Positions 1 to 64,000 of a stretch of 64,000 nt of DNA are shown here, piece by piece. This stretch comes from a virus. The notes beneath the pieces were generated by a model. That model was not told the origin of the DNA. It searched no databases and saw only the letters and a list, made by a program, of their open reading frames with translations. The first letter of the stretch is position 1. Every line of letters begins with the position of its first letter. Made by a program: the position numbers and the translations under genes. The stretch is taken from the IMG/VR virus record IMGVR_UViG_3300046170_000470; one strand, written 5' to 3'.

Positions 1-1
1 T

Positions 2-181
2 ACTCAGTTCTTAGAAAGTGGTGCTGTATTTGCTCCTTATATTCCATTAATCATGACTCCTCTAGTATACGATCCAGACACTTTCACACCAAGAAAAGGT
101 CTATTAACTCGTTACGCTAAGAAAATGGTTCGTCCAGAATTCTACGGAACAATCAAAATTGAAGGATTAGATACTCTATAG
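2..181 (+). CDS. Major capsid protein, T4 gp23-like (3' end only)
   Basis: Manual translation TQFLESGAVFAPYIPLIMTPLVYDPDTFTPRKGLLTRYAKKMVRPEFYG matches the gp23-type C-terminus (APYIPL...DP.TF.P..G..TRY); followed by a terminator. Confidence 0.9.
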   Translation, partial: TQFLESGAVFAPYIPLIMTPLVYDPDTFTPRKGLLTRYAKKMVRPEFYGTIKIEGLDTL

Positions 182-210
182 TAGATATTTAACCTAATAT
201 TTAATAAATT

Positions 211-240
211 AACCCGGCCTTGTGCCGGGTTTTTTATTTT
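211..240 (+). terminator. Rho-independent terminator after capsid gene
   Basis: AACCCGGC-CTTGT-GCCGGGTT hairpin followed by T-tract. Confidence 0.9.
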
Positions 241-375
241 TCATATGTATAATAAAATGCGTTATATCAAAACTATATTTATCTCATTATATAGCTATAT
301 TAATAATTTACTGTTTTTTAACGTATTTACTCCGGTTTTATTCAATTTATGTGTAATCCCTAATTCCAAGAATTT

Positions 376-1116
376 ATGGCAAGTAAACCCCATACGGACG
401 ATGTATATCGCCCTAAGAGAATTCCTAAAAACCCAATTAAGTTCAAACTCCAACTTAATGCCGAACAAAAAGAAGCAAAAGCAGTTATACTTGAAAACAC
501 AGTCACCTTATTAGCAGGTGGAGCTGGGAGTGGTAAAACACTTTTAGCATGTAATGTCGCCCTAGACGGTTTATTACGTAGGCAATATGATAAAATCATA
601 ATTACCAGGACCTACAGTATCAAAAGAAGAAATAGGTTTTCCTCCCAGGAGACTTAAGAGAAAAAATGGACCCCTGGGTTCAACCTATCTATCAAAATTT
701 CTTTCAATTATATGATAAAATTAAAATAGAAAAACTAATTGAAGATGGTAAAATAGAAATTGTACCTGTATCCTTTATGAGGGGTAGAACATTTTTAGAC
801 TCAATGATAATTGTTGATGAGGCACAAAACGTTACCCATGAACAAATGGAAATGATTACTTCACGTTTAGGTTTAAGAAGTAAAATGATGATATGTGGTG
901 ACCAACATCAAACAGATCCTAAAGAAAAAATCAGATTCTGGTTTTAAATTTTTATACTCTGCTGCAAGAAAAATAAAAAACTTAGAAGCAATTACTTTAA
1001 CTACTAACCATAGAGATTCTATTGTGGAAGATTTATTGCAATACTATCAAGAGGCAATAAAAAATGGAATGTCAATATCCACATCAGGTTCCTATATTTA
1101 TAATAATAAAAATTAA
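376..1116 (+). CDS. phoH: PhoH-like ATPase (broken by three 1-nt insertions near 608, 641 and 918; probable sequencing errors)
   Basis: GGAGSGKT Walker A, restored ITRPTVSKEEIGFLPGD, FMRGRTF, VDEAQN and ICGD motifs spread across ORFs 376-657, 666-947 and 895-1116. Confidence 0.9.
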
Positions 1117-1142
1117 TTTAATATTTATAACAAAAATTAAGT

Positions 1143-2291
1143 ATGGCTAATATCCCCATATATGATGGTAGTCCTGTTTGGTCCTCGGGTTTAACACCTT
1201 TTGGATTTTATGATAGTGAACCTCAATTCCAAACCGATGCTGTTAAAGTAGCAAAATTTTGTGCCCAACGTTTAGGGTATCCTTTAACTGATGTAGAACT
1301 CCAAGACATGAGTTTCTTCACGGCATTTGAAGAAGCAGTTACTATTTATGGTAATGAATTATATGCTCATATCATTAGAGATAACCAATTATCTTTAGAA
1401 GGATTATCAACTGGTAGTAATTTAAACACAAGTACTATTCTCCCCAAGCTTTGAACCTATTGTAAGATTAACAGAACAGTATGGTGCTGAAGCAGGGAGT
1501 GGAGGAAATGTACCTCATTACACTGGTTCATTTATAATGACAGGAAGCCAACAAGATTATGATTTAGCTCAATGGGCAGTAGATAATGATATTACTAGTA
1601 GCATTGAAATTAAAAAAGTATTTTATCAAGCATCTCCTGCAATTACAAGGTATTATGATCCTTATGTAGGAACAGGGTTTGGATCACAAAATATGTTTGA
1701 TAGTTTTGGGTTTGGAAGCATGAGCCCTGCTATTAACTTCTTAATGATGCCCCTAAATTTTGATTTAGCGGCAATTCAAGCAATCGAATTAAACGACCAG
1801 GTACGTAGATCTCAATATAGTTTTGAATTAAAAAACAATAAACTAAGAATATTTCCAATCCCAGCTTCGGGAGGTGGTAATTATTGGTTTGAATATATTT
1901 TAAGAGAAGAAAGAATACAAAGTAGGTATTACAGACACTCCTGGAAATGTCACCAATGTATCTAATGCCCCTTATAATAACCCAACATATGCTAGTATTA
2001 ACAGTGTAGGAAGACAATGGATATTTGAGTATACTTTAGCATTAGCTAAAGAGATGTTAGGGATATGTAAGAGGAAAATATGGTACTATACCTATTCCTA
2101 ATGCTGATGTAACCTTAAACCAATCAGATTTAATTGCGGCAGCTACAGCAGAAAAAACTGCTTTAGTAGAAAAATTAAGAGGATACTTTGATCAAACTTC
2201 CCGTAAATCTTTACTAGAAAGAAGATCACAAGAAGCAGAATTTAAACAAACGGAACTACAACAAGTACCGTATACAATATATGTAGGATAA
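1143..2291 (+). CDS. Neck/head-tail adaptor protein, gp13-like (three apparent 1-nt insertions near 1443, 1925 and 2061)
   Basis: RLGYPLTDVEL N-terminal motif and W..EYTLALAKEMLG.VRGKY..IPIP...VTLN C-terminal motif; position upstream of other neck genes. Confidence 0.7.
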
Positions 2292-2292
2292 T

Positions 2293-2823
2293 ATGGCAAT
2301 GTTTGGTCGTTCACGTGATGTGAGTTTAATAAGAGGATTAAATAGAGAGTTATTACATGATATTATAACTCAACAAGCCGCTATTTATAAATTTAAACTA
2401 GAAGAAACTGGTGTAAATATTTATGGTGAAGCTGCTGGAGAAAAATATTATGATGGTCCTTTTTTATTTAACTGTTTAATTAATAGAGAAGATCAACAAT
2501 ATACTGAAACCGATGAAGGAGTTGGATTTGGACAAGGAATTGAATTTGCCTTCTTTAGAGATGATTTAGTAGATGCTAATGTAGTCCCTGAAGTAGGAGA
2601 TATTGTTTTATACCAAAAAAATTATTATGGGGTAGATTCTACAATATCAAATGAATATTTTGTAGGTAAAAACCCAGACTATCCTAATAATAGCTCTGAT
2701 GGAACACCCAACCCATTAAATCCAGGGTTAGAAAATTTTGGTACTAACTTATCTATTATAATTAAAACTCATAAAATACCAAATGATAAAGTAGCGATTT
2801 CACCATATAAAGAAAGATTTTAA
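2293..2823 (+). CDS. Head completion/neck protein, gp14-like
   Basis: NIYGEA...PEVGDIV motifs; synteny between adaptor and tail terminator. Confidence 0.55.
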   Translation: MAMFGRSRDVSLIRGLNRELLHDIITQQAAIYKFKLEETGVNIYGEAAGEKYYDGPFLFNCLINREDQQYTETDEGVGFGQGIEFAFFRDDLVDANVVPEVGDIVLYQKNYYGVDSTISNEYFVGKNPDYPNNSSDGTPNPLNPGLENFGTNLSIIIKTHKIPNDKVAISPYKERF

Positions 2824-3701
2824 TGCCTAACTTTAAACCATATCCAAAAAAACAAGTAGAGATTAGTAAAGGATTGCAAACAGCATTTGATACTAAAAGG
2901 GGAAATCCTAATAAAGAAATAAACCCTAATAAATCTCAAACGGGAATTGAGTTCAATAGATCAGCTAAAATAAGTCAAAAAGGTGAAACATCAAAAACTT
3001 ATTCTGTAGGTATTAAAGATATTGATGAAGCTGTTTTTTATTATTTTAATAATGTAATTCAACCTTTTGTATTCCAAAATGGAGAAAGAAGAGCAGTACC
3101 CATAATATATGGTAATCCTGAAAGGTGGAAATCATATCAAAGGGATGGTTATTATAGAGATAAAGGTGGGTCTGTAATGTTACCTATTATAGTAATTAAA
3201 AGGAATACTATTGCAAAAGATAGAAGTACATACAATAAATTAGATTCTAATTCCCCTAATTTATATGGTACCTTCCAAAAGGATTTCAACCCAAAAAATA
3301 TATATAATAATTTTAATTTACTAAATAATAGAGTTCCTACTAAACAATTTAATACTGTAGTAGTCCCTGATTATCTAGATATTACATATAGTTGTATTGT
3401 TCAAACTTATTATATGGAACAACTAAATAAAATAATTGAATCAGTAGAATACGCTTCAGATTCATATTGGGGTAACCCTGAAAGATTTAAATTTAATGCT
3501 AGAGTAAATTCCTTTTCTACTGCTGCTGAAATTACTGCAGGTCAGGATAGATTAGTTAAAAGTAATTTTGATATTAACTTAAGGGGTTATATCGTACCCG
3601 ATGTAATGCAAAAAGATTTAAATGCAATTAAAAAATTAAATTCTAAATCTAAAATTACAATTTCAACAGAAACTACAGGAAATATTAATGATATTCCGTG
3701 A
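2823..3701 (+). CDS. Tail sheath stabiliser/terminator, gp15-like
   Basis: VPIIYGNPERW and LPII motifs; synteny. Confidence 0.6.
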   Translation: MPNFKPYPKKQVEISKGLQTAFDTKRGNPNKEINPNKSQTGIEFNRSAKISQKGETSKTYSVGIKDIDEAVFYYFNNVIQPFVFQNGERRAVPIIYGNPERWKSYQRDGYYRDKGGSVMLPIIVIKRNTIAKDRSTYNKLDSNSPNLYGTFQKDFNPKNIYNNFNLLNNRVPTKQFNTVVVPDYLDITYSCIVQTYYMEQLNKIIESVEYASDSYWGNPERFKFNARVNSFSTAAEITAGQDRLVKSNFDINLRGYIVPDVMQKDLNAIKKLNSKSKITISTETTGNINDIP

Positions 3702-3734
3702 TAATTTAAATTAAAGTTTTTATATTATAGTTTA

Positions 3735-4817
3735 ATGAAAGTTTTATTTATAGCACCACATTTAAGTACAGGGGGAATGCCAGCATTCCTACTAAAACGT
3801 ATTCAAGCACTACAGCAATATACGGATTGGGAGATCCATGTTATAGAATGGAAAAACCTAAGCCCCGACTATATTGTCCAAAAAACACAAATCCAAAAAT
3901 TAGTAGGAGATAACTTTACTTCCTATAATGGGGATTTAGAACAACAAAAAGGTATTGTAGATTATTGTAAAAAAAATAAAATAGATATAATTCATATTGA
4001 AGAGATCCCAGAAGGGTTTGACGGTGGAAATGAATTTAATATTGATATTCAAAAAGAATTATATAAGAAAAAACATCCGTGGAAAGTAGTTGAGACTTGT
4101 CACAATATTTTCTTTAATCCTGATGAAAGTAAAGTTTATGAACCTGATGGGTATGCATGCGTAACGCCTCATCATATTGATACAACTTTTAAAAATAAAA
4201 AAACACCAAAGTCACTAATAACTTTCCCAATTGACCCATCTATCTCTCCTTATGAATCTAAAGAAGAAATATTATCATCTAGAGGATGGTTAACTAAAGG
4301 TGAATTCCATATTGTAAACGTAGGACTATGGACTCCAGGTAAAAATCAGGGGTATGCTGTAAAATTAGCCAAACAATTATGGGAAAAATATCGTTGGACT
4401 TATATTTTTCATTTTGTAGGAAATCAAGCACCTAACTTCTCTCATTATTGGGAACCTATAATGGAGGAAGGTTTACCCCCTAATGTGTTTATTCATGGTG
4501 AACAAGCAGATACTGATTATTATATGAAAATGTCAGATTTAATGTTATTTACTTCAACTTGGGAATGTAATCCTATTGTTTTAAAAGAAGCTATTTCTAA
4601 TAATATTAAAATAATGGCTTTTGATTTAGACCATTATGGAGAAGAATATGTCCCATTTATTATCCCATTAACAGGAAACCAAAATACCGATTACACCAAT
4701 TTAATAGATACCATCCATTCCCCACTTAAATATAATGACTATGATATTGGAAACAATGTTCGTAATTTTGCTAAAAACCATATTAATTTTTATAATTCTT
4801 TATTAGATGAAAAATAA
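3735..4817 (+). CDS. GT-B (GT4-like) glycosyltransferase
   Basis: PHLSTGGMP N-terminus; KNQG and FTSTWECNPIVLKEA (E-x7-E) motifs. Confidence 0.8.
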   Translation: MKVLFIAPHLSTGGMPAFLLKRIQALQQYTDWEIHVIEWKNLSPDYIVQKTQIQKLVGDNFTSYNGDLEQQKGIVDYCKKNKIDIIHIEEIPEGFDGGNEFNIDIQKELYKKKHPWKVVETCHNIFFNPDESKVYEPDGYACVTPHHIDTTFKNKKTPKSLITFPIDPSISPYESKEEILSSRGWLTKGEFHIVNVGLWTPGKNQGYAVKLAKQLWEKYRWTYIFHFVGNQAPNFSHYWEPIMEEGLPPNVFIHGEQADTDYYMKMSDLMLFTSTWECNPIVLKEAISNNIKIMAFDLDHYGEEYVPFIIPLTGNQNTDYTNLIDTIHSPLKYNDYDIGNNVRNFAKNHINFYNSLLDEK

Positions 4818-5895
4818 AATAGAGATTTCTTTTAACTATGGCCCTAAAGTTGAAGTAATAGGAAATAAAAAAAAAGATTATTTTGTAGAATTTATTAATT
4901 CTGAAAGTAATAAAGTAGAATTTTCCTCTACTATAGAAAATAATATGTGGACTAAATGTTCTAAAAGATGGTATATTCCTTGGGATATTAAAGTTAATGG
5001 TAAAATTGTACATAAGTGGGATATAAAAGATAAACATATTAAAATTGTATTAGATTCTAAATCTATAGGAGATACACTAGCATGGGCCCCCCAAGCAGTT
5101 GAATTTGCCCGAAGGTATAATTGTAAAGTTACTCTATCTACCTTTCATAATTCTTGGTTTAAAAATCTTTCAAATTATAAAAACATTAACTTTGTAGAAC
5201 CTAATACAAATGGAAAATATTATGCTTGCTATCAAATAGGATGGTATATCCTAGATGATAAATGGGATGAAGGAAACTATCACCCGACTAAACCAAATAC
5301 AATTCCTTTAATCCAGACTGCTACTGATATTTTAAATATACCTTATAAAGAAGTAAATTATGGTGTTGATTTTACCCCTGGTAAAAAACCTATTAAATCT
5401 AAATACATATGTATCGCTCCCCATTCCACATCAGGTTTAAAAGAATGGCCATACAACTATTGGGAAGAATTAGCTAGAATGTTAAATAATAAAGGATATA
5501 AAGTAGTAGATATATCTTATGAGGACCATAATAAAAAAAACATAATAAATAAACCTAAATTATCGTGGAATAATACCTTTAATTATTTATACCATGCAGA
5601 ATATTTTATAGGGTTAGGTTCAGGTATATCTTGGTTTAATTGGGCTATGAATAAACCTACTTTAATGGTAAATAATTTTTTACCTTATGGGTATGAATTT
5701 ACTCAGGGTCTAACTAAAGTAGAAAATTATTCTGTATGTAACAATTGTTGGGTAAACAGTAATTACCAATTTGATAGGGGAAATTGGGAGTGGTGTCCTA
5801 AAAACGAAAATACCCCACTCCAACATATTTGCCAAAAATCTATCACACCTCAAAAAGTTTTTAATATTTTATCGAATCTATTAAAATTTAAATAA
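4807..5895 (+). CDS. Autotransporter O-heptosyltransferase-like protein (Aah/TibC family, GT9-like)
   Basis: SKSIGDTLAW, FIGLGSGISW..WA and Cys cluster VCNNCW...WCP...ICQKSI. Confidence 0.75.
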   Translation: MKNKIEISFNYGPKVEVIGNKKKDYFVEFINSESNKVEFSSTIENNMWTKCSKRWYIPWDIKVNGKIVHKWDIKDKHIKIVLDSKSIGDTLAWAPQAVEFARRYNCKVTLSTFHNSWFKNLSNYKNINFVEPNTNGKYYACYQIGWYILDDKWDEGNYHPTKPNTIPLIQTATDILNIPYKEVNYGVDFTPGKKPIKSKYICIAPHSTSGLKEWPYNYWEELARMLNNKGYKVVDISYEDHNKKNIINKPKLSWNNTFNYLYHAEYFIGLGSGISWFNWAMNKPTLMVNNFLPYGYEFTQGLTKVENYSVCNNCWVNSNYQFDRGNWEWCPKNENTPLQHICQKSITPQKVFNILSNLLKFK

Positions 5896-5927
5896 ACTTA
5901 TATATATTTATTATAAAATAAAAATAA

Positions 5928-6179
5928 ATGAAGTTATCTAAAGAAGAGTTGCAAGAATTAAAATCTAATCAACAGGCAAGTAATGATGTTATTTTTACCC
6001 TTGGAGAATTAGAATTACAAAAAACAAGTCTAATTGATCGTTATAGAGAACTAGCATTATCACAAAGTGAATTAGGCGATCAATTATCTAAAAAGTATGG
6101 AGATGGTAAAATAAATTTAAACACTGGAGAAGTTACTTCAACAGATTTTGAAACTTCACCTAATTTAATTCCTTCTTAG
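5928..6179 (+). CDS. Small coiled-coil hypothetical protein
   Basis: ORF behind a late-type motif; KYGDGKINLNTGE end. Confidence 0.6.
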   Translation: MKLSKEELQELKSNQQASNDVIFTLGELELQKTSLIDRYRELALSQSELGDQLSKKYGDGKINLNTGEVTSTDFETSPNLIPS

Positions 6180-6236
6180 TTCTTTAAAAAATTTTTTAAT
6201 ATTTATAACAAAATAAAATTAAATTAAACATATAAA

Positions 6237-8501
6237 ATGGCAGAAACATTAATTTCACCTGGCGTATTGGCTCGAGAAAACGACCAATCTTTTATTCAAG
6301 GCCAACCCGTAGAAGCAGGAGCTGCTATCCTAGGACCAGCTGCTAAAGGCCCTGTAGGCATTCCTACATTGGTAACTTCGTTTAGTGAATATCAAGCAGT
6401 TTTTGGTGGAGCCATCACAAGTGGCTCTTCAGAATATACTTACTTGACTTCAATTTCAGCTAATAACTATTTTTCCCAAGGAGGAGATTCGTTATTAGTA
6501 ACTAGAGTAAAATCTGGATCATTTAGTGGTGCAACTTCTCATAAAATATATAATAATGCTGAGAGTGGTGTAATAGATACTGATTCCATCTTAACTTTAT
6601 CCTCAGGAGGTGAAGGGGGTACCCCAGGTACCTATGAAGTTATAGCAACAGGATCATTAAACGGAACAGACGCTACATTAAGTATTACAACTGATACTAG
6701 TAATGGAAAATTATTAACTAGCTCTGCCTATATTGATAATATTGTTCAAAACACTACAGATGCTGTTGGTGGTTTTACCGGAAATTTTGGTCCTATCTCA
6801 AATATAACTTCCTCAAATGGTAGTGGAGCAGAATTTACTATAGATGTTACTTCTGGTGTAGTTGACGCAATTAATTGTACAACAACAGGTAGTGGGTACA
6901 TTGCTGGAGAAACTATTACTATACCAACAGAAGCTATAGGTTCTACGGATGCTTTAATCTTTACTGTTGAAGCCGCTAATTTATTTACAGAAGTTTCATC
7001 TACTACAATAACTAATGGTGGAAATAATTTTGCAGTTGGCGAAGAATTATCAGTAAATGGAGCCTCAGTAGGAAATTCGTCGGGATTAAGATACGCGGCA
7101 TTAGGAGCTGGAGATGTTATTAATGGAATTCCTTTTCAATTAACTACCCTATCTGAAGGTGAAATCATGAATAATTCAGGTTCAGAAGTAGGAAATGGAG
7201 CCTTAGCTAATGGGTCAAGTGATAATGTAAGATGGGAAATTGTTTCTAGCAATACAGGATCAGGAACATTTAGTTTATTAGTACGTAGAGGTAATGACAG
7301 CCATAGAAACAAATCAATTTTAGAATCTTGGACTAACTTATCGTTAGATCCAAAATCCCCAAATTATATAGAAAAAGTAATTGGTAATACAAGCTATTCA
7401 GTAGAAGTAGATGGTTTAGATTCATATGTACGTTCCCAAGGCGAATATAATAATAAAAGTAAATATGTAAGAGTATCTACTGTAAATTATAAAACCCCAG
7501 ACTATTTTGACAATGCGGGGAATGCAAAATCTGAATTTACTTCAAGTTTACCTTTAATTTCCTCAGGATCATTTACTGGTGCTGAAGGTAAATTATTTGG
7601 TTCTAACGCTAAATTTTACGATCAAATTGATAGTAATATCCAAGGTTTAGGACAATTAGATTATACATCCTCTATCCAATTATTAAATAATAAGGATGAT
7701 TATAAATTTAATTTACTAACAGCCCCAGGATTAAACCATTCAGATCATGCTACTGCAACTACTCTATTAGTCAGTACAGCAGATGCCCGTCAAGATTGTA
7801 TAGCTGTTATTGATTTAGATGGATATGGAACTAATATAGGTACTATGATTGATAATGCTACGTCATTTGATAGTTCATATGCTGCTACTTATTGGCCATG
7901 GTTACAAACAATTGATCCAAATACAGGACAAGTTGTTTGGGTACCTGCTTCAACTATGATTCCTGGAGTATATGCATTTACAGACGCTTCAAGTGACGCA
8001 TGGTTTGCACCTGCGGGATTAACAAGAGGAGCTCTTGGAAATGTAACAAAAGCAGAAAGAAAATTAACTACTACAAATAGAGATTCATTATACGAAGCTA
8101 ATATTAACCCAATTGCTACATTCCCAGGAACTGGAGTTGTTGTATTTGGTCAGAAAACACTACAGAAAAGAGCTAGTGCATTAGATCGTGTAAATGTGCG
8201 TAGATTATTAATTCAACTTAAGAGCTTTATTTCTCAAGTAGCTGATAATTTAGTATTTGAACAAAATACAATTGCTACAAGAAATATATTCTTAGGTCAA
8301 GTTAATCCGTACTTAGAATCAGTACAACAAAGACAAGGATTGTACGCGTTTAAAGTAGTAATGGATGATACTAATAATACTCCAGATGTAATTGATAGAA
8401 ATCAACTAGTAGGACAAATTTATTTACAACCAACTAGAACAGCAGAATTTATTATGCTAGATTTTAATGTATTACCAACAGGAGCAGTATTTCCTGAATA
8501 A
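6237..8501 (+). CDS. Contractile tail sheath protein (gp18-like) with internal repeat insertion
   Basis: SPGVLAREND N-terminus; WFAPAG..RG, LYEANINPI, GQKTLQ...SALDRVNVRRLL and FEQN motifs. Confidence 0.95.
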   Translation: MAETLISPGVLARENDQSFIQGQPVEAGAAILGPAAKGPVGIPTLVTSFSEYQAVFGGAITSGSSEYTYLTSISANNYFSQGGDSLLVTRVKSGSFSGATSHKIYNNAESGVIDTDSILTLSSGGEGGTPGTYEVIATGSLNGTDATLSITTDTSNGKLLTSSAYIDNIVQNTTDAVGGFTGNFGPISNITSSNGSGAEFTIDVTSGVVDAINCTTTGSGYIAGETITIPTEAIGSTDALIFTVEAANLFTEVSSTTITNGGNNFAVGEELSVNGASVGNSSGLRYAALGAGDVINGIPFQLTTLSEGEIMNNSGSEVGNGALANGSSDNVRWEIVSSNTGSGTFSLLVRRGNDSHRNKSILESWTNLSLDPKSPNYIEKVIGNTSYSVEVDGLDSYVRSQGEYNNKSKYVRVSTVNYKTPDYFDNAGNAKSEFTSSLPLISSGSFTGAEGKLFGSNAKFYDQIDSNIQGLGQLDYTSSIQLLNNKDDYKFNLLTAPGLNHSDHATATTLLVSTADARQDCIAVIDLDGYGTNIGTMIDNATSFDSSYAATYWPWLQTIDPNTGQVVWVPASTMIPGVYAFTDASSDAWFAPAGLTRGALGNVTKAERKLTTTNRDSLYEANINPIATFPGTGVVVFGQKTLQKRASALDRVNVRRLLIQLKSFISQVADNLVFEQNTIATRNIFLGQVNPYLESVQQRQGLYAFKVVMDDTNNTPDVIDRNQLVGQIYLQPTRTAEFIMLDFNVLPTGAVFPE

Positions 8502-8543
8502 AAACACAAAAATAGAATATTTATAATAAAATAAAAATATAAA

Positions 8544-9032
8544 ATGGCAGTATTAGATCCTAACGAAATATTTTACACGGCATTTGAGCCAAAACAAAAG
8601 AATAGATTTATTCTTTATATTGATGGATTTCCTTCGTACATTATGAAGGGTGTCGGAGCCGTAACTGTATCACAAGGAACAGTACCTTTAAATCATATTA
8701 ACGTTCAACGTTTTGTAAAAGGTAAAACAACTTGGGGTACTATCCAATTCACATTATTTGATCCTATTACTCCTTCTGGTGCTCAAGCAGTAATGGAATG
8801 GGTACGTTTACACCACGAATCAGTAACTGGTCGTGATGGTTATAGTGATTTCTACAAGAAAGACTTAACTGTAAATGTATTAGGACCTGTAGGGGATATT
8901 GTATCAGAATGGATTATAAAAGGTGCTTTAATTACAGAAGCTTCATTTGGAGATTTCAATTGGGATACTGAAAACGCTGCTCAAGAACTTACAATGACAG
9001 TTCAACCAGATTACTGTGTATTGAATTTCTAA
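8544..9032 (+). CDS. Tail tube protein (gp19-like)
   Basis: Follows sheath; KNRF, W.....G..GY...YKKD and W.IKGA motifs. Confidence 0.85.
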   Translation: MAVLDPNEIFYTAFEPKQKNRFILYIDGFPSYIMKGVGAVTVSQGTVPLNHINVQRFVKGKTTWGTIQFTLFDPITPSGAQAVMEWVRLHHESVTGRDGYSDFYKKDLTVNVLGPVGDIVSEWIIKGALITEASFGDFNWDTENAAQELTMTVQPDYCVLNF

Positions 9033-9064
9033 AAATTTACCCAACCCTCATACCTCAAAAAATT

Positions 9065-9090
9065 GCTTGGCTTCGGTCAAGCTTTTTTTT
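9065..9090 (+). terminator. Terminator after tail tube, overlapping a host-type promoter
   Basis: GCTTGGC-TTCG-GTCAAGC hairpin (C-UUCG-G loop) followed by T-tract. Confidence 0.85.
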
Positions 9091-9102
9091 ATATTGAACG
9101 TC

Positions 9103-9453
9103 AATACTAAAAGGAATAGTTCTTTGACATTTAAAAATAATAAGATATGGAAAATTTAGAATTTGTTTTAGGTGTCCTATCCACAGTAGGTGTATTCTTA
9201 GTAGGGTATGCTTCGATAGGAGTGTTTAAGGTGAAAACCAAAGTTAGAGATGTTAACCAATCTGTAGATAATGCTTATTTAGCTATGGATGAAATCGGTA
9301 AAGATTTTAATAATAATATTAATGATTTACGATTAGATTACCAAAATCAAATTGATGAAATTTATAGGCAAATAGATTCAAGATTTGATAAATTTGAAAA
9401 TAAAATAAATAAATAATTACTAACCCGTTTTAAGAACTTTCCTTTTTAGTATT
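9103..9453. repeat. Imperfect 22-nt inverted repeat (9103-9124 / 9432-9453) enclosing ORF 9147-9416
   Basis: AATACTAAAAGGAATAGTTCTT versus reverse complement of the right arm, AATACTAAAAAGGAAAGTTCTT. Confidence 0.8.
9147..9416 (+). CDS. Small membrane protein (N-terminal TM helix plus coiled coil)
   Basis: Hydrophobic residues ~5-27 followed by a heptad-rich polar helix. Confidence 0.75.
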   Translation: MENLEFVLGVLSTVGVFLVGYASIGVFKVKTKVRDVNQSVDNAYLAMDEIGKDFNNNINDLRLDYQNQIDEIYRQIDSRFDKFENKINK

Positions 9454-9489
9454 TATTAACGATAAAAAAGTTTTAATTAAATAAAGATT

Positions 9490-10215
9490 ATGGCCGAATT
9501 TAAATTCCCAACCGAAGAAGTTGAGTTACCATCTAAAGGATTAGTTTATCCTGAAGATAATCCCCTTTCAAGCGGTAAAGTAGAAATTAAATATATGACT
9601 GCTAAGGAAGAAGATATACTTTCAAACCAATCATACATCCAAAAAGGTACAGTATTAGACAAATTATTAGAATCTGTTGTTGTATCTTCTGATGTTAAAA
9701 TAAAAGATTTAATTATTGGAGATAAAAATGCATTATTAATTGCTACTCGTATTCTAGGGTATGGAAAAGAATATAAGTTTAATTATGGTAAAGAATTAAG
9801 AACTGTTGATTTAACTGAGATAGAAAATAAAGAATTTGATACCAACTTAATTAATAAAGGAGAAAATTCATTCCCTTTTGAATTGCCCCATAGTGGTAAT
9901 AATATAACTTTTAGAATATTAACAGGTCATGAAGAATCTAAAATTGAAAAAGAATTAGCAGGCCTTAAAAAAATTAATAAAGAACCTTCAGAATTAACTA
10001 CTAGATTAAAATATATTATTACATCAGTAGGTGGAGATAATGATTCTAAAACAATTAGAGAATTTGTTGATAATTATTTATTAGCAAGAGATTCTAGATC
10101 TTTAAGAGAATATATTAGACAAGTTCAACCTGATGTTAATCTTAACTACCAGTTTGAAGATGGAGAGGAGGTAGTTATCCCAATAGGGATAGGCTTTTTT
10201 TGGCCTGACTTCTGA
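9490..10215 (+). CDS. Tail/baseplate assembly chaperone (gp26/gp51-like)
   Basis: LPSKG..Y, MTAKEEDIL, GDKNALLIATRILGYG and terminal FFWP; lies between tube and tape measure genes. Confidence 0.7.
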   Translation: MAEFKFPTEEVELPSKGLVYPEDNPLSSGKVEIKYMTAKEEDILSNQSYIQKGTVLDKLLESVVVSSDVKIKDLIIGDKNALLIATRILGYGKEYKFNYGKELRTVDLTEIENKEFDTNLINKGENSFPFELPHSGNNITFRILTGHEESKIEKELAGLKKINKEPSELTTRLKYIITSVGGDNDSKTIREFVDNYLLARDSRSLREYIRQVQPDVNLNYQFEDGEEVVIPIGIGFFWPDF

Positions 10216-10495
10216 TAGCGCTCCTTCATTAAGAAGAAATTTATTTAAACAAATACATGAAATAGTCTTCCATGGTAAAGGTGGATATGACTATGACACA
10301 ATTTACCATATGCCTATATGGTTAAGGAAGTTTACTTTTTCTGAAATAGATAAATTCTATACTAAAGAAAAAGAAACTATTGAAAACAAAAATACTTCAG
10401 GAAGTAAAAATCTTATTAACCCTGATGGTACAGTTAATACCCCTGAATTTATGAAAGCTTCTCAAGACTACAAGGGTAAAACAAGTTATAAGTAG
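10196..10495 (+). CDS. +1-frame extension of the chaperone (FFGLT...QIHEIVFHGKGGY...MPIWLRKF)
   Basis: Frame is open from the T7 run at 10195-10201, about 38 codons upstream of the first ATG at 10310. Confidence 0.6.
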   Translation, partial: FFGLTSDSAPSLRRNLFKQIHEIVFHGKGGYDYDTIYHMPIWLRKFTFSEIDKFYTKEKETIENKNTSGSKNLINPDGTVNTPEFMKASQDYKGKTSYK

Positions 10496-10520
10496 CAATA
10501 TTTATAACATATAGTTTACT

Positions 10521-12908
10521 ATGGATGAAATTAATAAGTTAAATGAGGACATTGCCAAATTAAGAAGGCAATTAGGGCAAAGCCCTATTAAACTTTTTCA
10601 AGAAAATGAAATTGAAGAAGCTAAGTTAGCTTTATCTGGATTAAAAGCAGAAATTAAGGAAATCCAAAATGATGCTGTAAATCTAGCAGGTGCATTTCGC
10701 GAAACTGTTAATGAAATAAGAAATCAAGGTAGTGCATTAAAAGATAGCACTAAAACTCTTAGGGGATTACAAAGTATATCTCAAAAAATCAAATATGATC
10801 AAGAAGGTATAGGTAAACTTTCCATAAAAGAATTACAAACACTAAAAAAACAAGCAGAACAAAGAAAATCTGACCTTAAAGAAAATTTAGATCAACTTAC
10901 TAGAAGAAGACAAGAATTAGAGTCTGGAATAAGCTTAAATAAAAAGGCAACAACTGAATTAAAAAGTATAAGAGCCGCAGAAGCATCTATTAAAAATGAA
11001 TTAGAAGGCACAATTGAGGGAAGAAAAAAAGAATTAGGATTAGTAGATAGTCTTAATATTGCTATTGATGAAAGGATAGAAAGAGAAAAAAATATCCAAA
11101 ATAGTCTAGGAATTTCAGGTGGAATTCTTAAGAGCATTGAGGGAGCCATGAATAAAATAGGTCTTGGTGCTTTATCTCAAGCTATAGGATTTAATGATAT
11201 AAATAAAGAACTTCAAGAATACGCTGAAGAATTAGAAGATTCAGAAGAAGGACTTGATGCGAACACAAAACAGTCTTTAGTACTAGGTAAAGGGTTTGAA
11301 CTTGTTGGAGATAAAGTTAAAAAAGCTTTAAGTGATCCTATGGTTGTTATAGCTATTGGATTAAAGGCTATAGGTGCTTTAACTTCTGCACTTTCAAAAG
11401 GATTTGCTAGAAGCCAAGAAAATACGGGGGCATTAGCTAAAAACTTAAATATATCTAATAAAGAAGCAATGCAATTAAGTAGAGGGATGTCTGCTGCTTC
11501 TTTTGGTTCAGATGCTTTATTTTTATCAAGTAAAGGATTAACAGAAACCCTAGTTGAAATTAATAAAGAATTAGGAACAAGTATACAATTTTCAACCCAA
11601 CAATTAGCTACCTTTACTAAACTAAGAGAAACAGCTGGATTGACTAATGAAGAGTTAATGGGTATTCAAAAACTTTCTCTTGCTAATGGTCAATCTTTTG
11701 ATGCTAATGCTGATAGTTTATTAAATCAAGTTTCAGCTTTAAATAGAGCTAGTGGAATTTATATAAACGAAAAACAAGTATTAAAAGAAATCTCATCCCT
11801 TTCAGCTGCTACTCAATTATCATTAGGTAAAAATCCAAAAGCATTAGCTGAAGCTGTTACTGTAGCTAAAGCTTTAGGTATGGAAATGTCTAAAGTTGAA
11901 AGCATTGCTGATAGTTTATTAGATTTTGAATCATCAATTAGTAATGAATTACAAGCAGAATTATTAATTGGTAGAGATATTAATTTAGAAAAAGCAAGAC
12001 AAGCTGCCTTAAATAATGATTTGGCTACTTTAGCTAAAGAAATAGCGGATCAAGCTGGAACTGCTGCTGAATTTTCTCAAATGAACAGAATCCAACAAGA
12101 TGCTATTGCTAACTCTGTTGGAATGGGTAGAGAGGAATTAGCTCAAACTTTATTTGTACAAGAACAATTAGCAGGAGCTAGTGGAGAAGAAGCAGAAAGA
12201 AGACAAAAAGTATTAGATGCTAGAATAGAAGAAGTTGGATTGGCACAAGCCCAAAGGGAATTAGAAGAGGGAGGTTTAGAAAATATGTTAAATCAAGCCA
12301 CTGCTACAGAAAAAATGCAAGCTTCTCTAGGGAAAATTAATGAATTATTTACAGCTTTAGGAGCAATGTTTGCACCTATAGTAGATATGTTTGCTAGTAT
12401 TGCTGGGTTTATAGCAGAATCTCGAACTGCTATGGTACTTTTTAGTGCAGCTATTGGAGCTGCAGTTACAGTATTAGGTGCTTTAGCCATAAAATCATTA
12501 ATTGCTGCTGCTAGTCAAATTATGTTTTCTTTTTCCCAACTTCCTTTCGGTATAGGTATTCCACTAGGTCTTGCTGCTATTGGAGCTTTAGGGGGAGTAA
12601 TATCAAGTCTAACTGCAACATCAAAAGCAGATGATATCCTTTCAGAAGGAGGAAGTGGAAGTGGTTACGGTAAAAGAATGTTATTAGCCCCTGAAGGTGC
12701 TTTTGCTCTAAATAATAAAGATACTGTTATAGCAGGAACTAATTTATTTAGAGGAGATGATGTTATATCAGCAGGAGCGGGACAAGTTAATGTATCCTCA
12801 CAAGGCAATAAAACAGGTGAAAAAACTAATATGTTATTAGAAAAATTAATTGGTCAAAATGCTAAAAAACCAGAAATATCTCCTGTGGGTTTATACGAAA
12901 TTGCTTAA
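10521..12908 (+). CDS. Tape measure protein
   Basis: 795 aa, helical and Ala/Leu/Glu-rich, with a hydrophobic C-terminal region; follows the chaperone. Confidence 0.8.
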   Translation: MDEINKLNEDIAKLRRQLGQSPIKLFQENEIEEAKLALSGLKAEIKEIQNDAVNLAGAFRETVNEIRNQGSALKDSTKTLRGLQSISQKIKYDQEGIGKLSIKELQTLKKQAEQRKSDLKENLDQLTRRRQELESGISLNKKATTELKSIRAAEASIKNELEGTIEGRKKELGLVDSLNIAIDERIEREKNIQNSLGISGGILKSIEGAMNKIGLGALSQAIGFNDINKELQEYAEELEDSEEGLDANTKQSLVLGKGFELVGDKVKKALSDPMVVIAIGLKAIGALTSALSKGFARSQENTGALAKNLNISNKEAMQLSRGMSAASFGSDALFLSSKGLTETLVEINKELGTSIQFSTQQLATFTKLRETAGLTNEELMGIQKLSLANGQSFDANADSLLNQVSALNRASGIYINEKQVLKEISSLSAATQLSLGKNPKALAEAVTVAKALGMEMSKVESIADSLLDFESSISNELQAELLIGRDINLEKARQAALNNDLATLAKEIADQAGTAAEFSQMNRIQQDAIANSVGMGREELAQTLFVQEQLAGASGEEAERRQKVLDARIEEVGLAQAQRELEEGGLENMLNQATATEKMQASLGKINELFTALGAMFAPIVDMFASIAGFIAESRTAMVLFSAAIGAAVTVLGALAIKSLIAAASQIMFSFSQLPFGIGIPLGLAAIGALGGVISSLTATSKADDILSEGGSGSGYGKRMLLAPEGAFALNNKDTVIAGTNLFRGDDVISAGAGQVNVSSQGNKTGEKTNMLLEKLIGQNAKKPEISPVGLYEIA

Positions 12909-12934
12909 TCTAATATTTATAACAAAATAAAATT

Positions 12935-13144
12935 ATGGGACTATTAAATAAATTACAATCTATAGGTTCAGTATTATCAAGAGGTAATGGTTCAACTCCA
13001 TCTACTCCTGATTTTGCTGCTTCTAAATTACACAGAAATTATTCAATTACGGGTACACCTAACATTCAAGGTAAACCTGCTGAATCAGAATTAGATTTGG
13101 ATGGAGAAACTCCCTCTAAATATATGGATAATTTACCTGAATAA
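12935..13144 (+). CDS. Small hypothetical (virion-module) protein
   Basis: ORF directly behind an ATATTTATAA motif. Confidence 0.6.
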   Translation: MGLLNKLQSIGSVLSRGNGSTPSTPDFAASKLHRNYSITGTPNIQGKPAESELDLDGETPSKYMDNLPE

Positions 13145-13155
13145 ATCTTTTATAA

Positions 13156-15037
13156 ATGGGATTAGTTGATTTAAGAACAAACTTAAAATCCCTACGATAC
13201 GGAAAAGATAAAATTGGAGGGGGGTCTAGTAACCAACCATATATCAAAACAGATATACCTGATAGCTTTTCAGACGTAGGACAAACTGGGGGGACCAGAT
13301 GTTATTTTACGAGGTGGAACTTTAGTACCTGGTAGAGCGGCTAGGGATGTTTCTAGATTAGCTCAAATGTTTTTTGATTTTAAATCAATTGGAGGTCCAT
13401 TATTTATAGCTAAACAAAATTTATTATCTCGTACTTCTGTTGCTATAAATGCTTCTAATGCTGAAGGTAATCAAGGTAAAATATTAAATGACGGTATATA
13501 TTTACCTACTTCTACTTTATTGCAAGCTGGTGGAAACGCTATAGGCCTGCATTTAAATAAACAAGGACTTAATCCTTTTATTTTTGACAAAGAAAATATT
13601 GGATATAATAAGATAATGAAACCTTTTATTTCAACTAATGAAAAAAAGGAATATGGTAGGTTAGTAGAACTTACAAATGAAAAATTATCTTTAACTTCTA
13701 CTCAATCCCAAAACCTATTTAAATATTCAGGGGGTCCTAATTCTGTATTAGGGATAGGTAAAACCAAAATTAGAAGATTTTCAAACACCACAGAAGATAG
13801 AAATTATACTGTAGGTAAGTTTTCTTTTAATAAACCCGCAGAAAATGTTCCTAGTGACTTAATTCCTAGAGATCCTAATCTTGCAGAATTATCATCAGGA
13901 GGAGACGTAAATACCACCCCCATAAAAGGATTTTACAAACCAAGTAAATATGTAAATTTAAGAGATGGAAAGTTATTAATTCCTATAGATCATCAAAAGT
14001 TTTTAGGGGTATCACCTCTTTATGCTTCTTTATTTCCTGAATCCCAAGGAAAATTAAAAGAAGGGTGGGTTCAAAATAATGTAGGAAATGGTTTAGAAGA
14101 CAAATATAGACCAAATAGATATAATAAACCCTCACAGGAAAACCCAACTATTCAAGAAGATTTTAGAACTAAAAGTGATGATCCTAAAACTTCTTCCTTT
14201 AGATTAGATTATAGTGGGGGAGATGCTAAAAATATAGAACAAAGAGTCGGTTTAGGAAATCCTGGTAAGAAAAAAACTAGAGAAGAATTAGCTAATTACC
14301 AAAAAGGTTTAGGAGAATTAGATAAAGTTAACTCATTAAGACTATACAAATCAGAAACAGTTACTTCTAACCCCGAAAAAAACGATTTAGTCAAATTTAG
14401 AATTGGAATTATTCAAAATGATGACCCATCAGAAAAGGTATTTATACATTTTAGAGCGTTTTTAGATTCTATGTCTGATGATTATAGCGCAGATTGGACA
14501 TCTGATAAATTAATGGGTAGAGGAGAAAATTTTTATAGATATAATGGGTTTGATAGAAAAATTTCATTAGGTTGGACAGTAGTAGCTCAATCTAAAGATG
14601 AATTAATTCCAATGTATCAAAAATTAAATTATTTAGCTTCAACTTTAGCCCCTGATTATTCTAAAAATATAGGGTACATGAGAGGAAATCTAGCAACTCT
14701 AACAGTTGGTGGGTATTTATATGAACAACCTGGAATTATTACAGGTTTATCTTATAGTGTTCCTGAAGAATCACCTTGGGAAATAGGTATACCAGCAAAA
14801 GGTGGAGCAGATCCAGACAACCCAGAATTTAAATCCGATAAATCAGTAAAAGAAATGCCCCATATGATTAAAGTATCTGGGTTTAACTTTATACCAATTC
14901 ACGAATTTGTCCCAAGAACACAACAGAATAGATATCTTGGAAAAGATGGAAGTTTAAGTAAATTTGGTAAAGAAAGATATATATCTTTAAATAATGGGTA
15001 TAATAATAATTATGATGGTGTAAACTATATTAAATAA
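13156..15037 (+). CDS. Baseplate/tail-tube initiator-like protein (one apparent insertion in G6 run 13288-13293)
   Basis: ATG at 13156 reads MGLVDLRTNLKSL and joins ORF 13367-15037 after removing one G; C-terminal FRAF...GRGENFYRYNGFDR...KLNYLAS..PDY tube-like domain. Confidence 0.6.
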
Positions 15038-15339
15038 TGAGAAGATACCAAGACATAAAAATATTAAATGATCTTAAAGGGAAAAGATATTATGGTACTA
15101 CTAAATACCCTGAAATACCTATATCCTTTGAAGATATTTATGTTTATACCACACAAGGAGATAGATTTGATTTATTAGCCCAACAGTATTATAGTGATTC
15201 GTCTTTATGGTGGATAATTTCTTCAGCAAATAGTGCCCTACCACAAAATTCTTACTATATTCCAGAAGGCCAACAAATTAGAATACCTCAAAATATATCT
15301 GGGGTATTATCCCAATTTAAAGCCTTAAATGAAAGATAG
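15037..15339 (+). CDS. LysM-like baseplate wedge protein (gp53/gpX-like)
   Basis: GDRFDLLAQQYYSDSSLWWII..AN...G.QIRIP. Confidence 0.8.
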   Translation: MRRYQDIKILNDLKGKRYYGTTKYPEIPISFEDIYVYTTQGDRFDLLAQQYYSDSSLWWIISSANSALPQNSYYIPEGQQIRIPQNISGVLSQFKALNER

Positions 15340-15341
15340 TT

Positions 15342-18300
15342 ATGAACGGAAATATAGTAGGAGAAGAATTTGAAAAATATGTATTTGATCAAATTGCCCA
15401 AAGGCAAAAAGACCAATACTCAGGTTATGACTCTCTTCGTACCCCTAAACAACTTCAATATTTAAATAATAAAAATGCTTGGGTTAAATTAGCCTCAGGT
15501 GTCTCAATAATCCAAGAATTAGATGAAAATAATAAAACTATACTTTATGACGGTATAGAAAGACTAAGAGATATTGTTGGTGCTGATCTTGCTGACGATT
15601 TTAAAGGAATAGAATTAGCTAAAAAAACCGTATTATTTAATGGCTTAAGTGAAACTGAACCTGCTACTTATAAAAACGAAAAAAAAGTTGAAAAAACAGC
15701 TGAATATAATTTTAGATCAGGGTATAATAATACTCAAAATATATGGAATCTTTCTTCGGTATATGGGTTAGGTGGAACTGATTTTGGTCAACAACCAATG
15801 CCTGGGATTCAATCTGTAAATGTTAAGTCTTTAAATAGAGGTTCCATTAGAGAAGCAAATGTAACACTAAAAGCCTATAATAAATTTCAATTTGCTATAA
15901 TTGAATTACTTTATTTAAGATTAGGATTTACTATGATGCTTGAATGGGGGAATGATAAGTTTATTAATAATGAAGGAGAACTCAAACAAATGGGTAATAC
16001 TATTATTGAAGATTTATGGTTCCAAAACAATAGTTATACCCAACTTCAAATGATAAATGCTATAGAAAGATATAGGGGGGAATATTCTGGGAATTATGAT
16101 GGATTCTTTGGTAAAGTAGTTAACTTTACATGGACATTTGAAGCTGATGGGAGTTATAATATCGATTTAAAATTAATAACTGTGGGAGATGTAGTTGAAT
16201 CTTTACAAGCTAATATTCCTACAAAGTCTTATGAAGTTACTACTTTAAATGCCGAACTAGAAAAAAATGAAATTTATAAAAATATTGGAGATTCTCCGAT
16301 ATCTAATGCTGCTAAAAGTAGCAAAATAGGTAAATATTTATTTGATAGTATAGGTAGGGAAAACTTATGGAATGGTTCAAATCTTGAATACTTTTCACTA
16401 AAAAATTATTTAATTGACAATACTAGAAATAGTGTAACAAATTTTAAATTTGATAAGAAAATAAATGATAAATATAACTATTTTATAACCTTTGGTGAAT
16501 TTTTAAATTGGTTTAAATTAAATATTATTCCTAATGTTAAAACTGGAATATATTTTGATAAACAATTGGGAATAGAAACTGATGAGTTTTCAAACATAGT
16601 TTGTTATTACCCTAATCAAATCTCATTAGACCCTAGGGTTTGTATTTTTAAATACATTTTTGGAAGCTTAGGAGAAACTGAGGTTCGGTATAGTATAGAT
16701 GGAGTTAAAACCCCAATGTATTTAGAAAATTTAAAAGATTATGTAACTCCAAAAAATGATACTGTTTTATATGGTCGATTAATGAATTTATATCTAAATT
16801 ATGATTTTATTTCTAAGTGTTTAAATTCTAATACTAAAGATGGTAAATTATCTATATTTAAATTTTTCCAAAAAATATGTGATGGTATAAATTCTGCTTT
16901 AGGTGGAGTTAATAATATAGAACCTATTATAAAAAATGATAAAATTATTACCTTTATAGACCAAAACCCAATCCCAGGTTATTTAGAAACTTTAGAAGGA
17001 ATAAAAGATACTGTAGATTTAGAAATTTATGGGTATAACCAATCTTCTAAATCCTCTAACTTTGTCCAAGATATTTCTTTTAAAACTGAAATTACTCCCC
17101 AATTAGCATCTATGGTTAGTATAGGAACTACTGCAGGAGGAAGTTCTACAAAAAATGAAGAGGGGACTGCTTTTTCTTATTGGAATCAAGGATTACTTGA
17201 CAGATTTCAACCCAAAATAGAGGACCCAACGGATAAAGAAATAATACCTTTAACCCCAGAAGAAGAAAGAATAGAACAATTGATAGCAACTTACGCCTTT
17301 AAATCAACGTGGTATTTATTTGCTTCTAAAGATAATAGTGAAGAAGATAAATTTAAATCCTTTACAAAACTTAAGAACATAGATGGTGATAAATTTGAAA
17401 ACCCCAGAAGAAGACATAGCATAACCTCAGATTTAGTAAAAGGAAACTATTCAGTAAAAGAATTTATAAACTTAGCTTTGGAGCAATATGCTATAACTAA
17501 TTCTAAAAACGCTTTTACCCAAGATGAATTAGCTCAAGAAGAAAGCAGTAATTATGCTATATACTTAATAAATGCTTTTGGAGGTTCATCATCTGCAAAA
17601 GTTAGATATTTAGGAAAACGTGATGCTAATGGTAATAGAAAAGTTAAAGAAAAACCATTAGCTAGTATTTCATTTCAAAATTCTAAGTACACTTTATTTG
17701 ATGACAATTTTATATCTAAAGGGAAAAAAACTTATAAAGTTTACATGAATTCCATTTCATCAGCAATTTCTAAAGATGAAGATAAAAATAGAACCCCTTC
17801 TAGTCAAATAGGATTCATCCCCGTAGGATTTGGAATCAAACTTCAAGGATTATCTGGTATAAAAATCTATAATAAACTAAATATTAATAATACTTTTTTA
17901 CCTTCACAATACCCAAAGGCATTAAAGTTTTTAATTCAAAAAGTTAATCATAGTATCCAAGATAATAATTGGGTTACTAATTTAGACACATTATCAATTC
18001 CTAAAGTAAAACAGACTGATAAAGGAGATTTAACTAATTTTTTAAATGCAATACAACAAGTTCAAACTGGATTGTTACCCCTAGAAGATAGGGGCCCCCA
18101 AAACCAAAATATTACTGAAGAATTTAAAGTAACAGGCATAGCTAGTTCAATTGAGGGTATAATTTCTCAACTTAATGAAAATGCGAAATCTTCATTTAAA
18201 GCCTTCTTTAATGATTTGTCCACTAATTATAAAGGATATACAGCATTAATAAATTCTATAGGAAGAAGTATAGAAAAATCAATAGAATTAAAACAAGAAA

Positions 18301-18608
18301 ACCCTAAAAATGCCGACCCAGGAAGATCTAAACATAACTATTATGCTTCAATAGATATGAATATCATTACACCACAAGGAAAAACTTTAACGAAAGAAGG
18401 AATGAAACATGAATGGAAAAATCATGGTTTTAATACTTTAGCTGAAAAATATAATTTAATATGGGGAGGTAGTTTTTCTACTTATGAAGATTGTATACAT
18501 TTTGAATATACATTTAAAATAGATGATGCCGTAGCAAATGCAACCTCTAAATACGGCAGTGTAGAAAACATGAAAGGTGACAATGGAAAATATGTAAAAT
18601 TAACTTAA
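15342..18608 (+). CDS. Baseplate hub-like protein with C-terminal M15-family peptidoglycan endopeptidase
   Basis: Position after LysM gene; C-terminal GRSKHNY..SIDM...WGGSF..YEDCIHFEY zinc-peptidase motifs. Confidence 0.7.
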   Translation: MNGNIVGEEFEKYVFDQIAQRQKDQYSGYDSLRTPKQLQYLNNKNAWVKLASGVSIIQELDENNKTILYDGIERLRDIVGADLADDFKGIELAKKTVLFNGLSETEPATYKNEKKVEKTAEYNFRSGYNNTQNIWNLSSVYGLGGTDFGQQPMPGIQSVNVKSLNRGSIREANVTLKAYNKFQFAIIELLYLRLGFTMMLEWGNDKFINNEGELKQMGNTIIEDLWFQNNSYTQLQMINAIERYRGEYSGNYDGFFGKVVNFTWTFEADGSYNIDLKLITVGDVVESLQANIPTKSYEVTTLNAELEKNEIYKNIGDSPISNAAKSSKIGKYLFDSIGRENLWNGSNLEYFSLKNYLIDNTRNSVTNFKFDKKINDKYNYFITFGEFLNWFKLNIIPNVKTGIYFDKQLGIETDEFSNIVCYYPNQISLDPRVCIFKYIFGSLGETEVRYSIDGVKTPMYLENLKDYVTPKNDTVLYGRLMNLYLNYDFISKCLNSNTKDGKLSIFKFFQKICDGINSALGGVNNIEPIIKNDKIITFIDQNPIPGYLETLEGIKDTVDLEIYGYNQSSKSSNFVQDISFKTEITPQLASMVSIGTTAGGSSTKNEEGTAFSYWNQGLLDRFQPKIEDPTDKEIIPLTPEEERIEQLIATYAFKSTWYLFASKDNSEEDKFKSFTKLKNIDGDKFENPRRRHSITSDLVKGNYSVKEFINLALEQYAITNSKNAFTQDELAQEESSNYAIYLINAFGGSSSAKVRYLGKRDANGNRKVKEKPLASISFQNSKYTLFDDNFISKGKKTYKVYMNSISSAISKDEDKNRTPSSQIGFIPVGFGIKLQGLSGIKIYNKLNINNTFLPSQYPKALKFLIQKVNHSIQDNNWVTNLDTLSIPKVKQTDKGDLTNFLNAIQQVQTGLLPLEDRGPQNQNITEEFKVTGIASSIEGIISQLNENAKSSFKAFFNDLSTNYKGYTALINSIGRSIEKSIELKQENPKNADPGRSKHNYYASIDMNIITPQGKTLTKEGMKHEWKNHGFNTLAEKYNLIWGGSFSTYEDCIHFEYTFKIDDAVANATSKYGSVENMKGDNGKYVKLT

Positions 18609-18609
18609 T

Positions 18610-19279
18610 ATGTACTATCCCTAAATCTCAAATAATAGAAAATCAAAAAACCAATGGGGGAGAACTCCAAAATTCTTCAACCCAACAAGATTATAAAGGA
18701 GCCTATTACCAAACATCAGATGGGTCTTTTTATTCGGGTAAAAACCCCCAAGATAGACCATCTTTCCCATTAACCCCTATTTCCCAAAATGATAACCCTA
18801 TTACTAACCCTAATAATATCACCCCCCCAGATACAGTATCTAGAAAATTTGTAGATCCTACATCAGAACCTACATCCAATAATTACTTTATAATAGATGA
18901 AAATTATTATTCATCTAAAAATATCCCTGAAGATAGAGGTGAAGCACCTAGGAAACCTAAATTTACCCTAAACACACCATCTCTTATTGATTACCAAAAT
19001 GGATATTTTACTAGATATTTTGTTAAAAAAATAAATGATAACTTATATTTAGAAGTAAATAAAAAAGAATACAATTTATTTAAAAAAACAGATCAAACCG
19101 TCCAATTTAACCTTTATATTCCAATAGAGATTACCTGGAATTTAATGGGAGATAAAATAGAAGTATTTAATAAGAATAAAACAATTGTTTCTTTAAAAGA
19201 ACAAAAAGAAAATTTACCCGGATTTACTTTATCATTTAAAAATAAATTTGATAAATATTATAAAACTGTTGGAGACTAA
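18610..19279 (+). CDS. Hypothetical virion-module protein (one apparent insertion at CCC 18619-18621; absent from ORF track)
   Basis: MYYPKSQI...TNGGE start; frame stays open to TAA at 19279 after removing one C. Confidence 0.6.
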
Positions 19280-19315
19280 ACAAATTCTTCATATATTAGG
19301 GTAAAATAAGGTTAT

Positions 19316-20593
19316 ATGTACTGGCTTGTAGAAAACGAGGAGCAGTTAAATGTTTTAATAAATAGTGGTTATAAAGAAGCTTTCATTGAGGTAATACCTT
19401 ATAATGACACAATACACCCCGTACAAAACCACGTTAGTTTAGTGTATATTAGACCGATTGAAGCGAGTAAAGGCTTTATGATATGCGTTACCCATAGTGA
19501 AGCTTTAAATGCGTTAAACACGCGTATAATCGATTTACTAAACAAATTTGATAAAATATATTGTAGGGATAAAAAACAAACATTACATTATTTTCCAATT
19601 AAAGCTCTTTATGACATAACACCACCCCCTCATACGTATATACGACCTACAACACAAACACATGATTTATACTATCGTGAACACAAAGATAATCCGGAGT
19701 TAAACTTAATTATACCGATTGTTAAACATTATGAATTGTGTGAAACGATTTTTAGAGATCTAAAAGCGAATATTAACATAGAAAAAACTAAATATGATGA
19801 ATTCTTTAACAGTAGAGTATCCGTGGTATTCAACGCCATCGAGAGAAGTGGCATACGTATACACAATGACACCTTCAGTGAATACTTCCACGCAGTTGAC
19901 GGTGAATACGTCAACACTCAGTTCAACTTAAAAACAACTACTACAAGACCTAGTAATAAATTTAAAAATGTAAATTATGCCGCACTCAACAAAGAAAACG
20001 GATGTAGAAAGAGTTTTATTCCTCGTAATAGCAAACTTGTGGAGATTGATATTTCTGCTTACCACCCTAGTTTGGCTGCTCGTCTCATTGATTATAGCTT
20101 TACCACTAGTGATATTCACGCTCATTTTGCTACCCTATATAATGTGGATTATAAAAAAGCGAAAGAGCTTACTTTTAAACAGCTTTATGGCGGAGTTTTT
20201 AAACAATATAAAGAACTCGAATTTTTTCAAAAAATAGAAAAATACGTAGGAGAGAACTGGAATAAATTCCAAAGCGACGGGTTTATAGAATGTCCGGTTT
20301 CTGGGTATGTTTATAAAAAAGAAAACTTGGGGGAGATGAATCCACAAAAGTTGTTTAATTATGTGTTACAAAATTTAGAAACATCCATGAATGTGTTGGT
20401 TTTGTGGGATATATTTCGTATATTACGGGGATACAAAACGAAGCTAGTGCTATATACTTATGATTCGTTTTTATTTGATTGGGATGAAGGAGAAACAGAA
20501 TTATTAGAGAAAATAAGAGATATTTTCAAAAAATATAAGCTAAATATTAAAGAAATAGAAGGTTATGATTACAACTTTGGAGAAACCGCTTAA
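19316..20593 (+). CDS. Compact family-A DNA polymerase-like protein
   Basis: TTTTRPS, motif A EIDISAYHP, motif B KAKELTFKQLYG, motif C LYTYDSFLFD. Confidence 0.8.
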   Translation: MYWLVENEEQLNVLINSGYKEAFIEVIPYNDTIHPVQNHVSLVYIRPIEASKGFMICVTHSEALNALNTRIIDLLNKFDKIYCRDKKQTLHYFPIKALYDITPPPHTYIRPTTQTHDLYYREHKDNPELNLIIPIVKHYELCETIFRDLKANINIEKTKYDEFFNSRVSVVFNAIERSGIRIHNDTFSEYFHAVDGEYVNTQFNLKTTTTRPSNKFKNVNYAALNKENGCRKSFIPRNSKLVEIDISAYHPSLAARLIDYSFTTSDIHAHFATLYNVDYKKAKELTFKQLYGGVFKQYKELEFFQKIEKYVGENWNKFQSDGFIECPVSGYVYKKENLGEMNPQKLFNYVLQNLETSMNVLVLWDIFRILRGYKTKLVLYTYDSFLFDWDEGETELLEKIRDIFKKYKLNIKEIEGYDYNFGETA

Positions 20594-21032
20594 TACGTAT
20601 AACGCGAAATACGACGTTATAACTAACATTCAAAATTTAAGCGACTTGAATAATAAATTATTTTGTACCTTCACCGATTTAGAGGGTCTAGATGCACTTA
20701 TAGAAAATATTACATCAAAATATAATATTATATATAACAAGCTTTTTGTACTAGAGATAGTAGGAAAAGATGAATATGTAGTAACATATAATGTTGAACA
20801 GGCTAACGTACATTCAATTCCAGAAAATACCATTTTAGTACATCGTAAAAAGGAATCTAACACCTTATATACTATTAATGCTTTAAATGAGTTAATTAAA
20901 AAATTAAATGGTGGCGTCGTAGACACCAGATATAGAGTTGATTGGCAGCATTATAGAAATTGTGTTTTACTTACTCAACACAATGAATTAAATCAACTTA
21001 ATACAAAAATTTACAAAATTATTGAACTATAG
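20565..21032 (+). CDS. Hypothetical protein
   Basis: ORF with NKLFCTF and VHRKKESNTLYTINALN; start uncertain. Confidence 0.6.
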   Translation: MITTLEKPLNTYNAKYDVITNIQNLSDLNNKLFCTFTDLEGLDALIENITSKYNIIYNKLFVLEIVGKDEYVVTYNVEQANVHSIPENTILVHRKKESNTLYTINALNELIKKLNGGVVDTRYRVDWQHYRNCVLLTQHNELNQLNTKIYKIIEL

Positions 21033-21064
21033 TTTGGCTCCCCAAATTTAAGTTCGTATATTAG
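21033..21064 (+). promoter_or_regulatory. Bacteroidota sigma70-type promoter (TTTG-N20-TATATTAG)
   Basis: GTTTGGCTCCCC...TTCGTATATTAG; near-identical copy at 37567-37599. Confidence 0.8.
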
Positions 21065-21105
21065 AGTTACATATAAACAGTTATAATTAAAAATAAGTTA
21101 CATTT

Positions 21106-21945
21106 ATGGATTTATCAATGCTTAAACAGAAATTGGATACCCTCCAATCAAAACCACAGGGTGGTCAAAAGACCGATTACACAACCATTTTTTGGAGACC
21201 TACAGTAGGTAAACAACAAATTAGAATTGTACCATCTGCGTTCAATTCATCTAACCCATTTACAGAACTTAAGTTCTATTATGGTATTACAAATAAGGTT
21301 ATGATTTCACCACTTAATTTTGATGAAAAAGACCCTATTGCTTTATTTGCTCAAAAACTTCGTGAAGGAGAGTATAATAAAGAGAATTATGTACTTGCTA
21401 AAAAGCTAGATGCTAAAACACGTACTTTTGTTCCCGTTGTAGTACGTGGAGAAGAAGATAAAGGTGTGCGACTATGGCAATTTGGAAAACAAGTATATGA
21501 AGAATTACTTGCACTTGCTGTAGATGATGAAATTGGAGATTATACTGATATTGTAAATGGCCGAGACATTACAGTAGAAACAGTAGGACCAGAATCAACT
21601 GGTACTCCTTACAATAAATCATCAGTGCGTGTTAGACTAAAAACAACTTCACTTAGTGAAGATGCTTCATTAGTAGAAAAATGGACAAGTGAGCAACCTA
21701 ACCCAACAGATGGTTTGTTTAAACGTTATTCATTTGATGAAATGAAATCTGCTCTTGAAAAATGGTTATCACCAGAAGAAGATTCAGAAGAAGTAGTAGC
21801 TGCTCCAGTAGCCCCATCAACATCAACCTCAAATAACAACTTTAGTTTAGATACTACAAAATCTAAACAAAATAAAGCAGATGCTTTTGATTCAATGTTT
21901 GATGAGGGTAAAAAGGTTAATGAAGTTGATGATCTACCCTTCTAA
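21106..21945 (+). CDS. Single-stranded DNA-binding protein (gp32-like)
   Basis: FWRP..G.Q.IRIVP, VVVRGEE..GV.LWQFGK and acidic DDLPF tail. Confidence 0.8.
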   Translation: MDLSMLKQKLDTLQSKPQGGQKTDYTTIFWRPTVGKQQIRIVPSAFNSSNPFTELKFYYGITNKVMISPLNFDEKDPIALFAQKLREGEYNKENYVLAKKLDAKTRTFVPVVVRGEEDKGVRLWQFGKQVYEELLALAVDDEIGDYTDIVNGRDITVETVGPESTGTPYNKSSVRVRLKTTSLSEDASLVEKWTSEQPNPTDGLFKRYSFDEMKSALEKWLSPEEDSEEVVAAPVAPSTSTSNNNFSLDTTKSKQNKADAFDSMFDEGKKVNEVDDLPF

Positions 21946-21947
21946 AT

Positions 21948-23021
21948 ATGGCAAAAAAAGCATCAAAGTCTCTCTCGGCAGCAGTGTCTGCCGAGATTAA
22001 GAGCAAATTTGATCTTAATAAATTTAAATCATCTAAAGGTTTAAATAAAAACGTCAAATTTAAGGAACAACAATGGATACCACTATCCCCTGCCTTTCAA
22101 AAAGTAGCTGGAGTACCTGGTATGCCGATGGGACACATTTCAATACTAAGAGGACATAGTGATACAGGTAAAACCACAGCATTATTAGAAGCAGCAGTAT
22201 CCGCCCAAAATATGGGAATTCTTCCTGTGTTTATTATTACTGAGATGAAATGGAACTGGGAACATGCAGCTCAAATGGGGTTACAAGTTAATCTAATTAA
22301 AGATGATGAAGGTAATGTTGTCGACTATGAAGGTAATTTTATTTATGTTGATAGAGAAACCCTACATACAATTGAAGACGTAGCAGCATTTATAATGGAT
22401 CTACAGAATGAACAGAAAAAAGGTAATTTACCTTATGATTTAGCATTTTTCTGGGACTCAATCGGATCAATTCCATGTCAAATGTCAGTTGAAAAACTGA
22501 AAAATAACAATGAATGGAATGCCGGAGCAATGTCAACACAATTTGGTAATACAGTTAACCAAAGTATTGTAATGTCTCGTAAAGAATCATCACCATATAC
22601 TAATACATTAATTGCAGTTAATAAAGTTTGGACAGCAAAAGCAGAATCACCTATGGGTCAGCCAAAAATGATGAACAAAGGTGGAATGGCAATGTGGTAT
22701 GATGCTACATTTGTAGTTACATTTGGTAATATTTCAAATGCTGGAACCTCTAAGATTAAAGCAATTAAAGGTGGCATGCAAGTAGAATGGGGTAAAAGAA
22801 CCAACTTACAGATTGATAAAAACCATGTTAATGGTATGCAATCAAGAGGTAAAATTGTTATGACAAACCATGGTTTTATCCAAGATACTGATAAAGATAA
22901 AAATGCTTATAAAAAGGACCACGCAGATGAATGGTCCAAAATTCTAGGGGGAGGACAATTTAAGATTGTAGAAGACCAAGAAGACACAACACCCGTTCTT
23001 TACGATGTAGAGGACTTATAG
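21948..23021 (+). CDS. uvsX: RecA/UvsX-like recombinase
   Basis: GHSDTGKT Walker A, FFWDSIG Walker B, KGGMAMWY. Confidence 0.85.
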   Translation: MAKKASKSLSAAVSAEIKSKFDLNKFKSSKGLNKNVKFKEQQWIPLSPAFQKVAGVPGMPMGHISILRGHSDTGKTTALLEAAVSAQNMGILPVFIITEMKWNWEHAAQMGLQVNLIKDDEGNVVDYEGNFIYVDRETLHTIEDVAAFIMDLQNEQKKGNLPYDLAFFWDSIGSIPCQMSVEKLKNNNEWNAGAMSTQFGNTVNQSIVMSRKESSPYTNTLIAVNKVWTAKAESPMGQPKMMNKGGMAMWYDATFVVTFGNISNAGTSKIKAIKGGMQVEWGKRTNLQIDKNHVNGMQSRGKIVMTNHGFIQDTDKDKNAYKKDHADEWSKILGGGQFKIVEDQEDTTPVLYDVEDL

Positions 23022-23031
23022 AAAGTAAAAC

Positions 23032-24072
23032 ATGAAACATAAAGAATTATTTAGTCTACTGGACAGCGTCCAGGAGGATCAGGAAGAGACTGTACAAAAG
23101 AAACATGATAGAGTACTAATTTTAGATGGTTTAAATCTATTTTTTAGAAATTTTGCTATGATGAATATGGTTAATCCTGATGGAGTTCACATCGGTGGAT
23201 TAGGTGGGTTCTTCCGTTCTTTAGGTGCCATGATTAGACAAACAAATCCAACCTCTGTTTATGTAGTATTCGATGGAGCAGGTTCTACAACCAACCGAAA
23301 GAACTTGCTCTCCGAATACAAAGGGACAAGAAATTTACAAAGGGTTACAAATTGGGAAGCATTTGATAATATTGAAGAAGAACATGATTCCAAAATCGAT
23401 CAAATAGTTCGTATTATACAATACCTTAAATTATTACCTGTAAAGACCACTATATTAGACAAGGTCGAAGCGGATGACATTATTGCGGTGTTAGCTGAAA
23501 AATTAGTTGAAAAACACAATTCAACCTGCTTTATAGTATCTAGTGATAAGGATTTCTTACAGTTAGTAACTGATAAAATTATTGTATATAGACCAATGGA
23601 GAAAGAATATTATACTCCTAAAACTGTAGAAGAAAAATTTGGTTTAAAACCATCTAATTTCATTCTACATAAAACATTATTAGGTGATAATTCAGATAAT
23701 ATTCAAGGTATTAAAGGATTAGGTGCTAAAGGTATATTTAAAAAATTCCCTGAATTAAAAACCCATGATTTAACCTTAGATGATATTTTCGATATATCAG
23801 CTAGGAAATTTAAAGATCATGTTGTATATTCACGCATAGTTCAGGAACAAGCTCGAATTGAAACTAATTATAAAGTTATGGATTTAAGTGTTCCAATGAT
23901 TGATGATAGGGGGAAGGAGCATATAGATAATTTAATAATAGAAGATTTCCCAGATTTTAATCCTGAAATGTTTGTTCAATTTTATAATGAAGACAAAATG
24001 GGTGGGATGATTAGGAATTTAGAAACATGGTTAAAAGATATATTTTCACAATTTAAAGGTTATAAAGATTGA
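23032..24072 (+). CDS. 5'-3' exonuclease/flap endonuclease (T4 RNase H-like)
   Basis: LDGLN, VVFDG, YKGTR, EADD, SSDKDF.QL and GDNSDNI.GIKG.G.K motifs. Confidence 0.9.
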   Translation: MKHKELFSLLDSVQEDQEETVQKKHDRVLILDGLNLFFRNFAMMNMVNPDGVHIGGLGGFFRSLGAMIRQTNPTSVYVVFDGAGSTTNRKNLLSEYKGTRNLQRVTNWEAFDNIEEEHDSKIDQIVRIIQYLKLLPVKTTILDKVEADDIIAVLAEKLVEKHNSTCFIVSSDKDFLQLVTDKIIVYRPMEKEYYTPKTVEEKFGLKPSNFILHKTLLGDNSDNIQGIKGLGAKGIFKKFPELKTHDLTLDDIFDISARKFKDHVVYSRIVQEQARIETNYKVMDLSVPMIDDRGKEHIDNLIIEDFPDFNPEMFVQFYNEDKMGGMIRNLETWLKDIFSQFKGYKD

Positions 24073-25442
24073 CACTAAATAGTATAAATCAATACGGGCA
24101 CGATTTTCAAATAAAGGTTTTATCATCTTTATTAACTCATAAAGAGTTTTTAGTTAATATACATGATATTATTTCTGATGAATATTTTGAAAACCCTGCT
24201 CAAAAATGGGCTATAAAAGAGATACTTAAGTATTATGACAAGTATCATACTACTCCTTCATTAGACATACTTAAAGTTGAATTGCAAAAAGTAGATAATG
24301 AAGTGTTACAAATATCTATTAAAGAACAACTTAAAGAAGCATATGTTACTTCAGATGAAGATTTAGAGTATGTTCAAGAAGAGTTTACTAATTTTTGTAA
24401 AAATCAACAATTAAAAAAGGCATTAATGTCTTCTGTTGATTTGCTTAAAGGTGGAGATTTTGATGGTATTCGTTTTTTAATTGATAATGCTTTAAAATCA
24501 GGGCAAGATAAAAATTTAGGACATGAATATATTAAAGATATTGAATCAAGGTATAGAGAAAATTCAAGAGAAACTGTCCCAACTCCCTGGGATAAAATCA
24601 ATAATTTATTACAAGGCGGACTTGGAAATGGAGATTTTGGTCTTATATTTGGTAACCCAGGAGGTGGTAAATCTTGGTCATTAGTTGCTTTAGGAGGCCA
24701 TGCTGTTAGATTAGGATATAATGTACTTCATTATACACTTGAACTAGGTGAAGATTATGTTGGAAAACGATATGACGCTTTCTTTACAAAAATCCCAGTT
24801 AATAAAGTAGATTCACATAGAGATAAAATTGAAGAAATCATACCACAATTACCAGGTACACTAATTATTAAAGAATATCCAACAGGTAAGGCAACAATCT
24901 CAACTATTGAATCTCATATTGCAAAAGCAACAAGCATGGGGTCTAAACCTGATTTGGTAATAATTGATTATGTGGATCTTCTTTCATCAAGAAAGAAAAA
25001 TCGTGAGCGTAAGGACGAAATTGATGATATTTATACTAGCACTAAAGGATTAGCACGACAGTTAGATATACCAATTTGGTCTGTTTCACAGGTTAACCGT
25101 GCAGGTGCTCAAGATAAAGTAATCCAAGGAGATAAGGCAGCAGGGTCATATGATAAAATTATGATAACTGATTTCTGTATGTCTCTTTCACGTAAAAAAG
25201 AAGATAAAGTTAATAACACAGGTAGATTTCATTTAATGAAAAACAGATATGGAATGGATGGTATAACATTTGGTGTAGAAGCAGACACTTCAACAGGTCA
25301 CTTTGTAGTAAAAAGTGAATATTTTGAAGGAGATGAAGAAGAAACCATGGTCCCAAGTACCCGTTCTAATAAGTTTGATACCGACGTTGATCCTTTTGAC
25401 AAACAGTTGCTTCGTAAAAAGTTTTTCGAATTAGAAAAATAA
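24069..25442 (+). CDS. Replicative DnaB-like helicase (gp41-like)
   Basis: GNPGGGKS, YTLEL, IIDYVDLL, SQVNR and KNRYG motifs. Confidence 0.9.
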   Translation: MTLNSINQYGHDFQIKVLSSLLTHKEFLVNIHDIISDEYFENPAQKWAIKEILKYYDKYHTTPSLDILKVELQKVDNEVLQISIKEQLKEAYVTSDEDLEYVQEEFTNFCKNQQLKKALMSSVDLLKGGDFDGIRFLIDNALKSGQDKNLGHEYIKDIESRYRENSRETVPTPWDKINNLLQGGLGNGDFGLIFGNPGGGKSWSLVALGGHAVRLGYNVLHYTLELGEDYVGKRYDAFFTKIPVNKVDSHRDKIEEIIPQLPGTLIIKEYPTGKATISTIESHIAKATSMGSKPDLVIIDYVDLLSSRKKNRERKDEIDDIYTSTKGLARQLDIPIWSVSQVNRAGAQDKVIQGDKAAGSYDKIMITDFCMSLSRKKEDKVNNTGRFHLMKNRYGMDGITFGVEADTSTGHFVVKSEYFEGDEEETMVPSTRSNKFDTDVDPFDKQLLRKKFFELEK

Positions 25443-25465
25443 CATTAACAAATTAAAAAATTAAA

Positions 25466-26452
25466 ATGGCAAAAACATCATTATTGCAGGAAAGAGTGGT
25501 TTATAAACCCTTTGAGTACCCAGAAGCACATGACTATTGGATGAAACAACAACAAGCACATTGGTTACATACTGAAGTACCAATGATGTCTGATGTGAAT
25601 GATTGGAAACAAAACCTTTCAGAAACAGAAAAAAATATAATTGGTTCCATCCTTAAAGGGTTTGCTCAAACAGAAACTGTAGTAAATGATTATTGGTCAT
25701 CTTTGGTTACAAAATGGTTTAGAAAACCTGAAGTGATTAAAATGGCTGTTACATTTGGGGCATTTGAAACTATCCATGCTGAAGCATATTCTTTATTAAA
25801 TGAAGAATTAGGATTAGATGATTTTAGTGAATTCCTAGAAGATGAAGCTACAATGGCAAAAATAGAGGCATTAACTGAAGTAAGAGATTCTCACGATGGT
25901 ACTCCTAATTGGCATGAAAGAGCAAAATCATTAGCTATATTTTCAGCATTTACAGAAGGTGTAAATTTATTTTCTTCATTTGCTGTTTTACTTTCTTTTA
26001 AATTAGATAATAAACTCAAAGGAGTAGGACAAATTGTAGAATGGAGCATTAGAGATGAATCATTACATTCTGAAGCAGGATGTTGGCTATTTAGAACACT
26101 ACTAAAAGAACACCCAGAATTTGACACCCCAGAATTAAGAGCTGATATTGAAGAAGCAGCCAAATTATCTTTAAAATTAGAATTAGATTTTATTGATACA
26201 GTTTATGAAATGGGAGATTTAAAAGGGTGTCCAAAATATGATCTAGTATCTTTTATTAAACATAGAGTAAATACTAAAATGAGCGATTTAGGTTATGGAG
26301 CGATAGTAAATGGTATAGATCAAGATGCAGTAAAAAGAATGAAATGGTTTGATAATTTATCAGGTGGTAAACAACACACAGATTTCTTTGCAAACAGAGT
26401 AACAAATTATAGTAAAGGAGTTCAGAATTGGGACGCAAACAGTTTATTTTAA
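25466..26452 (+). CDS. nrdB: Ribonucleotide reductase class Ia beta subunit
   Basis: ETIHAEAY, EGVNLFSSF, RDESLH and TDFFANRVTNY motifs. Confidence 0.95.
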   Translation: MAKTSLLQERVVYKPFEYPEAHDYWMKQQQAHWLHTEVPMMSDVNDWKQNLSETEKNIIGSILKGFAQTETVVNDYWSSLVTKWFRKPEVIKMAVTFGAFETIHAEAYSLLNEELGLDDFSEFLEDEATMAKIEALTEVRDSHDGTPNWHERAKSLAIFSAFTEGVNLFSSFAVLLSFKLDNKLKGVGQIVEWSIRDESLHSEAGCWLFRTLLKEHPEFDTPELRADIEEAAKLSLKLELDFIDTVYEMGDLKGCPKYDLVSFIKHRVNTKMSDLGYGAIVNGIDQDAVKRMKWFDNLSGGKQHTDFFANRVTNYSKGVQNWDANSLF

Positions 26453-26455
26453 AAT

Positions 26456-28174
26456 ATGGAAAACAACGCATTACAAGCAGATTATACAAATTGGGAAGCA
26501 GGTAAAAGACTATCCAGAATGGATGGATGAAATTTCTTTAGCAACAATTTCTAAGGGTTATTTATTACCTGGAGAAGATGTTAAAAAAGCTTATAGACGA
26601 GTTGCAAATGCAGCTGCTATGAGACTTAAAAAAACCAGAGCTATCTAATAAATTTTTTAAAATTATGTGGAATGGTTGGTTAGGGTTAGCATCACCTGTA
26701 TTATCAAATATGGGGACTGATCGTGGTTTACCTATTTCTTGTTTTGGTGTTGATACGCCCTGATTCAATACGTGGAATTGGTTTAACTAACGCAGAACTA
26801 ATGAAATTAACCGCCTCTGGTGGTGGTGTAGGTATATCACTATCTCGTATTAGAGAACGTGGAACAGGAATTACAGGAAATGGGAAATCTGAAGGTGTAG
26901 TTCCATGGGCTAAAATATTTGATTCTTCAATTATTGCTACTAACCAAGGAAATGTTAGAAGAGGAGCAGCATCTGTTAATTTAGATATAGAACATGGGGA
27001 TATAGAGGAATTCTTACAAATTCGTAGACCAAAGGGTGACCCAAATAGACAATGTTTAAATTTACACCAATGTGTTGTTGTAGGAGATTCATTTATGAGA
27101 AAACTAGAAGCAAGAGACCCTGAAGCAATGAATAGATGGGCTACTGTTTTAAAATCAAGAATGGAAACAGGTGAACCTTATATAATGTACAAGGACAATG
27201 TTAACAAGGATAACCCTATAGCTTATAGACTAAACAATTTAGAAGTATCTATGACTAATATTTGTTCTGAAATTACTTTATTTACAGATGAAGAACATTC
27301 ATTTATTTGTTGTTTATCTTCTATGAATTTATCAAAATACGAAGAATGGAAAGACACAGATGCTGTTGAATTAGCTACTTGGTTTTTAGATGGTGTAATG
27401 CAAGAATTTATTGATAAATCTGCTGGTAAAGATTCATTACAAAGAACTTATAACCATGCTCGTAAAGGACGTGCTTTAGGTTTAGGTGTAATGGGTTGGC
27501 ATTCATTCCTACAACAAAAAGGATTACCATTTAATTCAATTGCTTCTACAGCACATACCCATAATATATTTAATGATATTAGAGGTAAAGCAGAAAAAGC
27601 ATCTATGGCTTTAGCTCAAGAATATGGAGAACCTTTATGGTGTAGAGGAACAGGTATGAGAAATACCCACTTACTAGCAGTAGCCCCAACAGTATCTAAT
27701 TCAGTTATTTGTGGTGGGATTAGTGCTGGTATTGAACCCTTACCCGCTAACATTTATACATTTAATGGTGCAAAAGGTACTTTTATTAGAAAAAACAAAG
27801 TACTACAGTCTATTTTAGCTGAAAAAGGAGAAGATAAAGATAAATGGTGGGACCAAATGTTAGAACAAGATGGTTCAGCTCAAGGTTTACCAGATAATAT
27901 TTTATCTCCTGAAGAAAAAGAATTATTTTTAACTTTCCCTGAAATTAATCAATTAGAATTGGTACGTCAAGCAGCCATTAGACAACGTTATATTGATCAA
28001 ACCCAATCTTTAAATTTGTCATTTGATGTAAATGATTCACCAAAATGGATTAATCAAGTACATTTAGAAGGATGGAAGTTAGGTATTAAAACATTTTATT
28101 ATTTAAGAACTGACAGTGTAATTAAAGGAGATTTAGGTTCTCGTATGGCTGATTGTGTTAGCTGTGATGGGTAG
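26456..28174 (+). CDS. nrdA: Ribonucleotide reductase class Ia alpha subunit (three apparent 1-nt insertions near 26505, 26630 and 26759)
   Basis: Restored ASPVLSN.G..RGLPISCF; GGGVG, TNICSEI, APTVSNS, KTFYYLR and C-terminal CVSCDG. Confidence 0.92.
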
Positions 28175-28198
28175 TAATCCTAAATATTTTTATTTTAA

Positions 28199-28225
28199 GA
28201 GAGCGCAATAGCGCTCTTTTTTCTT
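28199..28225 (+). terminator. Terminator after nrdA
   Basis: GAGAGCGC-AATA-GCGCTCT followed by T-tract. Confidence 0.85.
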
Positions 28226-28248
28226 ATATGTATTATTGAAGTATAATC

Positions 28249-28271
28249 GAATATGGGCGGCAACCCTATTC
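28249..28271 (+). promoter_or_regulatory. Leader hairpin with CGGCAA loop (copy 1)
   Basis: GAATA(T)GGG-CGGCAA-CCCTATTC. Confidence 0.6.
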
Positions 28272-28319
28272 AATTCTAAAGTTTTTACAAACGTTTTTTT
28301 ATTAACGAAAAAGTTGAAT

Positions 28320-28793
28320 ATGAGATCAATATGTTTCATTTTTGCCTTAATATTAGGCATCAATGCGTATAGTCAAGAAACTATACACATACAAGAAGTT
28401 ACCAATAACATAGTTATGGGGCCATTTGCAGGTAACCGTAACCTGGCTTTTGGTGTACAAAATATCTTAGAAGAAATTATTCAAGATAAAGACTATTATT
28501 TAGATGATAATTCACCAAGAAATATTAAAGTCGAACTACTATACTTTGACGTAAAGAAAAATAACATGCAATTGGCGGCATATGGGCGTAAAGTCGATAT
28601 TACCCAAATTATTGCAGGTGCAAGGTTAATAGTAGATGGAAAAGTAGTAAAAGAAGTAATTGCTAAAGGAACTTCTAAGTCTATTTCAACATCTACTTTA
28701 ATTATAGATGATGGAGGAAAATTTTCTCAAGCTGGTGTATCCTCTGCACTTAAAAAAGTTTGTGAACAACTTATAAATAAATTAAAATTATAA
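28320..28793 (+). CDS. Exported CsgG/FlgO-superfamily-like protein (short paralogue)
   Basis: Probable start ATG 28320 gives signal peptide MRSICFIFALILGINAYS|Q; shares NLAFGVQNILEE and KFSQAGVSSALKK with 31482 (RVGLGLTNI, KFNQSSIGTSTKK). Confidence 0.55.
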   Translation: MRSICFIFALILGINAYSQETIHIQEVTNNIVMGPFAGNRNLAFGVQNILEEIIQDKDYYLDDNSPRNIKVELLYFDVKKNNMQLAAYGRKVDITQIIAGARLIVDGKVVKEVIAKGTSKSISTSTLIIDDGGKFSQAGVSSALKKVCEQLINKLKL

Positions 28794-30487
28794 TGAAAAA
28801 ACTATTATTTTTATTACTTTTACCTTTTGGGCTACTAGCTCAACAAGGTTATTTAAGCCATAGCTACATTGATGGTGATTCAAATGGATTTGTAGTTGGG
28901 CAAGAGATCACTGTTAAGTTTGAAGGTTTACAAGGCAGTGGAATGACACCTGATCGTGTTCATTTCGACTTTGAATGGAACAACAAGCTTCTAGAGTATG
29001 TTTCACATACCTTTAACCCAACCTCAGGTTTACCCTCTGATGCTCAAAATTCATGGACAATGTGGAACGGGTATAGATTTAATCCCCTTACTTTTTATGC
29101 CGGGGTAGCAGTTGCCGAATCAGATTTAGATCTACAGTATGATCAAGGATGGTTAAATAGAGGAGAAGGATCTTATTCTACAGTTTCAGATTGGTCAGTT
29201 GCAAGAGTAATTATACAATCCTCTTCTGATTTACCTTTATCTACAGAATGGATTTATGTTAAATTTAAAATTAAAGATAGACAGGGAACCGGATATGATA
29301 ACTACAATAACGTTACAGATCTAAACTTTGCTGGCTTTGAAGACATAAGCACAAGCTCAGGATTATATGATGTAAATGCTGGTACAGAAAATATTTCGTT
29401 AGCTAATGTAAGTGGAGTAAATGCAGGTAATGTTACTATTAATTTAAATTCTGCTGCTAAATCTCAATATGCTACTGACTTTACTTATGCTATTTATACT
29501 GCTGATGGGGTAAATGGTAGAACAGGAAATGCAATTGAAACAGGTAATTTTGATGCAAACGGTCAGGTAATTACCAGTAACCTAATTGTAGATGAAAAAT
29601 ATTATGTAGAAATAAAAGTAAGTGACCAAGCCACTTGGTTAGATGATGTATTAACTATTACAGATGCTTTTATTATATTTAAACAAGGTAATGCTACTGG
29701 AGCAAGTGGACCTGGGGATACATCTTCTCAAAACACATTCGATTATTCTCTACAGTATCTTATAGGAGAATTAAACAATTCAGGAAACATTACCCCTGCA
29801 GATGCTTATCAAGCTTTAGGTCATGTGCAAGGAGTAGAAGGTTTAAGTGAATGGTTTACTAATTCAACCAATGGGTCTAAAAATGTATGGGGGAGAGTAG
29901 AGCAATTAGGTGTATCAACTAATGATTATTATTTCGGACAAAAATATATTATTGAACCTACAGATGCTGTTAAATCATTTAACTTTGGTCATGCTTTAAT
30001 TGGTGATGTAGATTTCTCACATGGGTATGCTCCTACAGCTGAAGGAAGCTCTTTTTCAACTACTTCTCAAGCACAATCAAGAATGAGTGTAACATCAAGA
30101 GCATTAAGCCAAGCAGTTGAAAGTAATTTAGATGTTGTTTCTGAATTAATAGATGGTAAAGTACACTTTACTATTAATTTACAAGAAGAAGGAGTAGTAG
30201 GTACTCAATTTAATATAAATTATGATGATACTATTTTAACTTTAGATAATGTAATTTTTGATACTGGAAATACAATGACAAATTTTGCAAATCATAAACA
30301 GCAACAAGCTAAAGTAAATATAGGGTCTTTAGACCAATCAGGAGAAGTATCAATTAAAAAAGGGAATGCTTATAAATTAATATTTACTCCAAACGAAACA
30401 TTACAAAACACATCAGGATTAGTTACCTTTAAGTTAACTGAAGGAATTAAAGCTGATGGGCAAAAAGTTCAATTTATAATTCAATAA
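28793..30487 (+). CDS. Exported cohesin/dockerin-like domain protein
   Basis: Signal peptide ...GLLA|QQ; cohesin-like segments VGQEITVKF...FDFEWNNKLLEYVS and GTQFNINYDDTILTL; dockerin-like Ca loops DDVLTITDAF and GELNNSGNITPADAY. Confidence 0.6.
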   Translation: MKKLLFLLLLPFGLLAQQGYLSHSYIDGDSNGFVVGQEITVKFEGLQGSGMTPDRVHFDFEWNNKLLEYVSHTFNPTSGLPSDAQNSWTMWNGYRFNPLTFYAGVAVAESDLDLQYDQGWLNRGEGSYSTVSDWSVARVIIQSSSDLPLSTEWIYVKFKIKDRQGTGYDNYNNVTDLNFAGFEDISTSSGLYDVNAGTENISLANVSGVNAGNVTINLNSAAKSQYATDFTYAIYTADGVNGRTGNAIETGNFDANGQVITSNLIVDEKYYVEIKVSDQATWLDDVLTITDAFIIFKQGNATGASGPGDTSSQNTFDYSLQYLIGELNNSGNITPADAYQALGHVQGVEGLSEWFTNSTNGSKNVWGRVEQLGVSTNDYYFGQKYIIEPTDAVKSFNFGHALIGDVDFSHGYAPTAEGSSFSTTSQAQSRMSVTSRALSQAVESNLDVVSELIDGKVHFTINLQEEGVVGTQFNINYDDTILTLDNVIFDTGNTMTNFANHKQQQAKVNIGSLDQSGEVSIKKGNAYKLIFTPNETLQNTSGLVTFKLTEGIKADGQKVQFIIQ

Positions 30488-30490
30488 AAA

Positions 30491-30868
30491 ATGAAAAAAT
30501 TATTATCAATATTAGCATTACTTTTAGTATTAGGATGCACCCAAGATGAAGAGTTTATTATAATAGATGAAAACCAAGAAGTACCTGAAGCTTTATTTAT
30601 TGAAGACTTAGTGGGAATTAAATTATCTAGTTCTATTGTTTCTGATAGAGTAGCCATGAATGTTAAATTACCATCAGATGGAGATTATAGAGTAAAAATT
30701 AGACACAGTATGACTAATGAGTTAATTTCCCAAGAAAAACTTACAGGTAAAGAAGGAGACAATATTTTAAAAGTGTATGTTAATACTTTAGAAAATAGTT
30801 CATATAAGTTAGAATTAACTAAAGAAAATCATACAATAGTAGGAGTAACATTATTTTCAAAATTTTAA
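30491..30868 (+). CDS. Lipoprotein resembling a stand-alone T9SS C-terminal sorting domain
   Basis: Lipobox LVLG|C with acidic residues after Cys; YRVKI...GKEGDNILKVYVNTLENSSYKLEL resembles the Por-secretion tail pattern. Confidence 0.55.
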   Translation: MKKLLSILALLLVLGCTQDEEFIIIDENQEVPEALFIEDLVGIKLSSSIVSDRVAMNVKLPSDGDYRVKIRHSMTNELISQEKLTGKEGDNILKVYVNTLENSSYKLELTKENHTIVGVTLFSKF

Positions 30869-30871
30869 AAA

Positions 30872-31150
30872 ATGAGTGAAGAAAAAGGAGGATTTTTTAG
30901 CCAAATTAAAAATCAAATAATCACAACAATTGGTCTTATTATTACGGCTGCAGGTGGTTTAGTAATAACCAATATGGAAGCTATATTTGGTGTAGGTGAA
31001 GAAATAGTAGTAGAACAGCCTATGATGGAACAAACTATTAACTTTCCTGAAGCTACTAAAGATACCATAGTAATTTCTAAAACTATAGTAATTCCTCCTA
31101 AAAAAGAAAAAACCGAAACAGAAAAAAGAAAAGAAGAATTTGACTGGTAG
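30872..31150 (+). CDS. Single-pass membrane protein
   Basis: IITTIGLIITAAGGLVIT TM segment; charged tail ending in W. Confidence 0.7.
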   Translation: MSEEKGGFFSQIKNQIITTIGLIITAAGGLVITNMEAIFGVGEEIVVEQPMMEQTINFPEATKDTIVISKTIVIPPKKEKTETEKRKEEFDW

Positions 31151-31155
31151 AAACA

Positions 31156-31181
31156 AGAAACCAGGCGGCAACCTGGTTTCT
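31156..31181 (+). promoter_or_regulatory. Leader hairpin with CGGCAA loop (copy 2)
   Basis: AGAAACCAGG-CGGCAA-CCTGGTTTCT perfect 10-bp stem. Confidence 0.7.
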
Positions 31182-31359
31182 CTTATTCTGATGTCAAATT
31201 AAAATTGAATGAAGTATAACAGTTAAAATGACAACCATGAATTATTTATCACAACGTACAAAGAAATTGTGGCTAAGCCAAGCAATTCTTAGTATTCTTA
31301 GTTTTTACATATTAGAACAAGATGGTCTTATCAATAAAATAGTTGAAGTTATTGCAAAA

Positions 31360-31479
31360 ATGCTTGTAACTTTTTTATTTGTACTTGCAGTATCAGGTAT
31401 AACAAAATTAATTTTTGAATTGATAACTAACCCATCCCAATTTAGCAATGCTACTTTTGGTGTGTTTGACTATCTGTAA
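31360..31479 (+). CDS. Small hydrophobic protein (39 aa; start could be further upstream)
   Basis: MLVTFLFVLAVSGITKLIFELITNPSQFSNATFGVFDYL; ends 2 nt before the next gene. Confidence 0.5.
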   Translation: MLVTFLFVLAVSGITKLIFELITNPSQFSNATFGVFDYL

Positions 31480-31481
31480 AA

Positions 31482-32192
31482 ATGAAACATCTTATCGTAT
31501 TTTTACTTGGGCTAAATGTAGCATTTGGTCAAGTACTAGGCAAAACAACTACTGAAGATTATACAGCTGGATTTGAATCAAGAGAATCTATCTGGTCTAT
31601 TCCAGAATATAACGGAGACCCAGTTACTGTTGCTCTCCTTAATATTGGAGTTAGTGATGAAGTACTATCACAATACCCGGAACTAGGAGATTACCGTGTA
31701 GGGTTAGGTCTTACCAATATAACAGTAGCATTCTTAGATGAAACATTTAGATTTGAATTCGTTGAAACTAAAGACGAAATTAAAAATAGAATGGTTTCTC
31801 AATATAAAGCCTCCCAGAAAGGATTTACTGCAAACCAAATTAATATTAAAGGTAAGATTATGCTTGCTAAATATTTTTGTTATATAGAAGTATATGACTT
31901 TTCTATTTCGGAAGATGAAAATATTAGCTTAAAAGATGGAATTAAAAGTAACTTAGTTACTAGGTTAGGTCTTCAAGTTAAGATGGTCGATGCTGAAACA
32001 GGCCTGTACATGACAGGCTCAGGTTTAGGTAAAGCTACAACGACAAGAGAAATGACTCTATTAAATGATCAAAATTTAGAAGAAATCAAATTCAACCAGT
32101 CTTCAATTGGTACATCAACCAAGAAAGCTTTAGAAACAGCAGTAGCTAAAGTAGTAAAAAGAATGATACGTAAACGTATCTTTGACCATTAA
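31482..32192 (+). CDS. Exported CsgG/HfaB-family-like protein
   Basis: Signal peptide ...VAFG|Q; RFEFVE, IEVYDFS and RLGLQVKMVDAETG....GSGLG typical of the CsgG fold. Confidence 0.7.
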   Translation: MKHLIVFLLGLNVAFGQVLGKTTTEDYTAGFESRESIWSIPEYNGDPVTVALLNIGVSDEVLSQYPELGDYRVGLGLTNITVAFLDETFRFEFVETKDEIKNRMVSQYKASQKGFTANQINIKGKIMLAKYFCYIEVYDFSISEDENISLKDGIKSNLVTRLGLQVKMVDAETGLYMTGSGLGKATTTREMTLLNDQNLEEIKFNQSSIGTSTKKALETAVAKVVKRMIRKRIFDH

Positions 32193-32195
32193 AAT

Positions 32196-33810
32196 GTGCG
32201 AAAACTACTCTACATATTATTTCTATTTGTCTGTTTTAAATCTATAGGACAAACACAAACTATATCTCAAACTTTTGTAGACAGATGTACTGGTGAAACC
32301 ACAATAGCAACAGCTAACTTTGTAAATGGTTCAGCTGTAGTAGCATTTTACAGTAGAGTAAAAACTTTCACTTGGGCAGAATATACAAATGGAACTTTAG
32401 AGGCATGGCTTAATGAAACTTATGCCTGGTGGTCAAATTTAAGCCCATGTTCTACCAATACAGCAACAAACCAAACAACACAGCAGACAACTACTAACGC
32501 TACTTCTAGTGCTACAAACGCTGCTACTAATGCTGCTAGTACTACAGGAGGAACAACAAATACAACAACAGGGACAGCATCTACTAACACAGGTTCGACT
32601 TCAACAGGATCTACCAATACGTCTAATGGTAACACAAATACAGGAAATGGTTCAACAAATTCAAATTCTTCATCTTCAAGCTCATCGTCTGGTTCTTCGG
32701 ATTCATCTAATAGCTCTTCGTCTGGTAATGATTCCACTGGGGGTGGAGATGACCAATCTAATAATTCGTCAAGCGGATCAGAAGGAGATTCGGGAGGTGA
32801 AAGCGAAAATACTAGCAGCGGAGGCGAAAGTGAAGGAGATACTTCTAATGATTCAAAGGAAGACACTTCAGATACAAATAGTGAAGAATCCACCGAAGAA
32901 GAAAGTAGCACTGAATCAGAAAGCTCAGAAGATAGTGAAAGTGAAGAATCTGAGTCTGAAGAAGTAGAAGAGGAATCTTCAGAGGAATCAGAAGAAGAAA
33001 GTTCTGAGGAAGAAAGTTCTGAGGAAGAAGAAAAAGAGGAGAAGAAAGAAGAAAAGAAAAAACGTAACCCCATAGCAGTAGCTGCTAATATAATGACCCA
33101 ATCTGGTCTAGATGGAAGATTAACCCAAGCAGCTAGTTTTGGATTTTCACAATCTTCACTTACAGGTACTACTACTTATTCTGCTAATGCTATGATCTGG
33201 GATAACCTAAAACAATTTAGTTTAAGTTTATCTAAATCTGATGTATATTTCAATTATGATAGAGAAGAAAAATTATTTCTCTATAACCCAGAAACAAATA
33301 AAGAAGATTTGTATTTTGGTTCTACTTACGGTAAGAGGAAGTATAATGGTGATACAATCTGTTAGTGCTAACTTTATGTATATATACGGTACTAAAGTAG
33401 CATCGTTTGGTTTGTCAAACGTATACTTAGGTCAAAAAGAAAACTTCTGGAAAGGATTCGTAGGTGGGTATGCTCTCTCTGGTACTATAATAAATGTAGA
33501 CGATACTGTAATGATAATGCCCTCTGGTGTATTATTTGGGACAAAACCATTTCCAACTAAAAGAGTTACTATTTCTCCAATGCTCGCTCTAGCATTCAAT
33601 CCAGTATCTTACACTTTTAATACTAAAGAAAAAACATTAAAAGGAGATTTAGCATGGAACGAACATATAACTTATATAGTAGGATCAAACTTTGATGTGG
33701 GACTCACACAGAGATTTAGATTTAATATTGGGGGTAATATAATAGGAACAACCCTTCCAGGAATTCCATTAACTTGGTCAGCAACTATTGGATCTAAATT
33801 TCAGTTTTAA
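32196..33810 (+). CDS. Exported stalked outer-membrane beta-barrel protein (one apparent insertion near 33333 splits ORFs 32196-33365 and 33241-33810)
   Basis: Signal peptide ...SIG|Q, two-Cys N-terminal domain, T/S/N then E/S low-complexity stalk, amphipathic beta-strands ending IGSKFQF. Confidence 0.65.
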
Positions 33811-33848
33811 TATGTATAATAGATAAAAAAATTGATGTTTCACTTAAA

Positions 33849-34112
33849 TTGTTATTTATGTTCAAAACTTTAAAACGTAAATGGATGGCTTTTAAAAATA
33901 TTTTTAAAGACGATAATGATATTAATGAAAAATCAGTAGTTGGGTTTGCTTCTTTTGCAGTAATGGTAATTTTTGCAATTGCAGATATCGTAACAGGATT
34001 TTTTGGAAAAGATTTAGTAATACAAGAATTTATATACGATTCATTCTTATTTATCACACTAGGATGTTTTGGAATTGCTGAGGCAGGTAAAATTTTTGGA
34101 AAAAAAGAATAA
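33849..34112 (+). CDS. Two-TM membrane protein, holin-like
   Basis: Two hydrophobic segments; first gene of the lysis cassette. Confidence 0.5.
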   Translation: MLFMFKTLKRKWMAFKNIFKDDNDINEKSVVGFASFAVMVIFAIADIVTGFFGKDLVIQEFIYDSFLFITLGCFGIAEAGKIFGKKE

Positions 34113-34113
34113 T

Positions 34114-34302
34114 ATGAAAAAAAAGATAATATCTATATTATTTTGTGTAATGCTTTTACTACCAAGTTGTGCATCATCTAAGCCTGCAAATGTAAAAATA
34201 GAAGAACCCAGAGAACAAGTTAGTGGAGAACATGACCCAATCATGAAATTATTACTTTCAGGTCTTATTATATTATCCCTTAATTTTCTTGTTACAAAAT
34301 AA
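34114..34302 (+). CDS. Lipoprotein with C-terminal TM segment (unimolecular-spanin-like topology)
   Basis: MKKKIISILFCVMLLLPS|C...LLLSGLIILSLNFLVTK; adjacent to endolysin candidate. Confidence 0.45.
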   Translation: MKKKIISILFCVMLLLPSCASSKPANVKIEEPREQVSGEHDPIMKLLLSGLIILSLNFLVTK

Positions 34303-34310
34303 AATAAATT

Positions 34311-34916
34311 ATGAGCTGTTATACAAGGCAACAAATTAAAGAAGCTGTTTTATCTAAAGGATATAGATGGTTTGAAAGTGGAAACTATAATTTAAATATT
34401 GTAGGAGTTAGAAACTCAGAAACCCATGGTAAAGTTACTAATAAATTTGATGATTGTCTTACAGTATCTTATAATGTAGATGGTGGAGAAAAATTCCATT
34501 GCTTTGCTGCTACTACAGACCCAGGATCCCATTGGGAGAAAAATTTATTAAATAAAGATGGGGTTGCAATTTTAGTTCCTGGGCAATACAGAGGTTCACA
34601 TAAAATTAGAAAACATCAGGGTAAATATGAAGCTCTATGTCAAAAGAAAGAAGTAAAAGTTTATAGAGATAACAACAAAGATGGGGTTTATGATATGTTA
34701 GAAGAAAACATTCATGAAGGTATTTATGGTATTAATATTCATAAAGCCGGCTCTAGAATAAATGGATCAACCCAAATAGATAAATGGTCCGCAGGTTGTC
34801 AGGTATTTTCCAAAGAATCAGATTTTAATCAATTAATGGATTTAGCGTATAAAGCTAAAGATTTGTATGGTAATTCATTTACTTATACATTAATTGAATC
34901 AAAAGATTTAGTTTAA
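34311..34916 (+). CDS. Putative endolysin with L,D-transpeptidase-like His/Cys motif
   Basis: GINIHKAG...WSAGCQV; lies between membrane genes and holin. Confidence 0.6.
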   Translation: MSCYTRQQIKEAVLSKGYRWFESGNYNLNIVGVRNSETHGKVTNKFDDCLTVSYNVDGGEKFHCFAATTDPGSHWEKNLLNKDGVAILVPGQYRGSHKIRKHQGKYEALCQKKEVKVYRDNNKDGVYDMLEENIHEGIYGINIHKAGSRINGSTQIDKWSAGCQVFSKESDFNQLMDLAYKAKDLYGNSFTYTLIESKDLV

Positions 34917-34918
34917 AA

Positions 34919-35335
34919 ATGAAAACAACACAATCTATCATAGCAATAACAAGTATGTCACTAGGATTTATATGTTCCTATTTTATGGAACTTACAATGC
35001 AAAATGCAGAGCAATATCTAGCTATTACTACTTTAGTATTTGCTGATGGTTTTTTTGGCATAATAGCGGGTATTAAAAGGGAAGGATTTAAAACCTACAA
35101 AGCAATAAAAATATTAAGGACCCTAGTTTTTTGGGTTATTATGTTAACTCTAATACTAGTAATAGAAAAAAGTATACCCGGAGCTAGTTGGTTAAGTGAA
35201 ACTATGCTTATGCCTTTGGTAATATTTCAATTAATAAGTACTATAAAAAATGCATCCATGGCTGGATTCATTAAAGCAGATATTGTCAATCAAATATTAG
35301 ATAGTATTGATAAACATAAGGGCACTAGAAAATAG
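34919..35335 (+). CDS. Phage holin family protein
   Basis: Three TM segments; D.FFGIIAG...F motif and QLISTIKNA..AG pattern. Confidence 0.65.
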   Translation: MKTTQSIIAITSMSLGFICSYFMELTMQNAEQYLAITTLVFADGFFGIIAGIKREGFKTYKAIKILRTLVFWVIMLTLILVIEKSIPGASWLSETMLMPLVIFQLISTIKNASMAGFIKADIVNQILDSIDKHKGTRK

Positions 35336-35372
35336 GTTGCCCCCTTCCTACTTTTTTATTATATTTATAACC

Positions 35373-35711
35373 ATGTATAGATACAACGCAAAATTAGACC
35401 GAGTTGTTGACGGAGATACTGTCGATGCTTTAGTAGACTTAGGATTTGATACTTGGAAAAAAGTAAGAGTTCGAATGATGGGGATGAATGCTCCTGAATC
35501 CCGCACACGAGATTTAGAAGAAAAAAAACGTGGACTAGCTGCTAAAGCAAGATTAATTAAATTATTAGAAGAGGGGGATTTTATTTTACAATCCCATGGG
35601 GTTGGAAAATATGGTAGATGTTTAGGGACTATATTTGTAAAAGATGTAGATGTAAATAAAACTTTAATTAATGAAGGACACGCAACAGAATACTTTGGGG
35701 GTGCTAGGTAA
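35373..35711 (+). CDS. Thermonuclease (SNase-like)
   Basis: RVVDGDT, RVRMMGMNAPE, GKYGRCLG and N..LINEGHA motifs. Confidence 0.88.
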   Translation: MYRYNAKLDRVVDGDTVDALVDLGFDTWKKVRVRMMGMNAPESRTRDLEEKKRGLAAKARLIKLLEEGDFILQSHGVGKYGRCLGTIFVKDVDVNKTLINEGHATEYFGGAR

Positions 35712-36922
35712 GATAAAACAAGGAATGTTTCCATTCCTAATCGGATTTTCTGCCCTGTCAGTTTCAGCTTCGGCCGCTTTCTATTCAGTTAGTGGCTTAA
35801 GCAAACTTTTTGCTGGAGCTAGTTTGGAGGTTATTATAATGGCGGGTTCATTAGAATTTGCTAAATTAGTTACAGCTTCCCTTTTGTATCAATATTGGGG
35901 TACAATTAACAAAACATTACGTACTTATTTATCCATTGCTACTGTTATATTAGTACTTATTACTAGTATGGGTATATATGGATTTTTAAGTGCTGCTTAC
36001 CAAGAAACATACTCTAAATTAACAGCAGTAGAAAACCAAAAAGGTTTTATTCAACAAAAAATTGACTTTTACCAAAATGATGTAGATCGATATGATGAAG
36101 AAATTAAAAGAATATCTAGTAATATTAGTACTTTATCTAATGCAAAAGCTACGTCCATCCAAGTACGGGACACCACGGTATCTGGGGGCTTTAGACAAAC
36201 AATCTCCACAACTGAGCTTAGAATGGCGCAGAATCGTATTAATATTGAAGAGGAGAATCGTAAATTGGCGCAACAAAAACGAACAATAGCTTCAGATAGC
36301 CTTCAGAAATTTCAATTGCAAGTGCTAGAACTAGATAATAACAACGAGGTAGCTGGAGAATTAGGACCCCTGCAGTATTTATCAGGGTTTGACGGGTACT
36401 CCTATGGATAAAATTATAAATTGGTTATTACTTATTATAATTTTTGTATTTGATCCTTTAGCTATATCTCTTGTAATAGCAGCTAACTTTGCATTTGCAC
36501 AAGCATACCCAAAAAAAAAGTATAAAGAAAATTTATATGGGGAGCTTGTAGATGATTTTTCTGAATGGGACAATTTAGAAGACATTGAAGTAAAAGATGC
36601 TGAAGAAATAAAAACCCAAGATGAATTTATGGTAAATTTAGATAATCTTGAAAGGGCTAGAGATTGGGAAGCAGCAGAACGAAGAATGGAAATTATTGGT
36701 CAAAACGGAAATGATGGGGAACATTACTCAGAATTGGACTTAAACCAGGATGGTGTAATAGATGAAAATGAAATAAAATTAGCCAAATCTAAATTAGAAC
36801 TATTGCAAAATTCCTTAAAAAAATCCCTATCAGGATTTAGAAGAAGAAGAACAAAAGAAGAGATAGATAAAATAAACAAATCTCTTTTAGAAGATGAAGA
36901 TGACGAAACAATAATATATTAA
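35701..36922 (+). CDS. Multi-TM coiled-coil membrane protein with EF-hand-like loop (one apparent insertion at GGG 36385-36387)
   Basis: Three N-terminal TM segments, coiled coil, IIFVFDPLAI, DLNQDGVIDENE; start uncertain. Confidence 0.6.
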
Positions 36923-36930
36923 ATAGTTAT

Positions 36931-37560
36931 ATGAATAGTTGTATTTTAATAACTTCCCATTTAAACACACCCGATAAAGTATTGGCGGGGATATCTCAAT
37001 TAGAATTTTTCCAAAAACAAAATAATATATTACCTATAATTTATGTAGGTAATTATCCAATACCTGAGATATTTCAACAATACCCTATTGTAAAGCAATG
37101 CCAATACACCTCAAATAATCCTACAACTGTGGGGGATAGAGTTTTGATAACACCCACAAAAGTGGTTAAGGATTATGGGTATGCCCATTTATCCCAAATA
37201 TTAATGGGTTTTCACTTGTGTAACCAACTTAATTATGACTATGTTCATCATTTTAATTATGATGTGTTGTTGGAAGAAGGGGAATATGAAAGGCTATTAG
37301 ATATTTCTAAAAACCAAGATTTTATTTATTATCCTTGGGGAGATGATGCTATAAATTCCTGTTTATTTTCAATCCAAACCCAAAAATTTATAGATGCTAT
37401 ATCCCCTTTAGCTCATTTTTACTACAACGAAAACCCACCTGGGATTACTGATGGGTGGTTTTTTGAGACTTGGTTAAAATGGGCATTTGAATATAGTGGA
37501 GTTTATAGTGATTTAAATAATTCTAGCGATATTAAGTTTAAATTATTAATAAATAATTAA
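36931..37560 (+). CDS. Hypothetical protein, possibly glycosyltransferase-like
   Basis: ILITSH start and FNYDV motif. Confidence 0.45.
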   Translation: MNSCILITSHLNTPDKVLAGISQLEFFQKQNNILPIIYVGNYPIPEIFQQYPIVKQCQYTSNNPTTVGDRVLITPTKVVKDYGYAHLSQILMGFHLCNQLNYDYVHHFNYDVLLEEGEYERLLDISKNQDFIYYPWGDDAINSCLFSIQTQKFIDAISPLAHFYYNENPPGITDGWFFETWLKWAFEYSGVYSDLNNSSDIKFKLLINN

Positions 37561-37567
37561 TAATAAG

Positions 37568-37599
37568 TTTGGCTCCCCTAAAAATGAGTCGTATATTTA
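37568..37599 (+). promoter_or_regulatory. Bacteroidota sigma70-type promoter
   Basis: TTTG-N20-TATATTTA; shares GTTTGGCTCCCC with the promoter at 21032. Confidence 0.8.
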
Positions 37600-37621
37600 T
37601 ATTGAATAAAAAATAAAGGTC

Positions 37622-37738
37622 ATGAAAAAATTTATCAAAAAGTACAAATCTCAAATCGATACAGTATCAGGTTTTTTGTTTATCGCAGCAATATTTTATA
37701 CATTATATTTTGCTTTATGGGTAGTTTGCCCTTGTTAA
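37622..37738 (+). CDS. 38-aa membrane peptide (absent from ORF track)
   Basis: MKKFIKKYKSQIDTVSGFLFIAAIFYTLYFALWVVCPC directly after the promoter. Confidence 0.6.
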   Translation: MKKFIKKYKSQIDTVSGFLFIAAIFYTLYFALWVVCPC

Positions 37739-37757
37739 TAGTTTTAAAATAAAGTTT

Positions 37758-38267
37758 ATGTTTGATATACCCATGTCAAGAAAAGAAGTAGATAAGCAAT
37801 TATCTCAATATCAAAAAATAAATTACAACCAATTTAGGTGGTGGAGGAGTTACCAACCAAAAAACAAACCACTTGATAATCGTCAACCATTACGTGATCG
37901 TATATTTAATGGGGATTTTGATTATTCATGTTATAAAGCTCAACAATATTTAGTTGAATATCAATTAAATGATATATTAGAAGAATGTGATATGGATTAT
38001 GCCAAATACCTAGAAAAAACCCAGGTTATTAGAGCACGAAGAAAACGTCTAATTGAGGACTTTGAAAAAGATGAAGCTGAGAGATTACGTTCTTTAACAG
38101 TTGAATTTACAAAATATTTCAAATGTAATAGAGAACAAGTTGAAAAAGAAATGTTAGAATGTAGTGGCTCCCTGATAGATCTTTATTATATTATAGAAGA
38201 AAAGTATAAAATAGTCCATATACCTGTTCCATTAAAACGTAGAGGACGACCAAAAAAAGTTATATAA
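37758..38267 (+). CDS. Hypothetical protein with C-terminal AT-hook-like KRRGRPKK
   Basis: ORF track; YNQFRWWR and I.NGDFD.S motifs. Confidence 0.6.
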   Translation: MFDIPMSRKEVDKQLSQYQKINYNQFRWWRSYQPKNKPLDNRQPLRDRIFNGDFDYSCYKAQQYLVEYQLNDILEECDMDYAKYLEKTQVIRARRKRLIEDFEKDEAERLRSLTVEFTKYFKCNREQVEKEMLECSGSLIDLYYIIEEKYKIVHIPVPLKRRGRPKKVI

Positions 38268-39005
38268 ATGAGTAAAACTTTAATTACAATAACAGGAAAT
38301 TGGCATAAAGATTATTATTCTAATTGGATTGAATGTGAAACTACCTGGGTACCTAAACTAAGGGAAAAAGGTTATGATGTATTGTATTTAATGTCTAATC
38401 CCCATTTAGATAAAGGTTATGAATTACAAGGAAATTTTTTCTTTTCAAAATGTTTAGACAATAAGTATGATATTTACATGAAGTGTGAATATTTTATATC
38501 TAAATACGTACTAAATGAAACAGAATACCAATACAGGTATCATATTGATTCAGATAGCTTTGTCCACCCAGATAGATTTATTAAATTTATAGAAGATTAT
38601 ACAATAACTAATCCTAAAGATTATGTGGGGTGTGCTGTGCCCTATCCTAGTTTCCATTGGGATAACCTAATCCAAAAAGAAATAGATAATGTTAATATAT
38701 GGGCTAGTGGAGGATCAGGTTTTTTATTAAGTCGAAAATCTATGAAATACTTAGTTGAGGATTTTTCTAGAGATGAATTTAAAGATACCATTTTTGAAGA
38801 TAAAATAGTAGGACAGATATTATACAGAAATGGAATCAATTTATTCCATGATTCTAGACTATTATTCACATCTCCATATAAACAAATAATGCATAACCCT
38901 GCAAATGATCCTGTTAACTTTATAGGAAACAAAGATTCATTTTTAGCAGTACAACATTACTGTAATGGTCACATGCAAGAAATAATACATAAATTAGAAT
39001 TATGA
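38268..39005 (+). CDS. GT-A glycosyltransferase (GT31/Fringe-like)
   Basis: TW, IDSDSFV (DxD), WASGGSGFLLS and FED..VG motifs. Confidence 0.7.
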   Translation: MSKTLITITGNWHKDYYSNWIECETTWVPKLREKGYDVLYLMSNPHLDKGYELQGNFFFSKCLDNKYDIYMKCEYFISKYVLNETEYQYRYHIDSDSFVHPDRFIKFIEDYTITNPKDYVGCAVPYPSFHWDNLIQKEIDNVNIWASGGSGFLLSRKSMKYLVEDFSRDEFKDTIFEDKIVGQILYRNGINLFHDSRLLFTSPYKQIMHNPANDPVNFIGNKDSFLAVQHYCNGHMQEIIHKLEL

Positions 39006-39793
39006 AAGTATCACATGAAGTACCTCGCTGTTTATTAACAGCATCCCCTGAATTTAATGATTACGATTATGCACTTCCTCACTTGTTTGACCAAGATGAA
39101 GAATATCTACAATATTTTATGGATGCAAAAGCAGATGGTCGTTATATTATAATGGATAATTCACTCCATGAATTGGGAGAAGCATATAATCATGAAAGAT
39201 TACGTTATTGGGTTAGTGTAATAGAACCAGATGAATTTATAGTCCCAGATGTTTGGATGAAATGTGCTGAAACAGCAGCTCAAGCTAAATACTGGAAGCA
39301 ATTTAAATATCCTAAAAAAACTAAACTCACAGCTGTAATTCAAGGTGAAAATAAAAACCAAGCCTATTTGTGTGCTAATTTATTAGCTAATTTAGGATAT
39401 GATAAATTATGTGTATCTTATGGTGCTACTTGGTATAATGATTTCTTTCCACATACTAACGCAGATATGGGAAAAGCATTAGGTAGAGTACGATTTGTAC
39501 AGGGATTATTAAATTTAAAACAATTAAAAGATATTAAGTTTCATTTACTAGGTTGTTCAATACCACAAGAATTTGGTTGGTATGATAATAATCCAAGAAT
39601 AGAATCAATTGATACTTCTAACCCAGTAATGGCTGCTTTAGAAAGTACATGGTATAATGATAATGGTTTAAATACAAAACCAAAAGCAAATATGAATGAT
39701 TATTTTGATATAGATTTTTCAAAAATTGATTATTTAAATGTTGTTCATAATACAACTAAATTTAGAAGAATTAATAATTTAAAAATTAAATAG
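39002..39793 (+). CDS. DpdA/TGT-like 7-deazaguanine transglycosylase-family protein
   Basis: IIMDNS, IVPDV, AVIQG, FHLLG and SIDTS TGT-barrel motifs; adjacent to queC/D/E and folE. Confidence 0.7.
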   Translation: MKVSHEVPRCLLTASPEFNDYDYALPHLFDQDEEYLQYFMDAKADGRYIIMDNSLHELGEAYNHERLRYWVSVIEPDEFIVPDVWMKCAETAAQAKYWKQFKYPKKTKLTAVIQGENKNQAYLCANLLANLGYDKLCVSYGATWYNDFFPHTNADMGKALGRVRFVQGLLNLKQLKDIKFHLLGCSIPQEFGWYDNNPRIESIDTSNPVMAALESTWYNDNGLNTKPKANMNDYFDIDFSKIDYLNVVHNTTKFRRINNLKIK

Positions 39794-39795
39794 TT

Positions 39796-39990
39796 ATGGC
39801 AAAGTTAACAAGAAATGTAAATTATTGTAATTACAGATGGGAAGAATATGTGCTAACAGAAGAAGAATTAGCACAATGGAAAACGGGTGATGAAGATCTC
39901 CAACAAGAAATCATAGATAATGCAGATTGGGACTTAGTAAGAGATAAACCAATTGATGATTATAGTGAACCAGAATTTGTAGAAGAATAA
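39796..39990 (+). CDS. Small acidic hypothetical protein
   Basis: ORF track; tight packing with neighbours. Confidence 0.6.
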   Translation: MAKLTRNVNYCNYRWEEYVLTEEELAQWKTGDEDLQQEIIDNADWDLVRDKPIDDYSEPEFVEE

Positions 39991-39994
39991 TAAT

Positions 39995-40180
39995 ATGGCA
40001 GAATTTATAAGACACGCACTAGGACTTTGTGGAGAACACTATCATCCAAATTTATGGACACTTCTTATAGGAGGAGTTGGATTTTCAACTATTTTTTCGT
40101 ATGTTCGATCATATATAAAATGTAAATTTAATCAAGCGTTAGCCTATACGCGAAATACCTGGCAAAAATTAAATAAGTAA
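39995..40180 (+). CDS. Small membrane protein (GLCGEHYHP motif)
   Basis: ORF track; one TM segment. Confidence 0.55.
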   Translation: MAEFIRHALGLCGEHYHPNLWTLLIGGVGFSTIFSYVRSYIKCKFNQALAYTRNTWQKLNK

Positions 40181-40183
40181 ATT

Positions 40184-40972
40184 ATGGCACATTGTGTAGT
40201 AAGTTTAAGTGGTGGAATGGATAGCAGCACCCTATTGTTAAGAGCTATCGAGAAGTATGATACCGTAACTGGTATCTCATTTGATTACGGTCAAAAACAC
40301 AGAGTAGAGCTAGAGAGAGCTCAATCATTAATTGATTACCTTGCAAGTAAAGGTCACAAAGTAAATTATCGTCAAATTAAACTTGATGGTCTAGTAGATC
40401 TATTAGACTCAGCTTTAGTTACAGGTGGAGATGACGTACCAGAAGGTCATTACGAACAAGATAATATGAAAGAAACAGTTGTTCCTAATAGAAACAAAAT
40501 GTTTGCTTCAATTACTCAAGCAGTTGCATTATCTGTAGCAAATAGAACAGAAGATGTTTGTGATATCGCTTTAGGTATTCATGCCGGTGACCATGCAGTT
40601 TACCCTGATTGTAGACAAGAATTTAGAGATGCAGATGATGCAGCTTTTAGAATTGGAAACTGGGATGCAGATAGAGTAGGTTACTTTACACCTTATTTAG
40701 ATACTGATAAATTTGGTATCCTACAAGATGGAGAAAAATTATGTGAAATTTTAGGTATTGATTTTGATGAAGTTTATAAAAGAACTAATACATCGTACAA
40801 ACCCTATCCTAGTGGAAATTCCGATTATAAGTCTGCTTCTAGTGTTGAGAGGATTGAGGCTTTTATTGCTTTGGGGAGAAAAGATCCTGTACAGTATGAG
40901 GATGAAACTGGAGTGGTTGATTACGAAGTAGCAAAAACTCATGTTGAGAAAGTTCTTGCTGAATATGTATAG
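40184..40972 (+). CDS. queC: 7-cyano-7-deazaguanine synthase
   Basis: SLSGGMDSST, FDYGQKH, VVPNRN and YPDCR motifs. Confidence 0.95.
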   Translation: MAHCVVSLSGGMDSSTLLLRAIEKYDTVTGISFDYGQKHRVELERAQSLIDYLASKGHKVNYRQIKLDGLVDLLDSALVTGGDDVPEGHYEQDNMKETVVPNRNKMFASITQAVALSVANRTEDVCDIALGIHAGDHAVYPDCRQEFRDADDAAFRIGNWDADRVGYFTPYLDTDKFGILQDGEKLCEILGIDFDEVYKRTNTSYKPYPSGNSDYKSASSVERIEAFIALGRKDPVQYEDETGVVDYEVAKTHVEKVLAEYV

Positions 40973-40994
40973 ATTACTATTAATATTTTAAAGA

Positions 40995-41135
40995 ATGAAC
41001 ACAGAACAATCAAATGGTAACACCCAGCTAAACGCTGAAAGAGCTAAAGTAAACCAAAGAGTAAGTAGGTATGCTATGCTGGGTAGATCCAAAAAAGTTT
41101 ATTGGGATGGTGCAAGAAGAAACCGTACAATTTAA
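40995..41135 (+). CDS. 46-aa basic peptide (absent from ORF track)
   Basis: MNTEQSNGNTQLNAERAKVNQRVSRYAMLGRSKKVYWDGARRNRTI fills the gap between genes. Confidence 0.5.
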   Translation: MNTEQSNGNTQLNAERAKVNQRVSRYAMLGRSKKVYWDGARRNRTI

Positions 41136-41160
41136 CTTAGTAGAATAAAAAACAAAAATT

Positions 41161-41808
41161 ATGATTGGTATATTAAATGATCGAGTAGTAAAACATATTA
41201 ACAACATCTCTGAGATATTAAATAAATCTGGTGAAAGAATAGAAGGAAACTTAATATGTGATGTCACAGCTGAAAACCATGTAGATGAACAGAATAGGAG
41301 TAAAATAGAGAACTTAATTACAGTAGCCAAAGGCAAACAGAGAATATGCGAGATAGGAGTTAATGCAGCACATAGCTTGTTACTTATGGTTGATAGTAAT
41401 CCTACTGCACATTATACTGTGTTTGATTTAAATGGTCATTCTTACACTCATTCATGTATAGAGTATGTTAAAAATGCTTACCCATCTACAGACATTAAAG
41501 TAATTTATGGAGATACTAATATAACATTACACAATTACCTCCAAATGAGTACAGAGGCTCAACGTTTTGATATGATACACGTGGATGGTGGTCATGAACT
41601 CCCAACTGTTGTAAATGACTTTATCTACTCAAGATTCTTACTAAAACCAAAAGGAATAGTTGTATTTGATGATTACAATTTTCATGACATCAAGGTAACT
41701 CTTGATTATTACATAGAGAGAAATGTTATACAGAATATAGATTCCCCAGACATAATAGACACAGGTCTTCATTATATTTATAGTTTCGAGACCGATCAAA
41801 ACAATTAA
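41161..41808 (+). CDS. Class I SAM-dependent methyltransferase
   Basis: EIGVNAAHS, FDMIHVDGGH and GIVVFDDY motifs. Confidence 0.8.
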   Translation: MIGILNDRVVKHINNISEILNKSGERIEGNLICDVTAENHVDEQNRSKIENLITVAKGKQRICEIGVNAAHSLLLMVDSNPTAHYTVFDLNGHSYTHSCIEYVKNAYPSTDIKVIYGDTNITLHNYLQMSTEAQRFDMIHVDGGHELPTVVNDFIYSRFLLKPKGIVVFDDYNFHDIKVTLDYYIERNVIQNIDSPDIIDTGLHYIYSFETDQNN

Positions 41809-41813
41809 AATTT

Positions 41814-42023
41814 ATGAATAAAAATCAAATGAATTTAAGTGCTAAAGGTGGGATTCAAATTAATGGTCAAAAAATTCCTGATCCTAAACTACACCAAAAA
41901 ATTAGTTTTATTAAATCCGGAATAAGAATAGCTGGTTATTTTCTTTTGCCTTTTAGCTTGGAAATTGCAGCAGGAGTTCTTATATTGAGCGAAATAATTG
42001 GTATAATTGAAGAATTAGTATAA
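41814..42023 (+). CDS. Small membrane protein
   Basis: ISFIKSGIRI...LILSEIIGIIEELV. Confidence 0.6.
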   Translation: MNKNQMNLSAKGGIQINGQKIPDPKLHQKISFIKSGIRIAGYFLLPFSLEIAAGVLILSEIIGIIEELV

Positions 42024-42271
42024 TGAAGAAAATTTTATATTTTAGTGCAGCATGGTGTGGTCCCTGTAAAATGTTAGGTCCTATTATGGATTCAGTATCT
42101 GAAGAAGTAGTTTGGGAAAAAATTAATGTAGATAATAATCAAGAATTATCTATAAAATATGGTGTTAGAAATATTCCTACATTAGTTCTAATTGATGGGG
42201 ATGGAAATGAATTAAATAGATCAACTGGGGTAATACAAAAACAACAAATAATAGACTTTTATAATGGGTAA
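42023..42271 (+). CDS. trxA: Thioredoxin
   Basis: WCGPC active site; YGVRNIPT. Confidence 0.92.
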   Translation: MKKILYFSAAWCGPCKMLGPIMDSVSEEVVWEKINVDNNQELSIKYGVRNIPTLVLIDGDGNELNRSTGVIQKQQIIDFYNG

Positions 42272-42728
42272 ATTTCAATCAAGCAAGGTATTTGACGGGT
42301 TTAGCACAGTGTTCCGTCAATGGAAAGCAGAAACAACACACTGTAGATTTGTTCATGGTTATGGTATTTCTTTTAAAGTATATTTTGAAGGAGGATTAGA
42401 TGAAAGGAATTGGGTATGGGATTTTGGTGGAATGAAAAGAGCTAAAACTCAAATCGATGGTATGTCTCCTAAAGCCTGGATGGATTATATGTTTGATCAC
42501 ACATTAATAGTAGCTGAGGATGATCCTTTTAAAAATGCTTTTATAGAAATGGGAGAAGCAGGTGCTGCTCAAGTAAGAATAATACCAGCTACAGGAGCAG
42601 AAAAATTTGCAGAATATATTTTTAACAAAATAAATGAATTTGTTAAAACTGAAACTGATAATAGAGTAAGAGTAATTAAAGTAAAATTTATGGAGCATGG
42701 GAAAAATGCTGCATATTACAGCGAATAG
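42264..42728 (+). CDS. queD: 6-carboxy-5,6,7,8-tetrahydropterin synthase
   Basis: HCRFVHGY, WVWDFG and FDHT motifs. Confidence 0.88.
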   Translation: MGKFQSSKVFDGFSTVFRQWKAETTHCRFVHGYGISFKVYFEGGLDERNWVWDFGGMKRAKTQIDGMSPKAWMDYMFDHTLIVAEDDPFKNAFIEMGEAGAAQVRIIPATGAEKFAEYIFNKINEFVKTETDNRVRVIKVKFMEHGKNAAYYSE

Positions 42729-42737
42729 GTTATAATA

Positions 42738-43556
42738 GTGAATGAAAAACCACTTAAAAAAATTAACAATATGCATAAGCAATTAAAACGTATTGAGGAT
42801 TACGAAAAAAACCTCCCAATTGTTGAAGTTTACACAGCAGTACAGAGCGAGGGATCCAGAGCGGGTTACCCCACAGTTGTGATCAGAACTACTGGTTGTA
42901 CACATCGATGTTACTTTGGCGAGGGTGGATGGTGCGACAGTTGGTATACTTCAATCCACCCAGAAAAAGGTCAATTTAATTTTAATGATATTATACAAAA
43001 GTATAAAGATAATCCTCATATTAAAGAGATGATGTTAACAGGAGGTTCTCCTACAATGCATCCTGCTTTAGTAAATGAATTAACACACTTTGCACATGAA
43101 AATGATATATTCATTACTATCGAAACTGAAGGATCTCATTTCCTTCCCACTGATTATCCTATTAATCTTTTGTCAATTTCTCCTAAGTTTTCTAATAGCG
43201 TCCCCGTTGTTGGTGTTGCTACTCCTCAAGGAGGAATTACAGACGAAAGGATGGTTAAAAAACATAATTCGAAAAGGTTGAATTATGAAGCAATGAAACA
43301 ATCAATTGAATATCATTCCGATTACCATATTAAACCAGTATGGGATGGTAAAGATGAAGATGCTTTAGCTGAGATTATGGAATGTATTGAAAAATTAGAT
43401 GTACCTCAAGATAAGGTATGGTTTATGCCCGCAGGTGATTCAAGAGAAGGACTATTTAAATCATATCCTGTATTATTTGATTGGGTTAGAGATAATGGTT
43501 ATAGAATGACTTGGAGACCACATATCATTGCTTTTGAAGACCAACGCGAAGTATAG
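42738..43556 (+). CDS. queE: 7-carboxy-7-deazaguanine synthase (radical SAM)
   Basis: QSEG...G.P...IRTTGC..RC.....WCDS, TGGSP, IETEG and ISPK motifs. Confidence 0.9.
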   Translation: MNEKPLKKINNMHKQLKRIEDYEKNLPIVEVYTAVQSEGSRAGYPTVVIRTTGCTHRCYFGEGGWCDSWYTSIHPEKGQFNFNDIIQKYKDNPHIKEMMLTGGSPTMHPALVNELTHFAHENDIFITIETEGSHFLPTDYPINLLSISPKFSNSVPVVGVATPQGGITDERMVKKHNSKRLNYEAMKQSIEYHSDYHIKPVWDGKDEDALAEIMECIEKLDVPQDKVWFMPAGDSREGLFKSYPVLFDWVRDNGYRMTWRPHIIAFEDQREV

Positions 43557-43696
43557 TGGATAAACAAGAAGCTCTTCGTATATTAGAGGAAATAGAAGAA
43601 AATGTAAATACATGCTGTGCTATTACTATGGAGCCAGATGATGTATTAGTATTAATAGACAAATTAAAAAGTTATATAAATGGAGAACAAACGTAG
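43556..43696 (+). CDS. 46-aa hypothetical protein (GTG start; absent from ORF track)
   Basis: VDKQEALRILEEIEENVNTCCAITMEPDDVLVLIDKLKSYINGEQT overlapping the queE stop and folE start. Confidence 0.5.
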   Translation: MDKQEALRILEEIEENVNTCCAITMEPDDVLVLIDKLKSYINGEQT

Positions 43697-44375
43697 AAAA
43701 GTTCACGAAGAATTAGAAGTAGTAAAAATAGGTTATGCAAATGGTGTTGCACCAGGATTTCCCTTTACAGATAAAGAAAAATTGAAAATGATTGATGATG
43801 CAGAAGAAGCTTATGGTAAGTTTTTAGATGCATTAAAATGTGATTGGAGAGAAGATCCTAACTCAATGGAAACACCTCGTCGTGTAGCTAAAGCTTACGT
43901 GAATGATTTATGGGCTGGTAGATATACAGCTATGTCTCCTATTACCTCATTCCCATCAGATGGTTATGATGGTATTATTATAGAACGTAATATACCATTA
44001 ACTTCAATGTGTTCTCACCACCACCAAACAATTGGAGGTGTAGTTCATATTGGTTATATAGCAGGAGAAGGTGGTCAAGTAATTGGTTTATCCAAACTAA
44101 ATAGAATAGTAGAATTATTTGGCCGTAGAGGAGCAATTCAAGAACAATTAACATCAGCCATTCATAATGCCGTAGATAAGATTACAGATGGAAATAAAGG
44201 TGTAATTGTTACTATAGTTGGAACACATAATTGTGTAAGTTGTAGAGGTGTTAAACATCAAGGTGCAGCAATGGTTACCACAAAAGCATCAGGTGTATTT
44301 AGAAAAAATAAAAATTTAGCCCGTAAAGAATTTTTTGATAGTTTAAAAATTAATAATGGAGGACACAATATATAG
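43680..44375 (+). CDS. folE: GTP cyclohydrolase I
   Basis: ETPRRVAK, SMCSHH, GLSKLNR, IQEQLT and HNCVSCRGV motifs. Confidence 0.95.
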   Translation: MENKRRKVHEELEVVKIGYANGVAPGFPFTDKEKLKMIDDAEEAYGKFLDALKCDWREDPNSMETPRRVAKAYVNDLWAGRYTAMSPITSFPSDGYDGIIIERNIPLTSMCSHHHQTIGGVVHIGYIAGEGGQVIGLSKLNRIVELFGRRGAIQEQLTSAIHNAVDKITDGNKGVIVTIVGTHNCVSCRGVKHQGAAMVTTKASGVFRKNKNLARKEFFDSLKINNGGHNI

Positions 44376-44377
44376 CT

Positions 44378-44872
44378 ATGTTAAAATTAGATAATAAAAA
44401 AATAGGAGTTAGTTGGTGGGATATGACAGATCTTATTAAGGATCTAACAAAAAAAATCCCATTTGAAGTACCATTAGCTGATTCAATTTATGGAATACCA
44501 AGAGGGGGTTTAATCCCAGCAGTAATGTTATCACATTCAACGGGTTTACCTTTAGTAGATACAATAGGTAAAAATACTTTAGTAGTAGATGATATGACAG
44601 ATAGTGGAGTTACTATGGATAAAATGCCTGGACAATGGACAGCAGTTTTATTTCATAAACCACATACTTCAGTCTTTACTCCAAACGTATATTCTAAGTT
44701 ACATGAAGGAGATGAATGGTTAGTATTTCCTTGGGAAGATTTTAAAGCCCCAGCCAAACAAGATTACTTAAAGGAAGACCAAGATGAATTTGGACATCTA
44801 GCAGATGCTAATTATATTGGGGGTTTAACAATGCCAAAAACAAACACAAATAAAGTAGGGAAAAATGGGTAA
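44378..44872 (+). CDS. Type I purine phosphoribosyltransferase-like protein
   Basis: GIPRGGLIPA, LVVDDMTDSGVT (PRPP loop) and WLVFPWE motifs. Confidence 0.85.
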   Translation: MLKLDNKKIGVSWWDMTDLIKDLTKKIPFEVPLADSIYGIPRGGLIPAVMLSHSTGLPLVDTIGKNTLVVDDMTDSGVTMDKMPGQWTAVLFHKPHTSVFTPNVYSKLHEGDEWLVFPWEDFKAPAKQDYLKEDQDEFGHLADANYIGGLTMPKTNTNKVGKNG

Positions 44873-45407
44873 ACAATTAGAATTATTTAGCAAAGCCGAC
44901 GTGCCCTTTGTTAATGAAGTAGAAATATTTAATCGCACGTTTAATAAACCGAATAATTATGAGCCAACGATACCAGAAAAAAAGGAATGGCAATTCGTAT
45001 ACGACTTTGTACTTGAAGAATTGGAAGAATATAGACAGGCTTGCGAAAACGGAGACATCGTGGAAATTTTGGATGCTATTTGTGATCTTGCTTACGTTGC
45101 CACTGGCAACGCCACTATGCTACATGGTCTTAAAGATAAGGTATGGCCGGCCTATCAAGAAGTACAAGCAAGTAATATGTCAAAATCTTGCGCGACTGAA
45201 GAAGAAGCCGTGGCGACTGTCGCCCAAAGAAGTAAAGAACTCTCTGTCGCATGCCATTATGAGAAAGTCGAAGATAGATTCGTAGTATATAGAACAAGTG
45301 ACAAAAAGGTCATGAAATCAATTAATTATTTTAGACCCGACCTAAGACAATTCTTTACAGGAGATGAATTGCAAAAATCAAAACCTCAACAACATTTAGG
45401 CATCTAG
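44865..45407 (+). CDS. MazG-like (all-alpha) nucleotide pyrophosphohydrolase
   Basis: EELEEY...EILDAICDLAYV, EVQASNMSK and KVMKS..Y..PDL motifs. Confidence 0.8.
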   Translation: MGKQLELFSKADVPFVNEVEIFNRTFNKPNNYEPTIPEKKEWQFVYDFVLEELEEYRQACENGDIVEILDAICDLAYVATGNATMLHGLKDKVWPAYQEVQASNMSKSCATEEEAVATVAQRSKELSVACHYEKVEDRFVVYRTSDKKVMKSINYFRPDLRQFFTGDELQKSKPQQHLGI

Positions 45408-45452
45408 AGGGAACGGAAATGGGAACGGCACATATGTATAATAAAATATAAT

Positions 45453-45926
45453 ATGAGAACGTGCCCTAAATGTAAAGAAACTAAATCCCTTACAACAGAA
45501 AATTTCTATCGAAATAAGTCTGAAGTAGGGGGGTTTCAATACACTTGTAAAGTTTGCCATAAATCCCATTATAAAAGAAAAAATAGCTATAAAGGGTATA
45601 TTAAAGGAGCCAATTTAGCTTATAAAAATAAACGTTATAAAAATGACCCTGAATATAGGTTAATACATCAACTTAGAGTTAGAGTTAACCAATATCTAAA
45701 AAAGGGTAATCAAGATAAAACAATTGATTTTCTTGGTTGTTCTATCAAAGAATGGGTCGTATATTTAGAGCAACAATGGGATGGTAATATGACATGGGAA
45801 AACCATGGTACCTATTGGGAAATAGATCATATTCATCCATTAAGTAAAGGCGGTAGTTTTCATTATAAGAATACTCAGCCAATGGAAGTTGTAGAGAATA
45901 GGAAAAAAAGTAATAAGGTTATATAA
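45453..45926 (+). CDS. HNH endonuclease (homing-type)
   Basis: CPKC...CKVC zinc motif; WEIDHIHPLSKGG.FHYKNTQP...ENRKKSNK. Confidence 0.85.
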   Translation: MRTCPKCKETKSLTTENFYRNKSEVGGFQYTCKVCHKSHYKRKNSYKGYIKGANLAYKNKRYKNDPEYRLIHQLRVRVNQYLKKGNQDKTIDFLGCSIKEWVVYLEQQWDGNMTWENHGTYWEIDHIHPLSKGGSFHYKNTQPMEVVENRKKSNKVI

Positions 45927-46111
45927 TGAGTAAGAAAGATAAAAAAGTATACGAAATTGATGGTAAAAAATTAACTATCCAAGAGCTATTTTGGAATTAT
46001 GAAAAATATCAAGATAAAGTACGAAGTGGTGATGTAATACATTTAGATAAAAAAACACCTCCTGAAGATAAAGAATGGGAAAAATATTTAAAAGCACATA
46101 AAGGGATATAA
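45926..46111 (+). CDS. Small hypothetical protein
   Basis: ORF track; overlapping stop/start codons. Confidence 0.55.
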   Translation: MSKKDKKVYEIDGKKLTIQELFWNYEKYQDKVRSGDVIHLDKKTPPEDKEWEKYLKAHKGI

Positions 46112-47820
46112 TGTATAAAAAATGCTATTCAACAAGATTAGGACACAATAAATACAAAATTCATTTATGGGACGAAGGTGGCTATAATGAAATTGAATGG
46201 CATAATCCTGCTTATCAAGAATGCAATGAAGAAGAGGCAACCCACACAGGTTTAAGTGGAGAGCCTCTTCGCAAAATTTATAAGTGGGATAAAAATACAC
46301 CTAACTTGCATTTTCATGATATCACCCCTTACCAGAAATTTTTAATTGAAAAGTATGGTATTAATGATGAACCCTCTACAGGCCATAGAGAATTATTTTT
46401 TGATATTGAGTGTGAAATAGGAGGTGCTTTAACTGAAGATTATATTGAAAGAGCTCCTATGCCTATTACTACAATAGCTTATTGGGACAAAACCCCAGAT
46501 AGTTGGGTTATTTTAGTTCGTGATGATAAAAATGAATTAAAAAGAACTAAAGCTAAGAATAAGGAAATAGTGCCTTGTAGAACAGAAGCAGAATTATTAG
46601 CTAAATTTTTGGAACGTTTTAGAGAAATTGACCCTGATATTTTAATTGGTTATAATAGTGATTATTTTGATATACCTTATTTATATTATAGAATGTGTAA
46701 TGTATTAGGTAAAGAGTGGGCTGATCAATTATCCCCCATTGGTAAAGTAAATGCTAAAAAGAATAATGAATATTTCTTTAAACAAAATCAATTTGTAGAT
46801 ATTATCGGGGTTGAATCTCTAGACTATATCCGCTTACATAAAAAATATAGTTGGAAAGATGAACCAAGTTGGAAATTAGATGCTATTGGGGAAAAATATG
46901 TTGGTATGGGTAAAATTGAATATGATGGTAACTTAGACCAATTATTCAAAACTGACTTACAAAAATATATTCAGTATAACTTTGTTGATGTTGAAATCTT
47001 AAAACTATTAGATGAAAAACTCCAGTATATTGCTTTAACAAAAAACTTAGCCCATAAAGGAAAACATAACTATAGTGAGGTTTATGCAAATAGTAAAACC
47101 CAAGATGGTGCAATCTCAGCTTATTTATTATCCCAAAACATTATACCACCAGGTAAAGATCCTAATCCTAGAAGTAAAAAAGGATATGCTGGTGGTTACC
47201 TTTTTTGCCCCAAAGCTGGATTGTACAAATATATGTTTGATGAGGATTTAACATCACTGTATCCATCTATAATTATGTCTTTAAACATAGGACGTGAAAC
47301 CTATAAGGGGCGTATTATAGATGCTGATGATCGTAATAATAGATTGGGTCTTAACGATTTGAAAGAACGTGACCAAGATGAAGAATTATTAGTTGAAAAT
47401 TCTAAAGGACAACAAACTAGAGTTAATGTTGGAAGATTAATTTCTATGGTAGAACAAAATAATCTAACATTATCCGCCAATGGTTCTATGTTTACTACGG
47501 ATAGACAATCAACACTATCTACAGTACTAGACAAATGGTTTTCTGAACGTAAGTTGTATAAAGGTAAAATGAAAGAAGCATATAAAGCAGGTGACAAAGA
47601 AAAAGGTGCTTATTACCATTTAATGCAATATACAATGAAAATTTTGCTTAACAGTTTATATGGAGCTACAGCATTACCCTCATTTAGGTATGGTTTAAGT
47701 TTATCCATTTTAAGTGAAGCAATAACATTATCAGGTCACCGTATTATTCAAGAATCAGCTTTAGTAGCTAATAAACATATGAATAAAGTTTTACGTAACG
47801 AATTAAAATTAGAATTATAA
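46111..47820 (+). CDS. Family-B DNA polymerase, N-terminal part (3'-5' exonuclease, motifs A and B)
   Basis: FFDIEC, GYNSDYFD, YNFVD, DLTSLYPSI and KILLNSLYG motifs. Confidence 0.92.
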   Translation: MYKKCYSTRLGHNKYKIHLWDEGGYNEIEWHNPAYQECNEEEATHTGLSGEPLRKIYKWDKNTPNLHFHDITPYQKFLIEKYGINDEPSTGHRELFFDIECEIGGALTEDYIERAPMPITTIAYWDKTPDSWVILVRDDKNELKRTKAKNKEIVPCRTEAELLAKFLERFREIDPDILIGYNSDYFDIPYLYYRMCNVLGKEWADQLSPIGKVNAKKNNEYFFKQNQFVDIIGVESLDYIRLHKKYSWKDEPSWKLDAIGEKYVGMGKIEYDGNLDQLFKTDLQKYIQYNFVDVEILKLLDEKLQYIALTKNLAHKGKHNYSEVYANSKTQDGAISAYLLSQNIIPPGKDPNPRSKKGYAGGYLFCPKAGLYKYMFDEDLTSLYPSIIMSLNIGRETYKGRIIDADDRNNRLGLNDLKERDQDEELLVENSKGQQTRVNVGRLISMVEQNNLTLSANGSMFTTDRQSTLSTVLDKWFSERKLYKGKMKEAYKAGDKEKGAYYHLMQYTMKILLNSLYGATALPSFRYGLSLSILSEAITLSGHRIIQESALVANKHMNKVLRNELKLEL

Positions 47821-48086
47821 TGGCATTAAGCAAACAGTCAATAAGAAAAGGAATGTATATTACTGTAGATGGTAATATTATTACTAAGGATGAACTAATA
47901 TCTATTAGTGAGGGATGGACTGAAGTCCAAGAAAACTTTTTTAGAAAAATGTTAAAACAGGGAGGACATTTTAAATTAAAGGGAGTAAAATATATAGTAG
48001 AACTTCAAGAATCTGATAATAAAAGATCAGATGGAAGTAAAGATAGTGGTATAATTCAAATCCCTGGAGAAGATAGTAGATTTTAA
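47820..48086 (+). CDS. Hypothetical protein between polymerase halves
   Basis: ORF track. Confidence 0.6.
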   Translation: MALSKQSIRKGMYITVDGNIITKDELISISEGWTEVQENFFRKMLKQGGHFKLKGVKYIVELQESDNKRSDGSKDSGIIQIPGEDSRF

Positions 48087-48089
48087 ATT

Positions 48090-48476
48090 ATGAAAGTAGA
48101 AATATCAAACGGAGAATTACTAGATAAAATTACAATTCTAGAATTAAAATTAGATAAAATTAAGGATAAAGATAAATTGGTTAATATTCAAAAAGAATTT
48201 GATACCCTAAATCCCTTATGTAATGAATTATTTAAAATATATGGTGGAGAATTACAAGTCCATTATTTAGCATTGGCTAAAATTAATGGTCAGCTTTGGG
48301 ACATAGAAGATTGGATTAGAGATTGTGAACGTGAAAAGAATTTTGATAAAGAATTTGTAGAATTAGCCCGTTCTGTGTATATTACAAATGATAAAAGATG
48401 TGAAGTTAAAAAATTAATTAATATTTTAACATCATCAGGGCTAGTAGAAGAAAAATCATATAAAGACTACAATTGA
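48090..48476 (+). CDS. DUF6165-like helical protein between polymerase halves
   Basis: S.GELLDKITILELK...N..LWDIED.IR...LARSVY.TND.R...VEEKSY. Confidence 0.65.
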   Translation: MKVEISNGELLDKITILELKLDKIKDKDKLVNIQKEFDTLNPLCNELFKIYGGELQVHYLALAKINGQLWDIEDWIRDCEREKNFDKEFVELARSVYITNDKRCEVKKLINILTSSGLVEEKSYKDYN

Positions 48477-49429
48477 AACATTTAGAAGAAACACCTTGGT
48501 TTATTTGCGATAAAGAAGATGAGAATTATTGTGCATATGTAGACACTGATTCCAATTATTTTAACGCAGAACCCATATTAAAACATTTATACCCTGATTT
48601 CGAATCATTTTCAGATGAAGAAAAAGATGAAAAATTAGAAGGTGTAGCTTTAGCATATCAAGATATTATTACTGAACACTATGATAATCTAGCTAAAGAT
48701 TGTTTTAATGTTAAACAATTTGATTGGTTTGATAAACCACATTGGCTTGAAATGAAAACAGAGTGTGTTATTCGTTCTGCTTATTTTAGAGCAACAAGAC
48801 GTTATGCACAATGGATTACTAAACAAGAAGGTATTGCTAAAGAAACTTTAGATATTAAGGGTTTAGAATTTATGAAAGCAAATTTTCCACCTATTTTAGG
48901 GGAATTTTTTAATGATATTCTTCAACAAGTATTAAAAGGTGAAGAAAAAGCTAGTATAATAGATCAAATTAAAGTATTTAAAAAGCAAATATTAGGTGGT
49001 GAAATTCCATTAGCTAAATTAGGTAATCCAACAGCAGTTAAAAAATTAGAAAAATATAGTGGTAAAAGTGCTCGTGCTGGTGAAATGTTTACTGAAATAT
49101 TAAAAGGAGCACCCGCACCAGTTCGTGCTGCTATTCGTTATAATGATTTACTTAGATTGTGGCAATTGGATAAAAAACATAATTTAATTACTATGGCTGA
49201 TAAAGTTAAATGGATTTATTTAAAAGATAATCCCTATAAAATAGATGCCCTAGCTTACCAACAACACGATATCCCAGAAAAAATATCAGATTTTTTAGAG
49301 GCGTATGCTGATAGGAAAAAAGTATTCGATTCAATATTACTGAATAAACTAGAAGGATTCTTTAGTGACCTACAGTGGTCATTAGATTTGAATCCTTATA
49401 CAAATGCACTAAGTTCGTTTGAAATTTAA
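48473..49429 (+). CDS. Family-B DNA polymerase, C-terminal part (motif C, thumb)
   Basis: YVDTDS, RRYA and IKGLE motifs. Confidence 0.9.
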   Translation: MKHLEETPWFICDKEDENYCAYVDTDSNYFNAEPILKHLYPDFESFSDEEKDEKLEGVALAYQDIITEHYDNLAKDCFNVKQFDWFDKPHWLEMKTECVIRSAYFRATRRYAQWITKQEGIAKETLDIKGLEFMKANFPPILGEFFNDILQQVLKGEEKASIIDQIKVFKKQILGGEIPLAKLGNPTAVKKLEKYSGKSARAGEMFTEILKGAPAPVRAAIRYNDLLRLWQLDKKHNLITMADKVKWIYLKDNPYKIDALAYQQHDIPEKISDFLEAYADRKKVFDSILLNKLEGFFSDLQWSLDLNPYTNALSSFEI

Positions 49430-49452
49430 AATAAAATTCGTATATTACAGTT

Positions 49453-50175
49453 ATGATAAATAAGAGCACTCTCACTAGCGTTATTTCCAAATATTACTTA
49501 AATGGTTTAAACAACCAAGTAAAATGGAGAATTAAAGATAATCAACTTACTATTTACGCCGGTGAATCAGGTAGAGTATGTAAAATAGAACATAATAACT
49601 TTCCACTAGAGGATGCTGAATTAGGTGTATTTGATACGCATAAACTAAGTAAATTGATATCTATTACTAATGGTGATTTAATGGTATCATTAGAAAAAAT
49701 GAAAGCGGTTTATACTAAAATTCATTTTGCTGATTCTAATTTTGATTTAACTTATTCGTTAGCTGATATTCTTATTTTAGGTAAAAATACATATTATGAA
49801 GATCCGGAATCATTTGAAATGGAACTTGATTTAGTTAGAGAAGATATTGACCATTTAATTAAAGCTAAAAGTGCATTAGCAGATGTAAATAATATGTTAA
49901 TCACTAGCAATACAGATATGGATGGTAATAACATTTGTGAATTCATATTTGGTGATAATACAGGATTTTCTAATAAAATTACCTATCAAATTAATGGTAA
50001 TATAACTAAAAATGATATTTCGATTCCATTTGATTCTGATGTATTTAAAGATATCCTAAACGCTAATAAAGACATGGATAGTGGCACACTAAAATTATCA
50101 GAACAAGGAATGTTAAAATTAAACTTCTATTCAGAAGAAGTAAATAGTGAATATTTTATAGCTAGGAATGAGTAA
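49453..50175 (+). CDS. Sliding clamp (gp45-like)
   Basis: Size and beta-rich pattern; follows the polymerase and precedes the clamp loader. Confidence 0.6.
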   Translation: MINKSTLTSVISKYYLNGLNNQVKWRIKDNQLTIYAGESGRVCKIEHNNFPLEDAELGVFDTHKLSKLISITNGDLMVSLEKMKAVYTKIHFADSNFDLTYSLADILILGKNTYYEDPESFEMELDLVREDIDHLIKAKSALADVNNMLITSNTDMDGNNICEFIFGDNTGFSNKITYQINGNITKNDISIPFDSDVFKDILNANKDMDSGTLKLSEQGMLKLNFYSEEVNSEYFIARNE

Positions 50176-50548
50176 GAAACCAGATATGTACGCTGAAAAT
50201 AAGGTGATAATGCCATATGGGGATAGTGTTGCTGCTCCAAAAATAGAATTAGAAGATACTAATTCATGGGTAGCTAAACAAACAGTAGACGTAAATAACT
50301 ATTTAGCAACTAAATTTGCTGAATTAAAAGAAGAATATGCTAGGTTAATTTCATTATATAAATGGAATGAACTAGTAAATAAAGCTGATTTTAGTTTTAT
50401 TCCTGTAAAAGGACATATTTACTTTTTATACCAACGAGAAGATGGGAATTTGTTTTTGTCCCTTATTGAACCTGAATATTGGAACCAATTATTTGTAGGT
50501 AAAGTAAAACTAGATTCAGATAATAAATGGATAGAAGAAGAAAATTAA
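50168..50548 (+). CDS. DUF2452-like protein
   Basis: F.F.PVKG..Y.LYQR...FLSLIEP..W...SDNKW. Confidence 0.6.
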   Translation: MSKKPDMYAENKVIMPYGDSVAAPKIELEDTNSWVAKQTVDVNNYLATKFAELKEEYARLISLYKWNELVNKADFSFIPVKGHIYFLYQREDGNLFLSLIEPEYWNQLFVGKVKLDSDNKWIEEEN

Positions 50549-50644
50549 TATATGTATAATAGAACATAATATTGTAGAGCTAGGGCATGCTGTTATGTTT
50601 AAATTAAATTAACCGAGAGCTACGGCCTCACAAAACTAAATGAT

Positions 50645-51061
50645 ATGAGTACATTATTCAATGAACGTACACCGTTCGACTTACTATTCCGAAACTTTTT
50701 TAAAGCAGACGGATCTTTTCAACCAACCACGTTTGACAACAAACAACCACACCCACTAGATATTTTTTATGACGAAGAAGGGCTTCACTTTGAGATTGCC
50801 TGTACTGGTCTAACTAAAAAAGACATTCAACTAGAAATAGATGGGGATCTTTTAAAAATTATCTATGATAAACCAAAAGAAGAAGAAGATTATTCTGGCT
50901 ATATCTATAAGGGATTAGCTAAACGATCTTTTAACCTAGGTTATAAAGTAGCAGCTAAATTTGAACTTGAAAGTTTATCAGCTGAAATGAAGGATGGCTT
51001 ACTTCATATTTTTATTCCAATTGCCGAATCTAAAAAGCCTAAAACCATTAAAATTAAGTAA
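50645..51061 (+). CDS. Small heat-shock protein Hsp20
   Basis: EIACTGL.K.DI, YKGLAKRSF and AEMKDGLL...PKTIKIK motifs. Confidence 0.9.
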   Translation: MSTLFNERTPFDLLFRNFFKADGSFQPTTFDNKQPHPLDIFYDEEGLHFEIACTGLTKKDIQLEIDGDLLKIIYDKPKEEEDYSGYIYKGLAKRSFNLGYKVAAKFELESLSAEMKDGLLHIFIPIAESKKPKTIKIK

Positions 51062-51131
51062 TAAGTTTTATTAAAAAAGCGTGTCCTAGCGCAATATTAT
51101 TCGTATATTCACGTCTAAATAAATAAGTTAT

Positions 51132-51455
51132 ATGTCTGAAACAAAACGAAGGAAATCAATTCAAATTATTACTGATCCTCTACTAGAACCATTTTTTATT
51201 ACAAAAGATGAATACAGTTATACTGTAAAACAAAATGTAGTATCCGATGCATCCCATTTTAGAAGTAAAGGGAATGCAAAAACTTATGAAAAATCCTTAT
51301 ATTATTATCCTAATTTTGGAGATGCTGTATCAAAAATAGCTGAGTTAAAAGCTGGAGTTGATAATTATGATGATTTAAATAGTTTTATTAACAATTATAA
51401 AGAAATTAGTAACCAAATAAAAAATTATACAGATGGCCTTAGAAGCACTATTTGA
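51132..51455 (+). CDS. Hypothetical protein
   Basis: ORF behind a sigma70-type motif. Confidence 0.6.
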   Translation: MSETKRRKSIQIITDPLLEPFFITKDEYSYTVKQNVVSDASHFRSKGNAKTYEKSLYYYPNFGDAVSKIAELKAGVDNYDDLNSFINNYKEISNQIKNYTDGLRSTI

Positions 51456-51801
51456 TGCAGTTATAGTTAAACCAATTGAAATCGAAGAAACAACTTATGG
51501 GAATATTATTGTTCCTGACGTTGGAAAAGAAAAAAATGAAACAGCAGAAATAATCTCAGTTGGTCCAGGTAAACCCACTATTACAGGGGAATTTATCCAT
51601 ACTAAACTAAAAGTAGGAGATAAAGTTGTTTTACCTACAATGGGTTTTACAAAACTCCCATATGATGGAGAAGAGTATTATGTGGGTCCAGAAAACCAAA
51701 TCCTCGCTAGAATTACTGAAACTATTGATGTTGCAGAAATATTAGAAGAAACTAAAGAATCATTAACCGAAGAAGAAATTAAAGATTTATCAAATGAGTA
51801 A
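51433..51801 (+). CDS. groES: Co-chaperonin GroES
   Basis: ALFDAVIVKP, GNIIVPD, VGPG and VGDKV motifs. Confidence 0.9.
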   Translation: MALEALFDAVIVKPIEIEETTYGNIIVPDVGKEKNETAEIISVGPGKPTITGEFIHTKLKVGDKVVLPTMGFTKLPYDGEEYYVGPENQILARITETIDVAEILEETKESLTEEEIKDLSNE

Positions 51802-53416
51802 ACAAGTTATATTAGGTTCAAAAGCTAGAACCAATTTAGTAAAAGGAATTGATGTATTAGCGGATGCTGTAGTATCAACATTAGGACCAAATGGTCGAAA
51901 TGTAGTAATAGCAAATGAAATGGGAGCCCCACAATCAACTAAAGATGGAGTTACTGTTGCTAAATCAATTACATTAAAAGATCCTAATCAAGAGTTAGGA
52001 GTACAGTTAGTAAAACAAGCTGCAATTAAAACAGCAGAAAAAGCAGGAGATGGGACAACTACTTCTACTTTACTAGCTAGAGAAATGATTAAAGCGGGAT
52101 TAAATGCTTTAAATAATAATGAAAATGCAGTACAAATTAAAAGAGATATTGATACTACCGTTAAAGAAGTAGTAAATAATCTTAAAAATAATATTGCAGA
52201 AGATATTTCAGGTGAAGAACAATTAGAACAAATTGCAACAATTTCTGCTAATAATGATCCTGAAACTGGGAAGTTAATTGCTACCGCAATTGAAAAAGTT
52301 GGAATGGAAGGGGTTGTTCATATTGAGGAGTCTAAAACAGGTGAAACGTATTTAGAAACTGTTGAAGGGTTACAGTTTGATAGAGGGTATAAATCACCTT
52401 ATTTTGTTACTAATAATAACACAATGACTTCTACATTAGAAAACCCCTTAATTCTAATTGCTGACCAGAAATTGACCCAAGTAAAAGAGTTATTACCTAT
52501 TCTAGAAAGTGTATCTACTCAAGCCAGGTCACTTTTAATTATTGCTGAAGACATTGATAATGAAGCTTTAGCTACTCTTATTGTTAATAAAATGAGAGGT
52601 ACAATGAAAGTATGTGCTGTAAAGGCACCTGATTTTGGAGATAGACGTAAACTGGTCCTAGAAGATATTGCCATTACAACTGGAGGTGTAGTTTTTGATA
52701 AACAAAAAGGAATGAAACTAGATAAATTTAGTTGGGATTGGTTTGGTGAAGCTCGAACAATAACAATAGGAAAAGAACAAACAACAATTGTAGATGGAAA
52801 AGGAGGAATTGAACCAATTGAAGCACGTATTGAGGAGTTACAACAACAAGTCAGTAAAGCAACAACGGCGTTCGAAACAGAAAAACTTCAAGAACGACTC
52901 GCGAAATTCACAGGAGGAGTAGCGATTATTCATGTAGGTGGGAACACTGAAACTGAAATGAAAGAAAAAAAAGATAGAGTTGATGACGCATTACACGCAA
53001 CAAAAGCTGCTATCGAAGAAGGAATTGTACCTGGAGGAGGAACAGCATTATTATATGCATCTTCAGGTTTAGAAGCTAAAACAACAGGGGCTCAAATTGT
53101 AATTGAAGCATGTGCTAAACCATTTAACCAAATTTTAGTCAATGCTGGGTTTGATAAGGTTAAAGGACAAATATTAGCAGACCAGTTGGTAAATTCAGGT
53201 AATGATACTTGGGCAGGATATAATATTAAAACAGACGAAACAGTAGATATGAAAGAAGCTGGTATTATTGACCCAACTAAAGTGGCTAGAACAGCACTAC
53301 AAAATGCAGCATCAGTTGCAGGTACAGTATTACTTACAGAATGTACAGTAGTAAATGAACCAAGTGAAGATAACGATCAACCCCAAATGGATCCATCCAT
53401 GATGGGGATGATGTAA
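51794..53416 (+). CDS. groEL: Chaperonin GroEL
   Basis: TLGPNGRNV, TKDGVTVA, AGDGTTT, FDRGY.SPYF, GIVPGGG and MMGMM tail. Confidence 0.98.
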   Translation: MSKQVILGSKARTNLVKGIDVLADAVVSTLGPNGRNVVIANEMGAPQSTKDGVTVAKSITLKDPNQELGVQLVKQAAIKTAEKAGDGTTTSTLLAREMIKAGLNALNNNENAVQIKRDIDTTVKEVVNNLKNNIAEDISGEEQLEQIATISANNDPETGKLIATAIEKVGMEGVVHIEESKTGETYLETVEGLQFDRGYKSPYFVTNNNTMTSTLENPLILIADQKLTQVKELLPILESVSTQARSLLIIAEDIDNEALATLIVNKMRGTMKVCAVKAPDFGDRRKLVLEDIAITTGGVVFDKQKGMKLDKFSWDWFGEARTITIGKEQTTIVDGKGGIEPIEARIEELQQQVSKATTAFETEKLQERLAKFTGGVAIIHVGGNTETEMKEKKDRVDDALHATKAAIEEGIVPGGGTALLYASSGLEAKTTGAQIVIEACAKPFNQILVNAGFDKVKGQILADQLVNSGNDTWAGYNIKTDETVDMKEAGIIDPTKVARTALQNAASVAGTVLLTECTVVNEPSEDNDQPQMDPSMMGMM

Positions 53417-53447
53417 TAATTAATAATTAATAAATAAAAAGTAAAAA

Positions 53448-53615
53448 ATGACAAAAAATGAAATCTTTGAGATTATTGAAACAAATTTCAATATCTTAGC
53501 AGCGGAAAATGATGGAACTACAAAAGCAAGTCAAGCACGAGCTAGAAAAGCAGCACAAGCTATTAAAAGAGTAATCACAGATTATAAAAAAGCATCTGTG
53601 GCTGAGTCCAAATAA
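53448..53615 (+). CDS. Hc1-like small basic DNA-binding protein (absent from ORF track)
   Basis: MTKNEIFEII...TTKASQARARKAAQAIKRVITDYKKASV matches the Hc1-type KA...RARK......K.....Y/FRK.SV pattern. Confidence 0.7.
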   Translation: MTKNEIFEIIETNFNILAAENDGTTKASQARARKAAQAIKRVITDYKKASVAESK

Positions 53616-53632
53616 TTTCGTATATTACCACA

Positions 53633-53899
53633 ATGAAAACAGAATTAATTGAAGGTAAAGTGTTAATTGCTAATAGAAAGCCACCTGGGGACAGGTGGCA
53701 ATTAGCTGATGAACCAGAAGGGAGAATTTATAAAAGTATAACTGACACCCTAGAAGCGTATATGCATAAAACAGGATTTAAAGGTCATTATAGATTAGAA
53801 CCTTTAAATAGTAAATTGTATATTATAGAACAACAAGAAATAGAAATCAAACCAGAACCAATTAAAACATATAATATATATGGGGAGTTCGGAGAATAG
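53633..53899 (+). CDS. Hypothetical protein
   Basis: ORF behind a sigma70-type motif. Confidence 0.6.
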   Translation: MKTELIEGKVLIANRKPPGDRWQLADEPEGRIYKSITDTLEAYMHKTGFKGHYRLEPLNSKLYIIEQQEIEIKPEPIKTYNIYGEFGE

Positions 53900-54806
53900 C
53901 CTATTAGTAGAAAAATATAGACCATCCAAGTTAGAAAACTATGTTGGAAATGAAAATATTAAAAAATCAATATCTAAGTATTTAGAACAGAATGATATTT
54001 TAAATTTAATATTTTATGGACCCGCTGGTACAGGAAAAACTACTTTGGCAAAACTTTGTGTTCAAAATCTTGATTGCGATCATCTTTATATTAATGCCTC
54101 TGATGAACGAGGGATTGAAACGATTCGTGATAAAGTACAAAGCTTTGCAAGCGTTGCTTCTTTTAAACCACTTAAAGTGGTTATTTTGGATGAAGCTGAT
54201 TTTCTTACTATACAGGCTCAAGCTTCGCTCCGTAATATTATTGAAACTTTCTCACGTACGACAAGGTTTATCATGACCTGTAATTTTGTAGAGCGTATTA
54301 TTGATCCTCTACAATCTAGATGTCAAGTACTTAAAATTGTACCTCCAACTAAAAAAGATGTTGCTAAACATTTACATTGGATTTGTAATCAAGAATCAAT
54401 TTCACATGATATAAATGATTTAGTACCTTTAGTTAACCAATATTATCCTGATTTACGTAAGTGTATTAACACTATACAATTATCAACTTTAGATGGTGGG
54501 GCAAATGATTTCTATCTTAGCTTAGACCAATCAGTATTAGTATCATCAAATTATATGGATAAAATTATTACTGAATTAAAAGGTAAAGCTGATTTTAAAA
54601 CGATTCGTCAAATTATAGCTGATGCTAATGTAGATGACTTTGATGAATTATTTAAAGTATTATACGAACGTGCATCTGAATACTTATCAGGTAAAGAGGG
54701 TACAGCATCTATTTTAATAAATGAACATCAATATAAAGCTAATTTCCGAATCGACAAGGAAATAAATACAATGTCGTTAATCCAAAACTTAATAAATAAT
54801 AAATAA
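53880..54806 (+). CDS. Clamp loader ATPase subunit (RFC/gp44-like)
   Basis: VEKYRP, GPAGTGKTT, INASDERG, LDEAD and SRC motifs. Confidence 0.93.
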   Translation: MGSSENSLLVEKYRPSKLENYVGNENIKKSISKYLEQNDILNLIFYGPAGTGKTTLAKLCVQNLDCDHLYINASDERGIETIRDKVQSFASVASFKPLKVVILDEADFLTIQAQASLRNIIETFSRTTRFIMTCNFVERIIDPLQSRCQVLKIVPPTKKDVAKHLHWICNQESISHDINDLVPLVNQYYPDLRKCINTIQLSTLDGGANDFYLSLDQSVLVSSNYMDKIITELKGKADFKTIRQIIADANVDDFDELFKVLYERASEYLSGKEGTASILINEHQYKANFRIDKEINTMSLIQNLINNK

Positions 54807-54808
54807 TT

Positions 54809-55051
54809 ATGCAACAACAACAACAACCCCCTCAAATTGATTTAAAAAATACTACTGAGGTAAAAAACTTTAACGGGGGATCAATTTTTCAACAAGGGGT
54901 TATTTTACGTAAAGTATCTCGTTTTGTAGCAGGAACAGATGAAGATGCACTTATGCCTATACCAGTATTTTATGATCCAGAAACCAATAAAATTTTAACT
55001 GATTCGGTTCCTAAAGATTTAAGGGAAGAAATGAAAGATGAGCTTTGCTAA
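54809..55051 (+). CDS. Hypothetical protein
   Basis: ORF track. Confidence 0.6.
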   Translation: MQQQQQPPQIDLKNTTEVKNFNGGSIFQQGVILRKVSRFVAGTDEDALMPIPVFYDPETNKILTDSVPKDLREEMKDELC

Positions 55052-55465
55052 ATGAAGAATATCTTTGATTGGTTAAAATGTATTAATACTACTAAACCTC
55101 CTGTCGAGTCATTTTCTGATAAAGATTGGGAGGTTTGGAATAGTTATATGATCCACAGATTTATTTCAATGAACCCCGATTATTTAGAGATAGTAAATTA
55201 TGTACAAGATTTTCCTCCACAAGAAAAGAGAATGATATATTCTATTTATAAAGAATTTATCCCTAAAAATAATAAATGGAGTAAGTATATTAAATCTAAG
55301 ATAAAACAACCTAATAAGGACTTAATAGACCATATCAAAAATTATTTCGAATGTTCTTCTAAAGAAGCAAAAGAATATATAAATATATTGGATACCCCAG
55401 AAATAAATCGTATATTAACGAATAGAGGGTTAGATAAAAAAGAAATAAAACCATTATTAAAATGA
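55052..55465 (+). CDS. Clamp loader small subunit (gp62-like)
   Basis: IFDWLK.I...YMIHRFISM...YFECS..EAKEY; follows gp44-like gene. Confidence 0.65.
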   Translation: MKNIFDWLKCINTTKPPVESFSDKDWEVWNSYMIHRFISMNPDYLEIVNYVQDFPPQEKRMIYSIYKEFIPKNNKWSKYIKSKIKQPNKDLIDHIKNYFECSSKEAKEYINILDTPEINRILTNRGLDKKEIKPLLK

Positions 55466-55692
55466 CAAAAGAATTATATACCATGTTAAAAACATCTGCT
55501 GAAGCAGATAAAGCTAAAGCATTATTGTCACTTGAATTATTAGGAAATAAAGCAGTAGGTATTGGAGATCATTCAACCGAAGATTTTTATAAAAATGCTG
55601 AAGAAGCACTTATAAATCTAGTTGATGCCGATGATAGACTTGCAGTATTAAATATATATTTTTCAGACAGTAAAGACCAAATTAATGGGTGA
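55462..55692 (+). CDS. Hypothetical protein (VGIGDHS motif)
   Basis: ORF track. Confidence 0.6.
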   Translation: MTKELYTMLKTSAEADKAKALLSLELLGNKAVGIGDHSTEDFYKNAEEALINLVDADDRLAVLNIYFSDSKDQING

Positions 55693-56101
55693 TACAATAA
55701 CTAAATACCACGAAATAATGAGTGATAGAGAAATTATGAATGCCAAAAGAGGTGTTTCAGCAAAATTAGGTGTACAAGTATTCGAAAAAGAGTATCCCGA
55801 ATTATCTAAGGAGTTTAAAAAAATTCAAAAAGAAATGTATGAAATGTTTGCTCGTAAACATATGGATTATGGTTTAAACAACATTGCTTTAGGTGGAGAT
55901 ATTGTTAATAATAGCGATGATAAACAATTCTCACTAACTGGGTTATGTATTAGGTTAACTGATAAAATATCACGTTTAAAGAATTTATTGGTCAATGGTA
56001 GATCATTTGTTGAAGGCGAAGGTATGCAAGATACATTTATTGATATTGCTAATTATGGCATCATTGGGCTCTTAGTTGGCCGTAACAAATGGAAAAAATA
56101 G
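55685..56101 (+). CDS. DUF1599/nucleotide-modification-associated domain protein
   Basis: FARKHMDYG, RLTDKISRLKNL and DTFIDIANYGII motifs. Confidence 0.75.
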   Translation: MGDTITKYHEIMSDREIMNAKRGVSAKLGVQVFEKEYPELSKEFKKIQKEMYEMFARKHMDYGLNNIALGGDIVNNSDDKQFSLTGLCIRLTDKISRLKNLLVNGRSFVEGEGMQDTFIDIANYGIIGLLVGRNKWKK

Positions 56102-56102
56102 T

Positions 56103-57075
56103 TTGGCTAAAAAAATCCCAAAGATCATAAAGGAGATTAGAAATAATCCTCCAACACCCGTTAATTATGCATATCAAAAGAATATATCATATTCCCAGAT
56201 GTCTATATTTAGAGGATGCCCCCATAGGTGGAAATTACAGTATAAGGATAAAATTAAACGTTTTACTTCTTCAATTCATACTGTATTTGGGACGGCCATT
56301 CATGAAGTTATGCAACATTATTTAGATGTAGCATATGACAAATCCTTTGCTGTAGCAGATAGGGAAATTGATATGGAAGAATTTTTCCAAGAAAAATTTA
56401 TAGGTGAATATCGAAATCAATACAAGAAAAACAAAGATCAACATTTTTCCTCAGCTGAAGAAATGAGGGAATTTTTTGATGATGGAATGGGTATTTTAAA
56501 TTGGTTTAAGAAAAAGAGATCCAGGTACTTCTCTAAACGTGGTTGGCACTTAGTTGGTTGCGAAATACCATTAGTAATTGCGCCAAATAAAATGTATAAC
56601 AATATATTATACGCAGGTTTTTTAGATGTTGTTATGTACCATGAGGAAACAGAGACATTTAAAATAATCGATATTAAAACAAGCACTCGTGGATGGAGGG
56701 ATCAGGATAAAAAAAATGAAGATAAACAATATCAATTACTTTTATATAAACAATATTTCTCAGAACAGTATGGGATACCTTTAGATAAAATTGAAATTGA
56801 ATTTTTTATTGTTAAAAGAAAAGTAATGGATTGGGATGATGAAAAAATAATGTCACCCCCATCAAGCATATAGGGTACAGCAATTTAGCCCACCAAGTGG
56901 TAAAATTAAATTAGGACGAGCTAAAAAAGCTATAAATAATTTTGTAAATGAATGTTTTAATTCTAATGGAGATATAAAAGATATAGAATATCCCAAATCC
57001 CCAAGTAAATGGAATTGTAACTTTTGTCCCTATAAAGAAGATAAAGAAAATTGTGGAGAAGGTATAATCTACTAA
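56103..57075 (+). CDS. Cas4/AddB-like PD-(D/E)XK exonuclease with 4-Cys Fe-S motif (one apparent insertion in C5 run 56856-56860)
   Basis: ISYSQ...CPHRW, FGTAIHE, GFLD, IIDIKT, QLLLY and restored C-terminal CNFCPY......C. Confidence 0.82.
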
Positions 57076-57120
57076 TTTTCGTATATATGTATACCTAAAT
57101 AATGTTATAAAATAAAGATT

Positions 57121-57309
57121 ATGAGCGCAAAAAAAGATATGACACTAACGAGTGTTAAAGTCAAAAGCGATTTATTCGAGAATTTTAAAATTGAATGTGT
57201 AAAACGTAAATTTTCCTTCCAAAAACTTGCCGATCGAGCTTTGTTTTTGTATCTTACAGATGAAGATTTTCGTAAATCAATTACTAATCAAACTAATCTC
57301 GAATTATAA
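57121..57309 (+). CDS. Ribbon-helix-helix-like small regulator
   Basis: LTSVKV...LFENFK......SFQKLADRALFLY. Confidence 0.55.
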   Translation: MSAKKDMTLTSVKVKSDLFENFKIECVKRKFSFQKLADRALFLYLTDEDFRKSITNQTNLEL

Positions 57310-57321
57310 ATCCAAAAACCA

Positions 57322-58761
57322 ATGAATAAAAGTTTTGAACACCTTCCTAAAGATAAAAGGAAGAAAATATTATTAATTTGTGATGATATTAGAGTACATT
57401 CTGGGGTAGCTACAGTAGCTAAAGAAATTGTTATCCACACAGCTCATCATTTTAATTGGGTACAAATGGCTGGTGCTATTAAACACCCAGATTTAGGGAA
57501 ACAAATTGATTTAAGCCAATCTATTAATCAAACTATAGGAATAAATGATAGTTCTGTTACTTTATATCCTAATAATGGATATGGAGACCCTACTAAACTT
57601 AGAAACCATATAGCTAAAGAAAAACCAGATGCTATAATGTTAATCACTGATCCAAGATATTTTAGTTGGGTATTTAATATGGAGGCAGAAATTAGAAAAA
57701 AAATTCCAATTACATATTTAAATATTTGGGATGACTATCCAGCCCCAATGTATAATAAAGCATACTATGAAGCATGTGATTTACTAATGGGTATTTCTAA
57801 ACAAACTGTTAATATTAATAAGATAGTTTTAGGTGATAAAGCTAAAGATAGAATTCTTAGATATGTCCCTCATGGTTTGAACCCAGATATTTATAAACCT
57901 ATTTCTGATGATGATATAGAGCTAAATAAATTTAAAAAGAATTTCTTTAATAATGATATCCCGGAGTTTGTAGCTTTCTTTAATTCTAGAAATATTAGAA
58001 GAAAACAAATCCCAGATACAATGATGGCCTTCAGAGTATTTTTAGATGGGTTAGATAAAGAAAAAGCAGATAAATGTAAATTAGTTTTACACACTGAAGG
58101 AGTTACAGATGCAGGTACAGATTTATATAAAGTAGCTGAATATATATTTAGTGAAAATTATCCTAATGCAGTCCATTTTTCACATAAAAAATTATCCCAA
58201 CAAGAATTAAATTGGTTATATAACATAGCGGATGTTCAAATTCTTATTACTTCAAATGAAGGTTGGGGGTTAACCATCACAGAAGCAATATTAGCGGGGA
58301 CACCTATTATAGCTAATACTACAGGTGGGATGCAAGACCAAATGAGATTTATTGATGAGAATGGAGAGTGGTTTTCACCAAGCCCAGAAGTACCTTCTAA
58401 CCATAGAGGTACCTATAAGGAACATGGTGAGTGGGCATTCCCCGTTTACCCTACTTCAAGATCAATACAAGGTTCTCCACCAACCCCTTATATCTATGAT
58501 GATAGATGTGCCTGGGAAGATGTAACTGAAAGATTATTTGAAGTTTATAATTTAGGTAGAAAAAAAATGAAAAAAGCAGGCCTTAAAGGTAGAGAATGGG
58601 CTATATCTAATGAAGCAGGATTTACTGTTAAACATCAAGCTAATAGAGTAATGGAAGCTTTTACTGAGTTATTTGAAACTTGGGAACCCAGAGAAAAATA
58701 TGAAATTGTAAACGCTACTAAATATAAAGGTAATTTTCTAAAACATAAAATTATATATTAA
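57322..58761 (+). CDS. GT4-like glycosyltransferase
   Basis: SGVA, VPHG, RNIRRK and SNEGWGLTITEA motifs. Confidence 0.85.
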   Translation: MNKSFEHLPKDKRKKILLICDDIRVHSGVATVAKEIVIHTAHHFNWVQMAGAIKHPDLGKQIDLSQSINQTIGINDSSVTLYPNNGYGDPTKLRNHIAKEKPDAIMLITDPRYFSWVFNMEAEIRKKIPITYLNIWDDYPAPMYNKAYYEACDLLMGISKQTVNINKIVLGDKAKDRILRYVPHGLNPDIYKPISDDDIELNKFKKNFFNNDIPEFVAFFNSRNIRRKQIPDTMMAFRVFLDGLDKEKADKCKLVLHTEGVTDAGTDLYKVAEYIFSENYPNAVHFSHKKLSQQELNWLYNIADVQILITSNEGWGLTITEAILAGTPIIANTTGGMQDQMRFIDENGEWFSPSPEVPSNHRGTYKEHGEWAFPVYPTSRSIQGSPPTPYIYDDRCAWEDVTERLFEVYNLGRKKMKKAGLKGREWAISNEAGFTVKHQANRVMEAFTELFETWEPREKYEIVNATKYKGNFLKHKIIY

Positions 58762-60039
58762 ATGAATAAACCAGTTTTTATAATCAGTTGTCCCTTTGAT
58801 ACTTATTCCGGTTATGGGGCTAGATCTAGAGATTTAGTTAAAGCCATAATTGAATTAGATGAATATACTGTAAAACTTATACCACAAAGGTGGGGTAATA
58901 CCTCTTGGAATTTTTGTAAAGACCACCCTGAATGGACTTACTTATTAGACTATTCAATTACCCAAATAACTGCCCAACCTGATATTTGGATGCAGATTAC
59001 AATCCCAAATGAATTTCAATCCATAGGAAAATATAACATAGGATGTACTGCTGGAATTGAAGCAACTGCTTGTAAGCAAGAATGGATTGAAGGTCTAAAC
59101 AGGATGGATATAAATTGGGTTTCCTCTAACTTTGCTAAAGGAATGTTTGAAAGCATCAGATATGAAAAAAAAGACCAGAAAACCAACCAAACTACTCATA
59201 TTATTAAATTGGAAAAACCAATAGAAGTGGTATGTGAGGGGGCTAACTTAGATATATATAAACCTATTACTCTTAAAGATATCAAAACCTTTAATCTTAC
59301 AGAAATCCCAGAATCATTTTGTTATTTGAGTGTAGGGCATTGGATACAAGGAGATTTTGGTCATGACAGAAAAAACTTGGGGGTTTTGATAAAATCTTTT
59401 TATGAAACTTTTAAAGGATCTCTAAGTAAAAACAAACCTGCCCTAATATTAAAAGTATCTCAGGGGGTAGCTTCATATATGAGTAGGGAAGCAGTTTTGG
59501 ATAAAATTAATGCTATTAAGAAAACAGTTAATTCAAACTCTTTACCCAATGTATATTTAATAAATGGTGAATTTACAGATTCAGAAATGAATGAATTGTA
59601 TAATCACCCTAAAGTTAAAGCTATGGTTAGTTTAACTAAAGGTGAAGGATATGGTAGACCTTTATTAGAATTTAGTTTAACAGGTAAACCTATTATAGCT
59701 TCAGGCTGGTCTGGCCATTTAGACTTTTTAAAACCTAATATGAGTACTTTATTAGGGGGTACTTTAGAAAACATACATCCCACTGCTGCTAATAATTGGT
59801 TAATCCAAGATGCTCAGTGGTTTAAAGTTGATGAAATAAGTGTAAATAAACATTTAAAAGATTGCTTTAAAAAGTATAAACAATATATTTTAAAATCTAA
59901 GCAACAAAAGAATTATAGTAAAACACAATTTAGTTATGAGCAAATGAAAAATAAAATTAGTAATATTTTAACTGATTATGTCTCTCTTCCACCTCAACAG
60001 ATAGAAATAACTTTACCTAAACTTCAAAAAATAGAATAA
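58762..60039 (+). CDS. GT4-like glycosyltransferase
   Basis: SGYG, DRKN and KGEGYGRPLLEF motifs. Confidence 0.85.
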   Translation: MNKPVFIISCPFDTYSGYGARSRDLVKAIIELDEYTVKLIPQRWGNTSWNFCKDHPEWTYLLDYSITQITAQPDIWMQITIPNEFQSIGKYNIGCTAGIEATACKQEWIEGLNRMDINWVSSNFAKGMFESIRYEKKDQKTNQTTHIIKLEKPIEVVCEGANLDIYKPITLKDIKTFNLTEIPESFCYLSVGHWIQGDFGHDRKNLGVLIKSFYETFKGSLSKNKPALILKVSQGVASYMSREAVLDKINAIKKTVNSNSLPNVYLINGEFTDSEMNELYNHPKVKAMVSLTKGEGYGRPLLEFSLTGKPIIASGWSGHLDFLKPNMSTLLGGTLENIHPTAANNWLIQDAQWFKVDEISVNKHLKDCFKKYKQYILKSKQQKNYSKTQFSYEQMKNKISNILTDYVSLPPQQIEITLPKLQKIE

Positions 60040-60479
60040 TGAATTTTGATGAACTAAAAGAATGCTCCCGATGTGGGTCTGATGCTTGTTATAAACAAGA
60101 AGTAACAAAAGATATATCTATCGAGTTATGTTATGGTTGTGGGTTTCAATCTAATTCTATTATGACTAAAGGTTCAGAGTTTTTTACTGAACAATGGGAG
60201 ATACTGCCTGAAATATATAAAGTATTAATGGATGAAGAAGAAGATACTGGGAAAATTTGGATGCCTACTACTATAAATGTCGAAGATAAAGGGATGGTAT
60301 TTGCCAAAGGTCATTCTAGATTAAAATGGGAATGGGCAGCTGTAAAATCATTTCCTATTAAAGAAGAAGAAAAAGAAAAGTATCAAAATAAAAAGTTTAA
60401 GACTGATATGTCCACTATAAAATATTTTAAAGAACGTGATTTTATGGATGCTCTTTCTTATATTAACATAATACCATGA
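60039..60479 (+). CDS. Zn-ribbon hypothetical protein
   Basis: CSRC...CYGCG. Confidence 0.6.
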   Translation: MNFDELKECSRCGSDACYKQEVTKDISIELCYGCGFQSNSIMTKGSEFFTEQWEILPEIYKVLMDEEEDTGKIWMPTTINVEDKGMVFAKGHSRLKWEWAAVKSFPIKEEEKEKYQNKKFKTDMSTIKYFKERDFMDALSYINIIP

Positions 60480-60916
60480 AAGGATTAGGAGACTTAATTG
60501 AGAAAATAATTACAATTATAACCTTTGGCCAAGGAAAAAGAATAGCTACTTACATAGCTAAATTAAGAGGTAAAAAAGATTGTGGTTGTGACAAAAGGCA
60601 GGAATATCTAAATAAAAAAATAAGTTTTAAAATGGAAGAACAAAAAAATATTAAATTAGATTGGACTAAAAGTTGGCCTCATATTAGAGGACAAGTTTCA
60701 TGTTCATGTCAGTTTGATTATGGGTATATTGAAGTAAAAGATAAAAAAGATAATTTTATAACTGAAACTAAATTCACTAATCCACCTAGATTAAGTGGTC
60801 AATTAACAACCATAGAATTAAAGATCCCTAATATCTCCACACCAAGCTATTTTAATATTAGATTCCATAAATTAGAAGGGGGTTTTACCCAAGATATAAA
60901 AGTAAATATTAACTAA
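60476..60916 (+). CDS. Hypothetical protein (GLGD...DCGCDKR motif)
   Basis: ORF track. Confidence 0.55.
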   Translation: MKGLGDLIEKIITIITFGQGKRIATYIAKLRGKKDCGCDKRQEYLNKKISFKMEEQKNIKLDWTKSWPHIRGQVSCSCQFDYGYIEVKDKKDNFITETKFTNPPRLSGQLTTIELKIPNISTPSYFNIRFHKLEGGFTQDIKVNIN

Positions 60917-60928
60917 AACTTAAATATT

Positions 60929-61780
60929 ATGAAAATATTAGTTACAGGGGGGGTTGGTTTTATAGGGACAACTTTAATTAAAAAACTATTAGATGAAGGA
61001 CATAATGTTCATTCATTAGATAATTATGAAATAGGCCTAAAAGATAATGAACAACCAGGATGTCATTACCATATAGGAGATATTGAAAACATAAACCTAA
61101 TGGATAAAGATTTTGATTTAATTTTTCATTTAGCAGCTTTATCTAGAATACAACCCTCATTTAATAACCCAGAAGAAACATTTAGGGTTAATACCATTGG
61201 AACACAAAAGGTGTGTGAATTTGCTAGATTAACGGGAGCTAAAGTTATATATGCTGGTTCCTCTTCTAGATGGCATAACCCATATCAATCACCTTATGCT
61301 GCGTATAAACATATGGGAGAAGAAATATGCAAGATGTATAAAAAAACCTATGGGATGGATATTGAAATCACTAGATTTTACAATGTATATGGTCCAAATG
61401 AAATTATAGACAGTGATTGGGCAGCAGTAATAGGTATTTGGAGAAGACAAGTAAGAGACGGACAAAAAATTACAATAATAGGAGATGGGGAACAAAGAAG
61501 AGATTTTACTCATGTAGATGATATTTGTGATGCTCTTTGGAGAATTGGAATGAAAAACGAAAAGCATGAAGATGCTTGGGAATTAGGCACGGGTATGAAT
61601 TATTCTATTAATGAAGTATATCAAATGTTTAGAGAAAGATTTGGAGTTGGTTTTATTAATCTTCCTAACCAACCCGGGAATTATAGAAAAACATTAAGAG
61701 AAAATGATGATAGCCTAACCAGATTAGGATGGGAACCCTCAGATAAATTAAGAGATTATATATTTAGCTTAAATAAATGA
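60929..61780 (+). CDS. NAD-dependent sugar epimerase/dehydratase
   Basis: VTGGVGFIG, HLAA, YAAYK, RFYNVYGP and GDGEQRRDF motifs. Confidence 0.92.
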   Translation: MKILVTGGVGFIGTTLIKKLLDEGHNVHSLDNYEIGLKDNEQPGCHYHIGDIENINLMDKDFDLIFHLAALSRIQPSFNNPEETFRVNTIGTQKVCEFARLTGAKVIYAGSSSRWHNPYQSPYAAYKHMGEEICKMYKKTYGMDIEITRFYNVYGPNEIIDSDWAAVIGIWRRQVRDGQKITIIGDGEQRRDFTHVDDICDALWRIGMKNEKHEDAWELGTGMNYSINEVYQMFRERFGVGFINLPNQPGNYRKTLRENDDSLTRLGWEPSDKLRDYIFSLNK

Positions 61781-62400
61781 AAATAAGTTACGCAATTACA
61801 GTTTGTAATGAGATAGTAGAAATTCAACGTCTAGTATCTTTTTTATTAGAATACAAACGTTTCGAGGACGAGATTGTTATATTATATGATAGTAAAGGAG
61901 GCACTAAACCAGTAGAAGAATATTTACGTTCTCATTCAGTAAATGGAGAATTTACATGGCATAGTGGAGAGTTTGAAGATCATTTTGCTGATTGGAAAAA
62001 TAAACTAACATCCTATTGTTCAGGAGATTATATTTTTCAGATAGATGCAGATGAGATACCTAATGAAGTATTACTTAGTAATTTAAAAGGTATTATAGAA
62101 AACAACCCCAATAATGAAGTGTTTTTAGTTCCTAGAGTAAATACTGTAGAAGGATTAACCCAGGAACATACTACTAAATGGAGATGGAATATTGATGATG
62201 AAGGAAGAGTTAATTGGCCTGATTATCAATGGAGAATTTGGAAGAATAAACCTGAAATCAAATGGGCTAATAAGGTACATGAAAGATTAGAAGGTTTTAA
62301 AACATATGCCCCACTTCCTGCTTTACACGATTTAGCTTTAGTTCATCCTAAAACAATAGAAAGACAAGAAAAACAAAATAAATATTACGATACATTATGA
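61777..62400 (+). CDS. GT2 glycosyltransferase
   Basis: IDADE, WPDYQ.R and KVHE motifs. Confidence 0.85.
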   Translation: MKISYAITVCNEIVEIQRLVSFLLEYKRFEDEIVILYDSKGGTKPVEEYLRSHSVNGEFTWHSGEFEDHFADWKNKLTSYCSGDYIFQIDADEIPNEVLLSNLKGIIENNPNNEVFLVPRVNTVEGLTQEHTTKWRWNIDDEGRVNWPDYQWRIWKNKPEIKWANKVHERLEGFKTYAPLPALHDLALVHPKTIERQEKQNKYYDTL

Positions 62401-63539
62401 AGAAAATTTGGTACGCACCGTATAAACATGAAGCATTTGGTCAAGAAGAAATTGACGCCGTTGTAGAATCATTAAAATCTGGATGGTTAGGGGGACAAGG
62501 TCCTAAATCTGTTGAATTTGAAGAAAAAATTGCTAAAACATTTGGTAAAAAACATGGTGTATTTGTTAACTCGGGTTCTTCAGCCTGTTTATTAGCTATC
62601 GCTGCTTTGGATTTACCCAAAGGAACTAAAATCATTACTCCCGCTTGTACATTTGCTACCACATTAGCTCCCATTATTCAATTAGGATATGTACCTGTAT
62701 TTGTAGATGTGGATTTAACTACTTACTGTGCTAATATAGAACAAGTCATAGCTAAAGTAACAGATGATACTTCAGCAATTATGTTACCTAATTTAATTGG
62801 TAATAAACCAGATTGGGATAAGTTAAAGAGATACTTAGTAGAAATGGGGAGAGAAGATATTTTCTTAATCGAAGATTCAGCCGATACCTTAACTAAAACT
62901 CCAGTAACAGATGTTGCCACTACAAGTTTTTATGCTTCACACGTTATTACAGCTGGGGGTGTAGGTGGAATGGTAATGTATAATGATAAAAAACATGTTA
63001 CTAAATGCTTGCAATATAGAGATTGGGGTCGTTTAGGTGATGATTCTGAGATTATGGATGATAGATTTAATCATATTGTAGATGGGATTCCATATGATCA
63101 TAAGTTTTTATATAGTGTATTAGGGTACCATATGAAAGCTAGTGAAATGAATGCTGCCTTTGGTTTAGTTCAATTAGAAAGATTTAAAGTAAATGCTGGT
63201 ATTAGAAGAGCAAATGCTGAACGTTATTTAGAAAACTTAAAAGGGATTGGGGATCTAATTTTACCTGACGATAGCATTAAACCTAATTGGTTAGCAATGC
63301 CCTTACAAACAGAAAAAAGATTTGAATTATTAAACTTTTTAGAAGATAATAACATCCAAACTCGAGTAACATTTGCTGGTAATGTAACTAGACATCCAGT
63401 TTATCGTGAGTATCTAGAAGACTTTGAAAATTCAGATATTATTATGAAAAATGGATTTTTGTTAGGAGCTCACCATGGGATGACTATTGAAGATGTAGAT
63501 ATTGTATGTGATAAAGTTAAAGAATTTTTTAATAAATAA
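62397..63539 (+). CDS. DegT-family B6 enzyme, RfbH/ColD-type 3-dehydratase-like
   Basis: VNSGSSA, IEDSAD; SFYASH with His in place of the Schiff-base Lys; YRDWGR. Confidence 0.8.
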   Translation: MKKIWYAPYKHEAFGQEEIDAVVESLKSGWLGGQGPKSVEFEEKIAKTFGKKHGVFVNSGSSACLLAIAALDLPKGTKIITPACTFATTLAPIIQLGYVPVFVDVDLTTYCANIEQVIAKVTDDTSAIMLPNLIGNKPDWDKLKRYLVEMGREDIFLIEDSADTLTKTPVTDVATTSFYASHVITAGGVGGMVMYNDKKHVTKCLQYRDWGRLGDDSEIMDDRFNHIVDGIPYDHKFLYSVLGYHMKASEMNAAFGLVQLERFKVNAGIRRANAERYLENLKGIGDLILPDDSIKPNWLAMPLQTEKRFELLNFLEDNNIQTRVTFAGNVTRHPVYREYLEDFENSDIIMKNGFLLGAHHGMTIEDVDIVCDKVKEFFNK

Positions 63540-63542
63540 TAA

Positions 63543-64000
63543 ATGGAATATATAAAATATAATACAGACCAATATCCTTTCAGAGAGGTTATAAAAGAAA
63601 TATTAGAAACTAACAGCTTAGAACAAATTCATAATGAACAAGAATATGAATTGTTTATTAAGGGTACAGATCAATCAACAGTGTGGCATCGCCGATACTA
63701 TGATAATCTAGATCAATTCTTACCTTTATATGATACTTTTATAAATGAAGTAGTAAAACCCACATTTGGGGAAGAAATAGTATATCAAAAAATCCCTACT
63801 TTTAGAACTCAGTTAGTAAATAATTTAGGTGTTTTTGAATTTCATAGAGATAGGGATTATTCACATAATGAAGAAGAACGTAATTTCTTTTTACCCTTTA
63901 CTGATGCTTATGCTACTAACACTATCTGGGTAGAATCTGAAGAAGATAAAGCGGATTATTCCCCTATGACTACTCTATATGGACACGTTGTAAAATGGAA
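63543..64000 (+). CDS. StrG-like 2OG-Fe(II) dioxygenase (5' part, runs off the window)
   Basis: Manual translation ...YQKIPTFR....FHRDRDYSH..EERNFFLPFT....TNTIWVES. Confidence 0.65.
   Translation, partial: MEYIKYNTDQYPFREVIKEILETNSLEQIHNEQEYELFIKGTDQSTVWHRRYYDNLDQFLPLYDTFINEVVKPTFGEEIVYQKIPTFRTQLVNNLGVFEFHRDRDYSHNEEERNFFLPFTDAYATNTIWVESEEDKADYSPMTTLYGHVVKW

Follow-up and report, generated by a model that had tools for sequence, protein, structure and literature searches.

A small phage gene enclosed by a predicted, covarying 5′-3′ RNA helix with the boxA of Bacteroidota rRNA operons

The window, by which we mean the whole 64-kb stretch of DNA analysed here, belongs to an uncultured marine phage of Bacteroidota, a large myovirus of 31% G+C with every gene on the + strand. 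Its nearest cultured relatives, judged from the tube protein, are Microcystis phage Mel-JY01 and Flavobacterium phage vB_FspM_immuto (immuto below), at ∼58-61% identity. A late-promoter-like 13-mer, TAATATTTATAAC, precedes structural gene starts by 10-30 nt, always on the + strand, and within the tail module, between the genes for the tube and for a hub-like protein, there is a short ORF for an 89-aa protein (Table 1), which together with its flanking signals we call the cassette. Searches of the window with Rfam (at gathering thresholds) and with ARAGORN gave no matches. Metatranscriptome contigs (Logan, small word shares) cover 9176-9459, one of them bridging 9317-9644, at a depth of ∼2-4, and as contigs they give neither ends, nor strand, nor level; for the sheath and tube genes (7600-9050) the summed depth of marine metatranscriptome contigs is much greater than for the cassette, these again being contigs only and not a measure of expression.

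Table 1. Features of the cassette and its neighbourhood in the window, the second clamped gene, and settings and boxA sites in related phages
Feature	Position or loci	Strand	Remarks
Late motif TAATATTTATAAC	1119, 6197, 12911; 10496; 8515	+	exact; 1 mismatch; 2 mismatches
Sheath gene	6237-8501	+	
Tube gene	8544-9032	+	
Tail-tube intrinsic terminator	9065-9090	+	hairpin 9065-9082 with 7-bp G+C stem and TTCG loop; T8 run to 9090
Predicted host-type cassette promoter	9067-9095	+	TTGGCT 9067-9072, 17 nt, TATATT 9090-9095; overlies terminator; 9/12 matches
Arm 1, 5′ helix strand	9103-9124	+	starts 7 nt after the −10 hexamer
boxA	9119-9130	+	GTTCTTTGACAT; identical to Bacteroidota rrn spacer boxA core; first 6 nt within the helix
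A/U-rich leader	9125-9146	+	no Shine-Dalgarno; largely unpaired in MFE fold, partly paired in centroid
89-aa ORF	9147-9416	+	N-terminal membrane helix, Lys-rich stretch, coiled coil, invariant Y..DSRFDKFE motif
Arm 2, 3′ helix strand	9432-9453	+	starts 15 nt after the stop codon
Degenerate late-promoter motif for hub-like gene	9447-9459	+	overlaps outer end of the 3′ strand
Hub-like gene	9490-10215	+	
Tape measure gene	10521-12908	+	
Second clamp, 5′ arm	50566-50591		5 nt after TATAAT
Small heat-shock protein ORF	50645-51061		within clamped region 50555-51101
Second clamp, 3′ arm	51078-51100		just before promoter-like TATATT
Setting: tube-hub junction	window, L001-L055 (incl. L041)		
Setting: tRNA arrays	L056-L059, L062, L066-L072, L075, L076, cultured phage immuto (gp239)		tRNAs on the same strand
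Setting: after DNA polymerase gene	L073/L074		own TTGGCT-17-TATATT promoter
Setting: between clamp-loader subunit genes	L077-L080		no boxA
tRNA-operon boxA sites	L070 3440-3505; L076 2420-2475; L068 3395-3440; L067 and L071 near 3480		

For the protein, AlphaFold gives one continuous helix (pLDDT 86), and the order of the membrane segment and the Lys/Arg residues that follow it suggests, by the positive-inside rule, an N-out, C-in topology. Family searches (Pfam, PHROGs, Atlas) left only weak leads: coiled-coil families, phrog_1009, an Rz-like spanin and a Mu releasin-like Atlas neighbour (0.87). That the protein acts in lysis timing, or else in exclusion, is a guess on our part. The comparison described below draws on 112 confirmed IMG/VR relatives of the ORF, of which 80 were retained; they are 33-100% identical to it and the homologous proteins are 89-142 aa long. 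The longest size is found at L076 (3001-3429, 142 aa), where the C-terminal coiled-coil segment is duplicated and the DSRFDKFE motif occurs twice. Searching cultured phages with the region or the ORF (megablast, tblastn) gave no match; the cultured homologue, gp239 of immuto, came up only by profile search, and makes immuto and Flavobacterium sp. LMO8 a cultured phage-host pair with the cassette. In that genome (NC_055915, 17500-23500) the cassette is at ∼20332-20700; gp239 is annotated only as hypothetical and comes after a tRNA annotated as Cys, and the endolysin gene, gp236, is found 1.4 kb downstream of it.

The two arms that flank the ORF, whose coordinates, like all others given in the sequence-only reading of this DNA, proved exact, make 21 Watson-Crick pairs interrupted by two bulges of one base each, and are the longest inverted repeat within 2.5 kb anywhere in the window. 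Ranked by the stability of the duplex between the two flanks of each of 88 ORFs, the cassette comes second with −29.2 kcal/mol (mean −14.7, s.d. 5.1, i.e. ∼2.8 s.d. below the mean). The terminal helix is present in both the MFE and the centroid folds of 9103-9453. A wider complementarity of 38 nt (9087-9124 with 9432-9469, 74%) was considered as a structure and discarded: its outer part is a T-run facing an A-run and displays no covariation.

Evidence that the helix exists as RNA comes from the relatives. When the 70 nt before the ATG were searched against the 60 nt after the stop codon, each of the 56 non-identical loci with enough flank gave a helix of the same kind as its best duplex, with 17-25 nt between the end of the 5′ strand and the ATG, and the 3′ strand beginning 2-12 nt past the stop. 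The outer arm sequences are unrelated from lineage to lineage. For 12 lineages with differing arms, the mean energy was −26.8 kcal/mol for cognate pairs of arms against −12.5 kcal/mol for non-cognate ones (permutation p < 5×10−5, 0 of 20 000 being as good). In the close lineage, aligned with MAFFT, 91% of the cells are paired, four pairs have changed on both sides and the covariation score exceeds that of 499 of 500 shuffles; one compensatory pair change in this lineage falls within the late-promoter motif. Compensatory change in both arms of related phages was the check set beforehand, and the arms do covary as a pair, in distant homologues also. The mismatches tell the same story: in DNA-level alignments scoring all mismatches alike, the transition mismatches divide into 17 G.U and 1 A.C on the + strand (binomial p = 7×10−5, a generous value since some are inherited), an asymmetry that points to RNA transcribed from the + strand, not to a cruciform or to terminal inverted repeats. 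We take these comparisons to show that the helix is conserved as RNA structure and accompanies the 89-aa ORF wherever the latter is located.

The ORF and its helix are found together in several settings (Table 1). At the loci with an independent promoter, the 5′ strand starts 5-7 nt past the −10 hexamer (∼7 nt in the window, L022, L041, L060 and L073); at those preceded by a tRNA, only 2-3 nt separate it from the 3′ end of that tRNA. The five loci L060, L061 and L063-L065 have no upstream tRNA, and there the cassette has its own promoter and the tRNAs are downstream. What follows the 3′ strand is either a strong terminator, or the next tRNA (4 nt on in L068), or the next promoter. This register of the strands with promoters, tRNAs and terminators indicates that the sequences joined by the helix should be the extreme ends of the message. 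An independent unit inside the tail module had been proposed from the window alone, and this holds insofar as the cassette has its own predicted promoter and the tube-hub junction is uninterrupted in cultured immuto and Mel-JY01, but not as regards a terminator, since the window has none of its own for it. The cassette is probably self-contained and, judged from its distribution, portable, the helix having moved along with the ORF. Two further observations concern the tRNA arrays. Downstream of arrays that hold the cassette there are tmRNA genes (tag VDSKVAVA) in L056 (5245-5653), L059 (5106-5514), L065 (5724-6125) and L066 (5755-6141). And in L069/L070 (2794-2965), ∼170 nt separate a tRNA-Thr from the cassette, with a T-arm-like GGTTCGAATCC segment at their end; ARAGORN may have missed an unusual tRNA here, or one with an intron.

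Bacteroidota have unusual promoters and translation signals. The claim that a host-type promoter is superimposed on the tube terminator is borne out, at the level of a predicted promoter, by the two hexamers at their 17-nt spacing over the terminator; the region also fits the Bacteroidota-type CTTG-N20-TATATTGA. Among relatives in the tube context both TTGGCT and TATATT are invariant and the opposite half of the hairpin varies, the hairpin itself being retained with compensatory changes. Arm 1 does begin where transcription would be expected to start. Of the late motif said to lie under arm 2, the window has only a copy with three mismatches to TAATATTTATAAC, which is chance level here, but close relatives (e.g. 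L022) have a perfect one in that place. There is no terminator after the 3′ strand in the window, so that the 3′ end of the message would be undefined unless the RNA is processed. We also considered TTGACA, within boxA, as the −35 element of a promoter for the 89-aa ORF, and rejected it: counted 7 nt from the −10 that goes with it, transcription would begin within the coding region, and the distance to the ATG is not constant (17-25 nt).

The inner end of the 5′ strand needs separate consideration. The sequence GTTCTTTGACA (9119-9129) holds the only exact GTTCTTTGA in the 64 kb. Among relatives the inner 5′ strand keeps GTTCTTTGA(C/T), also given as an invariant core GTTCTTTGA(CAT), while the outer arms vary; as this core pairs with the 3′ strand via a conserved G.U, the 5′ sequence must be constrained in its own right. 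A resemblance to the rrn boxA had been noted for this site, and the host survey turns it into sequence-level identity with the boxA of Bacteroidota rrn operons. Among 120 Bacteroidota 16S loci fetched by a motif-blind 16S pattern, the exact 9-mer occurs upstream of the 16S anchor in 40/101 genomes (78/101 with ≤1 mismatch), at a distance of 80-310 nt, mostly 80-200 nt; GTTCTTTGA or a one-base variant is present in 68/100 16S leaders and 42/47 16S-23S spacers. The hosts gave no reverse-complement match, and there was no match within 16S. The usual host spacer copy reads GTTC(T/A)TTGACATATTG, to be compared with GTTCTTTGACAT in the window. In hosts, the outer base of the 23S leader-trailer helix is made up of the 3′ half of boxA, and the boxA of the 16S leader lies directly next to its stalk. 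Judged by its letters, the cassette core is the rrn boxA of Bacteroidota. In the 6-kb loci around the cassette of related phages the 9-mer is almost exclusively forward (one reverse match). In four whole phage records it is also found on the contig strand opposite the cassette, in numbers not clearly above a reversed-pattern control, so that the strand bias holds for the neighbourhood of the cassette and not for whole genomes. A search of the full-text literature for the motif string returned only unrelated primers and siRNAs.

The helix is not tied to boxA, nor is it confined to one gene. In the L077-L080 lineage the helix is retained and boxA is absent. In the window itself the best flank duplex of all, at −32.6 kcal/mol, encloses a small heat-shock protein gene; its arms differ in relatives L305, L357, L360 and L365 and yet still pair and covary, and this clamp, too, has no boxA. 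It follows from both cases that boxA is not needed for the clamp.

Leader-trailer helices bearing a boxA are textbook features of rRNA operons. The reading that we favour, and regard as rather probable, is that the cassette mRNA is a portable, rRNA-style message clamped at its ends, with the architecture of a pre-rRNA and an rrn boxA core. Transcription would start at the host-type promoter over the tube terminator, so that the first bases made would be the 5′ strand of the helix, with the host rrn boxA at its inner end; ∼330 nt later, past the stop codon, the 3′ strand would emerge and pair with it. The helix would then close the whole ORF in a loop, in which the A/U-rich start region would stay free for ribosomes. 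The paired 5′ end, and the 3′ end once terminated or tRNA-processed, would protect and define the message, and such protection would make expression of the cassette independent of its neighbours, be they tail genes, replication genes or tRNAs. As long as it is single-stranded, boxA could load NusB/S10 and so keep the 5′ strand close to the polymerase while the 3′ strand is still to come; the loaded NusB/S10 could suppress Rho termination, as proposed for rrn operons, and formation of the helix would subsequently hide boxA. Host RNase III may, in addition, cut the helix as it does in rRNA stalks. End protection, RNase III processing and Nus loading are thus what we infer the helix to do. Such a tether has been proposed for rrn operons, where boxA bound by NusB would keep the leader strand with the polymerase up to the point at which the trailer comes out (PMC10250234). 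The original suggestion of an mRNA that mimics an rRNA processing stalk has strong comparative support: the arms covary, boxA is identical to the host's, which likewise overlaps a leader-trailer helix, and many relatives have the cassette in tRNA arrays. Nothing points to a circular RNA.

A bolder form of this proposal is more tentative, and we would call it possible but doubtful. It says that Nus factors on boxA hold the 5′ strand at the polymerase up to the emergence of the 3′ strand, that closure of the helix then expels the factors and conceals boxA, and that the resulting closed, rRNA-like particle, trimmed by the enzymes of rRNA processing, escapes mRNA decay, in phages of Bacteroidota as well as in relatives whose hosts use Shine-Dalgarno sequences. 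Were the Nus-loading reading true, the cassette would be a plug-in module, and a gene could be inserted anywhere, even in tRNA arrays or among coupled core genes, leaving the neighbours undisturbed.

Among the alternatives, the first to be weighed is a pure RNase III stalk, where the helix would serve mainly for cutting, the small mRNA being excised from read-through late or tRNA precursors like 16S and 23S from theirs, and end protection would be secondary. The helix measures 21 bp in the window, several relatives (among them L072/L073) have 23-26 bp, and in E. coli a stalk helix of more than ∼17 bp is required (PMC10250234). In the range of 21-26 bp, cleavage by RNase III is plausible; it is doubtful for the 15-16 bp of the L056 and L077 lineages, which speak against cutting as the main function. 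As to the enzyme itself, it is present in Bacteroides thetaiotaomicron, our sole Bacteroidota control genome, and no gene for it was found in five related phage records. The analogy with host stalks fits (PMC10250234), and polycistronic or tRNA settings do call for excision, but 5′ excision is needless where the strand begins at the transcript start, and RNase P together with tRNA 3′ processing would free the tRNA-flanked copies anyway. We consider this account unlikely, though not negligible.

Another possibility is that boxA is there for the benefit of the genes downstream, as an antitermination loader that would let polymerase from the host-type promoter read through to the genes for hub, chaperone and tape measure, or to the tRNAs that come next, with the helix as an off-switch or incidental. 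The motif is an exact rrn boxA, the window lacks a terminator past the 3′ strand, and the same motif heads tRNA operons in related phages: several copies lie there 6-7 nt after a sigma70-like −10 hexamer, and one such leader is almost identical over ∼20 nt to a host 16S-23S spacer boxA. Many relatives, however, have a strong terminator directly past the 3′ strand, the downstream genes have their own late promoters, and the feature common to all is the helix and not boxA, as the L077 lineage illustrates; this explanation appears quite improbable to us. Still less probable is a feature of the DNA, i.e. that the arms serve a mobile element as its terminal inverted repeats or as recombination sites and have no role as RNA. 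The cassette has indeed moved, as it occupies four unrelated genomic positions, but what is conserved between the arms is pairing and not sequence, the mismatches have the strand-asymmetric 17:1 excess of G.U, the strands keep register with transcript starts and tRNA ends, and no transposase or nuclease accompanies them.

The weakest of the alternatives, which we give hardly any chance, is the hok-like type I toxin mRNA that had been suggested from the window, in which 5′-3′ pairing, like the fbi pairing of hok/Sok, would keep the mRNA of a small membrane protein inert until 3′ trimming refolds it: three of the four defining features fail, since the MFE fold leaves most of the start region (9125-9146) unpaired and does not sequester it, a consensus scan of 9100-9460 (and only a scan of that kind) found no minus-strand promoter-like site for an antisense RNA, there is no overlapping mok-type frame, and the protein is larger (89-142 aa), with a conserved soluble motif and a long soluble helix, and is retained as a core-like gene in large myoviruses of lytic type. 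An exclusion or lysis role for the 89-aa protein itself is possible.

How does the cassette, as we read it, compare with known systems? With rrn stalks it shares the boxA of the host phylum, which overlaps one strand of a long-range helix enclosing the cargo, the maintenance of that helix by covariation and, in many relatives, the immediate vicinity of tRNA genes. It differs in that the cargo is a translated ORF for 89 aa, of ∼0.3 kb, and not an rRNA, and has no Rfam match, so that the cassette is stalk-like without being a member of the rRNA stalks; moreover, boxA is at the inner end of the 5′ strand in the phage and at the outer end in the host. Lambdoid nut sites likewise put a host-type boxA on phage transcripts, but no boxB hairpin or N-like protein was seen here (neither boxB nor boxC was identified in the cassette) and boxA is embedded in the helix that encloses the cargo. 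As to mRNAs, end-to-end pairing is, to our knowledge, established in just a handful of bacterial genes. An example is provided by the hbs mRNA of B. subtilis, whose extreme 5′ end pairs with the 3′ UTR, an interaction proposed to control the access of ribonucleases (PMC5737220); other 3′UTR-5′UTR pairings have been reviewed (PMC7821165). These concern single chromosomal genes and have no boxA, whereas in the phage the clamp belongs to a conserved, mobile module that bears rRNA signals, and it surrounds at least two different genes.

From the point of view of genome organization, the cassette recalls the PeSL cassettes of T4-type phages, in which a terminator hairpin and early-promoter motif bound a small accessory ORF between core genes, and which have also changed positions (PMC2839356, PMC4122927). 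The border feature, a terminator hairpin fused to an early promoter, is present at 9065-9095. However, PeSLs act as direct repeats in DNA recombination, and here we have inverted arms that covary as an RNA helix across the ORF; as for a PeSL-type direct repeat, the window has the late motif downstream instead, and in L041 a TTCTTCGTATATT-type motif is found on both sides. As an independent unit between conserved neighbours that are contiguous in immuto and Mel-JY01, and with a predicted promoter of its own, the cassette also resembles a moron.

A limited search of the literature found no description of a protein-coding mRNA enclosed by a boxA-bearing helix. The cassette combines an rRNA-type helix and boxA on a translated phage message, and this combination has been conserved through deep divergence and in at least four genomic settings. 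If the mechanism that we propose is true, the machinery of rRNA transcription and folding would be recruitable for mRNA, and the cassette would provide a natural, compact insulator or stabiliser module for gene expression in Bacteroidota.

Follow-up and report, generated by a model that had tools for sequence, protein, structure and literature searches.

What can a phage gain from seven genes that stand beside its lysis genes and code only for exported or membrane-bound proteins? The question is raised by the window, i.e., the whole 64,000-nucleotide stretch of DNA analysed here, the source of which is an uncultured phage of marine Bacteroidota. A conserved late operon of exported proteins only probably rebuilds the outer membrane of the infected cell; we consider it an even bet that the products form an envelope assembly with a surface-remodelling role, and weigh this reading below against the others.

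Gene order, boundaries and putative late promoter

The seven genes (g1-g7) are on the plus strand and tightly packed at 28320-33810, with gaps of -1, 3, 3, 77, 2 and 3 nt in the order from g1 to g7. Their coordinates bear out the preliminary description, which placed them between the nrdA terminator and the lysis (endolysin/holin) cassette. On its upstream side the module is bounded by a terminator-like hairpin with a T run after nrdA (28197..28220, plus strand; a 10-bp stem with 5 GC pairs), and relatives have a hairpin and T run at the corresponding place. It is followed by the promoter-like motif ATATGTATTA (ATATKTATWA) at 28226..28235 (plus strand). The motif search gave 14 matches to ATATKTATWA, all on the plus strand, versus 7.25 expected over both strands. 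Copies precede the genes for tail sheath (6199) and tail tube (8517), a tape-measure-like gene (10498), the module itself (28226) and the lysis genes, where the next copy (33810..33819, plus strand) begins the downstream unit; the module thus does start with a motif common to virion genes, as had been noticed. A motif of the TATxTAT type is retained upstream of g1 in most relatives. This sequence motif is our sole basis for presuming that the module is transcribed late.

Two hairpins with the same hexaloop, CGGCAA, are found in the module. The leader hairpin (28249..28271, plus strand) lies 62 nt before the g1 ATG; its loop is kept among relatives, while the stem sequences vary. The second (31156..31181, plus strand; 10-bp stem) lies 62 nt before the g5 ATG and divides the module into g1-g4 and g5-g7. 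Its stem shows compensatory changes in relatives (CCAGG/CCTGG, CCAAG/CTTGG, CCCAA/TTGGG and CGACGG/CCATCG).

The order g1-g7 is kept in 35 IMG/VR contigs, i.e., the genes do co-occur in related phages. The closest cultured relative is Flavobacterium phage vB_FspM_immuto. A core of g4, g6 and g7, with g8 described below, recurs in immuto, in Tara contigs and in contigs of Bacteroidota metagenome-assembled genomes (MAGs). In immuto and the MAG contigs g6 is followed by g7; in the Tara contigs the g7-type gene is two genes further downstream.

Exported products and their folds

All seven products bear one of three features: a lipobox, a TM helix, or a signal peptide with Gln right after the cleavage site. 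The cleavage sites, as read from the sequence, fall between NAYS and QE in g1, GLLA and QQ in g2, VAFG and QV in g6, and KSIG and QT in g7; the Gln at +1 is invariant or nearly so in the four family alignments and fits the Bacteroidetes Q-rule (PMC5837995). Together with the lipobox of g3 and the TM helices of g4 and g5, this agrees with the earlier statement that every product is exported or membrane-bound, and we have little doubt that these are envelope proteins at all.

The gene g1 (28320..28793, plus strand) codes for an exported 157-aa protein with a signal peptide and Gln at +1, similar to YajG/Lipoprotein_16. In its family 17 of 19 members match PF03923 (YajG, Lipoprotein_16; best 3.2e-6); the window protein itself scores 14.4 bits against a cut-off of 25. 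Alignment of the g1 and g6 families by hhalign gives E 8.7e-4 over 125 co-linear columns, with a probability of only 23%. Such profile similarity suggests at most a weak kinship to CsgG, and the fold of g1 is possibly a shortened CsgG/LpoB type. Two CsgG-like proteins had been proposed; the assignment holds for g6, which has the CsgG fold, while g1 is better placed in the YajG family.

The next gene, g2 (28793..30487, plus strand), codes for an exported protein of 564 aa. A cohesin domain occupies its C-terminal part (about 460-550), and residues 326-337 make up an EF-hand loop of the dockerin-like kind. Pfam Cohesin is matched by 17 of the 19 family members (best 4.2e-8), and the window protein reaches 20.5 bits at a threshold of 24.1. 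The only profile matches are cellulosomal cohesins and one type I dockerin (PDB, E 0.026); the EF-hand-like loop, ELNNSGNITPAD, is present in one copy. The cohesin half of the suggested cohesin-dockerin scaffold is therefore well founded, and the dockerin half is weak. No T9SS sorting domain was found in g2. At the equivalent place immuto codes for two proteins, one of the C-type lectin kind and one with cohesin. A distant Tara phage likewise has a cohesin protein, encoded beside its g6 homolog, and this one bears a true T9SS sorting domain (TIGR04183, E 1.7e-8), a pointer to the cell surface. With identities of 23-95% among relatives, g2 is the most divergent gene of the module; its fast divergence beside a conserved g6 suggests, as a pattern of sequence change, a machine that is conserved and a binding part that varies.

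The gene g3 (30491..30868, plus strand) codes for a lipoprotein with an invariant Cys16 and one Ig-like domain of the kind found in T9SS type A sorting domains. In its family PF18962 (T9SS sorting domain) is matched by 13 of 18 members (best 1.3e-7) and DUF3244 by 12 of 18, and the lipobox Cys is invariant, which supports the earlier label of a T9SS-tail lipoprotein; the window protein is below threshold for TIGR04183 and PF18962. The domain is unlikely to act as a normal sorting signal, since it makes up the entire mature protein behind a lipoprotein signal. The mature N-terminus, C-T-Q-D-E-E-F, resembles the export signal of Bacteroidota surface lipoproteins (consensus in PMC5080379).

Both small TM proteins of the preliminary description are recovered by hydropathy: g4 (30872..31150, plus strand; 92 aa) has a single TM helix (about 15-41) and a tail of charged residues at the C-terminus, and g5 (31228..31479, plus strand; 83 aa) has one strong TM helix (38-56) and a weaker hydrophobic stretch. 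Homologs of g4 stand directly before the g6 homolog in immuto (gp016), the Tara loci L037/L038 (E 5e-8) and L044 (58% identity); g5 is found in most, not all, relatives.

The most conserved gene of the seven is g6 (31482..32192, plus strand), with a mean column identity of 81% and 68-99% identity among relatives. The exported 236-aa product is a CsgG-fold protein: its profile search gave 271 matches, 20 of the 40 linked relatives match Pfam CsgG (best 1.9e-17), and the predicted structure (pLDDT 79; Foldseek E 2e-6) has CsgG as all eight best entries against VIA (Z 10.6-12.0). Neither window protein, g6 or g1, matches Pfam CsgG directly. The CsgG fold was recognised from the profile links and predicted structure of g6, the cohesin domain from the family of g2. 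As noticed earlier, g6 has no lipobox. The one long hairpin (131-170) is amphipathic, yet E144 and E146, both invariant Glu, lie on the apolar side of it, and the second hairpin is modelled with low confidence; together they make a CsgG-like insertion into the membrane doubtful.

It is tempting to propose from this fold a phage-built secretion system of the curli kind (type VIII), in which g6 would be the CsgG-type pore, independent of the host T9SS, g2 or the disordered part of g7 the unfolded substrate, and the exported matrix a means to capture sibling hosts or to shield against superinfection. We regard it as rather unlikely. A g6-type protein is found in 4 of the 301 Flavobacteriaceae genomes searched, two of these being phage-like contigs, so the phage supplies its own copy, as this proposal expects; g2 needs an outer-membrane route yet has no T9SS sorting domain, unlike its Tara counterpart. 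However, no product of the module matches the CsgE family, nor the curlin or CsgF families at E <= 1 (the reported lack of a curlin gene is thereby confirmed), although in pelagiphages, which carry complete T8SS modules, divergent CsgA/B genes were recognised only later (PMC9599517). The missing lipid anchor and charged hairpin of g6 also argue against it, as do the folded beta domains (cohesin) predicted in g2, unlike curlin. Nor does g6 merely replace the T9SS, for the Tara phage has a g6 homolog and also a cohesin protein sorted by the T9SS.

The product of the last gene, g7 (32196..33810, plus strand), opens with a signal peptide and an N domain of 85 aa in which two Cys are invariant, as would be expected of a domain outside the cytoplasm. 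The linker that follows varies greatly in length (about 100-370 aa), and its composition passes from T/S/N/G-rich to E-rich and finally to K-rich. The C-terminal part is an outer-membrane barrel of 12 strands with FQF as its last residues. In the window g7 appears as two overlapping ORFs, 32196-33365 and 33241-33810, because of one extra A at 33333/33334; the gene is a single ORF in all 33 relatives that carry it, and the extra A is probably a sequence error. The barrel model (pLDDT 89) has 12-stranded barrels as top matches (Z 19-21), namely NalP (21.1), KdgM (20.7) and FapF (19.7); the autotransporter beta-domains of EstA, EspP, AIDA-I, BrkA and Hbp follow at Z 17.8-19.3, and KdgM/NanC porins are on a par. 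Pfam autotransporter families gave no match to g7. The model and these matches uphold the stalked beta-barrel proposed before. Given the even number of strands, the N domain and linker are periplasmic unless threaded as in autotransporters. The same architecture occurs downstream of g6 in distant loci.

Could the products instead be ordinary virion, tail-fibre or decoration components, with hydrophobic N-termini that do not work as signal peptides? Tail genes have the promoter motif too, phage fibres and decoration proteins can likewise contain cohesin, Ig-like and lectin domains, and g2 is hypervariable, like receptor-binding proteins. We nevertheless give this very little credence: four proteins have conserved signal peptides with Gln at +1 and a fifth an invariant lipobox, g7 has a 12-stranded outer-membrane barrel whose last residue is aromatic, and the fold of g6 is known from envelope lipoproteins. 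Besides, the module is placed between the nrd and lysis genes, apart from the tail block at 6-18 kb, and none of its products matches a PHROG structural family.

Surface remodelling or lysis as possible roles

Beyond the end of the module as first described lies g8 (33849..34112, plus strand), coding for an 87-aa protein with two TM helices and no match in family searches. It directly follows g7 in over 20 loci and is inside the module in two (L020 and L023); we presume that it is probably an eighth member. Further downstream, g9 has a lipobox and a C-terminal TM helix, resembling a unimolecular spanin, g10 has an endolysin family as its match (PHROG E 5.5e-15), and the similarity of g11 to holin families is weak.

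With these neighbours the module may be a lysis accessory, in which the core of g4, g6, g7 and g8 would be an envelope-spanning device that times lysis or helps to breach the outer membrane; it could act as a channel with a gate in the outer membrane or connect this membrane to the inner one, working with the holin, endolysin and spanin-like genes. One promoter motif heads both the module and the lysis unit, g8 is better conserved than g6 in locus L044 (76% versus 46% identity), and the recurrent linkage to g8 and the holin/endolysin genes fits a lysis role equally well; the idea was published for the CsgG/CsgF genes of phage Melnitz (PMC9004378). The linkage is incomplete, however: the endolysin and g11 are absent from the 8-kb flanks of many module-bearing relatives, and the immuto endolysin is 7 kb away. 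A lysis device needs no cohesin adhesin, no lectin (immuto) and no T9SS-sorted cohesin protein (the Tara phage); g2 and g3 diverge quickly, which suggests that they bind variable ligands, and g9 is already an ordinary candidate for the outer-membrane step. We put the chances of a lysis role at about one in four.

We prefer surface remodelling. Starting from the genes, export signals, folds, conservation, synteny and motif given above, we propose the following on timing, locations, joint working and function. The operon of a lytic Bacteroidota myophage would be transcribed late, and its products would cross via the host Sec and settle in the envelope. The g7 barrel would sit in the outer membrane and carry, by way of a long acidic linker that is variable, an N domain closed by a disulfide bond; g6, its lipid anchor lost in this clade, would assemble into an oligomeric ring, either beneath the outer membrane or within it, held by g7 or by its own hairpins. 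In this scheme g4, g5 and g8 would be small inner-membrane partners and g1 a YajG-like periplasmic accessory protein, while the variable, outward-facing parts would be the lipoprotein g3, with its export signal, and the cohesin-type binding protein g2. The job would be late remodelling of the infected-cell surface by binding or masking surface structures, which may help the cell attach to its neighbours or to particles, or serve exclusion and progeny protection, rather than metabolism or virion assembly.

Comparison with known systems

T5 Llp and F-plasmid TraT are small envelope proteins of mobile elements that block receptors or entry. The module is likewise made by a mobile element and is predicted to be sited at the outer membrane; however, Llp and TraT are single lipoproteins, whereas here there are seven to eight genes and g6 has no lipid anchor. 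TraT decamers share their fold distantly with g6 (Z about 7), far below the CsgG match.

Like Bacteroidota surface lipoproteins, g3 has an acidic motif after the lipid-bearing Cys, as in the export signal (PMC5080379). Unlike T9SS cargo, it has its domain behind a lipoprotein signal, not as the tail of a Sec/SPI cargo; the Tara cohesin protein, with a true C-terminal sorting domain, does resemble T9SS type A cargo. Type Va autotransporters and FapF share with g7 the succession of N-terminal part, linker and C-terminal 12-stranded barrel, but the g7 "passenger" is the 85-aa two-Cys domain with the variable linker, not a beta-helix as in autotransporters; the FapF N-terminus remains periplasmic.

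E. coli CsgG (PDB 4UV3, 4UV2, 6L7A) and g6 share a periplasmic alpha/beta domain and a C-terminal helix (150-170 residues aligned at Z 10.6-12.0 and about 11-12% identity), and the g6 model, judging from strand lengths, appears to have an extended beta-hairpin at the place of the first membrane hairpin of CsgG. In contrast to CsgG, g6 has no lipobox, bears a pair of invariant Glu on the apolar side of its hairpin, lacks a confident model of the second hairpin and has no CsgE/F/A/B partners.

CsgG/CsgF curli genes are described in pelagimyophages, Methylophilales phage Melnitz and HTVC023P-type pelagiphages (PMC7029224, PMC9004378, PMC9599517). Those modules have recognisable CsgG and CsgF, close to alphaproteobacterial ones, to which CsgA/B, FecR and adenylate cyclase were later added. 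Here the hosts are Bacteroidota, g6 has no Pfam CsgG match and is not lipidated, no CsgF or curlin was found, and the partners are a tethered 12-stranded barrel, a cohesin protein, a T9SS-tail-like lipoprotein and a YajG-like protein. In common are a marine phage, a CsgG-fold envelope protein within a multi-gene set of exported proteins and the same proposed roles (aggregation or "sibling capture", superinfection shield, lysis timing); the Melnitz module is also near lysis genes. The phage curli modules are the closest precedent, and the idea that a phage has a CsgG-type module of its own, with no curli system in the host, has been published before.

Layout of the locus and its export signals

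The window, which comes from an uncultured phage, has a G+C content of about 31%, and practically every long ORF in it lies on the + strand. The module is found downstream of nrdB/nrdA (25466-28174); it starts after a terminator-like hairpin (28197-28220), with the motif ATATGTATTA ahead of it at 28226. Its genes are g1 (28320-28793), g2 (28793-30487), g3 (30491-30868), g4 (30872-31150; one TM helix), g5 (31228-31479; one strong TM helix), g6 (31482-32192) and g7 (32196-33810), and the intergenic gaps from g1 to g7 are, in order, -1, 3, 3, 77, 2 and 3 nt. The next unit, after 33810, includes the endolysin gene g10 (PHROG, E 5.5e-15) and g11, which matches holin weakly. The preliminary description placed seven tightly packed genes between the nrdA terminator and the lysis cassette; the coordinates and gaps agree with it, and considering the hairpin, the motif and the lysis-gene matches at the borders, this description of the locus is correct. 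The module takes up about 9% of the window, and its share is the same in many uncultured Bacteroidota phages that are abundant; among 50,697 phage records, none matched the module region in a DNA search.

The pattern ATATKTATWA has 14 matches in the window, all 14 on the + strand (7.25 are expected over both strands). It stands directly upstream of the genes for the tail sheath and tail tube, of a tape-measure-like gene, of the module and of the next unit (33810), which bears out the earlier statement that the module starts at a motif found before virion genes. The matches are mostly just 5' of genes, the others including those for endonuclease VII and Hsp20. For this phage group, ATATKTATWA is a candidate for the late promoter.

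Two further hairpins (28249-28271 and 31156-31181) share the hexaloop CGGCAA closed by GG/CC, and each lies 62 nt upstream of a start codon, that of g1 and that of g5, respectively. The sequence GGCGGCAACC occurs in the window only at these two hairpins (0.28 expected at <=1 mismatch). In the relatives the loop is kept and the stems vary by compensatory changes (CCAGG/CCTGG, CCAAG/CTTGG, CCCAA/TTGGG, AGTG/CACT, ATTG/CAAT); in some of them the loop is CUGCAA or CUGUAA. These hairpins are candidates for a protein-binding or processing signal in the operon RNA.

Every product of the module is made for the envelope. The N-termini of g1, g2, g6 and g7 are typical signal peptides with cleavage before Gln, and this Gln varies little or not at all across the family alignments; it follows the Q-rule of Bacteroidetes (PMC5837995), and exported proteins of this kind have already been noted in Bacteroidota phages (PMC10367356). 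The lipobox Cys of g3 is invariant. The mature N-terminus of g3, C-T-Q-D-E-E-F (C-x-K/Q/R-D-D/E in relatives), resembles the lipoprotein export signal that directs Bacteroidota lipoproteins to the cell surface (PMC5080379). Thus, the four Sec signal peptides followed by Gln, the one lipobox and the two small TM proteins reported earlier have all been found.

Folds of the module proteins

The folds represented here belong to binding modules and to machinery of the outer membrane or periplasm. The best conserved of the seven genes is g6 (mean column identity 81%; 68-99% identity among contigs). The window g6 has no Pfam match; CsgG (PF03783) in particular matches neither it nor its 15 close relatives even at E 10, and the g6 profile gave chance-level matches only among PDB sequences. 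Searched against 1.84 billion representatives, a g6 profile returned 271 relatives, and 3866 homologs are present in the protein collection. Among the 40 aligned profile-linked relatives, 20 match Pfam CsgG (best 1.9e-17) and seven match LpoB; therefore the kinship of g6 with CsgG is transitive only. There are also fused forms, in which the g6 domain stands beside caspase or Ser/Thr kinase domains, some of them above the CsgG threshold.

The predicted structure of g6 (AF2, pLDDT 79.4, with low confidence at residues 192-207) has the CsgG protomer fold, an alpha/beta domain and a C-terminal helix. Its top Foldseek matches are CsgG (E 2e-6), and the best eight entries in VIA are all CsgG (Z 10.6-12.0, rmsd 3.3-4.8, 150-170 residues), followed by CT253, PelC, FlgT, LptE and TraT. 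In BFVD the sole match at E <= 0.001 is a phage protein annotated as CsgG; in the ESM atlas viral clusters come first, and bacterial CsgG/HfaB next. On the basis of the profile links and the model matches, we conclude that g6 belongs, by fold and transitive homology, to the CsgG superfamily, in which it is divergent. It differs from CsgG in three respects. CsgG has an N-terminal lipobox, whereas g6 has no Cys and its signal peptide is cleaved before the invariant Gln17; the LxGC lipobox is present in more distant phage homologs. CsgG has two amphipathic membrane hairpins and forms a nonameric ring; in g6 there is one long hairpin (131-170), whose apolar face bears the invariant residues E144 and E146. 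Third, CsgF, CsgE and curlin were looked for and not found (see below).

A second CsgG-like protein, g1, had also been proposed, and this half of the claim is weaker: g1 is not detectably CsgG. A comparison with the broad g6 family by hhalign is co-linear but weak (E 8.7e-4, probability 23%), and that of the close families with each other has a probability of 10%. The g1 profile gave chance-level matches only among PDB sequences, and the protein atlas contains for g1 only viral clusters of unknown function. YajG/Lipoprotein_16 (PF03923) is matched by 17/19 members of the g1 family (best 3.2e-6), while g1 of the window scores 14.4 bits, below the cut-off of 25. YajG is a lipoprotein, while g1 is without a lipobox and is cleaved before the invariant Gln19; the observation that neither g1 nor g6 has a lipobox is therefore upheld.

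CsgF, CsgE and the curlin-repeat substrate (CsgA/B) have no Pfam match among the eight ORF products at E <= 1, in agreement with the earlier remark that a curlin repeat gene is lacking. Very divergent versions of these proteins may be present (compare PMC9599517). The CsgG-type fold of g6 recalls secretion of the curli kind; set beside this null result for its other components, such a role of the module is less likely.

The proposed cohesin-dockerin scaffold, g2, is supported at the family level for its cohesin part. Cohesin (PF00963) is matched by 17 of the 19 family members (best 4.2e-8), and g2 of the window, at 20.5 bits (E 6e-4), stays below the cut-off of 24.1. In the PDB the family profile matches cohesins, all of them cellulosomal (E 1.4e-3), and one type I dockerin (E 0.026, profile positions 271-330, i.e., the segment originally named dockerin). 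The dockerin part is weak: Dockerin type I (PF00404) is matched by a single member of 19 (E 0.11), and of the two EF-hand-like Ca loops that a type I dockerin carries in its duplicated segment (about 60 aa), g2 has only one that looks canonical (ELNNSGNITPAD, matched in 6/19 members), the second being non-canonical. An internal HMM test for an N-terminal second copy of the cohesin was not significant, so that a reading of g2 as two cohesins is unsupported by sequence. The protein diverges fast.

For g3, described earlier as a lipoprotein with a T9SS tail, the family supports the name: 13/18 members match the T9SS sorting domain PF18962 (best 1.3e-7), and the lipobox is invariant. The window protein itself matches neither PF18962 nor TIGR04183, and its only match is DUF3244 (E 0.0044). 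The type A sorting domain is known from the extreme C-terminus of Sec/SPI cargo; in g3 the domain makes up the whole mature protein, and g3 is unlike T9SS cargo in having a lipoprotein signal peptide and no cargo domain.

The product of g7 starts with a signal peptide, followed by an 85-aa domain in which two Cys are invariant. A linker of highly variable length, first T/S/N/G-rich, then E-rich and finally K-rich, joins this domain to a C-terminal domain of 247 aa. The last is modelled as a barrel (pLDDT 89), so the stalked beta-barrel of the preliminary description is recovered behind its variable linker. Its best matches are the 12-stranded outer-membrane barrels NalP (Z 21.1; 199 residues, rmsd 2.6), KdgM (20.7) and FapF (19.7); the autotransporter beta-domains of EstA, EspP, AIDA-I, BrkA and Hbp give Z 17.8-19.3. 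The predicted barrel is thus like the C-terminal 12-stranded outer-membrane barrel of type Va autotransporters, the strand count of 12 in g7 being a reading of the predicted model with two loop hairpins taken out. In type Va autotransporters a helical linker runs inside the pore and the passenger is secreted. No Pfam family, the autotransporter beta-domain among them, matches either product of the split g7 at E <= 1.

In the window g7 is split into two ORFs (32196-33365 and 33241-33810), and in all 33 relatives carrying the gene both parts are in one frame. The alignment with four related contigs (L001, L002, L003 and L007) reveals a single extra A at 33333/33334, GGTAAGAGG vs GGT-AGAGG. The 5' part of nrdA (26500-26760) is likewise broken, into 26523-26648 and 26723-28174, with three single-base insertions near 26508, 26625 and 26758 relative to L001, L010 and L003. 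Taken together, these insertions suggest sequence or assembly errors rather than biology. Programmed frameshifting in g7 would also produce two overlapping ORFs; it is unlikely considering the single ORF in all relatives and the three further insertions in nrdA.

Inheritance of the module

The synteny survey in IMG/VR found the gene order g1-g7 again in 35 contigs, and the module is inherited as a unit. The sole cultured relatives are the Flavobacterium phages vB_FspM_immuto (immuto), with a g6 identity of 49%. There nrdB/nrdA are followed by gp015 (cohesin), gp016 (g4 homolog), gp017 (g6), gp018 (the architecture of g7) and gp019 (g1 homolog), and these genes adjoin a C-type lectin protein. 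In contigs from Tara Oceans a lipidated g6 homolog adjoins a g4 homolog. By BLASTP the g7 barrel is linked neither to gp018 nor to the 343-aa protein that follows the g6 homolog of Tara; what the three share is confined to the N domain and the general architecture. Five more loci are on contigs binned with Bacteroidota MAGs, and a protein of the g7 architecture directly follows g6 in 4/4 of those contigs that extend past g6.

Near the g6 homolog of one Tara contig, L037, we found a 646-aa protein (3556-5496) that combines Cohesin with a true sorting domain of T9SS type A (TIGR04183, E 1.7e-8). This phage protein is thus addressed to the type IX secretion system of the host.

The product of g8 (33849-34112; 87 aa, two TM) has no family match. 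In the distant locus L044 it is better conserved than g6 (76% vs 46% identity), and in two loci, L020 and L023, it lies inside the module. As a gene that travels with the module, g8 should be counted with it, though it is just outside the interval first delimited. Between g8 and the endolysin gene lies g9 (34114-34302; 62 aa), with the lipobox LLPSC and a C-terminal TM helix; it has no family match, and its layout is like that of a unimolecular spanin. A staphylococcal-nuclease-like protein (35373-35711; Pfam SNase, E 6.9e-12) directly follows the holin-like gene, and a 1088-aa protein of the tail block (15342-18608), with a C-terminal endolysin-like region (PHROG 2649, E 1.4e-5), is probably a tail-associated lysin.

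A recent capture of csgG from the host could have explained g6; we reject it. Genes of the g6 type were found in 4/301 Flavobacteriaceae genomes (two of the four on phage-like contigs) and canonical CsgG in 73/301; the g6 profile misses the host CsgG proteins, and therefore g6 is not a recent copy of host csgG.

Possible role of the module

In the arrangement that we presume, g7 would be the outer-membrane anchor, and g6 would form a ring within that membrane or just under it; g4, g5 and g8 would be inner-membrane partners, and g2 with g3 the variable outward-facing parts. We favour a surface-binding or masking role, because g2 diverges fast, immuto has a lectin and the cohesin protein in Tara is T9SS-sorted. 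A role related to lysis stays alive because of the persistent linkage to g8 and the lysis genes. A virion role is less likely. The module shares its promoter-like motif with virion genes; no part in virion production is known for any of its proteins.

A more specific reading can be outlined, and we consider it improbable as a whole. The module would be a phage-built outer-membrane machine for export and display, independent of the host T9SS, in which a non-lipidated CsgG-type ring of g6 docks on g7 and on the inner-membrane g4 and g8 and displays the self-associating cohesin/dockerin-type adhesin g2 and the lipoprotein g3 on the infected cell. Shortly before lysis, the cell would by this adhesin be stuck to fresh hosts or particles, or receptors would be masked.

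If the module alters how marine Flavobacteriia adhere, lyse or are superinfected, it matters for the way in which phages direct carbon flow and the attachment to particles during algal blooms. With its core genes and its cultivability, immuto makes this question accessible to laboratory tests.

Phage modules with CsgG/CsgF are known from pelagimyophages, Melnitz and HTVC023P-type pelagiphages, and the same unproven functions have been proposed for them (PMC7029224, PMC9004378, PMC9599517). If our reading is true, phages would be known to import an envelope device of the CsgG type into their hosts in two independent cases, the curli modules of pelagiphages and the present one. The present module is different from the published ones: it is far more divergent, belongs to Bacteroidota phages and has other partners.

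Follow-up and report, generated by a model that had tools for sequence, protein, structure and literature searches.

Two hairpins with free stems and a jointly varying loop in the envelope/lysis gene cluster of a marine flavobacterial phage

The DNA analysed here, a 64-kb stretch referred to as the window, derives from an uncultured marine flavobacterial phage, a large Immutovirus-like myophage, and carries every gene on the + strand. Phages of marine Flavobacteriia are abundant and ecologically important, and to our knowledge almost nothing is known about how their genes are regulated; a literature search on promoters and stem-loops of Cellulophaga and Flavobacterium phages found nothing relevant. 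The region of interest has the replication module directly upstream, and the phage SSB is encoded at 21106-21945. A canonical intrinsic terminator, T1 (28197..28224, + strand), is located 3' of the ribonucleotide reductase gene and serves below as a + strand control hairpin. It is followed by the promoter-like motif ATATGTATTA and a second GTATAAT (28226..28247, + strand), the second copy coming from an 11-nt tandem duplication that is visible when L008 or the window is compared against L001. The first of two hairpins, S1 (28249..28271), is separated from the ATG by a conserved leader (28272..28319, + strand), in which an 18-locus alignment shows AAGTTTTT, ACGTTTTTTT and TAAC with an A-rich block, the TAAC being at 28303-28306, 13 nt 5' of the ATG. 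Four + strand genes (28320..31150) are located between S1 and the second hairpin, S2 (31156..31181), and encode a 157-aa secreted protein with a predicted LptE/CsgG fold, a 564-aa protein containing a cohesin-like domain, a 125-aa lipoprotein, and a 92-aa membrane protein. Beyond S2, the alignment reveals a conserved block, GAAGTATAACAGTTAAAATGACAACC (31207..31236, + strand), which resembles the late-promoter/initiation-region consensus TATAACAAAATAAAAT and whose TAAC (31217-31220) is 16 nt 5' of the ATG. The adjoining ORF (31237..31479, + strand) encodes an 80-aa two-helix membrane protein, and start-codon conservation places its true start at ATG 31237, not at 31228. This ORF is hypervariable among relatives, with tblastn identities of 43-98% vs. 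∼80-99% for neighbouring genes, and is followed by the highly conserved gene of a 236-aa secreted protein (31482..32192, + strand). The promoter-like motif 5' of S1, in its general form ATAT[TG]TAT[AT]A, has 14 + strand and no minus-strand occurrences in the window, most of them 3-30 nt 5' of start codons.

S1 and S2, both given here without a strand, carry the same CGGCAA loop on unrelated stems. S1 consists of eight pairs with one bulged T (GAATA-t-GGG / CCC-TATTC; −7.8 kcal/mol, z −2.0) and has its loop at 28258-28263, and S2 consists of 10 perfect pairs (AGAAACCAGG / CCTGGTTTCT; −15.2 kcal/mol, z −5.3) with the loop at 31166-31171, beginning 5 nt past the stop codon of ORF 30872-31150. Both are situated 31-35 nt 5' of a TAAC plus A-rich initiation block and 57-66 nt 5' of the first start codon. 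As the earlier note on this DNA had stated, the decamer GGCGGCAACC is present in exactly two copies, at 28256-28265 and 31164-31173, each at the tip of a hairpin. One copy with a single mismatch was observed on the minus strand at 35335, the expectation at ≤1 mismatch being 0.28, and none of 100 shuffles reached three copies. The 35335 copy was rejected as a third site, since it forms just a small hairpin of terminator-like type, with a late promoter motif after it. The hexamer CGGCAA occurs three times on the + strand of the window, two of the occurrences being the S1 and S2 loops. A covariance model built from both sites and run with filters off retrieved only S1 and S2 in the 64 kb; five related contigs likewise have just two copies each, and neither they nor the window yielded a further one. 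A cmscan search of 27500-32000 against Rfam (both strands, E up to 10) returned chance hits only, all far below gathering scores: RsaH (22 bits, gathering 50, E 2.4) spans S2 and is not a plausible match, L20_leader (19 bits, gathering 58.7) falls over T1, and the other three hits are elsewhere. Two additional words had been proposed to be common to the leaders, and neither survived counting. TGAAGTATAA and AGTTTTTACA occur 14 and 15 times, respectively, in the window (≤1 mismatch), vs. ∼16 expected. TGAAGTATAA is upstream of the hairpin at S1, where it is part of the 11-nt tandem duplication, and downstream at S2, and the second AGTTTTTACA (31300) falls within the conserved ORF 31237-31479.

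Homologous loci were gathered with the 236-aa protein as query, giving a comparison set of ∼25 related viral or metagenomic contigs; the contigs at hand for the loop-bearing phages are 21-48% complete. Both hairpins persist in the homologous loci, and compensatory stem changes are present at each, which bears out the prediction of a conserved loop on a free stem. Double-sided changes were observed in 7 of the 8 S1 pairs among 15 distinct variants and in 8 of 11 S2 pairs among 23 variants (91.7% of cells paired). Of the decamer, relatives conserve the loop alone, the full sequence being TGCGGCAACA, TGCTGCAACA or AGTTGCAGTT in them. The general loop form is C-G/T-G-C-A-A, usually with a G-C closing pair, within an AT-rich genome. 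These compensatory changes, the lack of an Rfam match, and the loop co-variation described below uphold the proposal of a previously undescribed cis element. The sequence CTCTTA/CTCTATTC is present 3' of S2 in many loci, not all. Candidate pairing partners of the loop were considered as well: TTGCCG at 29112, which might act within the operon as an antisense or kissing partner, was rejected as it is not kept in loop-bearing relatives, and the window contains no tRNA gene and thus no tRNA loop partner. The complete relative immuto has tRNA-Cys and others, and the resemblance of CUGCAA to a tRNA-Cys anticodon loop may be a coincidence.

The earlier note had also placed a CsgG-like gene after each hairpin and suggested that the operon may have arisen by duplication of a leader-plus-csgG unit. 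S2 precedes the 80-aa membrane ORF, and the 236-aa protein is encoded only after it. No homology is detectable between the 157-aa and 236-aa proteins (BLASTP E 3.8; hhalign probability 1.8%), so that the duplication is not supported, and sequence searches against solved structures gave no match. Neither protein matches Pfam CsgG (E up to 10), whereas the predicted structure of the 157-aa protein (pLDDT 74) resembles the broader LptE/PelC/CsgG/FlgT lipoprotein fold, with LptE ranked first and CsgG sixth. The model of the 236-aa protein is poor (pLDDT 50), yet its secondary-structure elements follow the same order as in the 157-aa protein.

Three loop states were observed, and the two loops are concordant in 18 of the 19 distinct loci having both hairpins (CGGCAA at both sites in 10, CTGCAA in six, TTGCAG in two, and one discordant). 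Phages with CTGCAA are not monophyletic on three gene trees; by the gene trees the loop state has changed 3-5 times, each independent contrast having the same direction at both sites. A tree-based sign test of co-change (p 0.5) had no power because just two independent contrasts are well supported, and was replaced with a linkage test over the columns of surrounding genes. Among 2,823 variable columns in eight surrounding genes, four match the S1 partition and three match the S2 partition with ≤1 mismatch (0.1%), and the two loop partitions differ from each other in one of 19 loci; the loops are linked to each other more strongly than 99.9% of intervening polymorphisms are to them. S1 and S2 have also been gained or lost jointly across clades. 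The exceptions, L048 without S1 and L047 with discordant loops, indicate that the coupling is breakable. Co-variation of the loops beyond that of the surrounding polymorphisms makes a shared loop-reading factor likely, and we consider it probable from these comparisons that both hairpins are functional and share one putative reader. A single trans-acting factor would read both stem-loops via the GC-rich loop, and loop specificity would shift at both sites together across related phages. When the proteins of the cluster were screened for the specificity determinant, no alignment column separated the loop types, bar one signal-peptide column.

If a hairpin is constrained as RNA, then G.U pairs are tolerated on the transcribed strand, and T1 behaves in this manner: across 24 loci its G.U count is 19 on the + strand vs. 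0 on the minus strand, with a + fold more stable by 1.8 kcal/mol on average. S2 shows the opposite. In the inner 10 pairs of its 23 variants, 17 A.C and no G.U were counted on the + strand, although the A.C count reflects only ∼6-9 independent substitutions, and owing to this pattern the fold of the minus (template) strand is the more stable one in 23 of 23 variants. The outermost pair is G.U on the + strand in eight variants. The substitution pattern of S2 appears to point to the DNA template strand rather than mRNA, at odds with the mRNA-level element suggested before. S2 is also not a canonical intrinsic terminator, as it lacks a U-run, conserves its loop, and has its wobble on the wrong strand. 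Within its 9-nt tails, the mean T count is 3.6 (+ strand) or 4.4 (minus strand), vs. T6-8 in the real terminators of the phage, the tail in the window being CTTATTCTG; no T-run was found beside S2 on either strand or at S1, and a simple terminator scan lists S2 solely under a lenient rule (5 T in 8).

Template-strand pairing that is preserved at S2, together with A.C mismatches in the mRNA sense, favours a DNA hairpin over an mRNA element. The candidate that we tentatively put first is therefore a template-strand hairpin that may be extruded from the duplex, bound by protein, and read through its loop. The two hairpins would mark two successive late transcription units of the envelope/lysis gene cluster and, given their positions 5' of initiation blocks and first start codons, the pair most probably sets the level or timing of these units. 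Searches for the factor were made in related records. The single-subunit RNA polymerase domain PF00940 was not found in immuto or four related records, a weak negative as the control was detected in no genome, and immuto has no annotated polymerase or sigma factor between 8 and 120 kb. It is conceivable, though more speculative, that extruded template-strand hairpins serve as cis signals in a Bacteroidota myophage lineage that apparently has no single-subunit RNA polymerase, the six-base loop being a code that co-evolves with the hairpin-reading protein and marks both late envelope/lysis units.

The hairpins might instead operate in mRNA, S1 in the 5' leader and S2 at an internal operon boundary, where a loop-specific RNA-binding protein in the style of lambda N/boxB or of NusG paralogues would control read-through or mRNA stability. 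All genes are on the + strand, S1 is just 3' of a strictly + stranded promoter-like motif, and the combination of two sites per genome, a lineage-specific loop, and free stems is as in lambdoid nut sites. S1 has five G.U and five A.C, hence no strand preference, and its + strand G.U pairs include the closing pair in L008 and L060. However, the non-Watson-Crick pairs inside S2 are all A.C on the + strand, no conserved linear element of boxA type adjoins both hairpins in the 18-locus alignment, and the NusG domain PF02357 is absent from five related phage records, two of which are nearly complete (the control for this search was detected in 11 of 14 genomes). Furthermore, in several relatives S1 starts only 2-5 nt past the promoter-like motif, which may leave some of its 5' arm untranscribed. 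On balance we find an mRNA role doubtful.

Single-stranded DNA signals for replication or recombination, i.e., a priming site or origin, an HUH-type nicking site, or crossover points similar to the PeSL cassettes of T4-like phages, would agree with the minus-strand preference of S2 and with the replication module next to the region. The two sites also coincide with mosaic boundaries: insertions of 0.4-4 kb are found between the reductase gene and S1, the hypervariable 80-aa ORF is immediately 3' of S2, and in L004 the three genes 5' of S2 are 47-60% identical vs. 91-98% for the flanks. PeSLs are themselves composites of promoter and stem-loop flanking variable genes (PMC2839356), but they are numerous with conserved stems, whereas here two copies with free stems are observed. 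The four bracketed genes are present in all relatives, hairpin-bearing or not, and occupy the same place in those without both hairpins; this gene block is therefore not a mobile cassette delimited by S1 and S2. The cultured relative immuto is among the phages that lack the hairpins. Relatives with identities of up to 86% lack them too, which is not what one expects of a replication origin, and neither a recombinase nor an HUH gene was observed in the window. Such signals are unlikely to be what S1 and S2 represent.

On a plainer account, the two have ordinary structural roles, as a weak terminator or insulator and as a 5' stabiliser, and their loops are identical owing to shared ancestry, to linkage over 2.9 kb, or to chance. 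A 64-kb window commonly contains repeated 10-mers, the sites are closely linked, and the tree-based test was without power. Against this, the loop has remained invariant while stems were fully turned over, the three loop states are common to both sites with a link exceeding that of 99.9% of intervening polymorphisms, the T1 control loops vary freely (AATA, CAAG, AAAG, and TTCG), and S2 has no U-tract, and we give this account little credence. Least credible is that S2 is the terminator or 3' end of a minus-strand antisense RNA over the start of the 80-aa ORF and S1 an unrelated 5' hairpin: the best S2 fold is on the minus strand and TTTTTTA or TTTTTAC follows it there in many relatives, but none of the 14 late-type promoter motifs is on the minus strand, the two minus-strand matches to the middle type fit chance, no conserved host-type minus-strand promoter is near S2, the T tail is missing in the window and several other variants, immuto is transcribed almost throughout in one direction, and the shared co-varying loop would be left unexplained.

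The element is a compact cis element with phylogenetic support, and its three loop alleles, switching jointly at both sites, amount to a built-in specificity code. The analysis also supplies two classes of + strand promoter-like motifs for the phage, and the comparison of G.U against A.C, controlled by a neighbouring terminator, can separate RNA-level from DNA-level hairpins from sequence alone. Whether DNA or mRNA is folded, the putative loop reader becomes findable, by cross-genome association or by pull-down.

Several known systems share features with S1 and S2. S2 resembles an intrinsic terminator in being stable, GC-containing, and located right after a stop codon. PeSL cassettes, in which a stem-loop and a promoter-like motif lie between genes where neighbours are swapped (PMC2839356, PMC4122927), are similar in this combination at gene-swap boundaries. 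They differ in being numerous, in having sigma-70 early promoters, and in their fairly conserved GGGG...CCCC terminator stems, whereas S1 and S2 have two copies, free stems, a conserved loop, phage-specific promoter-like motifs, and no terminator tail. With RfaH ops and UpxY the likeness is a short GC-rich element in the leader of a surface-structure operon. The ops element also works as a small DNA hairpin, which forms on the non-template strand. The analogy, drawn in the earlier note, is not supported: GGCGGTAG is absent, GGCGG is not conserved, because relatives carry TGCGGCAACA, and a NusG paralogue was not found in the five related phage records.

The lambda nutL/nutR boxB sites are likewise two per phage with one shared, lineage-specific loop. 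Nut sites control downstream read-through, loop specificity presumably co-evolves with N, and boxB acts in the mRNA, beside a boxA. S1 and S2 have no conserved boxA next to them, the pairing of S2 has decayed in the mRNA sense, and neither an N-like protein nor a partner of the Nus type was identified. If the mRNA reading is true, Bacteroidota phages would have their first nut-like system in this pair. The early promoters of phage N4 form hairpins that are read by its virion RNA polymerase, with a start site about 11 nt from the loop. They have a GC-rich centre and inverted repeats, the template-strand hairpin being stable and the non-template one weaker (PMC4496689). The N4 loop has 3 nt and the stems have 5-7 bp with conserved stem bases, as opposed to the 6-nt loop and 8-11-bp stems described here; no N4/T7-type polymerase was found in relatives (a weak negative), and the phage, which has a contractile tail, is related to Immutovirus and is no schitovirus. 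What is common to both systems is the small number of copies per genome, the conserved GC-rich centre, the freedom of other stem bases as long as pairing is kept, and the location 5' of transcription units. Maintenance of the template-strand hairpin is shared by S2 only, S1 having the conserved centre and free stems with no strand bias. If the extruded DNA hairpin is the correct reading, a mechanism hitherto tied to N4-like phages would have a wider range, and recognition of hairpin DNA would not be a peculiarity of those phages.

The decamer GGCGGCAACC, for which the earlier note had claimed two sites, has exact copies at 28256 and 31164 but at no other position of the window, and both sit at hairpin tips with the loop CGGCAA, as had been described. 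The first hairpin (S1, 28249-28271) has eight pairs and a bulged T (-7.8 kcal/mol), and the second (S2, 31156-31181) has ten pairs (-15.2 kcal/mol, z -5.3). In the window, a covariance model built from both sites matched S1 and S2 alone, a search of Rfam for the two hairpins returned nothing, and related contigs (35-77 kb) carry two hairpin copies each and no more. S1 and S2 are real and beyond chance: both are structured, conserved elements that have no Rfam entry, and the loop at one site co-evolves with that at the other.

At the S1 locus, the reductase stop is followed by a canonical terminator (T1, 28197-28224), a ATATGTATTA/GTATAAT motif, S1, a conserved leader and the ATG (28320) of the gene for a 157-aa protein. 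At the S2 locus, the stop of a 92-aa ORF (31150) is followed by 5 nt, S2, ~25 variable nucleotides, the conserved GAAGTATAACAGTTAAAATGACAACC and the ATG (31237) of an 80-aa membrane ORF, after which comes the gene for a 236-aa protein. A TAAC and A-rich block lies 31-35 nt downstream of each hairpin, 13-16 nt ahead of the ATG. Two other shared words, TGAAGTATAA and AGTTTTTACA, are both at chance frequency. TGAAGTATAA at S1 arose by an 11-nt tandem duplication of the promoter-like GTATAAT[TC]GAA and at S2 belongs to a conserved block 3' of the hairpin, and the second copy of AGTTTTTACA is within an ORF. Nor do the flanking proteins, previously called CsgG-like, match Pfam CsgG. The model of the 157-aa protein (pLDDT 74) has an LptE/PelC/CsgG/FlgT lipoprotein fold, and that of the 236-aa protein is poor (pLDDT 50), with the same beta-alpha-beta3-alpha order. 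The profile comparison of the two proteins gave a homology probability of 1.8%. The proposal that a leader was duplicated together with a csgG gene is not supported, and the 80-aa ORF intervenes between S2 and the 236-aa gene.

Every ORF of the 64-kb window is on the + strand. The gene content includes tail sheath and tape measure genes, SSB, a UvsX-like recombinase, an exonuclease, a DnaB-like helicase and both ribonucleotide reductase subunits. Genes for secreted proteins, lipoproteins and membrane proteins form a cluster that leads into an endolysin-like gene (34311-34916, +), followed by a holin-like gene (34919-35335, +), then an SNase-like gene (ATG 35373, +), beyond which lie clamp loader, GroES and Hsp20 genes. 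The closest isolate, Flavobacterium phage vB_FspM_immuto (Immutovirus, 160 kb), has the same gene cluster and proteins ~49-55% identical to those of the window; thus, the supposed envelope operon is a piece of a large flavobacterial myophage. Genes for tRNA-Cys, Ser, Glu and Gln directly follow the cluster in immuto (NC_055915.1, 20246-21325), and no tRNA genes were found in the window. The loop variants CUGCAA and UUGCAG resemble the tRNA-Cys anticodon loop minus one base. The first ~100 codons of the large reductase subunit (26453-26763) are split across three frames, with breaks near A-runs that are either assembly indel errors or genuine frameshifts. Coding-like sequence is also present in further "intergenic" gaps (1966-2292, 10216-10520, 12909-13366, 18609-19315 and 39794-40183).

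All 14 copies of the motif ATAT[TG]TAT[AT]A in the window are on the + strand, mostly 3-30 nt ahead of a start codon; the sheath and tape measure genes are among those that it precedes. For a second motif, TCGTATAT, the + strand has 11 copies and the minus strand two, and we infer that the two represent two phage promoter classes. Copies lie, for example, at 1121, 6199, 8517, 10498, 12913, 33810, 35361, 45432 and 50550, and at 21054, 37589, 43576, 49438, 51101, 53618 and 57079. For both motifs most copies are intergenic and within 3-30 nt of the start codon that they precede, the former ahead of structural and late genes and TCGTATAT(T) ahead of replication and other genes. Within 35325-35375, the late motif ATATTTATAAC comes after a small hairpin (TAGG...CCTA) and T-run and stops 1 nt short of the SNase-like ATG; if this copy is a promoter, the mRNA would be (nearly) leaderless. 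An unusually long leader of 96 nt (50549-50644), between a late-type motif and the Hsp20 gene, holds GC-rich inverted repeats (GAGAGCTACGGCCTC). Both motifs are fused (TTTTCGTATATATGTATAC) upstream of a 62-aa ORF (57121-57309) with a ribbon-helix-helix-like pattern (beta strand, then two helices) and no Pfam match, the product of which is a candidate small DNA-binding regulator.

Relatives were collected with the 157-aa protein (17 viral contigs) and the 236-aa protein (80 metagenome contigs) as queries. Both hairpins are kept down to ~88% identity of the 236-aa protein; more distant relatives, including immuto, lack both, and their genes abut. Across relatives the stems are completely replaced with pairing maintained. 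Among 23 distinct S2 variants, 91.7% of cells are paired, two-sided changes occur at 8 of 11 pairs, and the covariation score was reached by no shuffle. The 15 S1 variants are 75.8% paired, with double changes at seven of eight pairs, and pairing collapses in slid registers at both sites. In a distant clade without the S1 hairpin, another shared word (TAAATCGCAGTAAT or CTCGCAGTGAT) occupies the same two places, one copy right ahead of the 157-aa gene ATG and the other right after the 92-aa gene stop (L095, 1352 and 4203; L099, 984 and 3763; likewise L111, L093 and L110), and at the S2 place a CTGTAA-loop hairpin follows the word. More than one lineage, it seems, marks these two positions as a pair.

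Of the distinct loci that carry both hairpins, ten have the loop CGGCAA at each site, six CTGCAA and two TTGCAG, and a single locus (L047) is discordant. Locus L048, outside this set, has S2 without S1. TTGCAG, with C1 changed to T and A6 to G at each site, can be taken as an isosteric change from C.A to U.G or else as the reverse complement of CTGCAA, which it matches exactly. On three gene trees, CTGCAA phages are interspersed among CGGCAA phages, with 3-5 loop-state changes and all independent contrasts concordant between sites; the sign test has no power because only two contrasts are well supported. More telling is a linkage test on the eight genes around the hairpins, which have 2,823 variable nucleotide columns. 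With at most one mismatch allowed, only 4 of these columns follow the loop partition of S1 and 3 that of S2, and the S1 and S2 loops disagree in 1 of 19 loci. No amino-acid column separating the loop types was found in the proteins of the cluster. These facts point to a loop-specific reader that would act, at either place, on a single strand in folded form, the simplest reading being a common trans-acting factor, encoded elsewhere, whose specificity would switch jointly with both sites.

Among the ten inner S2 pairs, all 17 non-Watson-Crick cells on the + strand are A.C or C.A, and none is G.U. They represent at least six independent events (pairs 3, 4, 6 and 9) and read as G.T wobbles on the minus strand, where S2 is more stable in 23 of 23 variants by a mean of 3.8 kcal/mol; as a caveat to this bias, the outermost pair is G.U on the + strand in eight variants. 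The opposite pattern is seen in T1, a genuine + strand terminator a few dozen bases 5' of S1: 24 loci together show 19 G.U on the + strand and none on the minus strand, and the + fold is better by 1.8 kcal/mol. Judged from these substitutions, selection at S2 probably preserved pairing of the template strand, not of the mRNA. The third pair from the S2 loop (31163/31174; A-T in the window) is a mismatch in 9 of 23 variants, C.A in some and A.C in others, and is taken as a minus-strand G.T wobble, though an A+.C pair with a function in RNA is possible. S2 was rejected as a canonical terminator in either direction (9-nt tails with 3.6 and 4.4 T). No minus-strand promoter feeding antisense RNA into S2 was found, and transcription in the immuto genome is almost wholly unidirectional. 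An mRNA-level element, nut/boxB-like or acting on stability, agrees well with S1 but not with the substitutions at S2, and we place it second, as a rather doubtful explanation.

The 80-aa membrane ORF (31237-31479) is hypervariable (43-98% amino-acid identity, against ~80-99% for the genes on either side), with conservation limited to its leader and first ~8 codons, and in locus L004 three genes 5' of S2 are 47-60% identical between flanks of 91-98%. These patterns place S2 at a recombination boundary. The interval from the reductase gene to the S1 promoter-like motif and hairpin is an insertion hot spot, with 4 kb of extra DNA in L001 (1818-5854), ~0.45 kb in L006-L010 and ~0.9 kb in L013; immuto has two nuclease genes and others there.

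A replication or recombination signal would suit the coincidence of the hairpin sites with mosaic boundaries and has a precedent in the PeSL cassettes (promoter plus stem-loop) of T4-like phages (PMC2839356), but the four bracketed genes keep their place in relatives without the hairpins, making it improbable. Ranked first, if still short of an even chance, is a template-strand DNA hairpin: S1 and S2 precede two successive late transcription units, and the hairpin, bound by protein, would control transcription of both. Against this stand the absence of strand bias at S1 (5 G.U vs 5 A.C) and, as a weak negative, the failure to find a single-subunit polymerase in relatives. The early promoters of phage N4 differ from S1 and S2 in loop and stem sizes, which also counts against a template-strand hairpin. 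They have a GC-rich center with inverted repeats around it and the remaining bases free, and their hairpin extrudes from supercoiled DNA, stable on the template strand and melted by SSB on the non-template strand (PMC4496689). The template-strand hairpin is ranked first because the strand pattern of S2 resembles these N4 promoters.
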